Shown here in pieces: positions 1-56,386 of a stretch of 56,386 bases of DNA. Source of the stretch: Folioceros fuciformis. Taxonomy: Eukaryota. The stretch covers positions 73,354 through 129,739 of the forward strand of contig JBNGIO010006169.1 in the NCBI GenBank assembly GCA_049999805.1, given 5' to 3'. Under the pieces are notes generated by a model. That model was not told the DNA's origin. It saw only the letters and a list, made by a program, of their open reading frames with translations, and did not search any database. Positions within the stretch are counted from its first letter, which is position 1, and every line of letters begins with the position of its first letter. Position numbers and translations under genes: made by a program.

Positions 1-3000
1 CTGCACAGATTAAGGACACACATGAACGCTCAACATTGTAACTATCCCGACACTCAAAAAAAGCATATATCTATCTTCAATTTAAATACCTACAACTTCA
101 AGTCATGCAATACTTGCATCTCGCAATGTCTCATATTTCAGAAGTTCAGGAATTTTATGGTCTACAAGCCTTACATAATTTGCACCTGATTCAACTACAA
201 GAATCGAGCACATGCGATTAAGGATAGTAAAGGATAATCGTTGGTTTCGAAGTGCAATTGGCGGACGAAAAGAAGTCTACAAATTTGAATAAGCAAATTG
301 TGTGTCATCTCCCCTACCAAAGATGTGTAAGATGAGATGCAAGTTGTCGATGCCAAACTCTTGAAGAGGTTTTAACAGCACAGAGAATAATAGAATTGTC
401 GCCTTAAATCGTGCCATCTTTTTCTAGAGTGAATTCATTCTATGATGCGTCATGAGGTAACAAAAGATGCTGGAAAGCCCGCTCGGGCGTTTTGAGGATG
501 AGGGGAAACAATTTCATTGGTTGGTATGGATTCAAAAAAGAATACTACACCAGTTTGAGAGTTCAGGCGAGCCGTTTTAGATTGTCATTGGACTTGCGGG
601 TCTTAGGCTGTTGTCTCCTTGAAACGTCCTGCGACTTGTGGTCGGATCTGTCACATGTCCTGGTCCGTGTCATGGAAAAAAAGAAATACCGGTATAACTG
701 TTGTGCAAATGCGTTCCTTGGGCCGTTCAATCATGGATCAAGTCTCTCGTCTGGTGCTGGCCCTACAATTGCTTTCTAGGTTTCAGGAGCAATCAGGTGT
801 GAGTGACCCATGATTGTGATTGAAGACTCAGTCTGCAGGCCAGTAACCAATTTCACGCTTTCCCAGCATTACGGAAGTGACTCTACAGTGTACCTATCGC
901 TGCAGCTTTTCTTTTTTCAGTCACTACGTATACCCACCATGAGGCAGGCCTGTGACCACGCCTGTCGACCTACCTTCTCCACAAAAGCATTCCTTCTCCC
1001 TAACCGCAATTCTACACCAGGTACACATCTGGGGGTATCTGGGCCGGATTCAATAATCTGATCTTCCCTCACCATCGAACGGCTCGCAGCCATTAGCATC
1101 CCTCAGTGCCTCCGACTGCCTGTTACCTTGCCCCTGTTCGTTTGTCTGAAATCTCCGTTGGACAACTATGGTGACAAGGACCAAAACTGTCTCTGCAAGA
1201 AACGCGCATCAGAGAACTTGACCTTGACGTGAAACAGCCGTTCGTTCAGTGCCCAGCCACACACTCAGACTCCAAAAAAAAAAAAAAAAAAAAAGTAGCT
1301 CCAAGAGCTCTTGATTTGTGAGGTCAAGTACCATACCTCCAATCTGTGTCGCACTTGTGCAGGTTCTCTGCCGGATTATGACTAACTATTATCTCAGCTT
1401 GTGCTAGCCAGAAACTCTTGCGCGCCCCTGACGCACAGGAGATAACAATAAAGGCAAAGATCGACAACCTGAATAGAAAACCCAGCTTACTACACGTTGG
1501 TCTGCCATGAAATCCCCCCTGCTTGACTTCTTCGCACATACTTTTGCATTTTCAGACGAAGTACCAACTCTTGAGGTTCTGAGGATGGTACTTGGAATCA
1601 GAGCTATACTTCTCCGGATTTGGATCTTCCACACAACTCTCAGGTAAATGCAGAAATCAGCAAGGAAATTCATTCCCAAGCCAGTACCTTACACGTCACC
1701 AGCTTTGAGTACAGTCCCTTTGACGTCATCTGTGGCCCTATATTGAGCCTCATACGTACATGGAAGCCCAAAACAAGAATTTGTAGAAAACCTGAGTGGT
1801 CTGCCTGCTGTACCACCTTCGACATTATCCAGATAGTGAGGGGGAAAGGAAGCATGTCTAAGCAGCATTGTTCCTGCCGTCAGCTGTGAGCAATCGGAGG
1901 CTGACCTCCTGGAACCAGCATCCGTGGATTGCACACTACTTACTGAAACGGCTGCAGGAGTTGAAGGCAAGGAGCTGAAAGGAGTTTCAAGGGCAACAGA
2001 GCCAAAATATGGATAGGAAAGTTGGCCACCCGGAGTCCAACAAGAGAGGTCCTTGACCTTTGTCTGCGAGTAAGAAGAGTGTTGGCATTCCCCGCCTCCA
2101 GCAAGAAAACTTGCACCATGAACGTCCATACCCCTAACCTCCAAATTATTTTCCTCCACTGCCTCCACAGTGTTTCCTGTTGATGTTTTCCGTTCAGATT
2201 CAGCCAGTCTCTGAGATATCCTGATATACCGTAGAGAAGAACCAACCTGCCACAACAGAAACATTCTCTGTGAAAAAAGCCAAACCTACTGAGATTCCTG
2301 AAGGCAACAGAGCAATATCTTCCTTGAGACTGCAGGGAAAGGAAGTGGGACCAATTTTACCGATGCAGCTAGCTGACTGCTTGTACCAGCTGATGCAGGC
2401 ACCTCACGTTTTTGAACCTCATTGGGCAACAGGGGAACAGGCACATTTGTCTTGCTTGCACTGTATTCTTGCAAAGTCGTGTAGGATGAAGGAACGTTAT
2501 CTTTGACTCCAGATGCAGTGAGTGGTGGAGACCATCCATATCTGGCAGGAGCTATGTCTGCGGACAGATGAGAATACGACACTGATGTGCCTGGAGAAAT
2601 CTGCACACAAGAAAGCCTGTTGACATGAGATCCCAAGCACCAACTCAGTTGAACCCTGATCCAAGAGTACAGCAGTAAAGGAGAACCAGATATTTCAAGA
2701 GTGCGAATTTCTGAAGAAAAAAACGCATCCACTTGAACCAGCAAATTCATAACAGAGAACTGTTTTGAGGGACATTCACGACATGATGTATGGAGCATTT
2801 CTCAAAGCAGATAATGAAGGACCCACCTTCTGCAAGGAAATCTTTGGTTCCACTGCTGCTTTTGACAGCTTCTCTCTGAACCTTTGAGATTCTCCATTAC
2901 TGAGACTTTTGGCCTTCACATATCCCTGTGACGTCGCTCCTGAACACCAATAACACACAGCAGCCCAGGCCACTCTTTATGATTAAACATCCTAATTTGC

Positions 3001-3370
3001 TTCTTCTGCTGAGCACTTTTAGTGTATGCATTCAGGTCTAAGGCGAAAAAGATATCATCAGGCCACTCCTGCAAAAATTACATCATACTGTTCCCCCTGG
3101 GTGTTTGCGATTCTTATATATAGTTTGTACCATATGGCAATTCCAGAAAAAACTGCAAGGTCAAATCCCTCTTTCCCTCCAGCTCGTGAGAGAAATAAGC
3201 TCCTCTAATGCACACTTGAGCGCTCAAAACAGCATTGAAATTCAGGACTTTTGCCAGACTTGCTCCAATAAGGAATGCAAGGGAACAATGACCTGCTAGC
3301 AAAACAAGATTGCATGGCAGGAATCTGCCACAACCAGTCCAGAACTCTGTGCATAAGAAGCTCCAGGACT

Positions 3371-5335
3371 CTAGGAATCACCTTTCGCCCCATGTGAACT
3401 TGGAGGGCATACTTGCTCAGTGAGATCCCTTGAACTTTCTGTGTGGTCCATAAATGAGGATGGCACAGCAGTCTCGGGACATCCAACCCTCTGCCATGTC
3501 GTGCGGAAAAACCTCTTGAGTTCGTCATTAAGGTTGCCCCTGGAACTGCTCATGATGCCCCGTAGACTGCGAGATCCAAGGCCCAAGGCGTAGCGAATCC
3601 TGCCGGCACTACCTGAAGAAAATATTGCACCCCTGGGTCTTAGTTGTTTCACGAAGGGATACGCAAATCTCGTCTGAGCCTTACATTGACAACTACAAAT
3701 TACAGTTCTTATCATGCATCCCACGAATAACACTGAGACCGTGCATCACCTTTGTTGATGCTACGCCCAAGGTTGTTGTGGTGCAGTAGAGGATCAACAA
3801 TATTCATGGTTTTGGGGCTGAATTTTTGCCCATTGCTTCCATTAGAAGTGGGGTCAACCGCATATTTCTTGTTGCACATCTGCAGAAAAGCCTCGCTAAA
3901 CAGGACCTTGCCTCCATCCAGACGAGCTGGTTCTGCTGCTGCCAGGGATTCGAAACGGAGTACCAACGCAACACATGTGCTCATGTATGAGACTACTCAA
4001 CGTTCCACTAGATAGCACAAGAAAACTAGGTTCCACTTAGTAGGACAAGGAAACTTACCAGCTGACTCTGAAACTGAACATAAAGGGATTGGCCCTGAGA
4101 GACTAAGGCAATACTGATCCCAATTGAAACTGCTGAAGAATTCCAAAAACTTGAGCAAAACCTGCAGCACGACCACCACTGAACTTGAGAGACGATGGTG
4201 GCTAAAAACATACACCAATGGAAGAAACAACGACAGTGAATACACTCGTAAGTTTCATCCAACCTTTGTTACCTCTAAAGGCCCACTCAGGGTAGAATTG
4301 AAGACATGAAATATGTACAAAACCATGACCTCCAAAGCATAGGTGGCAATCAGGCCGCAGTTGGCTCCAAGCAAACGGCTCTCGTAATAACACCATGCTT
4401 TCACAATGATGATGCTACGCTTGAACAAATGATTTCGCCCTATCTTACTGTCAATCTGTGAGCCAACGCCACATGAGCAAAGGTGCCTACGCCAAGACAC
4501 AACTCAAGACTTTCTGACATGACCCAGACTTACGTCTTCAAGAAAGCGAAGGCTGCAAAGTCCACCACGCTGATTGAACGATATGTCCACTGTGACATTG
4601 TCAACAATACACTTCACAACTTTCACCTGTTCCATAGAAAACAGATTAAAGACTGCATGAAATATAACCAGGCATCCCCGCAAATGCTCCACGGCTACTC
4701 TGCATTTGAAGCAAATGTGCCTCGTCAGGTCGTGTGGTCATGTGCAAACCTCCGCATCAATGGTCTGGGGCTCTCTAACACGAAATTCTCTACTTGACTT
4801 TCCCTTCTTCAAAGCCGAGCACACTTCAGAAACCCATCTGTCCTTCAAATGCTCGTCCGTGCTCAGTATTGTCAGGTCGATGTCTCCGTCCGGCAAGTAC
4901 GTCCTCAAAGGAACCGAACCGAACTTCTCGATGCGAAAATGCACCTGCGGACACACGGCAGAACCGGCCGCCGTGGCCAGTAAGCTCCTCAAACATTTCA
5001 GCCGTTGCCGTTCCCACAGTCCAGCTATCCCATATCGACGCAATGGCACGTCTGAGACGAGCTCACTCGCTCACACTGGCCCAGAAAAGAGCTACCAAAG
5101 GAGAAAAACGCACCTCATGGCCAATCTGAGTCTGTATCAGCTCTTGGACGTACAACACAATGGCTCTGCGATGATCATCGGAATGCTTGCTGGGCTGGAT
5201 GCACGTCAGCAGCTGTGCAGTCCAGGCCTCAGCCTTGGCCCATCTTAGCTCGTCCACAGTGGATGCGACGGAGAATGGAGAAGGGACTTCAGGACAAAGG
5301 CCGTTCAGCTGTGGCTTTACTTCGGGACCGCCCAT
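3371..5335 (-). CDS. Plant non-canonical poly(A) polymerase / PAP-OAS1 substrate-binding-domain nucleotidyltransferase, multi-exon; frame closes at TAG 3371-3373 and the 3' extension appears decayed
   Basis: Exon translations give the Pol-beta-family catalytic motif FGSVPLRTYLPDGDIDL, then VKVVKCIVDNVTVDISFNQRGGLCSLRFLE, HLFKRSIIIVKAWCYYESRLLGA...LIATYALE, FLEFFSSFNWDQYCLSLSGP and NIVDPLLHHNNLGRSI. Segments are separated by GT..AG introns. Confidence 0.85.
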
Positions 5336-6060
5336 ACAGCCAAATCAGTTGCTACTTGTGCTTTTGGCTCTGGCTTGCTGCAGTCATGGCCCTCCGCAAA
5401 CACATCCTCCCACACTCCACCCCGCTCCTGTGCCACCACCAGCGAGGACGACAACGCTGTTTCCACACTGATGTCTCTTTCGCTTGGCCATTAACAGTGG
5501 TTACCATGCCCCGGATAGGGTTCAGGCGGGGCCTCTGAAACTTCAGAGCAATGTGCGCAAGGCTTTTAACAAGGAGAAAAGCACGACGCGTACACAGTCT
5601 CGACGTCTTTTGCAAGGAAAACGAGCGTGCAGCGACTAAAATTTTCTCCTAAAATGAGTGTGGACGAAGGAAACTCCCCCGTAAGTTCTGAACTAGGCAA
5701 ATTTAAGGTGTAATGGGTCTACTTTGTTTTCTTCCCCAAGGGTTCGGAATACTAGTGCGCACAATGCCATGTTTTCCAGTTTTCTTCCTTGTCTTCAAGC
5801 TCTCTTCAGGCTAACATTTTCCTTGTCCAGGAAGAACAACAAGTTTGAGTTGATGCATGGTTGTAATGGATCTCGTACAAGTCTCGAGCATGTTGTCCGT
5901 AACTCCCTACGTTGGGTAGCCAGGCAATAGAGGCAAGTGCATTGGCTAAGATTCTCAAGGACCTTGCTTTGTAGATTGAACACAACTTTATCGCCTTGCC
6001 ATTGACACCCACGGTACCATGTTTCAGGTGTTTTCCAAGTTTCCTAAGACTTGCACCGAG

Positions 6061-6292
6061 GTAGTTCACTATACGAAAAATGGGCTTGGCCTGCCCCTTC
6101 CCTATTTGTATGTTGTAGCTTCCACCAAGGTAGTTCAGAACAAGAAAAATGGGCTAGGTCTTCTTGTTCATGTATTGTAGCTTGCATCAAGTAGTTCACG
6201 ATAAGAAAAATGGGCTAGGTCTTCTTGTTCATGTATTGTAGCTTGCATCAAGTAGTTCACGATAAGAAAAATGGTAAGAAAAATGGGCTTGG
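6061..6292. repeat. Tandem repeat, ~61-bp unit, ~4 copies
   Basis: gtagttcac(g)ataagaaaaatgggct... units start at about 6061, 6130, 6191 and 6252. Confidence 0.85.
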
Positions 6293-6406
6293 TCTTCCTC
6301 TTCAGCGTATTGTTGTGTTTTCTTGGTAGAAGGTTTCCATTGCGCAGAGGTAAAGGTACTACTCCAATGGATGGCTCATCCTTTGAGAGGGGAGAGTGGG
6401 GACGTT

Positions 6407-6466
6407 AAATCACACCATCTTGCAGCAGAGTATCTTAAATCACACCATCTTGCAGTAGACTATCTT
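6407..6466. repeat. 30-bp tandem duplication
   Basis: aaatcacaccatcttgcagYagaStatctt occurs at 6407 and 6437. Confidence 0.85.
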
Positions 6467-6888
6467 TATTCTAGTTCCATGGTTGTAGCACACTTGATCA
6501 TCATCAACTTTAGGTGTAACATTCAAGGAACACTGATTTCTGCCCAGCAATGACATGGAACTATTATGTGGTGCACCCTTGATCATCCATCTTAAACAAG
6601 CAATGCCGAACTCTTGGCCAACATTGTCTGAAGTGTTGACATACAACATTGTGGCAATTTTTGGTTATCCACACAATGTTTTTTCTCCCTTTCTCCTCTA
6701 ATCGAAGTAGAACACCTTTCCATGACCTATGTGGGTCCTCCTTCCACATTTGAAGTATGGAAGTCCTCTTGTCATACATTGCCTCTTCCAACTTTGAGGT
6801 GTTTAATCTTAAGGTACTATTTGTATTTCACATTTCCTTAATTCCTTGAACACTAACTTTTTAATGTGATTATCTAGATCCAATTAAC

Positions 6889-7001
6889 ATGACTCCTCTC
6901 ATACTATTTTTTTCCTAAACAAATGATGACTCCTCTTATACTATTTTTTTCCTAAACAAATGATGACTCCTCTCATACTATTTTTTTGCTAAATAAATGA
7001 A
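6889..7001. repeat. ~37-bp tandem repeat, 3 copies
   Basis: atgactcctctcatactattttttcctaaacaaatg-like unit repeated three times. Confidence 0.8.
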
Positions 7002-7199
7002 AAGTATGTGTACAATTTATAAGGCGAGTACGAGAGTAAAATGACAACTCTTAAAACTCGTCAAGTTATTAATGCAAGCAAGTGTGCAATCGTGGGGTCC
7101 ATCACTTTGACACTAGCCGATAGCCGATAGCTGATGGAACCAGCATGCCCTCCATGGAGTCTGGCATGCACATACTCATTACCTCATACATGCAAAGTC

Positions 7200-7275
7200 A
7201 ACTCACATACGCCCGTGTATGCTGGGGTCGAAACAACTCACATACGCCCATGTATGCCGGGGTCGAAACTCACAT
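7200..7275. repeat. ~35-bp tandem duplication
   Basis: actcacatacgcccRtgtatgcYggggtcgaaac occurs twice. Confidence 0.75.
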
Positions 7276-7817
7276 GGATGTCGATGCCATAGTTTGCGAT
7301 GGCAAACACTTCAAATTCCGTTTTCAAGTAAGGGTGTTTTCCTTCAGTACTAAAGGGAAGTACATAGGGCTCATTCTAAAGCTCACGTTAAGAGCTTTCT
7401 TCTGAATCAAGAACCAAAGTATACGGCAAACATGGAGATAGAAAATTACTTTCAAAGAACGAGTTGGTTGCTATCTTCTTTGACACATAGCAAGACATTT
7501 ACTGGACCATATCAAGATTGAGATAGCTTTTTCTGAAGCCTACAATAAGAGCATTTTTTCTAATCCATTCTTACAGCCTAAGAATCAATATAGACATTGG
7601 AATAGACATTCAAAGAACTCATAACAAAAGTTGAGTTGGTTTTCTTCTTTCACACATAGCTCAAGATATCTTCAATAAAAACAGGGTATTAGATGACTCA
7701 TTTTAAAGCTTGAATTGAGAGCGTTTTTTTGAATCAAGCTATGGAGTTTGTGGGCAAGTATGGAGACTACGAAAACCATTCCAAGATATGATGACAGAAG
7801 CTAGTTGTTGACTAAGA

Positions 7818-10022
7818 TCACACTTGATTCTCATCTCGCAGGAGGATTGTGGACATCTTCTCCTTCCTCACCTTCTTAGAATGCTTCCAGCTATTTGCAA
7901 ACCCAACGATGTTCTTTTTTCGTTTCAAATTATCGCCAAGACCATTGTCCATTTTGTTGAGCTCAACAGAATTCAAGGTTTGTGCTCCACATAATCGGGC
8001 TTCTACTTGTCGTAGCTGACATAAAAGAATGTTGGCTGTAGCATATGCATGCTGAAGCAAAGAAGGATTTGCAGATTGTACAAGATCGTGCAGTGCTCGA
8101 ATTGTGTACTCCCAATCTTTGTATGAACATTTTTGTAGCATAGCTTGAGGGTTGTTGGAAGCTTGCACCCCTCCGACACATGATGTGTCCTCTCCTACAT
8201 GACAAAGTTTAGTGTTTGTTGAAGTATTCTTACGTACAAGTGTGAGAAGGAGGTCTCGAGTTGAATGCAATTGCCCTTTCATTTGTAATACCTTTGCTTA
8301 GTGTTTGTAGAAAAAGCCTTGCATTCCTCTTGGACAATTGCAGCATGCCCACAGTCCCCTACAAGATTGTAAACTGTGTATATCAACCTTTTATATGTGC
8401 AGCTTTGCACAAGAGCTAGTTCTTGATCGTTAGTAGGACGTGTAACATGATCCTCATGTATAGAAAGAGAGCCCCTCACTGCATTTTTGATAATAACCTC
8501 TTGCTTTCCATTGTGCTTGAAGCCATGTTGTTTTGTAATGTGCTTATGCCAATACACTTTGCATACTATATCCATTAATGTATGGAGCAACCAATCCATA
8601 TGATGACCTCGCATATGCATAACATCATGGCTCAACATGGACTTTAAGAAGCCATGCCAAGCTTTAATTAATGAATTGCAGGCTTGGCCATCATGTGGCA
8701 TGGTCCTAGAATACTTTTGCCACATAAGTAGCACCCCCTCCCACTAATTCTTGAAGTACTGAATGAACTCTGGAGCTTCTCTTTCATAATCCACATATAA
8801 TTGTTGTAGCATCTTCCTAACCTCAGCTTCTATGTGCCAACAACGAGAAACATACATGATATCACCAAGACGACTAAAGATTGCTACTCTTGTCCTCCAC
8901 TGCCTAACCTTTTACAAAAAGTGTTGTAGCCAACATTTTCTAACATGGCATAAACATAGCAAGATTGGCATAGCCTCCCCCCATATGGCTCGTAGAGCAC
9001 CTATTTCAGCAGCAGCAGCATCCACAAGGAAAGCACTAGGTTGCCATAGTGAATTGATGCTGCATATGCATTTAAAATGCATACAACCATGCTTGGATAT
9101 CCTCCAATTTACCACTATCCGTGATAATCCAAGCAGCAGGGACTCCGCTATAGTAATTATCAAAGACCAACAAGGTGTACAAGTGGAACTTGTACTTATT
9201 GGTGCAAAAAGTGGCATCAAGGGAGATCACACTATTATTTCCAAATTGAAACATCATAGACCTCTGAAAAGTTGTTTGCACCCTAGTATAAAGGGGCCTG
9301 AATTGGATTGGTACCATACAATGTTATTGTGAGCTTTTATCCACATCTGGACACTTACCTCATCATTCGGATCTACATCATGACACTTACCTCATCGTTC
9401 GGATGATATTGGTAAAAGCATGTGGTAACAATTAATGCAATGTTATCATATGTCATGAGGTTGAAGAAAGTCATCATGACATGGTTCATAACCACATGCC
9501 TGTGCTTTTAGATCCACTCTTTGGACGTGCTCTAAATAGATCTGTCTTTTAGTGGCTCCTGCAAAAAGTTTGTGTTGGACCCATGTAAGTATCTCACTAC
9601 TCAAATGAGCAGCAAACCTTGCCTATGGTTTGCATTGTATTGAGAGCCATGACAAATTTCATCGGAGTTGTCAATGTGTTGGTTATGTACAAAAAAACAC
9701 CGCTGCAAGATGAGGCCAACAAGCAAGCTGCTTAACATCAAAGTGGTATTGACAACCATGCTTCACACTAAAGAGTCTTAATATCTTGCCTTTGCGTTTC
9801 CTTGTGCTTTGAGATGCCTGTATAGCTAGCTCGTTGCTACGAAAATCTGCTCCTCCAAAGGCACACTAATACTTGGTGTGTTTAAGCCAAGACCACAGGT
9901 TTTGTCTATGTACAACGTTAGTTTCCCTTGCTTTTTTATCGATTTTGTTCCAGAATGAGGTAGGAAATGAGCGGTCCATACTACCTCCGTGGAGCAAGTT
10001 GTGAAAGTTGTGCAAAATCGAT
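7818..10022 (-). mobile_element. Degenerate MULE (Mutator-like) transposase / SWIM zinc-finger gene, plant At1g60560/At4g13970-like type; frameshifts and stops
   Basis: Fragments in successive frames: FPTSFW...WLKHTKY*CAFGGADF...KHGCQYHFDVKQL; SVISLDATFCTNKYKFHLYTLLVFDNYYSGVPAAWII (MULE first catalytic Asp); PSAFLVDAAAAEIGALRAIW...LCLCHVRKCW (second Asp and CxxH); NSLIKAWHGFLK; SWIM-like CNCPRGMQGFFYKH near 8300-8345. Confidence 0.8.
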
Positions 10023-10185
10023 TGTTGCCAAAACTGAATGAATAAAATAATCAATACAAAATGTTTACAAAACATGTGTTTAAATATTCATGACTTGGAG
10101 TCATGTTGTTTCACTTTAACTAAACATATTTAATCTAAATGAAATACATACAACCCTAAGTGTGATAGGGCTTGTTATCTTAACA
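10023..10185 (-). repeat. Putative 3' LTR (163 bp) of the Copia element, preceded by a polypurine tract at 10186-10196
   Basis: The minus strand reads TTGAGAGGGAG (PPT) followed directly by TGTT..., ending ...AACA at 10023, which gives TGTT/AACA inverted termini. MULE-like coding sequence resumes right after it. Confidence 0.75.
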
Positions 10186-13100
10186 CTCCCTCTCAAACTT
10201 CACGCTTAAGTAACAACTGGTCTGGAGCAATCTCCATAGAAATGAAGCAAGGCAAATAGTCCACCAGCGGGCAATGATTCTCCACACATGAGGCGTCCCC
10301 CACTTTGTGGTAGAAAACACATGTGCTGGCGGCGTAGCAGCAGTAGTTTTGAAATTGAAGAAAGCTCATAAAGAAAAATGGAGATAAATAACTCACAACT
10401 GGTTGTCTGCTTGTGGCTTCATCTACTGAGTCGTTCGCTCCCTCTGTAGGTCTAATCCTACACTATGTGTCATTCACATAAGTTGAGTAATCACCCAGCC
10501 CTAAGCCATCCATATGCTTATAGTGTTTTGGCTTAGAAAGTGCTTTGGTTAGAATGTCGGCCACATTGTCATCTGTTCCAACATAACTAACCTTCGTCGC
10601 CCCTCTATCCACGGCATTCCTGATGTAATGATGGGATATCTCTATATGCTTGGTGCGTGCATGGAATCGAGGATTAGCGACCCGGGCAAGGGCTGACATG
10701 TTGTCGCATAGGATAAGAGTAGGATCCTGTTGTGTCTGCCCGAAGTCCTGCAAGAATCTCCTCTCCCATTCAGCCTTCTTTGTGGCCTCAGTGAGAGATT
10801 TATACTCTGCCTCTGTTGAAGATAAAGATATAGAGGGTTGTTTCTTGCAACTCCAATTAATAGCAGCTCTTGCAAAAAGAAAACAATATGTGGAGACGTT
10901 GCGACGGGAGTCAGCATCAGACGCCCAGTCGGCATCTGTGAAACCTTGTAGGATGAGCTTAGCCTTGCCACTACGCTTGTATATGAGCCCATGTATCATT
11001 GTGCCTTCTAAGTATCTGAAGATACGCTTGACGGCAACCCAACGAGCCCTACCAAGGTGTTTTAAGAACTGCGACACTATACTAACTGCATACTAGATGT
11101 CAGGTCGGGTCCAATTTGCCACAAAAATGAGGCTCCCGACTGCATGTCTATAGGGTACATCCTGCATATCCAGTTGCTCCTATGGGTTCTGAGCACATTG
11201 AAGGCTAGTAACCTTCACGCCCACAGCAGCTGGGGTAGTAGTGAGTGGTGCCTCATCCATATGAAACTTGGTCAAAATCTCCTTGATGTATTTGTTTTGA
11301 TGTATGGCCATCACCCCATTAGCTCTCACTATCTGTATCCCTAAACAAAACTTAATTCACCAATATCCTTCATTTCAAATTTGTTAGATAAAAGCGACTT
11401 GACATGTTCTAATAGGGTCTTGTCATTTGTAGCCAATATTACGTCATCAACATATAAAGCCAAAATGACATATGTGGAGCCTTGGGTAAGCATATATATA
11501 TTGGAATCAGCAGAGCTTTGTACAAAGTTAATCTCCAATAAATAAACATGCAGGGTAAAGTACCATACTCTACCAGATTGCTTGAGGCCATATATACACT
11601 TGAGAAGAATTAAACTTTGTTGGGGTATTTAGGATCAATATACCCCTCAGGTTGTTGCATGTAGAGTTCCTCCTCGAGCTTGCCGTACAAATAAGGTGTG
11701 CATACATCCATTTGATGCAGATACAGATCATGTTCCGTAGCCATAGCAAGCAGCATCCTGATTGATTGAGATATGACTACGGGGCTAAAAGTCTCTTGGT
11801 AATCTAGGCCTTCAACCTACGTGAAGCCCCTAGCCACGAGTCTGGATTTGTAACATGCACTCTCTCCCTTGGAGTTGAGTTTGTGCTTGAAAACCCACTT
11901 GCACGAGATGGGTTTCATGCCAAGTGGCAAATCCACTAACTTCCATGTATTATTCTTGATCAAGGACTGATACTCATCCTCAACTGATGTACGCCACTTG
12001 TCACCATCAGGGCTAGACAAGGCTTGCTTCAAGTTGATTGGCTCATCAGGGATGACAGCAGCGAGTGATGTGGAAGTGTTGCGGAAATCTATAGACTCAT
12101 AGGGGGGCTCGATCCACTCGGCTCTAGGTAGTCTATGGCGGGTGGATCTGCGCAACTCGGGTTCTGGTGGAACTTCTACAACTTGTGGCGGCATGACATC
12201 TAGCTCTAAAACAGGTTCATGGTCATCCTGAAGAGGGTCAGGAACTGCATCTTCCATGAAAGGTTCAAGGTGATGTGCAGGGTTGTTGTCCACAACTAGT
12301 GCATTCAAGTGTTCATGTGCCAGCTCATCTACGGGTGCATGGGCAGGCGGGACATCATGTGCATCTAAAACAGGCAGACGGTTAGCTGGCAGCTCATCAT
12401 CTTGTGGATACATGGCGGGTACCTGATTAGTGTCTTACTCATCATCATAATCAGCTAATGGAGCTGCTCCCTCTTCTGACGTGGCCGGTTCACCATGAGC
12501 ATAGCTAGGTTCAATGAAAGTGACACTACGAGCTAAGATTAGAGAGTGAGTAACCGGATCATAGAGCTTGTATGCCTTGGCAGTCTCGTTGTATCCGATG
12601 AAAATAAGGCCCTTGGCTCTCATGTCAAGCTTCCTCCTCTTTTCGGAAGGGATATAAGCGAATGCCTTCACTCCAAAAACTCGAAGATGAAGTAGGCTAG
12701 GCTTATGCTTCCAAAATACCTCATATGGTGTCCTTCCATGTACAGCATTGGTGAGCACCTGATTGAGGATGTACGTCGCAGCAATTACGGCCTCTGCCCA
12801 ATACCCTTGAGGAAGACCTGCCCAAAGCAGCATACTCCTCGTCATACCTAGCAGGGTTTGGTTCTTTCGCTCGACAACTCCGTTCTGTTGTTGAGTATAG
12901 GGTACACTAAGCTGGTGCTGAATGCCATGTTGTGCCAAGTACTCGTCGAAGGCTGCGTTGACAAATTCCGTTCCATTGTCCATGCGCAGCATTCTAAGAA
13001 GTTGACCCGACTATCTCTGGGCAATAGGCAACCATTCCTAGAAACAAGTGAATGTATTACTCTTCAATTGCATAGGAAAGGTCCATGTGTACCTACTATA

Positions 13101-14320
13101 GTCGTCGGTCAAGCAAAAGTAGTAACGAGATCCGCCAAGTGAAGCCTCCTGTATCTTCCCAGATATATCTGCATGGACAAGCTCCAATACTTGTGATGCC
13201 CTATGTGCAGGTGCATTAGGGAAAGGAGCCTCCTTCTTCTTGGCAAGAATGCATGCTTCGCAGACTGTAAGGTCTTTGAAGCACTTGGGCATGGGTTCTC
13301 GAAAACATTCCTTGTTGGACATGTCCACCAGCTTTGCTCGGTTAACGTGTCCTAGGCGAGCATGCCACAAAGCAGCCAGCTTCTTCTGGTCCATGTGGGT
13401 ACTCCTCGTAGAACATACTGTATGAGCACGCTTGCAGTTGATGTTCAGCTTATACAAGTCGTTGACGGTACCACCCCTTCGAAGGCACATATACCAGGTG
13501 AACATGCCTTGCTAAAGGAACAAGACACCTGATAAGCTTGCATAAGAAGAGCGTACGCCTTCAACAGTCTGCTAAGTGACATCAAATTCTTCGCCATCCT
13601 CGGGACATACAACACCTCGTCAAGAGTAAGCTCTGTATTGTCCGGCAAGATAAAGGTACACCTCCCGTGTTCTCTGATCTACAACCCAGTCTCAGTCCTC
13701 TCATCTCCCAACAACGCTTTCTCAGGTACTTTAAGCAGATGCAGATGTGAAAACTGGTCCTTGTCCATACAAATATGTTTAGTTGCTCCAGAGTCCGGAT
13801 ACCAACTGATTCTATCCCTCGTGGAGCTAGACAGACAAACAATATAAATCCTCATAGTAGATTTATCGTGGTCATCTCCAGACTTGTCTTTCACTGCCAT
13901 GCTGGAAGTAGGTGTGTGTTGGCGCTACGGCTCGCTTGCCTTCTTCTTGTGGCAATCACGGGCCCAATGCCCAGCTATCCCACACCAATAACAGTTGTCT
14001 ATCCTCTTAGTGGAAGAAAATCCAGAGTCACTAGCACGCTGACATGATCCTTGAGTCTTCCCTTTATTTGTGTGCGGCTTGAACTTCGTAGCCATCACCT
14101 TTTCACTCTTGTGTTTATGTCCACCTAACATAAGCTGCCGACTTTGCTCCTCTTGGTACAATGCCCCAATGACATCCTCCAATGGCCTAGTGTTGGATGT
14201 GCTCGCAGCGCTTGTGGGGCGAATTGGACCATTTTGTATACTCACAAAATTTTGATAGGATGGTGGAAGGCTGATTAGCAGTTGCGCAGTGGAGAGGTTG
14301 GAGTCTCCAATCATTAGAAT
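10023..14320 (-). mobile_element. Degenerate, 5'-truncated Ty1/Copia LTR retrotransposon
   Basis: Copia domain order: gag zinc knuckle CYWCGIAGHWARDC, protease WYPDSGATKHIC, LWHARLGH..CEAC, integrase LELVHADISG / LRMDNGTEF / QQNGVVERKN, RT PISCKWVFK..YKSRLVARGF..LYVDDVIL, RNase H GFTDADWASDADSRR..SSTEAEY..CDNMSA..ADILTKAL. Many stops and frameshifts. Confidence 0.95.
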
Positions 14321-16065
14321 CTTGCATCGCTAATGCTAACAAATATACTTTAGTTGTTGTTGATGCATTGAATAATAAGTTTCATAATCTTGGTGTATTG
14401 CAATATCCTTGTCGTCTATTGAATCCTGAATTTTATCTTGGAGACGTGGATGAATACATATTATTAGTTGATAATTTGTTAGAGATATTATTAAAAAGTT
14501 TAAAATTAATTCTTTTGATATAGATATTAATGGAATCAACCCTTTTATAGTTGATGAGGTATGTTAAATTGAGTTGCTAATATTTATCTCATTTGCAAGT
14601 ATTTTTTGTACTGGATTTAATAATATCTTACATAATACCGATAGCTCTGACTCCGTCTACGTTAAGTGTTTAGAATTATGTTTTATCATACCTTTTCATA
14701 ACTCCTATATGTGAGCTCTGGGATTTTCTAAAAAAAACTTTATAATAAATAAAATAAAAATGAATCTTAACATTCTCACTTTCATGCACTAACCAGTACG
14801 TCCATCAATGGTCCTATATTAAGCACATACATTGGCACAGTACGTTCAAAGCATGGAAAGACCACCCTTGACCGTAGAATATACCAAACATTTGAAGTGA
14901 TGTGAACCGTATGAGTCAGCCGATTGTCCATTCCCTACTGCACCACGCCACACACGAAGGGCCTTCCTGTCTACGATTTCATCTTTCTGGATCGCACAGC
15001 GGAATACCGAACGCTTGCTAAGTATGACAGATCTTTGGCGGCCGATGCCACCAACGGACGCCAAGCAGCTCACCATCGCGCTTTTAAGTCTTTATCAAAA
15101 TTTCACTGAAGTGTGTGAGCAGACGGCATCAGCTTGCTTCTCTAGTAAGAAATCCATGGCGACATAAGCGATTTGCGATCATAAAGCAATGTTGTCCCAT
15201 AACTCTTCCATTCTTGCGACACATGGAGAATCATTTTCTGCTGCCGGAATTGAGATGCCTGTGCTCAAACCTCCTCGATTGCCAAAACTGAAAAGGCTTG
15301 TCTGACAGACCGGCACAAGCATGTGGACAGAGCGTCCCCTGAACTTTTCAGTAGTAATCCGGAGGCGTTATGAGGCCCATTGTTTGGACAGATTCTGGTT
15401 CCTGGTGACTATGTAATGTTGCAGGGCAATGGTTCTCGAAGAAGTCTGGTAAGGACAATTGGACACAGGAGCAGTAGATGGGAGTCAGTTTGGAATTTGA
15501 ACTCACGAGCGTTCCTTCTCCGTGGTGCTTTTCAATAATGCTCACTACACTTCAGGATAGTTGGCTTTCAGTAACCCTGAGACTGAACACCTCAAGACCT
15601 TGTGCATATCGAGAACTGTCCGGCTGGACCGCTTCTTTGACCTGTCCATCAATCTGCAAGCTGTATACGTATATCCAACCAAGCATGGGAGTTGTCCTCA
15701 GACAGTCATATCCTCCACACAGATCAGCCTGAGCGGAAAAATCGTAGGACCGCAGTACTTCAGCTGATCAAATGTCTTAGCGTAGCCTCAACAGGTTGTG
15801 ATGAGTCTCGTAAACTCCCACGTTTTGCATCCAAGATTAGGTGCAAGGACGTCGGCGCCAACGGATCGTCCGAGGCAGCATGAGGCAAGACATTTGCGGG
15901 AACATGGTCGCCTGACGCCATATCTCGACGTCAGTCGTAAGTACAGAGACAAACAATGAGGGTCTAGAGTCATGTGACCATTCCCTTGAGTCTCATACCC
16001 AACGAGGATGCGGTTGGGGCGTAAGCTAAAATCACAGAAGATCGAAAGTGACAATCTGACTCTAA

Positions 16066-16075
16066 CTAGGGTTTT
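16066..16075 (-). promoter_or_regulatory. Telo-box (AAACCCTAG) upstream of the ribosomal protein S18 gene
   Basis: ctagggtttt lies about 60 bp before ATG 16138; telo-boxes are a known motif in plant translation-machinery genes. Confidence 0.45.
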
Positions 16076-16137
16076 GAAACAGGGAATTTTGTCCTTCTAC
16101 CGATCTCAGTCGACGAATTCAGCCCCGAGGTTGGAGC

Positions 16138-17771
16138 ATGGCTGGCGCGGTCATAGGCCCGGCCAGGAGGGCTCTCTTGCCTCTGGCTCGAGCATGCCAG
16201 TCTTCTGCAGTACGCTATCAGCTCTGTGTTGGCCCGACGGTGAGGGCTGCGGAGTTCTGTTCCAAAGCCCGAGGTCTGTTGATTCCCATTGTCCATGTCC
16301 TGTTTGGTATGCTTTGCTTCCAGGTTGATTTGTTAAGTTTGTTTTCGCTTTTGATTGGGGGCAGGCTCTGATCGACAGGAGGGTCAGCAGACGCCAGTAG
16401 CTCAAGGGCAGTGGAGGAAATGGATCGAATGGAAGCTTTCTGGTAGGCTCTGTGGGCAGACGTTGAGGGTAGTGGGGCTAATGTGGTCTTATCATGAGGG
16501 AGTCATGTGAAAAAGTTGCTGGATTCTGCTACCTTCGTAGAAAAGGATAAGAAGCGGGGTGCGGGAACCGATGGCGTGTCGTCTACACGGGGGTCGGCAG
16601 CTAAGTCTACAAGTACTGTGCACCTGTCTTTTTGCCATCCGTTGTGTACTTGCTTGCTTGTGTGTGTGTGTGGCTGCTTGGACGCTTGGTAAGTTGATGG
16701 ATAGAGGCTACCGTGGTTTTGTAACTGGCATGGAGCTGACACAGTGTGGGTGTGGGATATCTGCAGATGTGTTGAAGGGAGCAAAGCAGGTGGGTGGGGT
16801 CCTTGAATCCGTAGATGATTTTGAGCGCCGGGTCTTGGGGACACAGTGGAAGGGGGTGAAAGATGGAGGTGGTAGTGATCTGCTGAAAGAGTTAGAGGCG
16901 ATTGACAATGCATCAGTTGCCTCGGATGGGATTTTTGATGAGGAGGAAGATGCTAGTATCCAGGCCAGTTGGGGTAACCCCGAGCCTGCAACTGAGGCAG
17001 ACATCAACGTAGCAGCAGACAGGGGCTTATCTGCCGCAGAGGCGTACGATCTGGAAAGTCCAGACAAGCCGTACCAATTCAGACCTGGTAGATCTTTTTT
17101 CCCAGGGCAGAAATATGATTCCGAGGTAAGAAAGACGTACACTCTGCAAGAGTTTGTTTCCCGTTTGCGCGCTTGCGTGCCAAGCCCCACATTCTGGGGC
17201 TGAGTTGCTTTATCTATCAACTCTGCTGCTTGTGCAGGATCTTGACATATCAAGGCTGCATGAAACTGAGAGTCAGCATCAGAGAACCAAGAATGTAGTC
17301 GAGAGCAGTGTAGTACTCAAGAAGTCTGATTTCCGGGTATCATATCCTGTCGGCTGGTTCCTAGCTATATTGTTAACAAACTGAATTCGCCTTGCACTTT
17401 GCGTGGAAGTGGAAGCTAACGCCGAAGGCGCTGGGGTGGGGCTTGGCTATTGCAGAATGTCAGGTTTCTGTCAGCTTTTCTCTCGGATACCGCAAGAATA
17501 CAGCCCAGAAGAAGGGTATGTGATGATCTCAGTACTGCGTTCCCTTACCAGCTTTGCTCATCAATAGCACATGTATTGACCCATGGTTCTGTGCTTGCAG
17601 AATCGTATAAGTGCCAAGGCGCAGAGAAAGCTTGTCCGTGAGATCAAAATTGCTCGTTCGCTTGGACTGATGGCTTTCACCTCCATGGGGCAAGATCCTT
17701 TTGCTTTCCGTAGACCAGGCTCCGGACCGAACGGTTCAGGACCTCCAGAATTCTCCCGCCCTGGACCCTGA
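16138..17771 (+). CDS. RPS18: Nuclear-encoded organellar (probably mitochondrial) ribosomal protein S18 with long N-terminal extension, multi-exon
   Basis: Arg/Ala-rich presequence MAGAVIGPARRALLPLARA; spliced exons give ESVDDFERRVLG...PYQFRPGRSFFPGQKYDSE|DLDI...VLKKSDFR|NVRFLSAFLSDTARIQPRRR|NRISAKAQRKLVREIKIARSLGLM, the bS18 core. Confidence 0.88.
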
Positions 17772-18143
17772 AACGATCGACAAGTCGGGAAGTCATTCCT
17801 TCTTTCGGCGCCATTAAAGCACTACACCAAGGAGTTGGCTGAGCCGCGAGGCAGAGATCAATGCTACTAACACCAGTTACGTCAGCCTAGGATAATTGAC
17901 CAGTAGATAGTTAGCCTATCATATTAACACCTCAATTTACTACAGTACGCACGGACCCAATCGTTTGTGACAAGCCTTGCTTGTGTTTCGAAGTTTCCTT
18001 TAAGGAAAAAAATAGATTCTATTGGAATTCTGTCAAAGTTTCCCGGACATAGTGTCTAGGTGTTCGATTGTTTGAACAGGAAGTCTAGCTACAACTTGTA
18101 TTCGTCGCTGGATTCAGTCTGGTCCATCCCAGAGGTCGGCGCC

Positions 18144-18584
18144 ATGACCACTCGGTTGAAGAAACATCGCAAGAAGCGCGGACACGTCTCGGCGGGGCAC
18201 GGGCGTGTCGGCAAGCACCGCAAGCATCCTGGAGGGAGGGGTAACGCTGGTGGCATGCACCACCACAGGATTCTCTTCGACAAGTACCATCCTGGATACT
18301 TCGGCAAGGTTGGGATGCGCTACTTCCACAAGACCAAGAACCAGTACCATAATCCCATCGTGAACGTGGACAAGCTGTGGTCTCTGGTGCCGGATGCGGT
18401 GAAGGAGCAGGCAGATGGCACCAGGGCTGCGCCTCTCTTGGACGTAACGCAGCACGGTTTCTTCAAGGTGTTAGGGAAGGGCGATTTGCCCTCGCAACCC
18501 GTGGTGGTAAAGGCCAAGTTGTTTTCCAAGCTAGCGGAGAAGAAGATCAAGGCTGCTGGAGGCGCGGTGGTTCTTACGGCGTAA
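18144..18584 (+). CDS. RPL27A: 60S ribosomal protein L27a (uL15), intronless CDS, 146 aa
   Basis: [62 protein letters not shown]...[16 protein letters not shown] in gccATG context. Confidence 0.97.
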
Positions 18585-18980
18585 GGTTTTTGCTGTGATT
18601 TTTAGTGTAGGGGGGACGGAGCGGATAGGGTTTAAGCTTTGATTTGGCTGGACCACATCTTCTGAAGCTTAGAGATGCCCGGTGAAGCTTTGGTTGTTTG
18701 TCATGTACTTTGATGCGAAGCTCGTCGCTCCTGGGAAGCTTAGTTTTGTTGGCCGTTGTGTTAGGCTGCAACTGTGCTTGACTTTGGGGGGTCAGGCTTG
18801 CCGAGCTCTTGAGAACTGGAATTAGGGGTGGAATGCCCCTCGTGAGTTTTGGTTGAGTGATTGTGGGGATTTAGAAACTGATTCGTCAAATCTTCCATTT
18901 TGGCATTCCTGGTTTCACTGAATAGTTTTACATGATGAGGAACTACAGGGCGTGCTGATATGAACTTCAAGCTACGATCC

Positions 18981-19741
18981 TCAAGATACTTTGTCCATCT
19001 GTCGTATCGGAGTCAGGATGTTAATCTTGCTCGTCTCCACAATACATCCGTTCATCACCATCTCTTCGAGCATGAAATGTGCTTTCTCCAGGTGAAACAT
19101 GATGTCAAGCTCGCACTGCACACAATCATTATATGAGATGTCGTCCTGTATCGTACTTGCGGGCTGTGGCTGGACAAACTATGGTGGCACACGACTAGGA
19201 AATGTAGAAACCAAGTCTACTAACCACGTTGCCGAAGTATTGGTCCATGGTTTCCACAAGGCAATGTATGAATTCCAAGATAGCCATTTCGTTCTACACA
19301 GTTCAAGCAGCGATGATACAACAATCTGCAAATTGCCCTGAGAATCGAGGAATCTCAAAAGGCGCGTCTCAAAAGGCTTACCTCATCTCCATCCACACCC
19401 ACTAGGAAGAAAAGAGACGCATACTTTCTGTAGATGATTTTGTAGCTCCGGTGCTCCACAAAGGAACACTACACGTTTCAATCGATTGGTGTCAGATCCT
19501 GCCTCGGAAAAGCACAAGACACATGGAATAGCTACATCCAGCTATCTGCAATCATTCAAGCAGCACGGATGCAGCCATACGGATTCATCAGCAAGTCCAC
19601 CTGATTTTCAGATCTCGCCAGGCATTTGCGCACAATCTCGCCTTCCAATGCGCGTCTTTCCTCCAATGTGAGATGCTCGTAGTACTGTGCCAGCCTGGTC
19701 TGCCCTGCTTTGTTCACGAGAAGCACAAACCGAATTGCCAT
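18981..19741 (-). CDS. AP4S: AP-4 adaptor complex subunit sigma, 4 exons
   Basis: [133 protein letters not shown]. Confidence 0.93.
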
Positions 19742-20413
19742 GTTCTATCTTCTATCAGCAGATTTCCGCAGCGTACAGACTTCGCTGGAAAAGAGCTCGA
19801 AAGGCGGTCTCTCGAAATCTCATCCCGGTCTCGAAGTCCTTCTCAAATCCTTCCAACAAGACAATTTTGGTTCCTCTTGGGTGCCCTGTGCTCAGTCGTC
19901 CGAACCAGCTTCGCAAATCCGTGTCAGGAGAAAAACCCTACATATCGGTTCAGCCCTAAAGGGAATTCAGGGGGTTTAAGGTGGAAGGGGTTCTCAACAG
20001 GGCTTAAAGGTTTGCGCTCCTGATAAGCGTGAATATTCATCAAGCTCAAGTCTGCCTTGTCGTCGAACTTATGCCTTATTAGTGGTGAATGCTTCCTGGA
20101 ATTCGTTTGGTGGGCTGACGCTATCTCGTGCAGATTCATGCAATCTTGGGGGTTCATGTTGTATGCAAGTGAACGTGGCGGTGATTGCTTTTTCAAAATT
20201 CAGAGGTGCCTGCCATTTGTTCTGTCTCGAGGACCATCGTTTGGAAGTCCGGGAAAACATTGGACATGTCCGTTGGCCCTGTAGATGAATCGGGCTGTCC
20301 TTGTTATGCATTGGTGGCCTTGTTAGGCTTGCATTGATACAACTCAAGGTGTATGTACATCCGTGCCTGCCTCGTGTTTGCCTTCCCCTTTTGTTGTACT
20401 GGTGTAGTAGAGT

Positions 20414-23400
20414 ATGGTTGAACACAATGACGCTCGCAAGGTGGCATTACATGCTTTGGAAAACCTTGTTAGAGTACGGGAACAGGAAGTTGAGGATATT
20501 GAGAATAAGCTAGCGCGCCTTGAAGCACACCTGGCTGCATTGCTGGAGTCCTTCTCCGTTCCGGTATTTCCTGAAGGTGGGTTCTTCTGCAGGCGGCCAC
20601 CCGAGATATTGGGAGCTGAGGATCTTGTTGAAGTCGATTGTAGGGAGTTGTTAACTGCCTTGTTTGACTGGTTTGATACCACTGGAACGGGAGGATGACT
20701 GAACTTATTTATTGTATCTCAGGTGTGGAACGAGATGATGTAAATCCTGTGGAGAAGAGCTGTGGAGGTGAAGTGATACCCCTCACGAGAGGGAGCAGTG
20801 ACGTTGCCCCAAACCTGATGCCGGCGAATCTCGTGGCACTGAACGAGTCACCTACAAGAAACTTGTGCGTTGTGAATCGAGGTGTGAAAGTGGATGGCCA
20901 AATATCAGTCTGTTAAGAGATTGCTGTCACCATTCCGCCTCTGTCCATCCATGATGATCCGAATGCCTTATACTATCCAGTGCTTGACTCATGGCGTTTT
21001 TGTCTCCAGACTTTGGGGCTGCTGGTGCAAGTCCTCGTCAGAACAGTCCTAGAGATGAAGTGGCAGATCTGCGTGGACGACACAGCAATGAAGCTGTTAA
21101 TCGTTTGACGAAGGGGGATCATATTGCACAAAACAGTTCACTGACGGAGAAGCTGCTCGATGTTGACACAGGTGTAGAGCGCGATGTTGGTAAAGTTCCG
21201 AGACAGTCCATCTCCTTTCTGACGAGTTCTTTAGCGTATTTCGGCTGTTTCAAAGCGAGGCAGCGCAGAGGCTTGTTTTAGAACCCTAAACTTTGTGCAG
21301 ACATTGGGAATACAAATGTTGGAGAGCGCCTGTTTGAAGTCGTGCCCAGAGATGATCAAGAATCAGCCTATCAAGCTCTTTTTGATAGGTCCATTCTGAA
21401 TATACAGAATCGTGGTGAATCTCTTGATTCACTCAAGATGTGCCATCAAACTGAGTTGAAACCAGAGTGGAAGTCAACTCCACCACTTTATTTCGATGGA
21501 CTTGAGCACTACAAGAAGTTCTTTCAATGTCTTATCTTTGAGGAGGCGATGGCTATAATTGACAAGTCCTGCCGAAAGCTGCCAGGTGCACCAGTGACAG
21601 GTTGAAAATATCGGTTTCCTGCAAAAAGTCTTGGTGCAGCATGCATGTTGCTGTTGGTTTCTGATTTTGCATTCAGATCTCTTTTTTTTACATGTTATTT
21701 TGTTCAAAATGGTTGGTTCCAGATGAATGTCGTCAACCTGGCTTAAGCAGCTCTCGGGAGTATTCTGTGTGGAAAGTTCGAGACAGTTCTCAGAATGGGG
21801 ATATTGAACCTTGTTTCCAATTTCGTGACCTTTGTGTTTATCCCTCCAAACCAGTTGAAGACTATCCTCAGCATTTTTCATCTGATCGCCTTACTTGGTT
21901 TAAGAAGGATGACATTATGATGGTTTTGCTTCCCTCTTCGAAGGAGATCCAGGGGCTTGCCATGGTAGGTGAAGTAAACAAGGAAGAGATTAAGCTGAGG
22001 ACACGCTTTGCCTGGAATTCGTCAGTTAACCAGGTTTTAGCTCCTTGTCTTGGAGTTTGAGATGAGCTCAATGAATGTAAAGAAGATGTAAAAATACGAG
22101 ATCTTTCTTTATGCTGACTTTTATCTTTGTTCTGCTAGGAATGTGTCCTGATGAAGATACCCCGTTTGACTGAGTTACGGCAGATGTTTATGGCCTTACC
22201 TAGAGCTTCCTCCATATTTCAACCTTTACTCCAGCAGCTTATGAAGCCAAGAGTGACTGGTAACAAATGGATAGTCCCGCATGCAGCTCCTTCTGGCTAT
22301 GGGGACCTTTCCAAGGCTACTGACTCGTTGGCTGAGTTGCGACACACGGAAAATCCATTCCTCTCATCATCGGCATCAGCAAAACTATTAGATGACTCGC
22401 AGCTTGGCGCGGTCATGGCGCTTATGAAGATGCACCAAGGCTTTTTGCTAGTTCAAGGTCTACCCAGATCTGCCCACTCGTCATGTTGGACAGTCTTCAT
22501 CTTTGCTTCATTTGATCACAAGAAGTACATCAAGGACATATCTAATGGGTAATGTGTTACATCAGGTGGTCCAGGAACTGGAAAGGTGGTTATTCCTTCA
22601 CATGCTGTACCTGGTGCTGCACAATGCTGCTGGTAGATTCTGTGATCTGAGAATAGGACGTAGTAGATTCCACTTGTGGTGACTGAAGGTCGTCTTTCCC
22701 ATAGACATAAACTGACTTATATGAATCCTTTTGTCTGCTTGTCGCATTCAGACAACCACCATATTTGGTGAGTCCTGTGTTTCCTCACTTGAGGTGGTTT
22801 AATCATGGTAAGTGGAGTCATCAGGGCCTGATTATGGACCAGTTGTACATATTTGCTGCAGGTATGGTTTCAGCTCTGTTGATCCACCAGCCGAAGTAAG
22901 TGCATTTATTTAGTCCCTGTGATTACAGATTGAAAGCACAATCCTGCTGGCATTCTAACAGTTTTCTGCTGGGAGCTGCTGTTTCACATTACTAGGATTA
23001 GGATCCTTGTTTGTACACCATCAACTGCAGCAATAAACCACATCCGCCTGGGTCTGATGGATGAGATGCTTGACAAAGGTGGGAGGCCTTTGTTTCTCAC
23101 ATCAATGGCCTTTCATGAGCTTGTCTTCAGAAGCGGAGATACTGACCATGGAACAGGGCCTGTTGCTAGAGAAAGGGCTTCTGTTGTGTGTGCTACATTG
23201 GTTGAATGTGGTGGCATGCAAGCAGTGAATCAGTTTGATGTGGCAATCATTGGTACGAGCCGCTCTTCTTTCCTAGGATTGGATGATTGGAAGTACGGGT
23301 CATCTGTTTTGCTGATCTCCGTTTTTTTTTTTTTTTTGCCTCATCCAGATGAAGCTGCCCAGGTATTGTTTCCCGTGCAATTGTCGCTGAATTCATTACT

Positions 23401-26400
23401 TCGTATCATGAGTTGAACGTCTGGGCTGAGCAGCGTGGTTGCTCTGAAGGCTTTGGAATGTGAGGCGATTATGGCCCTGTTCACAGGGGCGAAACGCTGT
23501 GTCCTCTTTGGTGACCCTCGGCAGCTGGCTCCAAAAGTTCATCAAGAACCTGGTGAGGACATGTCCGGCCAGATGGTGCTTTGTATGTCAATGTGCCCAC
23601 CTGATGCCGAAGCTCTCTTTTGTAGTGTATGTGTGCTCTTTCACCAAATTTTGAAGTCACGTTATGCACCTTTTTCCTGGCAGCTGCAGGCTTTGCACGA
23701 ACCTTAATGGGGCGGTTGCAAGATGTGGGGTTAGCTGTTCACTTGTTAACGACCCAATATCGCATGCATCCAGATATAGCGTACTTTCCTTCCCGCCAAT
23801 TCTATGGGAATTGCCTTCGTAATGCTGGACCGCCTGTTGAAGCGATCTTCACGTCAGAGGCTCAAGCTCTTGGGACATGGTCACGAGGTTTCAGGATAAG
23901 GCCAAGAAGCTATTGCTTCCTCGATGTGAAGTCTACATACATTTCTGTAGAGCATGAGGCCGTGGAGGTATACTTTGTCCCTGCAATCGTTGAAGGGCTG
24001 CTGCGAAGTTTGAAGCCAGGAGTAAGACCAAATGTTGGAGTAATTACGTCGTCCTCACAGGATATAGCACCCATTAGCATTGAGCTGCAGAAGTTTGGTG
24101 TATCAGAGGCAGTATGCGAAGTTAATACTGTTGATGGCTTCCAGGGGAGGGAGAAGGACATCATTGTGCTGTCTTGTTTGAAACCTAAGGAGGCTGGTAG
24201 CTATTTCAGTGATGACAGGATGTTGGCTGTAGCCCTGACAAGAGCGAGGCACTCTCTAGTCATTGTGGGGGATTCAAGTCTGCTTCGATGTGTGAGTTGG
24301 TCTTGGGAAGCTCTTGTAGAGGATTCCAAAAAGCGCCAAGTTCTTTGCCAGAATCTAAGGGAGAAAACTTGCAGTAAGGAGAGGCGCAACGAGATGAGTA
24401 AGGGGCTGCATATGAAGACAGGTCGCTATCGGGAAAGGATGGTCAGGGCAGGGCAGGATGCCTCTGTAAGCAGAATGGCACCAGGAAACAAGGTTGAGAC
24501 GCCCAGAAGAGCAGGGCAGAAGAAGTTGGCGTCCAACAATGCTGTACGACACGAACATAGAGGTCCTACACTCACTAGACGAAATAGCCACCATTTTGAG
24601 GAGCATGTTTATTTCGGTCAGGATGATATGAGTGCGAAGGTCAGGAGATATAACACCTATGAAACCCATGCTAGACAAAATAAAGATCCAGAGCCAAAAG
24701 TCAGGAGACTGAGGAGCCAGAAGATGAAAACAAAGGAGCAGGACAAGGAGCGCGAGCATGCTGCATCAGGCATAATTGACTCGAGTGGTCACCCAAAGGA
24801 GTACATACAGGGGGAGCGGAACTGCAGGATGCCACAAGTCAGCAGAGAAAAACCTGAGAAAGAAGCAAGGAGGGGGGTGCGCAAGACTCATGTTGAGGGT
24901 GAGGTACAAGAGGACGGTGGTAATTTTAGTGTCACTGGAATGACACAAAGTGGAAGGCATAACAGGAACAGTCGCCTGGAGGGCGAAGTCCAGAGGGAGC
25001 AACTCAGGGCCAGGGGAAAGAGGTTTAGGACGAGGGAAGATTCCGTGGCGGATGTTAGCTGCAAGACACAGAGGAAGCTGGACGAAGAGATGCCAAAGAC
25101 GAAGAAGCACAAGGGCAATGAAAGGGTAGGAAAGGCAGAGGTGAGAAAATGGAGCACGAAGAAGGAAAGCTCCGAGGAGAACATGATACAGAAAAAGAAG
25201 ATTGACCATGATGTTGCGGACAACTTGGAGCGAGGAAAGAACGAAATCAAGAGAAAAGTTCTTGAGGTGGAGGATGAATATGAGGAAGAATCTAAGAGGA
25301 AGCAGGGAATAGGCAAGCCATCAGACAGGAAGTCCAAGAAGGGTGAGGACGAGCCAAGGGTTCGAAAGAGGAATAAACAACACGATGGCCAGGTGTTAGG
25401 TCTTGAAGGTGAAATTGTGAGCAACAAGGTAAAGTCTGAGACGAAGCTAATGAATGGGAAGGGGAACCAGGTCGAAAAGACACGCAGGAAAGGTAAGGAA
25501 CCCCAGGTTGAGAAGAAGCTTAGAAGAGTGAAGGAGGACAAGGTGGTGGAGACGTTTAGGAGAGGTCAGGAAAACCAGGGTGAGAAGAAGCTAAGAGATG
25601 TTACGCAGGGCAACGTCTATAAGAAGTCTAGAAAAACAGGTAAGGAGTACAATGCTGAGCGGACGCCTAGGAATGTCCAAGAGGACAAGGTTGAGAAGAT
25701 GCGTAGGAAAGGTAAGGAACACCAGGTTGAGAAGAAGCTTAGAAAGGTTAAGGAGGACAAGGTTGAGAAGACACCCAGAAAAGATAAGGAAGACCAGGGT
25801 GAGAAGAAGCTAAGAGAAGTTCACGAGGATAGGGTTGAGAAGAAGCTCAAAAAAGGTATGGAAGACAAGGTTGAGACTACGATTAGAAAAGCTACGGAAG
25901 ATCAGGTTGACAAGTTAGGAAAGTTCAAAAAGGACAAACTCGAGCAGAAGATGAGAACAGGCACGGAGGAAAAGGTTCGGGAGACGCTAAGAAAAGGTGA
26001 AGGAAACCAGCTTGAAAACAAGCTTAGAAGTGGTGAGCTGGGCAAACTTGAAAAAGTTGGAGAAGGAAATCAACTAAAGGCGCAAAAGGAGGACAAGAAA
26101 TTGCGATCCCATTCAATTCAGAAACTGGAGGTTACTCCGAAGCAACCGGGAAGGACGAGGAGACAGGAGAAGCAAGATGACAACGAAAAAATAGTGCGAA
26201 ACAGCACTCGGATGAGAAGAAACCAGGAGATGAACATTGACAGGGAAGGGGACTCGCAGAATGGAGAACATAGGGCTCAGAGAAACAAGCATAACCAGGG
26301 TGCAATGGACGCGGACATCAGTTTGGGAAAGACGAAGAAGACGACTGCGGATGCAGTGGCTGATGCAGAGAGGAAGCCCAAAAGGCAGAAGATCGGGACC

Positions 26401-27888
26401 AGGTCCATCATCACAGGAAACTATGATGCTGGACTTGCTGACGAAATCCCAGAGCAATTCGAAGGTGGAAAGGCTGAGGAAAATGGGAGAAAAGTTGCTG
26501 TGCAGAGGAAAAATGGGATTGAACTAGGTGCAGATCCTGTTAAGTGTCAACGTAACAAAAGAAAGGCAGTGGAACCAGATAGTGCTGTTGAACAGAACTC
26601 GAATCCAGGGGGAAAAAACGTGAGACGAGGATCTAATGTGCAAGCTGCGGAAAAGAGTTCCCTCAAATGGTCCAAGATAGAACAGGGTGAAAGCCTAGGT
26701 GTATCAAACAAAGTGAGGTGGACAGGAGTGAAAGTGAGGAAGTGTGGGATGAAAAAGCACCAATCTCAGGATAGAAACGCGACCGACAGAAACTCCAAGA
26801 AGGAGAGGAAAACAAAGGAACCTGCATCAGAGCTCTTGGGCAGCCAGAGTGATGCACTCAGCAGTGATTGGAAGTGGGAGAGGACGCAAGCAAAAGGTAA
26901 GTTGCCAGCTGTTGTTGGTGTCCCGGAGAGAGGTGAAGAAGAGTCCCAAGCTACGAGTAGAAAGTACAGAAGAGAGAAATGCAAGGACTCCAATGCTGAG
27001 GTGCTGGTTATTTCCGCTAGTGTTGGAGATGGCCAGGAAATCGGTGCATCAGCAAGGGCAGGCAAGCGGAAAAAACGAGAAAATGATAGTGTGGCATTGG
27101 TTTCAGACCAGAACAGTGATACTCCCGGCAGAGACCAGAGAAGGCAGAAGCTCAAGAGAGATCCAGCTGACACGCATGCCAAGAAGGAGGAGAATTATCA
27201 TGTGGCATGGGTTTCGGACCACAACAGTGATCCTTCCAAAAGAGACCAGAAGAGGCAGACGAAGTCCGAGAGGGATCCAGCTGACAGAGAGGCCAAGAAG
27301 GAGAAGGAGGCAAAGAAGGATGAGGTAGACCCCATGAGTGATCCTTCCAGGAGAGAGCAGAAAAAGCACACGAAGCCCGACGGAGATCCAGCTGACACAG
27401 AGGCCAAGGAGAAGAAGAAGTTGAAGAAGGCGAAGAAGAACAAATCCCAATTAATTGATGCAGACCCCATGAGTGATCCTTCCAGGAGAGAGCAGAAAAG
27501 GCAGGTGAAGTCCGAGAGAGATCCAGCTGACACAGTGGCCAAGAAGGGGCCGAAGGCGAAGAAGAACGCATCCCAATTAATCGAGGCAGACTCCATTAGT
27601 GATCCTTCCAGCAGAGACCAGAAAAGGCAGACGAAACCCAACAGAGATCCAGCTGACAGAGAGGCCAAGAAGGAGAAGAAGGACAAATCTCACTTGATTG
27701 AAGCAGACCCTATGAATGATCCTTCCAGAAGAGACCAGAAAAGGCGGATGAAGTCCAACAGAGATCCAGCTGACAGAGAGGCCAAAGAAGGTGAAGAAGT
27801 ACGAATCCCAACCCAGGGAGACCCCATGAACTGTCGGAGGCATCAACGTAAAGTCTGGACGAGGCAAGTTGCTGGCACTAATTGCTAA
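20414..27888 (+). CDS. Divergent Sen1/MAA3-like (UPF1-family, SF1B) helicase with a very long Lys/Glu/Arg-rich repetitive C-terminal tail; 5' exon structure uncertain
   Basis: PLYFDGLEHYKKFFQCLIFEEAMA; Q motif LDDSQLGAV; Walker A LVQG|GPGTGK|TTTI; RILVCTPSTAA; Walker B FDVAII|DEAAQ; LFGDPRQLAP; LLTTQYRMHPDIAYFPSRQFY; NTVDGFQGREKDIIVLSC; motif VI RMLAVALTRAR. The last exon is one open frame of over 4 kb. Confidence 0.85.
25460..26075 (+). repeat. In-frame ~39-bp (13-aa) degenerate coding repeats (EKKLRKVKEDKV-like) in the helicase tail
   Basis: Recurrent ggttgagaagaagcttagaaa..gaggacaagg units; the protein shows QVEKKLRRVKEDKV / QGEKKLREVHEDRV periodicity. Confidence 0.8.
27100..27830 (+). 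repeat. In-frame ~105-130-bp coding repeats (DPMSDPSRREQKRQTKSERDPADREAKK), about 7 copies
   Basis: The gatccagctgaca and gtgatccttcca motifs recur throughout 27100-27830. Confidence 0.85.
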
Positions 27889-28597
27889 TGAGTTTATACT
27901 GAGAGATTCATAGCCATGCTTTTCGGGAATTGTGAGAAAAAGCTTGTCTAACAGAATACCTGGCGTCCTACAGATGTCATTGAAGCACAAGGTCAGCCGG
28001 ACGACAAAGAGGAAATCGAGCGCACAGTGCAACCAGAAGTAGAGGCTTTGTTTGAAATTGCCAAAAAGGCTGCTGCAGCAGCAGCTTGGCGTTAGCGAGC
28101 AAAATGTTAAACCACAGGCCCATGGCTGTCACAGCCACTGCCACGCAAATCTCGTCTTATGTTTAACACGCTGTGTACGCATTGCCACGTTAGGTCGGCC
28201 GAAGATGGCCATGGCACGGCACGGCACGGCACGCGCACGTGGTACAGCCGCCATGGTTTAGGTAAGCGCACTGTAGCCGTGTGAATGCGGTCGTCGTTGA
28301 TCCGGATATCAGTACGGTGAGTGACGGGGCCCGGTAACGTTCTCCGGTTACAGTGGAAGCCTGCGATGCAGATACTCTGTTTCTTCGCGCCTTGTATGCG
28401 CCTACATCCCGACGGCTGCTCGTGTGCGACTTCGTGATTCTGAGAAGTTTCCTGTGGGCGGAGGTTGCAGCTCGATTTGAGAACTTCTTACTGCAACTGG
28501 AAGGAATTTTCTGCTCGTCAGCTTGGACTGGTGGAGTGGAGAACTTTTGCAACAGCGTGATTGTGGTGTTCCCTCGCAGGGCTCGATTCAACCAGGC

Positions 28598-29486
28598 ATG
28601 GCAGCAGTGGAAGGAAGTTTGCGGACCATGCTAGTTGCAAGCGCCTCGCCTCCTACAAGGGCTAGCTCCTCGTCGGCCTCCGTGGTGCTGCACATGCCAT
28701 CCTCGGGTTTACGGACTTCCAGACTTGCGCGTTGTGTTTCAGTTCCGGGATCGAGAGTGCACCGATTGAGGAAAGATTTGAGGGCGTCTGCAGATGCAGG
28801 TATCTGCAGATGGTGTTAGGTTTTGCAGATGGTGTTAGATTTTGCAGCTGCTGGCTTTCTGTGGTTTGACCTGCTCAGGTAGGGTTTATAAGGAAGACGT
28901 GAGTTTTGTGCTGGGTTTGTCATGTTGAGCGGAAATTTGCACACACTTATTGAAGGTGTCTAATTTGGTTTGCAGCCTCTGGTGCACCAGGAGCTGTTGC
29001 TCCAGCCATCACGTTGTCAGATAACGCATTGGCTCATTTAAGTAAAATGAGGGCGGATCAGAACAAAGATCTGCTTCTCAGAGTGGGAGTTAGACAAGGG
29101 GGCTGTTCAGGGATGTCGTATGTTATGGACTTTGAGGAAAGGTCGAAGCTCAGGCCAGAAGACTCAATCATCGATTACGAGGGATTCTCAATGGGTACGA
29201 GTTGCTGGTCTTGAGTTTTGTGCCGTAATTCTACCCTTCCTATTGGACGTATGTCACGTACACGACCTCTCTGTTTCGCTTTCGTCACACGCAGTGAAGT
29301 GCCTCGGAGAAGATGTGTGCATAATCTTTGATGGTTTGTGGCCGTGCAGTCTGTGATCCAAAGAGCCTTCTTTTTCTCTTCGGAATGCGACTGGACTACA
29401 GTGATGCCTTGATAGGAGGTGGTTTCTCTTTCAGCAACCCCAACGCCACATCAACCTGCGGCTGCGGCAAATCCTTTGCAGCCTGA
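28598..29486 (+). CDS. CPISCA: Plastid iron-sulfur cluster A-type carrier IscA/SufA, 3 coding exons
   Basis: Ser/Arg-rich transit peptide, then [76 protein letters not shown]; all three conserved Cys are present. Confidence 0.95.
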
Positions 29487-30678
29487 GACCCAGGACACAG
29501 CCAGCTTCTCCGTCTCTCAGCCAGTATGTACAGTAACCCGTTGTGGTAAAGGGGCCGAGAAAAAAAGCATTCAATGATGTACATTTCCATGATGTCTACT
29601 TGTTTCTTTGATTGCTCTCCTGTAAGTCTAATGAGGAATTGGGATTTTCCTATGTGATCCCTCTTTACTTGAGCACAATATAGCAATTTGCACACATTTG
29701 AGTTCCTTACCTCAAAATTAGTTTTGGGACCTCTTTTGTTCCCACCTTTGTGACGGAGGTGTGATCTGCCGACTGGCAATGATTGGATCAAGATCCAATG
29801 ATGTGGGTGCATATGTATTTGGCAAGGCCTCCTCTGACATTCTCTGCCATTCTCTGCAATGGATGCCAATGAGCAGAAATGGTTAGCAAGAAGTAAACAG
29901 TCGGTATGGCAGATTCGAGGGCTTTATTTTCACGTCGGGGTTCTTTGGTTGCACGTGCGTGTAATAGGTGGAGCGAGCCTGGCTGCTTGGCTTCCTGCCT
30001 TTCTTGGCGTGGAAGCAACCGTCACATTTGGCTCATCTTTGCTTTCTCTGACTCGTGCGCCTGCATTGCGTTGCATTGAATAAAGCATTAACCCAGATGC
30101 TAGAAGCAGGAGGGTAGAATATCCAGCCACGGACGCCAGGTAAAGACAGAGTAGCCCAAGAGAGAGACATCCTGCCTGCCCACATTTTCCCTTGTGTTCC
30201 GGCGGGTGCCAGGCTTTTGTGCGGCTGTCCTCTGATTAGCTGCTGCGCATTCCCCTGCTCCAGGATGTGGCACCAATTGGCACGCAGGGATCTGGAGCAG
30301 CTACCTGCTGCTGCTTCTGCTGCGGCTGGTGCTGGATGATGATGAAAGAGATAGATGAGGCCAAGTCCTGGTCCTTTTCTTGGGTCTGCACGGACCGGGT
30401 CCCGACTTGCCTATCTGTTTCAGCTTGAAGTTGCGGGAGCACTGCGCAATTGTACGTCTGGGTGGGAGCTGCTGTGGAGTGGAGGGCATGTTGTGGTGGC
30501 GAAGATGGGAGGCCTGGTTGGCGATGCCTTGGAGAAGATCTGAGACGGAAAGCCCGTCAGCAATTTGTGAGAGCGCAGGCAGCTGTAGGAAGAGGAGCGA
30601 GGGCGGAGAGTGCCATAGCGGGTTTGCAGGACAGGATCAGAGTCGTGATCGCCATCAGCATCAACAGGGATAGGGATA

Positions 30679-31665
30679 ATGAACAGGGAGCGGCTGCCCA
30701 GGCTTAACCGCCCGATTCCCCTGCCACTGCCCCTGCCTCCCCCGTCGATGGTGCAGACACCCACCAACAACCACGGACCCGGCTGTGGCAAGGTTTCGAG
30801 CTTGCAGCGGAATGTGGCGCTGGAGGACCTGGCGAGGCTGATGCTGCTGGGTTCGGGAAGCGAAGGCAAGGTGTACAAGGTGCAGCACAGGTCGACTGGC
30901 CAGCTTTTTGCGCTCAAGGTCATCCAGGAGAAGCACGAGTCGATCCGGAGGCAGATCATACAGGAGATGGAGATTCTGAGGACCACCAAGAACAGGCATG
31001 TCATTCAATGCTACGGCGTGTTTGAGAACGGAGGGGAGGTCTCCTTCGTGTTGGAGTACATGGATTGCGGCACCTTGGCCGATGTGCTGCGAACTCAAGG
31101 AAAGATCCAGGAACATCATCTGGCGGAGGTAACGAAGCAGGTGCTGACAGGGCTGTGCTATCTGCACAAGAGCAAGATCGTGCACCGGGACATCAAACCC
31201 TCCAACCTGCTGCTGAACAGGAGGCAGGAGGTGAAGATAGCAGACTTCGGTGTGAGCACCGTGCTGGCTCACACCATGGCTCAGTGCAACTCCTTTGTGG
31301 GCACGTGTGCCTACATGAGCCCGGAGAGGATGAACCCCGACGCCAATGGCGGCTACTGTGGTGCCTCTGCAGACATCTGGAGCTTAGGGCTGACTCTGTT
31401 CGAGTGCTTCTTGGGCAGATTCCCGTGCCTCAAGCCCGGGGAGAAGTCGGACTGGGTGACCCTCATGTGCGTCATCGGGCTGGGCGAGCCTCCTCCCCCG
31501 CCACCAGATGCTTCCCTCGAGTTCCAAGACTTCCTCAGGTCCTGCTTGAGAAGAGATCCAAATGAGCGGCCGTCAGCAGCAAACCTCCTTTCTCACCCAT
31601 TTCTGACCAAGTACGACGGCCAGCCTCGCAGCTTGGCTGCTTTGTTGAGATCCCCGCCCTTGTGA
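30679..31665 (+). CDS. Mitogen-activated protein kinase kinase (intronless, group C/D type)
   Basis: N-terminal D-site RERLPRLNRPIPLPLP, GSGSEGKVYK, FALK, HRDIKPSN, DFG, plant MKK activation loop T-MAQCN-S-FVGTCAYMSPER, DIWSLG. Confidence 0.95.
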   Translation: MNRERLPRLNRPIPLPLPLPPPSMVQTPTNNHGPGCGKVSSLQRNVALEDLARLMLLGSGSEGKVYKVQHRSTGQLFALKVIQEKHESIRRQIIQEMEILRTTKNRHVIQCYGVFENGGEVSFVLEYMDCGTLADVLRTQGKIQEHHLAEVTKQVLTGLCYLHKSKIVHRDIKPSNLLLNRRQEVKIADFGVSTVLAHTMAQCNSFVGTCAYMSPERMNPDANGGYCGASADIWSLGLTLFECFLGRFPCLKPGEKSDWVTLMCVIGLGEPPPPPPDASLEFQDFLRSCLRRDPNERPSAANLLSHPFLTKYDGQPRSLAALLRSPPL

Positions 31666-33071
31666 CGGCTCCCTGTCTTCCCTCTCTTGTGGATAGTCCT
31701 AGCACCCCATTCCTTCCAACATGCTACTCAACAGCACTGCTGCCTGCATCTGTCTGCATGTGCCGTGAAGATAAGTGTGCCCATAGCTGTAGCACTCAGC
31801 ATGATTTGTTCCTTCCCAGAAACTTATGTTTGCCTCTGCCTGCTCGCTCTACGCAGCAGGCATCAGTTATGTGTATATTATCCAACATACCTGCAGGTCT
31901 CCACCAGGTGGGCAGGCAGCAGGTATCACACCTTCTTGTGTCTCGTCTCATGTCCCTGTGCCTGTGTCTGCGAACATGCTTTTCATGGTCCAACAAAGAA
32001 CCATCTCCGACCACCACCTCTCCCAGTACACCAAATGCATGTCCAGGAATCCAAGTTACCCAGGCCTTCACAAATGCAATGCAACCCTTCCCACTCCCTG
32101 ACTACCAGCAGCCCGGCAGCCCTGTACCGCATCACGGCATCAGTACAGACTGTTACAAAAGGAGTTGCCGGCATCAGATGAAATGGAGGAGGGAAGGCTC
32201 AAGGAAGGAAGCAGCCATGCGAGACGTCTCCTGAAGAAGGTGTATGGAGTGTGGGTATATCTGTACAGTACGTTTCTCATGAGTGTCTCAGTGTAAGTGG
32301 CTGGTCTGATACCTGCCCACTTTGTCCAGAACGGCGAAGGGATCCCTGGTCTTGTGTCGTCACGCTGCGTCGCGACCGACTCAGCATTTGACATTTTCGT
32401 TTGTTTGAAATCCAGTTAATAGTATTTTTAAATATAAAAGATATATCTTCCACGATCACTTTTCAATCACAATCCCTTTCCCATCACTTTTCGATCCACT
32501 TTTGGGACTGGACCAACCTTCTCGATGCTAAAGTGAGTAGTCCAGATCCTTCCTTCTATGGAACGTTCTATACCGCTACAGCACTGGTGGTCGCTTTCCA
32601 TACTTATTTTTTCATCACATACTTTGTAAATGTGAAATTTCTTTAACCTTTTAGAGTGTGCAAGTTCTATCCTTGTTCTTCATGTGATAGGCATATTCTT
32701 CATGTTCTTTGCTAGTCCATGTTCTTCACGCTTCCAAGATAGGAACTTCCTAGATATAATGTGCACACTTTTGTAGGATTGAGATCTTCAAGCTATCCTT
32801 GTGAGTAACATTGTTTTTCACTATACCTTTTTGACTGTGTTCATGCACCATTGACAACTTGCTTCAATCAAGCTTTGCAGATGAGCTTGAAGCTATGTTA
32901 CCACTACAAGGAACTTGAGGGGATTCTTGACTCATTGATTACTCAAAGGGAGTGCTTTGTTGACTCATTCTTGACTCATTGATTACTCATTGATTACTCA
33001 AAGGGAGTACAGTAGTTTGTCTGGAAAGCTACTGGGTGTGCTGAAGTGGCCGATGAACTTGCAGCCATGCA

Positions 33072-35607
33072 TCAACTCTCAGCAGACAGCCCATCTTTAT
33101 CGTACACTAGTGCAAGTGTGTGCCACCAGCCACACGAGATACTCTTGACAACAACATCTGCAAACTTTAGCTGGACTGGCGTGTCTCGATCAACCGTGTC
33201 TCCCAGCCCCAGCTGTCACAGCACACGTTACACAACAAGCACCCTGTTCAGAAGAAAAAAGTGAGAGGTCATAGCCCGGAGGTTACAGTAACCTTTGCAT
33301 CTGTACCTGTCCGTATTTGTTCCAGCCCCAGCAAAAGACTTTCCCACCATCTGCATCATCCGCAACACGCATAAGGAGTCTGTGACAGTACAGGATCCCG
33401 ACCTTCCTTTCAAGAAGGTGTGTAGTCATGAGCAACCTGTTAAAACCACACTGTGTCGAGCACCACAATCCAGGGTCACCACAGTCTCGTCGTCCAAGCT
33501 CCCTTCTACAAGCTTTGGAAGCATCTGCGAAATGGACACACAACCCAATATGAAGTTTAGAGTCGCCACAGCATCAGACTCTTTTGCGTGAACGGAAACG
33601 AAGCTCAGTGCAGCCATTTAAACCTCTGCATGATCGCCACCGACTCCGAGCTGGCCAAATTGGTTACCACCGAAAGCATAGACAGCTCCAGACTCGGTTA
33701 CACACAGGGTGTGCCATAAGCCAGCAGCAATTCCTGTGACTTGCAGGCCCGCTAATTCTGATACATGCCTGGGACTTAGTTCGTCCTCTGTACAACCCTG
33801 TCCACACTAAGAGGCGCAACAGTGACAGACCAGTGTGACCACTTAGATCTGCATGAAGGAACAGGACTGGACATACATCAAGATGTCGTGAAGACTGCTT
33901 CAAGTCTCCTTCTACTCACCTGTCCATAGAGTCCCCATCCAAAAGTCAAAAGTGCACCAGCATCTGGAGAACAGGGGAATGACAAGGAAGATTAGAAATT
34001 TCGACCTGTGCCACATACTGTGGATAGCTGACCAAGAGAAATACAAAAGTCCAAGAGGGCGGGGCTGCAGAAGGTCGGACCAAGAGTATTAAAGACACAG
34101 GCCCTGGCAAGTGAAGTTACCCGTGACAACAGCACTGTGACGCCCTCCACAAGCCACGGCCTGTATGCGAGTCCCAGGAATATGGCTACGACCATTCCAG
34201 AAGGAGTCTGCGGCCAAAGCAGGAATCAATTGTGGAAGAGCTACTGTCCGTAGACGGGCACCGAAGCCCAGCTGTCCTTCTCCACCATATCCCCATCCCC
34301 AAACTTTGCCAGTATCTGCAGGTCATGCGAGCAGACGAGAGGTTCCATGACAACAAGTCCTCAAAGAATGAGGTGCCTGAGTGAAAGATAACCATGAGCA
34401 ACTGAGGGATACCTGACAGTGCCAGCGTGTGACGTCCTCCGGCTGCCACAGCAACGATTCTAATTCCCACACCTAAGCTGACAATACATGGAGGGGCATT
34501 GATGCTGTCTTCAGACCCAGGAGCATCTTCTGCAGGAGCTTCCTCAACACTCCCCGTTTTTCTCCTCTTGTTCGTTTCCCAGGACATTTTTTCACAACCT
34601 TTGGAGGCCATCGGTTTACGTGAGGGCTCTGCTGTGTCAGGCGCATTCTCTCCCTCCCCTTGGCTGTCTGAGGAAATAGTGTTAAGAGGACACAATTGCC
34701 GGTGTCCAGAGAAGTCCGCACCCCCATCACTGCAGGCTGTGACGGTCTGAGAAACAGGGTCAGGGCCGTCGTGCTGGTGGTCCCCGGCACACGACCCCGA
34801 CGCCTCCTTGCCTTGACCTTTCCTCCGACTGTCTTTCCCTAAACCTATGGCAATACCTTCCTGCTCCTTCTCCAGTTTCACTTGAGGCACGCACTCACTC
34901 CATCCCCACGTGAACACCCTCCCACTGTCTGAAGCACCCAGGAAGAGCGAATGAAACCCACACCCTCCACTTCAAAGACGAAAAAACAAGTGCGTCCCAC
35001 AGCATGCAACCAACCGGCAATTGCGACACAATGCGCCCATCCTGCTGCAGCTCGCACGATGCGAGAAGTATCAGGCAAAGCAAATGCCTTCGGCCGCGCC
35101 TGCCAGAAGCAAGAGTTACTGACAATCCCACCCAGCACCGACCACACAAAGCTGAAGATCGGCATCCCCAATTCCCTTCTCGCACAGCCCACACTGCCAT
35201 TCGCACAAGAAAGCACACAGCGGGGCACTTATCTCCTCGAATGCGCACCACCTGCTGTCTCTCCGAAACCGGCTGGCCATGGGCGGGGTCCGTCGCAGAG
35301 CCCCAAGTGTAGATTTTCCCAGACTCTGTCGTCAACAAACGCACACACAGAAAATTTAATCTGGCTCACAATTCCCACCCCCCTTGCTCCAAGCAACAAG
35401 CCCAGCATACCTACCGGAAATGGCGACTGCAAAGCCGCACCCACCACCCGAAACAGCCTTCCAACCTTCGTGCGGAGCTGGAGGCGGCACAGGAGACGGC
35501 TGTGTCAAGGGAGCCCGATTCACAGATGCAGCAGGCAGGTAGCCCCACATTCGCACGCTGCCATCGCTGCTGCTGCATCCAACGGTGGGCTTGTGAGAGG
35601 CAGGCAT
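33072..35607 (-). CDS. RCC1-repeat protein, TCF1 (At3g55580)-like, multi-exon
   Basis: MWGYLPAASVNRAPLTQP...WKAVSGGGCGFAVAIS|ESGKIYTWGS; AAAGWAHCVAI; FTWGWSECVP; VAAGGRHTLALS; WGWGYGGEGQLGLG; LDCGARHSVVL; GKVFCWGWNKYGQ; CGWWHTLAL..DGLSAES*. Confidence 0.88.
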
Positions 35608-36127
35608 TCAGCTGAACACCGCAAGATGCTCCAAACTCCCGCTCAGACCAGATGTCTCTCCCAAGAACGCTACAGCAAGCGTTGCTTTGGTGCTGCGGAT
35701 CTGTTTCTCCACGTCCAGTGTGCCACATGACAAACTCTTACTGGGATCGCGCAGATTCAGGGCGTTTTCCCCTGCCAACAACGTGGCGGCCAGGTTCATC
35801 GCAAACACCGTTTTCTCCCATCATTCCGTGTTACCACGAAACTCTCTCACACTGCAAAACTGATCCAAAACTCCTCTCGTTTTTCATTCCGTGTTTCAGG
35901 GAGCCTGGCGAGCATCATACCCCGAATCTACTGAAATATTTTTCTATTAATTTTCCATCCACCTAATCGGTGCATTAGAGGTGGAGGTGAGGAAAGTAAA
36001 TCCAACGTCCCTACCTTCTACCTACCAAAAGCTAGCTAGCTCTTGCTTAAAAAAAACATGTTCAGCAGAACAAAGAATCTACTAAGCATACGCTGAAAGG
36101 AAGAATGTCACCTACCTATTGTTGTGG

Positions 36128-36266
36128 TTTTGGAAGAAGAGTGAATCACATCTTCCTCAAATTAGACGTCCTTAAGCTGCTCGTGATATTCTATGTGATT
36201 TTGGAAGAAGAGTGAATCACATCTTCCTCAAATTAGACATCCTTAAGCTGCTCGTGATATTCTATC
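36128..36266. repeat. 71-bp tandem duplication
   Basis: ttttggaagaagagtgaatcacatcttcctcaaattagacRtccttaagctgctcgtgatattctat at 36128 and 36199. Confidence 0.9.
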
Positions 36267-36671
36267 TGTCTTCTTGCTTTGCATGTTGGGCCAGGCTACT
36301 TATTGATTAAGTTATCCAAGAAGGTTGCTCCATCTCTAGCTTTCTTCATACGGTTCAGATGTTTTGATAACCAAAGTTTGGAAGCATCTATCTTGGACAT
36401 CACTTGTCCCATCCAAACCCAATTACATCAGCTTACAACCCACTATATTTACTTAGGCTGCAGAACCTTGACCTGATGACTGGACAAGGTGTCATATATG
36501 CAAACAAACTTTGGAATGACCACATCCGCCATGGAAATCTGATCACCTCGGACAAAGCGCATTCGGCCTAGATTTGTTAGGAGCTGGGTAGTCGCGACTG
36601 TTTTTCATGAGGCTAACTTTTAAATGTCATCGGACTTTGATCCATGCTGACTGATCCGATCTTTCTACTCG

Positions 36672-36704
36672 GGCAGGCAGGCAGGCAGGCAGGCAGGCAG
36701 GCAT
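36672..36704. repeat. (GGCA)n microsatellite
   Basis: ggcaggcaggcag... about 8 units. Confidence 0.9.
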
Positions 36705-36832
36705 ACACGGCCTGCCGTATGCTTGTGTCAGGGGCAAGAGCTTACAAAGACGCTGGAGGTTGTGTGTCCATGAGGCTGGCGGGTTGTATTTGTGGGATTC
36801 AGGAAGCGGAGTGTGAGTAGCCGGCCCTCGCC

Positions 36833-38597
36833 ATGGTATGGTCGGCCGTAGGTCCAACTCCCAAGGGCTTTTTGAATTTCGTGAAGGGAATGGATTGGTC
36901 GAAGTTGGGAGAATACCGCCCTCAGGTGGGAAACGGAATGCCAATGGGGGAATTGGAAGGTTTGCTTCGGGCAGGAATGCGAATGGAAGGTTCACCTGGT
37001 CACAGGACCACCGCCCATGCGATTCGCATTCCTGGACCGTCATGCGTGAACGGCCTCCTCGTTCTGGATAGGATTACGGCTCAAGCCCCGTGGGAGGATT
37101 GATATGGGGACGAGCTGTGGCGGAGGTGCTTTGTCTGCTCCTGCTAATGTGTGCCCGCCTGATGGATCGCAAGGCTGTTGACAGGGTGGGCGATACAGAC
37201 AGTGAGGTCGAGGACAACGCTCACTATGAGCGAATTCTCGGGAGCCTCAGGAAAATGGTGAAGGAAAGAAGGGCCCAAAAGGAGGCTCAAGTGGTCGGGC
37301 CCAAATCACCGGTGGCCCAAGGAAATCGACCTGCAGAGGCGGAATCAGGAGAACACCGTGAGTCGGAGCAGCAGCCACTGCCGGTAGAGGTAAACTCGTG
37401 GACTCTCTTTCATGCTGTAAGGATGATAAACAAACGAGGGGACGTGTGGGAAGTTGTGGGCAGTCTCCATCTGTTGGTGTGTTCTCAGTGTTGGTTTTCA
37501 TACTGTTGAGGCTGCAGACAGTTACTGGTGCAGCTCCGGCTTCAGCACATGAAGTATCCCCTAGGGGTTTCCGACAGGACCATGAGGGAACGGGCCTTCC
37601 TGGACCTGAACGAGGTGAGCGGCAGAGGGTTCCCGGCTTCACACTCTCTCCGGTACATGTGGCGTTGGATGAGAAAGCGCATCCCGAACAAGGGCCTACG
37701 TTCGACCTGAATCGAGATCCATCTCCGTGAATTTGGGAGATTCATGTGCTGATGAGATTTGCAGGACCCTTTGTGACTGACAGTTCGAAGATGCCCATAC
37801 CTCGCACACATCATGCACCCATGTGTAGAGATTCATCCTTTTTTGGAGTCTTGGCGTTGCAGGCCTTGGTGTCACTGGAAACAATGCAAGTAAAGGTCGA
37901 GACACTTTTTGTATAAGCCATACCCTTAATAACCTCGTCATTTGCCCTTCACCAGGAAGGTCCCCTTGTGCTTTCCAGTGAATCTCAAGGACGCTTCAGT
38001 CCCACAATCGTGAAGGTTTCCCACCTTTCCCTGAAGCCCTGATTCAGATGTTCTCTAGGTACCGTCGACATTCCTGGACAGAAAGATGGAGAACCAGACA
38101 CGTCCTTAGCCAAAATGTAGAAACGTGAGCGTTTTCGTCCATTCCTTCAACCCTTTGATTCACTTGCTCTCTACAGTGCACATTTCTGGACAGAACGATC
38201 TAGAACTGGATATATTCTAACATTAAACTACGGGACAGGAAGGGAATTGTTGTAGGCCGATGAGCTCCATCTCTCCAGTCTCGCTTTCGCGCCAGGGGAA
38301 GTTTGGTGCCCTTCAAGGAAGCTGAGAGGCATAGGCCGTTGTTACCTGACGGTACGGGCTAGCAGACATGGCAGTCGGTTGTGTTTAAGTATGTTGCCAT
38401 TTGGCCTTCCAACAGTTCTCAGGTTGTCGAGGTCATACGGAGCATGCATCTGCGCAGGTGCCATCACTGTGGGATCCTCGGTCACTGGGAGGAAATTCAA
38501 TCCACCAACAAAATATCTGGTGGAGAGAGAGCCACCAGAGCTCACCTTGGCCGAGTTCATGGACAGAGACTTCCCTGAAGAGTCTACTGGTCAGTAG
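36833..38597 (+). pseudogene. Possible degenerate multi-exon gene of unknown family
   Basis: Protein-like segments bounded by AG/GT (e.g. EDNAHYERILGSLRKMVKERR, LLVQLRLQHMKYPLGVSDRTMRERAFLDLNE, PPTKYLVEREPPELTLAEFMDRDF) with in-frame stops in some putative exons; no recognisable domain. Confidence 0.3.
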
Positions 38598-39211
38598 AAA
38601 CATACGTAGACGTCGTGTTACAACCACAACGTCTAGGTGTAGGTCTACTGACATGGGGGCATACGTCTACTCTACGTCTTCAAGGGCATTTTCTTGACTC
38701 CTCCTTTACGTGGTCGGTGTGGTGTGGATGTGGCTATGGAGGACTGGGCTTCCCTGTGTAAGAGAGTGGAGATTGAAAAATCTTCTGGTTCTCAATCCGT
38801 ATTGGTGACCCTGGCACTGTTTCTCTGTAAGTTGCTCTGTAAGTTTCTCGGGTTCAGCTCATGTCATGCTAACCACACTCGGTAGGGCCCCTCCCTGGCG
38901 TAGATAACACTTTCAGACACGTATAATATTCACCTTGAGATTCTCAACTGACCAACAGTTTTGCTGAGGCAGTTTCCTGGAGGCGTCTTGAGAACTTTCC
39001 CCGTCTTGGGACGGGAAACGCTCTTCCATCACCTTCAAATTGCGAGCAGTGAATAAGTGCAGGCGCCAAGTTCGGCCAGGAAGTTGCATATTGAGACGAG
39101 AGACTCGTGGGATGGGGAGTCTGATGATCTGAAGTGTTGCTTCCAGTTGTAGCTGGTGAAGCTGTAGAGCCTTGTGCTGTACTTGATTCAGTCTGAGGCT
39201 GTGCACCCATC

Positions 39212-41327
39212 ATGTGGCTCATTCTGGCTGTCTTGGCCTTGGAATTGGCATTGGTCGTGTTGTACATCAGGAGGGTGTTGAATCTGGGTCCCAGCAAGTC
39301 GAAGCTTCCTCCAGGCCCTACAGGATGGCCCGTGCTGGGAAGTCTGGTGCCCATTTTCATGAATTCCACAAAGCTTCCCCACGAGGTGATGAGCGAGCTG
39401 TCCAGGCAGTACGGGCCCATCGTGTGCTTCCGGCTGGGGTCACGACTTGGAATGACAGTCGACTCCCCGGAAATGGCCCGCCTGTTCCTCAAGGACAAAG
39501 ACCACATCTTCGCTTCCCGCCCCTTCTACTCTGCGAAATCTCACCTGCTGTACGACGACAACAATCTGGGCTACAGCCCCTACAACAAGCACGCCAAGCG
39601 GCTGCGAGGAATCATGATCACTGAGATCCTGAGCCCCAAGCGAGTGCAGCAGGCGCGGGGGTTGAGGTGGGAGGAGAATGAGGCGATGGTGAAGTCAATA
39701 CTGTGGGACATTCGACGGGCTGATCGTGAGTTGGGTTCGAAGGCTTGCGTGAACGTGAGGGAGAAGCTTAGTTTGCTGGTGCTCAACAGCATGACCCGCA
39801 CCATGTTCAGCAAGAGATTCTTTACATACGGGGGATCGTCGGACTCGGACGCGTTCGTCTCCGACACGGAGCAGGTGAGTATGAGTGAACGAGTTCAATC
39901 AGCGAGGTTTGTTCTCGTAGGAGTATTGGTGGCAGGATTTGTGTCGTGGGTATTGCTGGATTTGCAATTCGATGCTCGGAGTGGAGATGGAGAGATCTAA
40001 AGGTTGTGTGGTTCGGAAATTGCAGGCTTTGCAGTTCAAGGCTCTGGTTGAGGAGATTCTTCATCTGGTTGTGCTCCCCTTCATCGGAGACTATGTCCCA
40101 TATCTGGGCTTTCTGGACAAACTGAAAAACCTCGCGGGGGTGATGGAGGCAGCCCGTAGCCGAATGGACTCTTTCTTGGACAAGGTCATAGATGAGCACC
40201 GGCGGTATCTGCAGAGCTGTGAGTCGACCGGCCCTGATCATGCGCGGGATTTTCTGGACGTCTTGCTCGCCTTGCCAGGGGAGGATGGAGCCGATCACTT
40301 GACAGACAGTGAGATCAAGGGCATTCTCATGGTACGTGCATGCATCTCGTCCTGCCAGCGGGCTTGGTGAACGGTGTTTGTGAGGGCGGATTGCCCGTGT
40401 CCTTGCGAATGTTTCTGGCCGACTGCTGCGGATGCAGATAGTAATGCGTGTTTCAATCTGTGTCTAATAGGACATGTACAACGCCGGGACGGACACCTCA
40501 AGCCTTGCCGTGGAATGGGCTTTGGCAGAGCTGCTGAGACATCCAGAGCAAATGGAAAAGGCCCAACAAGAGCTGGACGCTGTTGTGGGGAGGGATCGCC
40601 TGGTTACCGAGGACGACACCGACAGTCTTCCTTACCTTCAGGCGGTGGTGAAGGAGACGTTCCGTTTACATCCTGTTGTGCCGGCTCTTATTCCTCATTG
40701 CTCCACCGAGCCTTGCGAGGTTGCCGGGTATCACATTCCAGCCAACACTGCCTTGTTCGTCAACACTTGGGCAATGGCCAGAAACCCGAAGGTGTGGGAC
40801 CATCCAACGGACTTCGATCCCGAGAGATTCGTAAACAGGTAACGAGCAACGTGGGCCTGCCCTGGCACAGATCAGTGCGTCTTGCTAAAGCAAGGACGCA
40901 GGCTGTGATTCTGATCGCGTGTGAACTCGAACCCCGAATCTCCATGTGCAGCGAAGTGGGTTTCAGAGGCTCGCATTACCAGCTTCTTCCGTTCGGTACA
41001 GGAAGGCGTCGTTGTCCGGTACGTACAATTTGCTGTACAGAGGAGTCATGGACACGATTCCCAAGTCGCTGATTGTGACAGGAGTGCAAGCTTGTCCTCG
41101 TCCCTCCATGAGTAACGTTTGTGAGTCTGGCTGTTCAGGGCATCAACTTGGGAGCTTTGGTTATCCACCACACCTTGGCGAGACTTTTGCAAGCTTTCGA
41201 CTGGAGCTTACCTGACGGTGTGAAGCCAAACGACCTGGACATGTCAGAATCTCTGGGCCTTACGCTTCCAAGGAAGACACCACTGGTGGCAGTTCCATAT
41301 CCTCGCTTGTCGACTCATCTATATTGA
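39212..41327 (+). CDS. Cytochrome P450, CYP71 clan (A-type), 5 exons (39212-39874, 40026-40331, 40471-40838, 40952-41018, 41139-41327)
   Basis: TM anchor, PPGPTGWPVLG hinge, I-helix DMYNAGTDTSS, ExxR KETFR, PERF, heme motif PFGTGRRRCP|G; the frame is continuous across GT-AG splices. Confidence 0.93.
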
Positions 41328-42090
41328 CCCCTCTCTTCTCTTCTTGTCACTGCATACACTGCTTGTAGTAATTCCATACTCTGGCTTGTCGGCTGATGTA
41401 ACCTGAGCCCTTTTCCGCGACCCTTGTACATTTCATATGCACTTCCGATGCTGTTGGTAAGGTGAAAGCACTGCATACCCATGCTGCCGTGTTGCGACGA
41501 GTAGAGCAGAGGTTTCACATGTACAGATGCTTCTTGTTCACGTCGACTGCTGTTGTCAATACTACATGATTTTAGATTGAGTCGTTCAGGTTACGTGTAG
41601 GGCTCCTCAATTTTCCACGGGTGTCACTGGGACCTCTGAGCGACGTTTGCAGCAGGGGTCTAAATGTCTCAATTTTCACAGTTTCAAGTGTTTCGGAATC
41701 CCGACAGATCTGAGGGAGCAAGGCGTGGCTGTGCAGATCATCAGCTGCAGTCTCGAATATAATCCACGGCAGTGGCCCAGCTGGATGGGGGCTCCTGGAT
41801 CTCCATCTCCTGGACATGGGAAGGTGAGATCTCATATATATCTAGCTCGTCCCTCTCAAAGTACGGTTTAAGGTAAACCTGTGGGATGATGATGTCATCT
41901 TCTGCCGCCCGAGAGGTTTGGCTACCCTGCCCGGAGCCGGATGTGGAGCTCATGGGAACGGGCCAGGGCATGGCAAACGATCACAGGCTGCAGGAGTGAG
42001 CATTGAGTTGCGACCAGCTGATCATCGTAATTCCAACGACTTGCAGCTAGGAATACAGTCTGAATCCGAGTTCGAACTGCCGAAGGTAGC

Positions 42091-44124
42091 TTAGTAGAGG
42101 TGTGCTAGTAAGCGAGGTGTACCAGTGCCTACTTCTTGCGAACTGTGGTACCAGAACTCTCCGACATGTTCAGGTTCTCTGGAGTGACGCCTTCGGGTAG
42201 TTCCAGTTGAAAGCTTGCTCCAGCCTTCCCACGATGTAGTGGATAGTCAAAGCTCCCAAGGTGACGCCTTGTCCACGTGCAGCAACGAAGCTGAAGTCAT
42301 CAAGAGAATCGTTTTGCACAACTGCAGCCTAGCCTGCCATGTTGGAGGATGTTAAAATCTCTGTGAATCACAATTTCTCTGTCACAAGTAGTAAGCTGTA
42401 CCGGGCACCGACGTCTTCCTGCACTGAAGGGAAGAAGCTGGTAATGTGCGTTTCTGAAGTCCGCTTCGCTGCACAGCAAGAGATCGCACAGCATCACGAT
42501 GCATGCCCATCTGCAACAACAGCAGGCGAAAGCGGCCCACGATTTGTACAGCCCAGTTGCGTACATGTTCACGAATCTATCAGGATTGAAATCCAAGGGC
42601 CGGTCCCAAACGTCTGGATTTCTGGCCATTCCCCAGGCATTTACGTACAGCATCGTGTCGGCAGGAATATGGAAGCCGGCAATCTGGCAAGACTCGGAGG
42701 CGCAGTGTGGACAGAGCAAAGCCTCTGGAGGATGCAAACGCAACGTCTCCTTCACCACCGCCTTAAGGTAAGGGAGATTGGGGATATCGGCCTCTGTGAC
42801 CATCCGATCTCTCCCCACCACAGCAGCCATCTCTTGTTGGGCGGTTGTCCGCTGCTCTGGATGTTTCAGCAATTCTGCTATAGCCCACTCAACGGGGAGC
42901 ATGACAGTGTCGGTCCCGGCATCGTACACGGTCTAGAGAGCAAATGAGCCGTATTAGTTGACACACAGAAAGAAGCCCAGCCGGATTTGGCTTCCTGGGT
43001 TCTGGCTCCTGCCACTGCAAGCTCCGTTCTCTCCCGGAAAACTGAGAAGCACGTCCAGAACATCTCGAGCTGCTTCAGCACCTGGCTCTAAGGTTCGCAG
43101 GTACTGCCGGCGCTTAGCTATGACCTTTCCGTAGAAAGCATCCAGTCGTGCATGGGTTGCTTGCATGTCCCTCTTAGTCCTAAGCAGCCCGTCCAAAAAA
43201 CCCAGGTATGGGACGAAGTTCTCGAAGAGGGGAGACAAGATCACCAGAAACTTGAACTCTTCTGCCTGCAGGCACAATCTCCAAGCTCGGTTTCAATTCA
43301 AACAATCAATCTGGACAATGTCTCCTCTTCTCTTCTCTCCATACCCTGTCAAATTGAATTCCACGGCAACTAAATGAACATCGAGTCCTCACCAACCTGC
43401 TCGGGGTTGGAGAGGAAAGCCCGGTCGGCCCGGCCCGGTGCGAAGAATCTCTTGCTGAACATGGTTCGGGTGTTGACGTTAAACAGAACCAGAGCCACCT
43501 TGTCATGGATCTTGATGCAAGCTTGCTTGCCCGCTCCAACAGTCTCGCCAACTTCGTCCAAAATTGATCTCACCATGCCCGCGACTTCCTCCCTCCTGAC
43601 ATCCTGCGAGTGCTGCACCCGCCTGGGGCTGAGGACCTCCGTGGACAAAATCGTCAGCAGACGTTTCGTGTGTTTGTTGTAAGGGCTGAGTCCCACAGTG
43701 TTTTCCGGAAAGACAAGGTGTTGTAAGCACCAACGACGGGCCGTGAAGAAAAGATGGCGTCCCGCTCCTTGAGAAACTCCCGCGCCATGTCAGGGGAATC
43801 GATGACCACAGCTAGCCGCGACCCCATTCTGAATCTCACCAGAGGGCCGTACTGCCTGCAGAGATCGAACAGGACCTGGTGAGGCAGCTTGTGGGGATTG
43901 GCGAAAATGTGCACCAGGCTTCCCAGCACGGGCCATGCTGGAGGCCCAGGAGGAAGCTTGGGTTTCCTGCTCCCCGGCTTCCACAGAACGGTATACAGAA
44001 TTGCAGCCCCTGCCAATCCTGCCAACACGAGCTGCCACGTCGCATTGCTGGAGCTCTAGGAGGATGTGGCTTTGGGTCTGAAACGAAAACCGAGGTACTG
44101 CCCATCTGCAAGGAAGTCCGCCAT
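42091..44124 (-). pseudogene. Cytochrome P450 pseudogene, inverted paralog of the 39212-41327 gene
   Basis: Same motifs (PPGPPAWPVLG, AGTDT, KETLR, PDRF, PFSAGRRRCP) and intron positions. Lesions: in-frame TAG at 44056-44058, frameshift near 43720, missing residues at both ends of exon 2, frameshift and stop in the last exon. Confidence 0.85.
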
Positions 44125-44859
44125 CGGGGCCGGCTCTTCGCAGGCAGACACTGAAGCCGCTTCTCCTTCCCCAAACTCCGGCCCTTGGACCTCAACTTCC
44201 GGCCTGGCTTATCATCCAAGCAAGCCGGACACAAAGTCTCTTCCGGCAGTGTCAGCACGACGATTTGTTTGCACTGGGCCACAGTGCACATAGCCCCTCC
44301 AAATGGACACGAAGGCCTCAACTCTGCCGGCAACGAACTCCAGTTGTCCGTGTCTCTTTTCATCCCAATGTTCAGATCTTCTACAGGAGACGTTTGTCGC
44401 CAACGCATCCTTCAATTCGTGGAGGATCTTCTGGTCACGTGAATTGCTACTAGAAACCAAAGGATACTTTCACGAAGGACAGCACTATCCAGTTCTTTCA
44501 TCCATCTAGAGCAAGAACCTTCAAAGAAAAAAGTTGTAATCTTTCTTCACACACATCATAAGATACAACTTTCACTAGCAAGCCCACAAAGTCACAATTC
44601 CACGTGTAGTACGTGCAGCTTGTACACCCAAAAGGAGAGGAAAGAATGCAGAATAAGAAATACAATCAGTTGAAAGGAGAGAAAAGAATGCAAAATAAGG
44701 AGTTAATAAATTGATAAAGAAGAGGAAAGAATGCAAAAGAACATAATGAGAGTGTAATAATCAACAAACTAAGAGCTAGCTATAGGATGAGAGCTAGCCC
44801 CAAGAGGGTCTTTGCTTTAGTGGGAGGGTGTTTGATTTACTGGGAAAGATGATGCATGA

Positions 44860-46900
44860 TGAAGCCCTCCACTGTTATCTCTCAACACTAAGGCTTCTCA
44901 CTCTTCTCCCAACACTAGGCTTCTCTCTCTAAGATCAAAGGGTGCCTTCTCACTCTTCTCTCAACCCTGGGCTTCTCACTCTAAGATCTCAAGGTGCCTT
45001 CTCACTCTTCTCTCAACACTAGGCTTCTCACTCTAAGATCTCAGGGTGGCTTCTCACTCTTCTCTCAACACTAAGCTTCTCACTCTAAGATCTCGCAGTA
45101 GCTTCTCACCCTTCTCTCCACACTAGGCTTCTCACTCTTCTCTCAATACTAGGCTTCTCACCCTCCTCTCCACACTAGGCTTCTCACTCTTCTCTCAACA
45201 CTAGGCTTCTCACTCTTCNNNNNNNNNNTGAGAAAGCTCTCCACAACTATCTCTCAACACTAGATTTCTCATTGTAAGAAAGCCCTCCACAACTATCTCT
45301 CGACACTAGGCTTCATACTATGAGAAAGCCCTCCACAACTATCTCTTGACGCTAGGCTTCTCACTGTGAGAAAGCCTTCCACAACCATCTCCCAACATAA
45401 GGCTTCTCATTGTGAGAAAGCCCTCCATAACTATCTCCCAACAGTAGGCTTCTCACTGGGAGAAAGCCTCCGCAACTAAACCCTAAATGCTAGGCTTCTC
45501 CCTCCATCACTATCTCCCAACAATAGGCTTCATGCTGTGAGAAAGCCCTCCACAACTATCTCTCGATGCTAGGCTTCTCATTGTGAGAGAGCCCTCCATA
45601 ACTATCTCCCAACACTAGGCTTCTCACTGTGAGAAAGCCCTCCACAACCANNNNNNNNNNATCTCCCAACACTAGGCTTCTCACTGTGAGAAAGCCCTCC
45701 ACAACCATCTCCCAACACTAGGCTTCTCCCTCCATCACTATCTCTCAACACTAGGCTTCTCACTGGGAGAAAGCCTCCACAAATATTTCTCAATACTAGG
45801 CTTCTCCCTCCACAACCGTCTCCCAACACTAGGCTTCTCACTATGGAGAAAGCCTCCACAACTATCTCTCAACACTATCCTTCTCAAACACTACAACTAT
45901 CTCTCAACAGTAAGCTTCTTCCTCCATAACCATCTCCCAATACTATCTCTCAACACTAGGCTTCTCCCTCCATAATCATCTCCCAACACTATCTCTCAAG
46001 ACTAGGCTTCTCCCTCCATAACCATCTCCCAACACTATCTCTCAACACTAGGTTTCTCCCTCCATAACCATCTCTTAACACTAGACTTCTCACTGGGTGA
46101 AAGCCTCCACAATTATCTCTCAACACTATACTTCTCACATACTACAACTATCTCTCAACACTAGGCTTCTTCTCACTGTTTGAGTTTGTCTGTCTCAAGC
46201 CCTTAGTTAGCACTAGCCATTTTATCTCTCAACACTAAACTTCTGTCTCAAGCCCTTAGTTAGCACTAGCCNNNNNNNNNNTCTCTCAACACTAAACTTC
46301 TGTCTCAAGCCCTTAGTTAGCACTAGCCTTTTTATCTCTTAACACTAAACTTCTCATTGTGAGAAAGCCCTCCACAACTATCTCTCAACACTAGGCTTCC
46401 TTCTCACTTGTTTAAGTCTATCTGTCTCAAGCTCCTAGTTAGGACAAGCCTTTGGCCTTTTTATCTCTCAACACTAAACTTCCCACTAGGAGAAAGCCCT
46501 CCACAACTATCTCTCAACACTAGAGTTCCTATGAGAAAGCCCTCCACCTTAATTAACTATCTCTCAACAAGCCCTCCNNNNNNNNNNATGAGAAAGCCCT
46601 CCACCTTAATTAACTATCTCTCAACAAGCCCTCCCCAACTATCTCTCAACACTAGGCCTCTCATGAGAAAGCCCTCCACAATTATCTCTCAACAATAGGC
46701 TTATCATGAGAAAGCCTCCACATCCATCTCTTGACACTTGGCCTCTGATTGGGAGAAAGCCTCCCANNNNNNNNNNATCCATCTCTTGACACTTGGCCTC
46801 TGATTGGGAGAAAGCCTCCCATTGACTGAGAGAAAGTCTCCACATCATTGGGAGCAAGGCTCCACAACTCTCTCAATACTAGGTCTTTCACTATCTCAAG
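44860..46900. repeat. Degenerate minisatellite array, ~46-bp core (ctatctctcaacactaggcttctcactgtgagaaagccctccacaa) with shorter sub-units; spans several N gaps
   Basis: Dozens of caacactaggcttctc motifs; five 10-N gaps lie inside the array. Confidence 0.92.
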
Positions 46901-47139
46901 CCCTTAGCCCTTAGTTAACACGAGCTTCTTTATCTCTCCACAACTAAGCCATTGTGCACTGGCCTTTTTATCTCACCACAGCCAAGCCATTGCTATATCT
47001 CTCCACAGCCAAGCCTTTGCGCACTGGCCTTTTTATCTCTCTCCACAACTAGGCCATTGTTAAAGCTGAGAATTATACGCAGCACTACGTACAACTCCAT
47101 CCCTATATGGTGCAAGATAACATACACCCTGCCTGGTTT

Positions 47140-48030
47140 TTACTTAATAATGCCTGGTAGAATCAAGTTGGAAACACACAAGAACCCTCAAAGAAAGTAA
47201 GAAGATCAGCTTCGATTCTTCTAGAGAAGACCTGTCAACCATGCCTGGCAGGAGCAAGCTGGAAACACACAGGACCCTCAAAGAAAGTCAAAAGATCACC
47301 TTCAATTCTTCCAAATCAGACCTACCAACCATGCTCGGCAGAGCAAGCTGGAAACACACAAGAATTCTCAAAGTAAAAAGATCAGCTTGGATTCTTCCAA
47401 AGAAGACCTGCCAACCATGCCTAGCAGGAGCAAGCTGGAAACACACAGGACCCTCAAAGAAAGTCAAAAGATCAGCTTCAATTCTTCAAACGCAGACCTG
47501 CCAACCATGCGTGGTGGGAGCAAGTTGGAAACACACAAGAACCCTTAAAGAAAGTAAAAAAATCAGGTTTGGTTGTTCCAACGTAGTGCTGGAAACATAG
47601 AAGAACCTTCAAAGAAAGTCAAGAGAGAAAACCTCCAAAGCAGACCTGCCAATTATGTCTAGCGGGAGCAAGTTGGAAGCACACAAGAACCTTCAAAGAA
47701 TGTAAAAAGATCGGATAAGGTTGTTCCAAAGCAGCCCTACCAACCATGTCAAGTAGGAGCAAGCTGGAAGCACATAAGACCCCTCAACGAAAGTAAAGAG
47801 ACCAGCTTTGATTCTTCTAAAGAAGACCTCCCGACTATGCTCGGCGCAAGCAAGCTGGAAGCACACAAGAACCCTCAAAGAAAGTAAAAAGATCGACTGG
47901 GGTTGCTCTAAAGGAGACGTGCCAACCATGTCTGGAAACACACAAGAACCCTCAAAGAAAGTAAAACGATTGGCTTTGGTTGTTCCAAAGCAGACATCCC
48001 AACCATGCCTGGCAGCAACAAGTTGGTAGC
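47140..48030. repeat. Tandem array, ~90-bp unit, about 10 degenerate copies
   Basis: accatgcctggcaggagcaagctggaaacacacaagaaccctcaaagaaagt... recurs, e.g. at 47238 and 47328. Confidence 0.92.
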
Positions 48031-48059
48031 ATGCATCGACGACACGAGGCTCTAATCTT

Positions 48060-48188
48060 CACCTCATCATGAGGGTCTGTGGGTAGCGACCGTCATCAGC
48101 TTGAGAACCTGACTAGCGCTCTGATCTGCACCTGATTATGAGGGTCTGTGGGTAGCGACCGTCATCAGCTTGAGAACCAGACTTGCGC
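48060..48188. repeat. 69-bp tandem duplication
   Basis: atgagggtctgtgggtagcgaccgtcatcagcttgagaacc occurs twice. Confidence 0.85.
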
Positions 48189-48815
48189 GATTGCGTGGAG
48201 TACGCATGGCAACATGTCACCGGCCAGACCAGACAAAGTTCCGGGTCGACAAACCGTTCACCCCTATCTATATATTTAGGGTGTACCCTAGTAATTTAGC
48301 ATCTTGAACTTAAGGATTCTTTGTACCGATAACGGAGATCCATTTTGCTTCCAAATCCTTGAGAGGGCAGTAAGTGGAAGCCTGCATGCGTTGCTAACAA
48401 TCCTTTGAAATTGTCTCAAGACGGATACGTCGTACTGACCTGCTGGGCTCATCGATGCCGCGATTGGATGGCAGTGGAAATCTTTGGTTTCCGTGATTAA
48501 CACATTCCAGTCATTGTAGTGACAGATCCAACATGACGACACTACAAGCCTTGTGGGGGAGGAAAAGAGGAGAAAATTTGGTTGTGTGCGGCGTGCAATG
48601 CGTACTGGGACCGACCGCTTGTGGATAGACAGTTTGTCCAAGCCATTTTCCGTGGATGCAGCGGTGGTTGGTGTGGATGTACAGATGAGGCGTCATGGCG
48701 CTACGTCTAGATAGGATGGACGTGAGCCTGCAAGATACGTAAGTGGAATGTTGGCTGAAATGGTTAGGAAGCTGTGTGGGTAGGGGCAGGTTGCTCAGGC
48801 CCTAGAGGGGCTGCA

Positions 48816-48875
48816 CGCCGCGCCTTCTCGCCAGCCATCTCCGTGCGCCGCGCCTTCTCGCCAGCCATCTCCGTG
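48816..48875. repeat. 30-bp tandem duplication
   Basis: cgccgcgccttctcgccagccatctccgtg twice. Confidence 0.85.
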
Positions 48876-49078
48876 CTCGATCTGGACGTGTACCAAGACT
48901 CCTCGCAGGAGATCAGCACCCCCATCGCAGCAAAGGAGCTCCTTGTGCTGATCTCTTCCGAGAGATCCACACGGATCACTAACGAGCAAGACAGCAGTAA
49001 AAAATAGGTATCCCAGGTCAGGGTTTCGCCGGTGTGGGATTATCATATTGGCCCAAACTGCAATCTCGTCGTTGGGAA

Positions 49079-49186
49079 GGAACTGGTGATGACTCCAGGG
49101 AAACGATCTGACCACGCCGGTCTTGGTTTGGGGGAACTGGTGATGACTCTAGGGAAACGATCTGACCACGCCTGTTTTGGTTTGGG
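49079..49186. repeat. 54-bp tandem duplication
   Basis: gaactggtgatgactcYagggaaacgatctgaccacgcc..tggtttggg twice. Confidence 0.85.
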
Positions 49187-49321
49187 ATAGCGATGCTGCA
49201 CAAACCAAAGAGACAAAAGCTCCTTCATCTGCAGCGTCAGCAGGCACAACAAAATTGTCGCAAACCGCTCCGGAATCTCAGCCTCGGATCGACGTTGGTT
49301 GGACCTGATGTGGCACCGGAG

Positions 49322-50118
49322 CTATGTACAGAAGACGCTCAGGAGAATCTTTCCGCGCTTGAAAAACCTGAAAGTAGGCACCACCTGCAACCGCACTTCC
49401 CTAGCCAATTCCTGGAACAAACACCGAAAAGCTTAAGAAGCAGGCATGACTGAGGGCACAGCAATCAGCAGTGTTCATTCCGATCCTCACTTGCATGGAC
49501 CAGCAGTGTACAGGGTAGGGTCTCTACGTGTACGACGGGTGCGAACTTTACGGTCTCTGGTGCAGTCGACCTTGAGGAACATCACATCTGTGTACTTCCG
49601 GGAAAGCTCCTTGAACTTGCCGGATATGGACTCGCACGGCGGGCACCAGGAAAGGAAGAGTTCAAACAGTACGTCATTCTGCAAACAAGCACTGCTCCGT
49701 CCAGTGAGTCAGGTCAGGGGGAGAGAAAAGCGGGGAACGCATTGCCATCGCCAAGGCGATGACGGCATCCTCACATACCTCTGGGTGTACATCTCCAGAA
49801 CCACCAGCTTGTCTCCAGCGCCACGGATGAGCTCCAAGAAGGCGTCCTGGTCTACGGCAGTGACTCCTCCGGCTAGCGCCCCCTCTGCGGAGTGATGCTG
49901 ATTATGAGAAAACGGTGATGCACAAAGCGCCTTGCGAGCAGGCCCTAACCAAGGTTTGGCGAGAGCGCCAGGCTGCGGCTAGCATGCCCGAGGTTGCGCG
50001 TCGGAAGCGCCATCGCAGGCGACAAGCAGTGCACAGGAGGGAGCTGTAGCAGCAGCCCGCTTCGCTGCGACTGAGCCTGGAGGCTCGAAGACGGGAGCGA
50101 TGGCAGCCCCTTTGTCAT
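49322..50118 (-). pseudogene. Thioredoxin-f-like gene, probably pseudogenised (broken acceptor, truncated C-terminus), CPPC active site
   Basis: Transit-like exon, then GGVTAVDQDAFLELIRGAGDKLVVLEMYTQ|(W/R)CPPCESISGKFKELSRKYTDVMFLKVDCTRDRK|ELAREVRLQVVPTFRFFKRGKILLSVFCT*. The Trx-f hallmarks MYTQ, FLKxDC and VVPTF are present; the expected acceptor reads TG, not AG. Confidence 0.75.
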
Positions 50119-50247
50119 AGTCCTTGTTCTTCCGAGAAACCATCGAGCGGGCTTTGACGCGACTGTGTCACCTGGCTCCTCCTCATGCAGGACTGCACGT
50201 ACACGTATTGTGGTCTCTGGTTCTGCCCGCGGAGTCGACTCAATCCA

Positions 50248-50572
50248 TATTTATTTCTTTATCATTAGGCATATGCATTTATTTATCATTAGGCGTATGC
50301 ATTTATTTATCATTAGGCGTAATAAAAATTTTGAGTTTGGGAACACTAAGAAGTTAGCGGTGGGAACACTAAGAAATTAGCGTAAGAAGTTAGCGGTGGG
50401 AACACTAAGAAGTTAGCGGTGGGAACACTAAGAAGTTAACGATGGGAACACTAAGAAGTTAGCGGTGGGAACACTAAGAAGTTAGCGATGGGAACACTAA
50501 GAAGTTAGCGATNNNNNNNNNNAGCGATGGGAACACTAAGAAGTTAGCGATGGGAACACTAAGAAGTTAACG
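50248..50572. repeat. 24-bp repeat x3 followed by a 23-bp tandem array (gggaacactaagaagttagcgRt) with an N gap
   Basis: tcattaggc has a period of 24; aacactaag recurs at 50401, 50424, 50447 and onward. Confidence 0.9.
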
Positions 50573-50618
50573 GATATCGGAGTAAGAACCTTGAAACATC
50601 TGCCGTTCGTGAAGTCGG

Positions 50619-51390
50619 TTAAGTAGACTCAATCTTCTCGATAACAAGCTTTATTGTGACTGTACAAGATGTTTGTCGAAAGACGAATGCCTTGCTGTTG
50701 CAAAGCTTCCACAGCCTGGAATTCATGTTCGAGCTGCAGCCCATCCTGGTCCCTTGTGTGCAACTTCCGAACTCCACAATTGTCATCCCGTCCCAATCTG
50801 CAACTTGCATGCACAAGGTGGGGCCCTGGTTAGTAAATGAGCACACATGAAGATGCACATCCAGGCAGGTAAGGAAGAGGAGTTACTTGCCTAAAACCAA
50901 TTTCTCCTTGGGAAACACCTGATTCTGCCCTTTGCTGACCACAAACTGCTTTTCTGCCATTCCATAGCCATATAGCTCCCGCAGACATCGCCTGGTAAGT
51001 ACCGCCACCACCAAGTACTTGGCAATGGCTATGGCTATGGCCCTCATCAAAATATCTTCTTCAACGTAAAGCTTCTCCGCCTTGTCTGCTTCACCTAAGC
51101 AAACATACTCTCTACCATCTTCTTCAGTCTCCCCATGGGCATTAACGCAAAACAGAAAACAATCGTCCTTTTGTAAGTCAGGATGCCTGAGAATTTGCTC
51201 CAACGTTGATTTCGCTTCCTTAAGATCGTCCACCGCACAAGCTATCTCAAACTTCCAGGGCACACCGCGGAGAAGAACGTCAAGTCGCCCTCTGTCTAGC
51301 TGTCCTCCATCTCTGCCTTTTTCTATACTGACCATCATTGCAAGACCTCGCCGGTGACCTTCATTCACCCTTTCGTTTGGATATCATGGT
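50619..51390 (-). pseudogene. Degenerate peptidase C14 (caspase-like) gene: p20-like exon plus p10-like exon
   Basis: YPNERVNEGHRRGLAMMVSIEKGRDGGQLDRGRLDVLLRGVPWKFEI...HPDLQKDDCFLFCVNAHGE...LYVEEDIL...; Cys candidates near 50981-50987; possible GC-AG intron (ag|gcaagt...ttgcag) to DWDGMTIVEFGSCTQG...FRQTSCTVTIKL*. In-frame TGA just upstream. Confidence 0.6.
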
Positions 51391-51759
51391 TCCTTCCCTG
51401 ACTTCAGTAGAGGCGATCCCTGAGACTGACTTTGGATATGATGGTTCCTTCCCCGAGGTTCTGCACACACTCAGTCCTGATGATCCCTTCTACTTGTTCA
51501 AGTCCAGGATTCCATTCAGGAAAAGCACAAAATGTTCTCAGTTTCGCAACAATACTCTGCTGGAGAAATTCGATCGTTTGTCTGTGCTCTTGAGTGACGT
51601 CATCAAAATGTGAAAATGATCACCAATGTCCCCGCTCTCCTCCCCAATATCCCCACTGCTCTCCAACAATACGTCCATACCATAGTAGTTAAATTTGATC
51701 CAAGTTCCGTGCAATGCCATACTGACGACAATAAGGAGACTAGTATGAGCAAATTGAAT

Positions 51760-52110
51760 CAGGCAAGCGAGGAAACATTTGGGAGCAACCAGATTCTGTT
51801 GCCCGGTACCATGACTTACCCCTGGGATGAGAACGACATTAAGGCTTTTACAGTGGGCCTCTGTCTCTTTGGCAAGGACTTCCATATGGTGAAGATATTT
51901 GTTGGGCAGAAGGCCATGCAGGATGTTCTGCACTTTCACTACAGCAAGTTCCATGGATCAGCGAGGTACAGGCGATGGTTGGGAGCAAGGAGAAACAGGG
52001 GCAGGTGTGTAAACGGGTCAAGCTTCGTTACAGCTTGGAGCCAAGAACAGCTTCTTGACCGCCTGTCTCCTTCTGTTCTAGACACTGCAAAATCTGCACT
52101 TGCTGAGGGA
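51760..52110 (+). pseudogene. Fragment of a plant SANT-domain protein (At1g09040/At2g47820-like)
   Basis: LPGTMTYPWDENDIKAFTVGLCLFGKDFHMVKIFVGQKAMQDVLHFHYSKFHGSARYRRW..RCVNGSSFVTAWSQEQLLDRL; only this internal segment is present. Confidence 0.75.
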
Positions 52111-52555
52111 CATACTGACCTGTCCAGGAAGCTTTTGGTTGTGGCTGCAAGGCTTATCAGTTGCAGAAGCGCGGGGGCCGGCCCGTGCCAGGACGAGGCA
52201 TCAGCAGAAAGGCTTCAAACTCACCAGCTAACCGTTGCTGGAATAAGTGGTTAACTGACTAATCCATCTGCTTATGGAACATCAAACAAAATATGTACAC
52301 AGAGTGGTTGCTAGCGTATTCTTGCGCCCAGTTGCCCTGGCATTTTATTTTTACTTGCGTTTGATATCCTCGGTGCCTTAGGGCCCAGGCAAGGGACCCA
52401 TACCCAGAGTCCAAATCCGGAGCGTAGCACTGAGCAGCTCGGAAACTCGGGAAATATGTTCACAACGGAACAAACCGATGAAGCGAGGAAGTGCTTCATA
52501 TTCTGTTGCGAAAGTGCTGTGCCTCCTGCAGGAATGCCTCCCTTCTGGTTGTCAG

Positions 52556-53008
52556 TTACTTCACTCGTCGTTTCTTCATCACTGTAGAGCAGTCGGTGCA
52601 GTACCATTTGCCTCTTGGCCGGGCAGTGAACCACTCTATCGGGCACTGATGTCCAAGTGCAGCAGTGTGATGAGTAAAAGGCATTGAGAAAGAGGTGGAA
52701 GGGAAGAACTGGAGTGGTTTCAGCAAATTAGCTAGGGAGGGAAGAATGTGCACCTCTGAATTGTCGCAAGCTATCATTTCACCAAACGAGACCTGGTTGC
52801 AGTAGCAGTACGTTGGCTCGTTTGGATGCACTGGTAGATCCATCTCCACTGGTGGGGCAGCAGGAACAGTGTACTGCCCTCTGCTGCAGAGAGCAAATTA
52901 ACCAGGATGCGACATGCTGAAAGAGAACTGCAGGAGGGAATGGACGCTTTGAAACAAAGTGGTGGTCTTGAGTGCGTACTTTTTCCTCCCTGATTCCTCT
53001 TGAATGAG

Positions 53009-53042
<34 letters not shown>

Positions 53043-53915
53043 ATCTGAACTTGCTCTACGCAAGAAGATGGACAGGTTATAACCGAAACTGAGTAAGAAC
53101 AACAGGAACTCAGAATGCTGGCTTCGATGTCAAACCTCTCCTCAGCTCCTCCTCAAACTTCTTCACGTCTTTATCAAGCCGCTGAATGTGGCTGTCAACC
53201 TGCACAAGGGACCATATGTCATCAGTCTTGCAGTACAGATAAACCATAAGACGGTCCGAAAAACTGTAAGACTTGCACCCAGTGAATCACAGAAACATAC
53301 ATGGAACACAGACCACATCATAAGTCTGCTGTGCCAAGGTCGCTTTGAGATCAGCAACCTCGAGAGCTGCCCTGTGGGCTTCTACAATGCCTGCAGTGTG
53401 CCTTCGAATAAGAACTTCCAGTCCGGAACCACCAGACTTCCGTGCTGCTTCTGTGACTTCCTTGTGCCCCTGAACACACTTTTCAAGCATTGCCTTCTCA
53501 TGCTCTGACAAAAATGCCGCGAAAAGCATGTTACAAAATGGTTGATGAATTATGATGCCAAACAACTAACTGCTTGATGCGAATTGGCACCAGAATCCAA
53601 GTGGCCAAAAAACTGGTCCATCACCTTGGAACTGCAGGTCCAATTGTCCCAGGAGACCATACTGCTTCTGAAGATGTGCAGGCAGCCCTCCCAAACCTGC
53701 CGAAATAGTGTCATCAGAACCGCGAGGGATTGACGTTCAAGCTTACAACAGAAACGGCTCGAGGACAACACGTAATATAGAGATGGCTCAAGTCTTAGGG
53801 TTTTGGGAGACATCAGAAACGGAAGGCTTGAAATACAGCAACGGCTGACATCGGAGGAAAAGATCTTTCAGCAAGAACATCACATACTTGCGATGAAATC
53901 TTGCAGATACGGCAT
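52556..53915 (-). pseudogene. ING1: ING1-like PHD-finger protein with a deletion in the PHD finger (likely non-functional copy)
   Basis: MPYLQDFIA|LGGLPAHLQKQYGLLGQLDLQFQ|...ADLKATLAQQTYDV|VDSHIQRLDKDVKKFEEELRR|...MDLPVHPNEPTYCYCNQVSFGEMIACDNSE|CPIEWF--TARPRGKWYCTDC; the HxxC zinc ligands after EWF are missing. Confidence 0.8.
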
Positions 53916-54116
53916 CACTGCGCGTCCAAACAAAGGGGAGACCACCAAATCGGATCAAGTGATCTGAGTCAAAAAAATTCAGCTCAGATGTACGGTTGGT
54001 GGACGACATGGAGGGCAAGGGTCTCCGTAAATGGATTCCATCCTTGTTCTCGTTGTTTCTTCTTCTGCAACTCATACGATGCAACTCACTCCCTTCCTAC
54101 CCTATCCCGCAGCTGC

Positions 54117-56334
54117 ATGGCGATCGCTCTCCCGTCACCGACGATGATGAGGAAAGGGCTTGAGATGATCGGTGCATCCGGTCACCAATGGGTCCCACTC
54201 CCCCCGGCGCGTCCGGTCACCGTGTGGTCGCCCGGTTTCCCGTCGCGTCCAGTTGTTCAATGCTCCTGGTGCTCCTAGCTGGTGTCGACGCGCGCTCTGC
54301 CAGGTGGGAATGGCCATGACGCTGGGAGCACTGGTCAGAGCGGCGGGGGCCTGGAGAAGCGGCGCTCTCCTGGTCCTCGGTGTGCGCCGATCTTCTGCTT
54401 CAGCTTGTGGGGCTCTGGCAGCTGCAGCACCAGCTGCCGGACAGACCGAGGTCTGGGCCCATACGTCCAGGCCGCTGGCGGAGGCCATCCGGCACTACAG
54501 GCAATGCCATTGGCAGCTATCCAAGGCTCGGCTCAGGTGAGATGTGCCGAACAATAGAACATCGTCTCGCCTGGATGCCAATTGCAGGATTTTGACATGT
54601 GGATCCACCCTCCCTGCTGGTTGCCGGATGCTGGTCGTGTCTACTGCACGAGTAGGATTTGTAATGGGAAGCGGAGAGGTTGTGGACAGCAGCTGGGACC
54701 ACGATGGCTGCTGCATCTGTCAGCGCATTCAACCAGGTGCTAGTTTTTGCGGTTTGCAGATGATGTTGCAGCTCGGGGAATGCTCGCCACGCATGAATTC
54801 CGTGAACTTTGGTTCCAGGCTGATGCCATGGATTGATGGCCCCAGGCGATGGAAGTTGGCAACGATGCTGTTATGAAGCGGACCATGCGAAGGCCGCTGC
54901 CGTCAGGGCGCGTGACCGTGTCTCATGCTTTGGTGTGGGCCGCCTGTCTTGGCGTTACTGGCATTACTGTACTGGCCTGGAAGGTTCTCTCTCTCCATTC
55001 GAACTCTTCCGAGCACGGGATGGTGGAGTGACTCTTCTTTTTGGCGCCCGCCCTAACAAACATATTTCCTGTTTGCTGTGTCAAAGCTCTCGTTCTCGGT
55101 TTTGATGGGAAATTTCTTTCTCAACTGTGTTGCAGACTAACGCATTGACAGCCACCTTAGGAGCTGTGAATATCGCGTTGTACACTGTCGCATACACTCC
55201 TCTCAAGCAGATCCATCCTGTTAATAGTTGGGTTGGGGCAGTTGTTGGTGCCATTCCTCCGCTCATGGGGTAGGTTGAGTTTGTGGCACCACTTGCAAAT
55301 GAAATTGTAGTTGGTCATGCGCGGGGCTACCTCTTGCGTGATGTTATTGTCCATGTTCCGTTGTGTTATAGAGTCAACAGTGTTACTGCGTTTCCTGTTG
55401 TGCTTTAGCTGTGTGCCTTCAGGGTTAGCTTAATTGGAAGATGAGTCTTTGCCATTTGAAGATGATTTTACTCGCTGATGGCAGATGGGCTGCTGCCTGT
55501 GGACACCTTGATCCGGCAAGCTGGGTGCTTTGTACTTCTGGCAGATTCCGCATTTCATGGCTTTGGCATTTCTCTGCCGAACTGATTATGCAACTGGAGG
55601 GTATGGCTTAGGCTCTTTCGTTTTCTGGTATTTTGCTTCATTAACGTATTCAATCTAAGTATTCGAGACGAGTAGCCTGTCTCAGTGATTAGGGGTGTCT
55701 CAGTGATGGTATCCTCGTCAGATTACTTCTGATGTTTGACAAGACGTCGTGATTCAGGTACAGGATGCTCTCACTTCTTGATGTTTCTGGTAAAAGAACG
55801 GCTTCCGCAGCTCTTCGGAATTGCATTTATGTCTTTCCTCTCGGGTTTTTAGCTTACCAATGTAAGTAGTGACGAGTCGAAGCTTCATGTGCCGTATTGC
55901 CTGGGGAGTTGTGTTCTCTCGGATGCAATTTCGTCTGTCTTGTCACGTTCCTGAACAGGGGGTACAACTTCCAAGTACTTGACGGTGGAGACAAGCATGC
56001 TGACAACTGGCATGGCTTTGATGGCATCTCAATTTTATCTCCAGCCGTCGTCTGCAACGGCACTCAAGCTATTCCTGTCAAGCTTGCTTTATCTTCCTTT
56101 CTTCATGGCTTCCATGGTGGTGCATCTTCTGCCAAATCCAGCCGCCACCCCTATGAAGTTGGCAGAGAGGCAGGAGGTCGGGACTGGTACGAAAACGGAT
56201 GAAGGCAGTAGTAGAGATGAAGTGGCAGTCACGAACTCCAGAAAGACAAAGGCCCCCCTGCCCCCATCCTATGCGTGTCCATGGCCCCTTTTCCTTCCCT
56301 GGCTGTTCCTGGCTCCCCGAGCTACCGGACCTGA
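54117..56334 (+). pseudogene. COX10: Protoheme IX farnesyltransferase (heme O synthase) copy with frameshifts and a broken acceptor
   Basis: RHYRQCHWQLSKARL|MLVVST..; [72 protein letters not shown]. Lesions: CGG in place of AG near 54625, deletions/frameshifts near 54688 and 55530, 2-bp insertion near 56276. Confidence 0.85.
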
Positions 56335-56386
56335 GTCGATAATTCTTGTACTACTGATGAGTCTGCTTGTCCTCTTCATGGCCCTT

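Follow-up and report, generated by a model that had tools for sequence, protein, structure and literature searches.

To our knowledge, metacaspases are the only members of peptidase family C14 credited to plants so far. A locus on the minus strand of the window (the whole stretch of DNA that was analysed, 56,386 nucleotides) raises the question of whether a land plant also carries, or once carried, a protease of the caspase type (C14A). An earlier note had read this locus as a decayed caspase-like gene with its catalytic histidine codon in place, a candidate catalytic cysteine, a p10-like second exon behind a GC-AG intron, and plant genes for neighbours. We consider it highly probable that the window copy is a pseudogene of a caspase-type (C14A-like) family whose intact form adds an N-terminal domain; its features are collected in Table 1.

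Table 1. Features of the caspase-type pseudogene candidate and its immediate surroundings, in window positions.
Feature	Position	Strand	Remarks
Probable pseudogene unit	51690-50619	minus	rearranged, frame-broken copy of a multi-copy family
N-terminal domain remnant, fold unassigned	51425-51690	minus	split across two reading frames
Probable ancestral start ATG (MDVLLESSG...)	51676-51678	minus	alignment inference; weak HMM support (frame mf2)
One-base frameshift within N-terminal domain	51575-51585	minus	...LMTSLKS in one frame, ...RQTIEFLQQ in the next
Linker-deletion junction	51376-51456	minus	26-nt direct repeat and contig loose ends
In-frame TGA immediately ahead of protease frame	51384-51386	minus	
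N-terminal half of caspase p20	51048-51383	minus	first strand to helix after catalytic His
Segment with in-frame RRC Cys, 76 nt	50971-51046	minus	unshared by at least some copies
Exon 1 end, open frame	50891-50970	minus	family similarity undetectable
GC-AG intron, 93 nt	50798-50890	minus	ends GCAAGT...GCAG; skipped in X3 contigs
Exon 2	50619-50797	minus	in frame with exon 1 until TAA 50619-50621
23-nt tandem array	50338-50569	.	surrounds 10-N gap 50513-50522; 3' border of repeated unit
DUF7952 (SANT/ELM2-type) exon, neighbouring plant gene	51823-52128	plus	Pfam E 3.7e-25

The window copy retains the first half of a p20 domain

The minus-strand open frame at 50883-51383 encodes 166 amino acids and reads YPNERVNEGHRRGLAMMVSIEKGRDGGQLDRGRLDVLL...DDCFLFCVNAHGE. 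The claim that this strand carries a caspase-like frame is supported for the first half of a C14 p20 domain: a family profile built from nine distant relatives matched the window with 88.9 bits over 51395-51051, and comparison with the family in hhalign gave 99.0% probability (E 2.4e-18) for ORF residues 10-117. These profile matches are significant, whereas the Pfam model PF00656 stayed below its threshold against the 166-aa frame (E 0.019, 15.1 bits, cut-off 21.4). With the same frame as query, caspase-8 accounted for nine of the eleven chains of solved structures listed at E<=10 (E 0.37-1.0), caspase clusters made up 21 of 30 matches in the ESM atlas (top score 0.92), and phmmer against 1.84 billion representatives returned nine matches at E<=1e-3, the best at 4.1e-7; a word-index search yielded 62 candidates, none of them at E<=0.1. 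As judged from these comparisons, the similarity of the p20 half is far above chance, though weak in single-sequence tests.

The catalytic histidine codon had been located exactly, at 51135-51137 (CAT, in the motif NAHGE), and the pocket arginine is also in place, as AGA at 51312-51314. Family homology of the frame ends at about residue 112-117 (position 51047).

Lesions in the N-terminal domain and linker

The decay proposed in the earlier note is borne out by a broken frame, an internal deletion and a stop codon ahead of the protease frame. Upstream of that frame, tblastn placed residues 7-65 of family member P0003 on window positions 51628-51464 (E 3.8e-6), and an HMM built from the N-termini of P0003, P0006 and P0018 scored 27.6 bits for 51586-51425. 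When aligned, the start in the window resembles that of P0003 (MEILLEHSG); its frame runs for 46 codons only, to a TGA at 51538-51540. We compared the locus with contigs from three runs (X1, X2 and X3) of two studies that carry the same organism label. One X2 contig (depth 83.7 of 197.8) has an extra base behind 51579, which by hand translation would restore a single frame. The N-terminal domain belongs to no Pfam family, found no relative among solved structures (one chain at E 0.38), and has low confidence in an AlphaFold model (pLDDT about 30-70).

A linker of about 100 codons, present in relatives, is missing from the window copy. At the deletion junction lies a direct repeat whose two arms (51376-51401 and 51431-51456) are 92% alike, and contigs from other copies depart from the window at 51455; hand translation of their loose end gives a sequence that resembles the P0003 and P0006 linker. 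The protease frame behind the junction has no start, as the TGA stands just ahead of it and the first in-frame Met, at 51338, follows the first strand motif.

Breaks of this kind might also be produced by misassembly of a multi-copy region in which the true gene is intact. The region is indeed multi-copy, six 10-N gaps lie in the window, one of them only 100 nt from the copy, and one contig, as described above, has the base missing at 51579. Against this, the junction at 51401-51456 is spanned in the independent run X1 by a contig of single-copy-like depth (81.4), which departs from the window at 51416 and 51423, positions that lie 66-73 letters short of the contig end; in the flank, X1 and the window show about 2-3% divergence. 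Since the deletion junction recurs in X1, it is not an assembly artefact. The border at 51700 is bridged to unique flank by a contig in all three runs (one-base gap at 51700, changes at 51726 and 51731), and several independent lesions would each need to be errors. We regard misassembly as very unlikely.

Cysteine strand, second exon and intron

A cysteine codon in the sequence RRC had been suggested as catalytic. It is a TGT at exactly the coordinates given, 50985-50987, but a catalytic role is unsupported: in a MAFFT alignment an Arg of the window copy occupies the column of the catalytic Cys (TRRCL vs NACRG), and the family HMM matched neither the Cys strand nor p10 in the frames downstream of 51047, exon 2 included (-3.3 bits). 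By hand translation, the loose end of a paralog at 51047 reads ...DILKPIGESTYLA, the family motif, where the window has DILMRAIAIAIAKY. In X1, X2 and X3 alike, contig loose ends flank the RRC segment, at 51047 before it and at 50970 behind it, some contigs matching the window only from 51047 upward and others only up to 50970. The segment is unshared by at least some other copies, and on these alignments its cysteine is not demonstrably part of the catalytic strand.

The p10-like reading of exon 2 was not sustained by the HMM, by BLASTP or by a shuffle control. This reading sits in a frame other than that of exon 1, and the p10 of the family has no significant match in either exon 2 frame. BLASTP of the tail downstream of 51047 gave a best E not under 3.8; in a crude shuffle control of the p10/Cys match, with unscored rows set to -99, the observed score was reached by 389 of 1000 shuffles.

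The intron, in contrast to the p10 reading, proved correct: it reads CT..GC on the plus strand, that is GC..AG on the minus strand, and is spliced out in X3 contigs, with joints at 50797->50891 (one contig) and 50799->50894 (two contigs). X3 also contains GT..AG and CT..AC joints in flanking genes; no joints of these kinds, including those of the 93-nt intron, occur in X1 or X2. No data set covering this stretch is recorded as RNA, and it is the spliced joints that suggest X3 to be RNA.

Other copies and transcripts in the same organism

Summed contig depth over 50523-51698 was 195-265 in X1, compared with 45-120 in the flank, and 85-218 in X2 for the same bins, compared with 31-97, contig depth being no measure of copy number. 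Contigs have loose ends at 50551, 50658, 50865, 50970, 51047, 51455 and 51700, and 51700 and 50551 mark the points where the sequence of the other caspase-like units departs from that of the window. At 51047 and 51455 the hand translations follow the family consensus, and it is the window that departs from it. These 30-letter loose ends suggest that fuller paralogs may exist in the same organism. The intact paralog hoped for in the earlier note exists in other plants (see below) and, to judge from the loose ends, in the same organism as well. The spliced transcripts come from the window copy or from copies at least 90% alike.

Exons 1 and 2, once spliced, form an open frame of 223 codons, a considerable length for a dead gene. 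Together with the transcripts, this open frame makes a truncated protein possible, starting from the internal Met. The locus might then still encode a catalytically dead decoy or regulator of its paralogs, as c-FLIP is for caspase-8; RNA-like contigs cover and splice it, and the family includes a dead member (P0003, with Gly for Cys) and short forms (P0001, P0008). c-FLIP likewise has a caspase fold without a working dyad, and its protease-like domain scores Z 23.4 against a family model; like pseudo-caspases, P0003 lacks the Cys and the window copy would be a dead relative of live paralogs. However, the c-FLIP domain is complete, folded and conserved, whereas the copy in the window lacks a start, is truncated and has a broken frame, its first Met lying past the first strand. 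The frame of the upstream ATG ends early, the tail has no relatives, and the transcripts may stem from paralogs. A decoy function is unlikely in our assessment, and we keep to the pseudogene reading.

Family members in bryophytes

All nine phmmer relatives carry Pfam Peptidase_C14 (PF00656; E 1.4e-6 to 4.5e-39), and the named ones among them come from Marchantia polymorpha and the hornwort Nothoceros. Intact relatives include Marchantia Mp6g00900, Mp6g00860 and MARPO_0052s0114 and unnamed proteins such as P0005 and P0006; the Marchantia members derive from a chromosome-scale assembly and the hornwort member from a transcriptome. Short forms occur in both (Marchantia P0001, 186 aa; hornwort P0008, 301 aa). 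In public databases the proteins bear the automatic name "Caspase family p20 domain-containing protein". With the family alignment as query, a search returned 13 unnamed proteins at E<=1e-10; a larger alignment, from which search words were drawn mostly out of the N-terminal domain, gave only two matches, both its own members, and is uninformative for that reason.

Across the 31 family proteins, the residues of a working protease are nearly invariant where the column is covered: the S1 Arg after the first strand in 29/29, the catalytic His in 27/27, the catalytic Cys in 24/25 (the Gly of P0003 being found in its place), and the Ser-x-Arg of p10 in 23/23. The Gln of the QACRG strand is replaced, by Asn in 23 proteins and by Ile in 2 of 25. 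Marchantia members have alpha/beta-hydrolase-like N-terminal regions, for one of which (P0012) the hydrolase part matched no solved structure at E<=0.01. Domains of the alpha/beta-hydrolase kind also occur N-terminally in NLR immune receptors of bryophytes.

Within-family trees were built from 22 and from 17 of the 31 proteins, omitting fragments and Marchantia rows that were nearly identical. They give no supported place to the window copy, and no starred clade contains it; its end branch measures 4.18 when the non-homologous tail is included and 1.68 once that tail is removed.

Relation to caspases, paracaspases and metacaspases

Compared with solved structures, the family profile matched 225 chains at E<=0.01, and the best 60 of these 225 are all caspases. 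The top match, caspase-6 (E 3.5e-35), spans both p20 and p10, with profile positions 42-291 of 314 aligned to caspase-6 residues 40-289. For Marchantia P0013, the solved chains at E<=0.001 are animal caspases in 33 of 33 cases, with no metacaspase or paracaspase chain among them. The structure prediction proposed earlier was carried out on the relative P0006, whose AlphaFold model is mostly of pLDDT 75-98 in the caspase domain, apart from a low-confidence loop at 308-330. VIA-align of this model against 48,161 structure representatives ranked caspase-9, -3 and -8, Sf-caspase-1, caspase-4, CED-3, Dronc and c-FLIP first (Z 29.0-23.4, 18-30% identity). They were followed by MALT1 (Z 22.0 and 19.8, 14-16% identity), Arabidopsis metacaspases 4 and 9 (Z 19.5 and 18.7, 13-14% identity), Yca1 (Z 15.8), SAVED-CHAT (Z 15.3) and TbMCA2 (Z 12.9). 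The ranking thus places caspases ahead of all metacaspases (Z 19.5 at most), with the reservation that it rests on a predicted model, which may lean toward the best-represented solved relatives. By sequence matches and predicted-fold ranking, the family has its closest counterparts in caspases, ahead of paracaspases and metacaspases, in agreement with the caspase-type reading of the earlier note.

With animal caspases the family shares the His-Cys dyad, the ACRG strand and the p20-linker-p10 layout, as well as an Arg two residues ahead of the Gly after the first strand and a p10 motif, Ser-x-Arg...G-T/S-x-F-x-Q-x-L, aligned to caspase-6 residues; the structural match extends over 193-225 residues (Z 24.5-29.0, rmsd 1.8-3.1 A). 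Both pocket arginines of the family align with caspase-6 arginines in the profile alignment, and the two S1 arginines confer Asp specificity in caspases. From these conserved residues and the predicted fold, intact relatives would be Asp- or Glu-directed, caspase-like endopeptidases, and activation by dimerisation may be expected. The family differs from animal caspases in several respects: identity to them is only 20-30%, QACRG has the Asn/Ile substitution, the first strand is followed by an S-M-E motif, and a different N-terminal domain stands in place of a CARD, DED or other Pfam prodomain; its host is a plant, and the window copy is without Cys and p10.

The opposite assignment, that the family is a divergent metacaspase/orthocaspase (C14B) lineage with no more than a resemblance to caspases, draws on the breadth of PF00656, which spans all of C14, and on the fact that plants are known for metacaspases. 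Plant metacaspases I/II (AtMC4, AtMC9) do share the clan CD fold and this Pfam family with the proteins described here, but Z is 4-16 units lower for metacaspases than for caspases (12.9-19.5 vs 23.4-29.0; 13-19% identity overall), no metacaspase chain matches P0013 at E<=0.001, and both pocket positions hold Arg, as in caspase-6. According to PMC5756287 and PMC10565124, metacaspases are calcium-dependent enzymes that cleave on the C-terminal side of Arg or Lys and form no dimers. The bacterial model caspase_w_EACC1 of NCBIfam reached only E 0.04 and 13.4 bits, far under its cut-off of 140, and PADLOC caspase models found no match in the family. A C14B origin is, on this evidence, most unlikely. 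MALT1 has a caspase-like p20 fold, as does the family model; unlike paracaspases, which according to PMC5756287 have no homologous p10, the family has a p10 that aligns with that of caspase-6. Among non-animal eukaryotes, the caspase homologues of the foraminifer Reticulomyxa described in PMC5982838 set a precedent, being of the caspase and not the metacaspase type; they belong to a lineage other than plants.

Neighbouring genes and host assignment

Of the plant neighbours claimed for the locus, the SANT gene was verified as a DUF7952 exon, whose two nearest atlas clusters are from Streptophyta (scores 0.96 and 0.95), while the ING and COX10 exon pieces had no Pfam match. An Rfam search of 49800-52400 found no match. 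Transposon capture was also considered and is not supported, as terminal inverted repeats are absent around the unit and only two short inverted pairs occur.

That animal caspases are the nearest solved relatives could indicate that foreign DNA of animal, protist or microbial origin has been wrongly joined to plant sequence. We find this exceedingly unlikely, since the segment shares a gap-free stretch with the DUF7952 gene and contigs from two studies under one organism label cover this arrangement, which upholds the view that the locus is not simple contamination. The closest proteins come from the Marchantia assembly and the hornwort transcriptome, none being animal, and identity to caspases is just 18-30%. 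Searches of prokaryote genomes, plasmids, phages and viral contigs also disclosed no relatives: motif scans gave 56 and 22 pattern matches in prokaryote genomes and 156 and 126 in viral contigs, none confirmed (these scans are motif-bound, and distant donors are possible), and tblastn found no match to the family in plasmids and phages. A metagenome scan recovered seven short unlabeled loci, other eukaryote-like caspase genes, which are of no taxonomic use.

Discussion

The interpretation of the window copy as a decayed member of a caspase-type family in the plant lineage is supported; horizontal transfer and retention are both possible origins of the family. In the intact form of this family, an N-terminal domain and a linker would precede a caspase-type cysteine protease domain. 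The window copy would have kept the first p20 half, including its S1 arginine and catalytic histidine, and would have lost frame continuity, the linker, the catalytic cysteine strand and a recognisable p10, so that it would be unable to yield an active protease.

Caspases are stated to be restricted to animals, and plants to have metacaspases only, in PMC5756287, and the same statement is found in the abstracts of PMC10896300 (= bioRxiv 10.1101/2023.04.28.538660) and PMC13272413. PMC10565124 gives caspases as absent in plants on the basis of study PMC5982838 (Klim et al. 2018). In that study, the green organisms sampled were only Arabidopsis, Chlamydomonas and Volvox, and bryophytes therefore lay outside its test. 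A published description of the family was not found in the full-text literature, subscription journals aside. What is new is the recognition of the family and its biology, as the sequences are already public under automatic names.

Starting from a dead relic, the analysis arrived at intact Marchantia genes with a place on the chromosomes, as well as at transcripts from a hornwort. By sequence, pocket residues and predicted fold, the Marchantia and hornwort members are caspase-type rather than metacaspase-type. We tentatively propose that early-diverging land plants (at least a liverwort, a hornwort and the plant of the window) may hold a clade of true caspase-type proteins that have an Asp-type pocket and carry plant-specific modules fused to their N-terminal side. 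As Marchantia is a tractable model, the question of true caspases in plants is directly testable. If the proposal is true, a caspase-driven proteolytic pathway, perhaps in cell death or immunity, would once have existed in land plants and would have been lost in seed plants, and the rule that caspases are animal-only and that plants have metacaspases only would be wrong.

Homology of the open frame to caspases

On the minus strand, an open frame of 166 codons (51383-50883) carries the motifs that the earlier note had read as a caspase relic, with the His codon at 51135-51137 and the Cys codon at 50985-50987 exactly where it had placed them. Tests of this single sequence yield mere hints: Pfam Peptidase_C14 matches with E 0.019, under the cut-off, caspase-8 accounts for 9 of the 11 solved-structure chains listed at E<=10, and caspase clusters make up 21 of the 30 neighbours found with a language model. 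Searching 1.84 billion representative proteins with phmmer, we obtained nine matches at E<=1e-3 (best 4.1e-7), all nine of which contain PF00656 (E 1.4e-6 to 4.5e-39). With a profile built from these relatives the window frame reaches 88.9 bits, and hhalign aligns ORF residues 10-117 with a probability of 99% (E 2.4e-18). These results indicate that the resemblance is homology and exclude chance.

The named relatives are encoded on chromosome-scale contigs of Marchantia polymorpha (Mp5g08650, Mp6g00860, Mp6g00900, MARPO_0108s0037, MARPO_0052s0114), some under the automatic name "Caspase family p20 domain-containing protein", and by transcripts of the hornwort Nothoceros aenigmaticus; the remainder come from Logan, JGI and ENA assemblies. 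Caspase-6 is matched end to end by the family profile, through p20 and p10 (E 3.5e-35), and the best 60 of the profile's 225 matches to solved structures are all caspases. For P0013, a Marchantia member, the complete list at E<=0.001 consists of caspases (33 of 33 chains). We compared an AlphaFold model of P0006, a family member whose caspase domain has pLDDT mostly of 75-98 and one low-confidence loop, with 48,161 representative chains. It ranks best with caspase-9, -3, -8, Sf-caspase-1, caspase-4, CED-3, Dronc and c-FLIP (Z 29.0-23.4). Lower scores go to MALT1 (Z 22.0 and 19.8), to metacaspases 4 and 9 of Arabidopsis (19.5 and 18.7), and to a Geobacter homologue (18.2), legumain (17.6), Yca1 (15.8) and TbMCA2 (12.9). 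These comparisons, drawn from sequence and a predicted structure, mark the family as caspase-type, and they support the earlier note in its reading of the frame as a decayed member of such a family in a plant.

Over 31 family proteins, counted per column only where covered, the Arg after the first strand is kept in 29/29, the catalytic His in 27/27, the catalytic Cys in 24/25 (P0003 has Gly) and the p10 Ser-x-Arg in 23/23; Asn stands for the Gln of QACRG in 23/25. In the printed alignment, both family arginines fall in the same columns as those of the caspase-6 pocket, and such pocket arginines confer Asp specificity on caspases. Among 18 distinct sequences, the p20/p10 linker contains one or more Asp in 15 and only Glu in the other three, a hint that these residues may be compatible with self-processing.

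Limit of the homology and the intron

All family alignments end near ORF residue 112-117, at position 51047. Beyond it, all three frames lack a match to the cysteine strand and to the p10 half of the family (HMM -3.3 bits), BLASTP of the frame's tail gave a best E not below 3.8, and in a crude control 389 of 1000 shuffles equalled or beat the observed tail score. The multiple alignment places Arg of the window in the catalytic Cys column (TRRCL vs NACRG). Of what the earlier note had observed, the p20 half and the intron stand; its catalytic Cys and p10-like exon are wrong or unproven.

Three public runs under one organism label contain the stretch (X1, X2 and X3). X3 behaves as RNA, since it alone has GT..AG and CT..AC joints in neighbouring genes, and its contigs skip the proposed GC-AG intron, which is thus real. 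The length of the intron, 93 nt, is divisible by three, so that exon 2 keeps the frame of exon 1; the p10-like reading used a different frame, and a p10 match has statistical support in neither.

A rearranged pseudogene beside a DUF7952 gene

Part of an N-terminal domain common to P0003, P0006 and the hornwort proteins is encoded in the window (tblastn, 51628-51464, E 3.8e-6; domain HMM, 51586-51425, 27.6 bits). A second reading frame takes over after that of the start codon, and a linker of ~100 codons present in relatives is absent. Since an X1 contig spans the deletion junction at single-copy-like depth and one contig in each of X1, X2 and X3 bridges 51700 into unique flank, we conclude that the window copy is a genuine rearranged pseudogene adjoining the DUF7952 gene. 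The relic itself probably has no function.

Features of the window and of the 807-aa Marchantia proteins
Feature	Position	Strand	Remarks
Copia-type pieces	11817-13010	-	RVT_2, integrase core, retroviral SH3-like domain in neighbouring frames
Helicase frame	23626-27888	+	1420 codons; AAA_12 / superfamily-1 helicase domain, Pfam E 1.4e-36
Intron	50798-50890	-	93 nt; GC..AG ends
26-nt direct repeat	51376-51401 and 51431-51456	-	Marks linker-loss junction
TGA	51386-51384	-	Third frame, with protease part, opens directly behind
Probable start codon	51678-51676	-	Frame ends after 46 codons
DUF7952 domain exon	51823-52128	+	Pfam E 3.7e-25
Abhydrolase_6	23-228 (protein)		Pfam E 2e-5
DUF626_VIII (PADLOC model)	342-575 (protein)		E 2.7e-14
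Caspase domain	585-802 (protein)		P0007, P0010, P0011, P0013; fused to hydrolase-like regions

The two atlas clusters nearest to the DUF7952 exon are both from Streptophyta (scores 0.96, 0.95). This exon upholds the SANT neighbour of the earlier note; its ING and COX10 neighbours are single exon pieces without a profile match. Elsewhere the window contains P450, kinase and copia-type pieces, the last probably a decayed element, and the helicase frame stands out in this contig as a single exon of unusual length.

One X3 contig joins 51656 to 51847 with 25 other letters between; a structural variant could account for this, as could a chimeric transcript of pseudogene and DUF7952 exon. A 23-nt tandem repeat array (50338-50569) surrounds a 10-N gap (50513-50522), adjoins a 24-nt array (50253-50321) and lies where the repeated caspase-like unit ends on its 3' side.

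Evidence for fuller copies in the same organism

Run flanks differ from the window by ~2-3%. Over 50523-51698, summed contig depth, which is not equal to copy number, is two to three times the flank in X1 and raised in most bins in X2. Contigs leave the window sequence at 50551, 50658, 50865, 50970, 51047, 51455 and 51700. Translated by hand, the other copies continue at 51047 as ...DILKPIGESTYLA, the family consensus, where the window has DILMRAIAIAIAKY, and at 51455 they run on into a linker resembling P0003 and P0006. An additional base behind 51579 in one X2 contig would join the two N-terminal frames. From the raised depth and these loose ends we conclude that fuller paralogs are likely present elsewhere in the genome. 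Insertions of 21 and 10 nt that these runs show relative to the window, at 52627 and 55523 in or near neighbouring genes, fit another strain or haplotype diverged by ~2-3%.

Architecture, origin and significance of the family

The N-terminal domain matched no Pfam family and no solved relative in our searches, and is modelled poorly in P0006. In its place, the 807-aa Marchantia proteins, some named "protein SERAC1" by NCBI, have alpha/beta-hydrolase-like regions. PMC11218826 reports that bryophyte NLRs with N-terminal hydrolase domains trigger cell death.

Motif-bound scans of prokaryote genomes, plasmids, phages and viral contigs found no family relatives, and bacterial caspase models did not match the family. 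Its presence in liverwort, hornwort and the window plant fits an old land-plant presence followed by loss; ancient transfer is a possible alternative. Other eukaryote-like caspases, encoded on unlabeled metagenome contigs (L001, 959-1609, and L002-L007), have a GKPKVFFINAC(R/Q)G strand and score up to 92 bits with the family HMM; they might link the plant family to the caspases of animals.

PMC5756287, PMC10896300 and PMC13272413 confine caspases to animals. PMC10565124 describes them as absent from plants, citing PMC5982838, which represents the green lineage by Arabidopsis, Chlamydomonas and Volvox only. Full-text searches of the openly accessible main literature yielded no description of bryophyte caspase-type genes and 0 papers for the Marchantia gene identifiers. 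The relic is of value in that it leads to a caspase-type family of plants which is apparently undescribed and can be tested in Marchantia.
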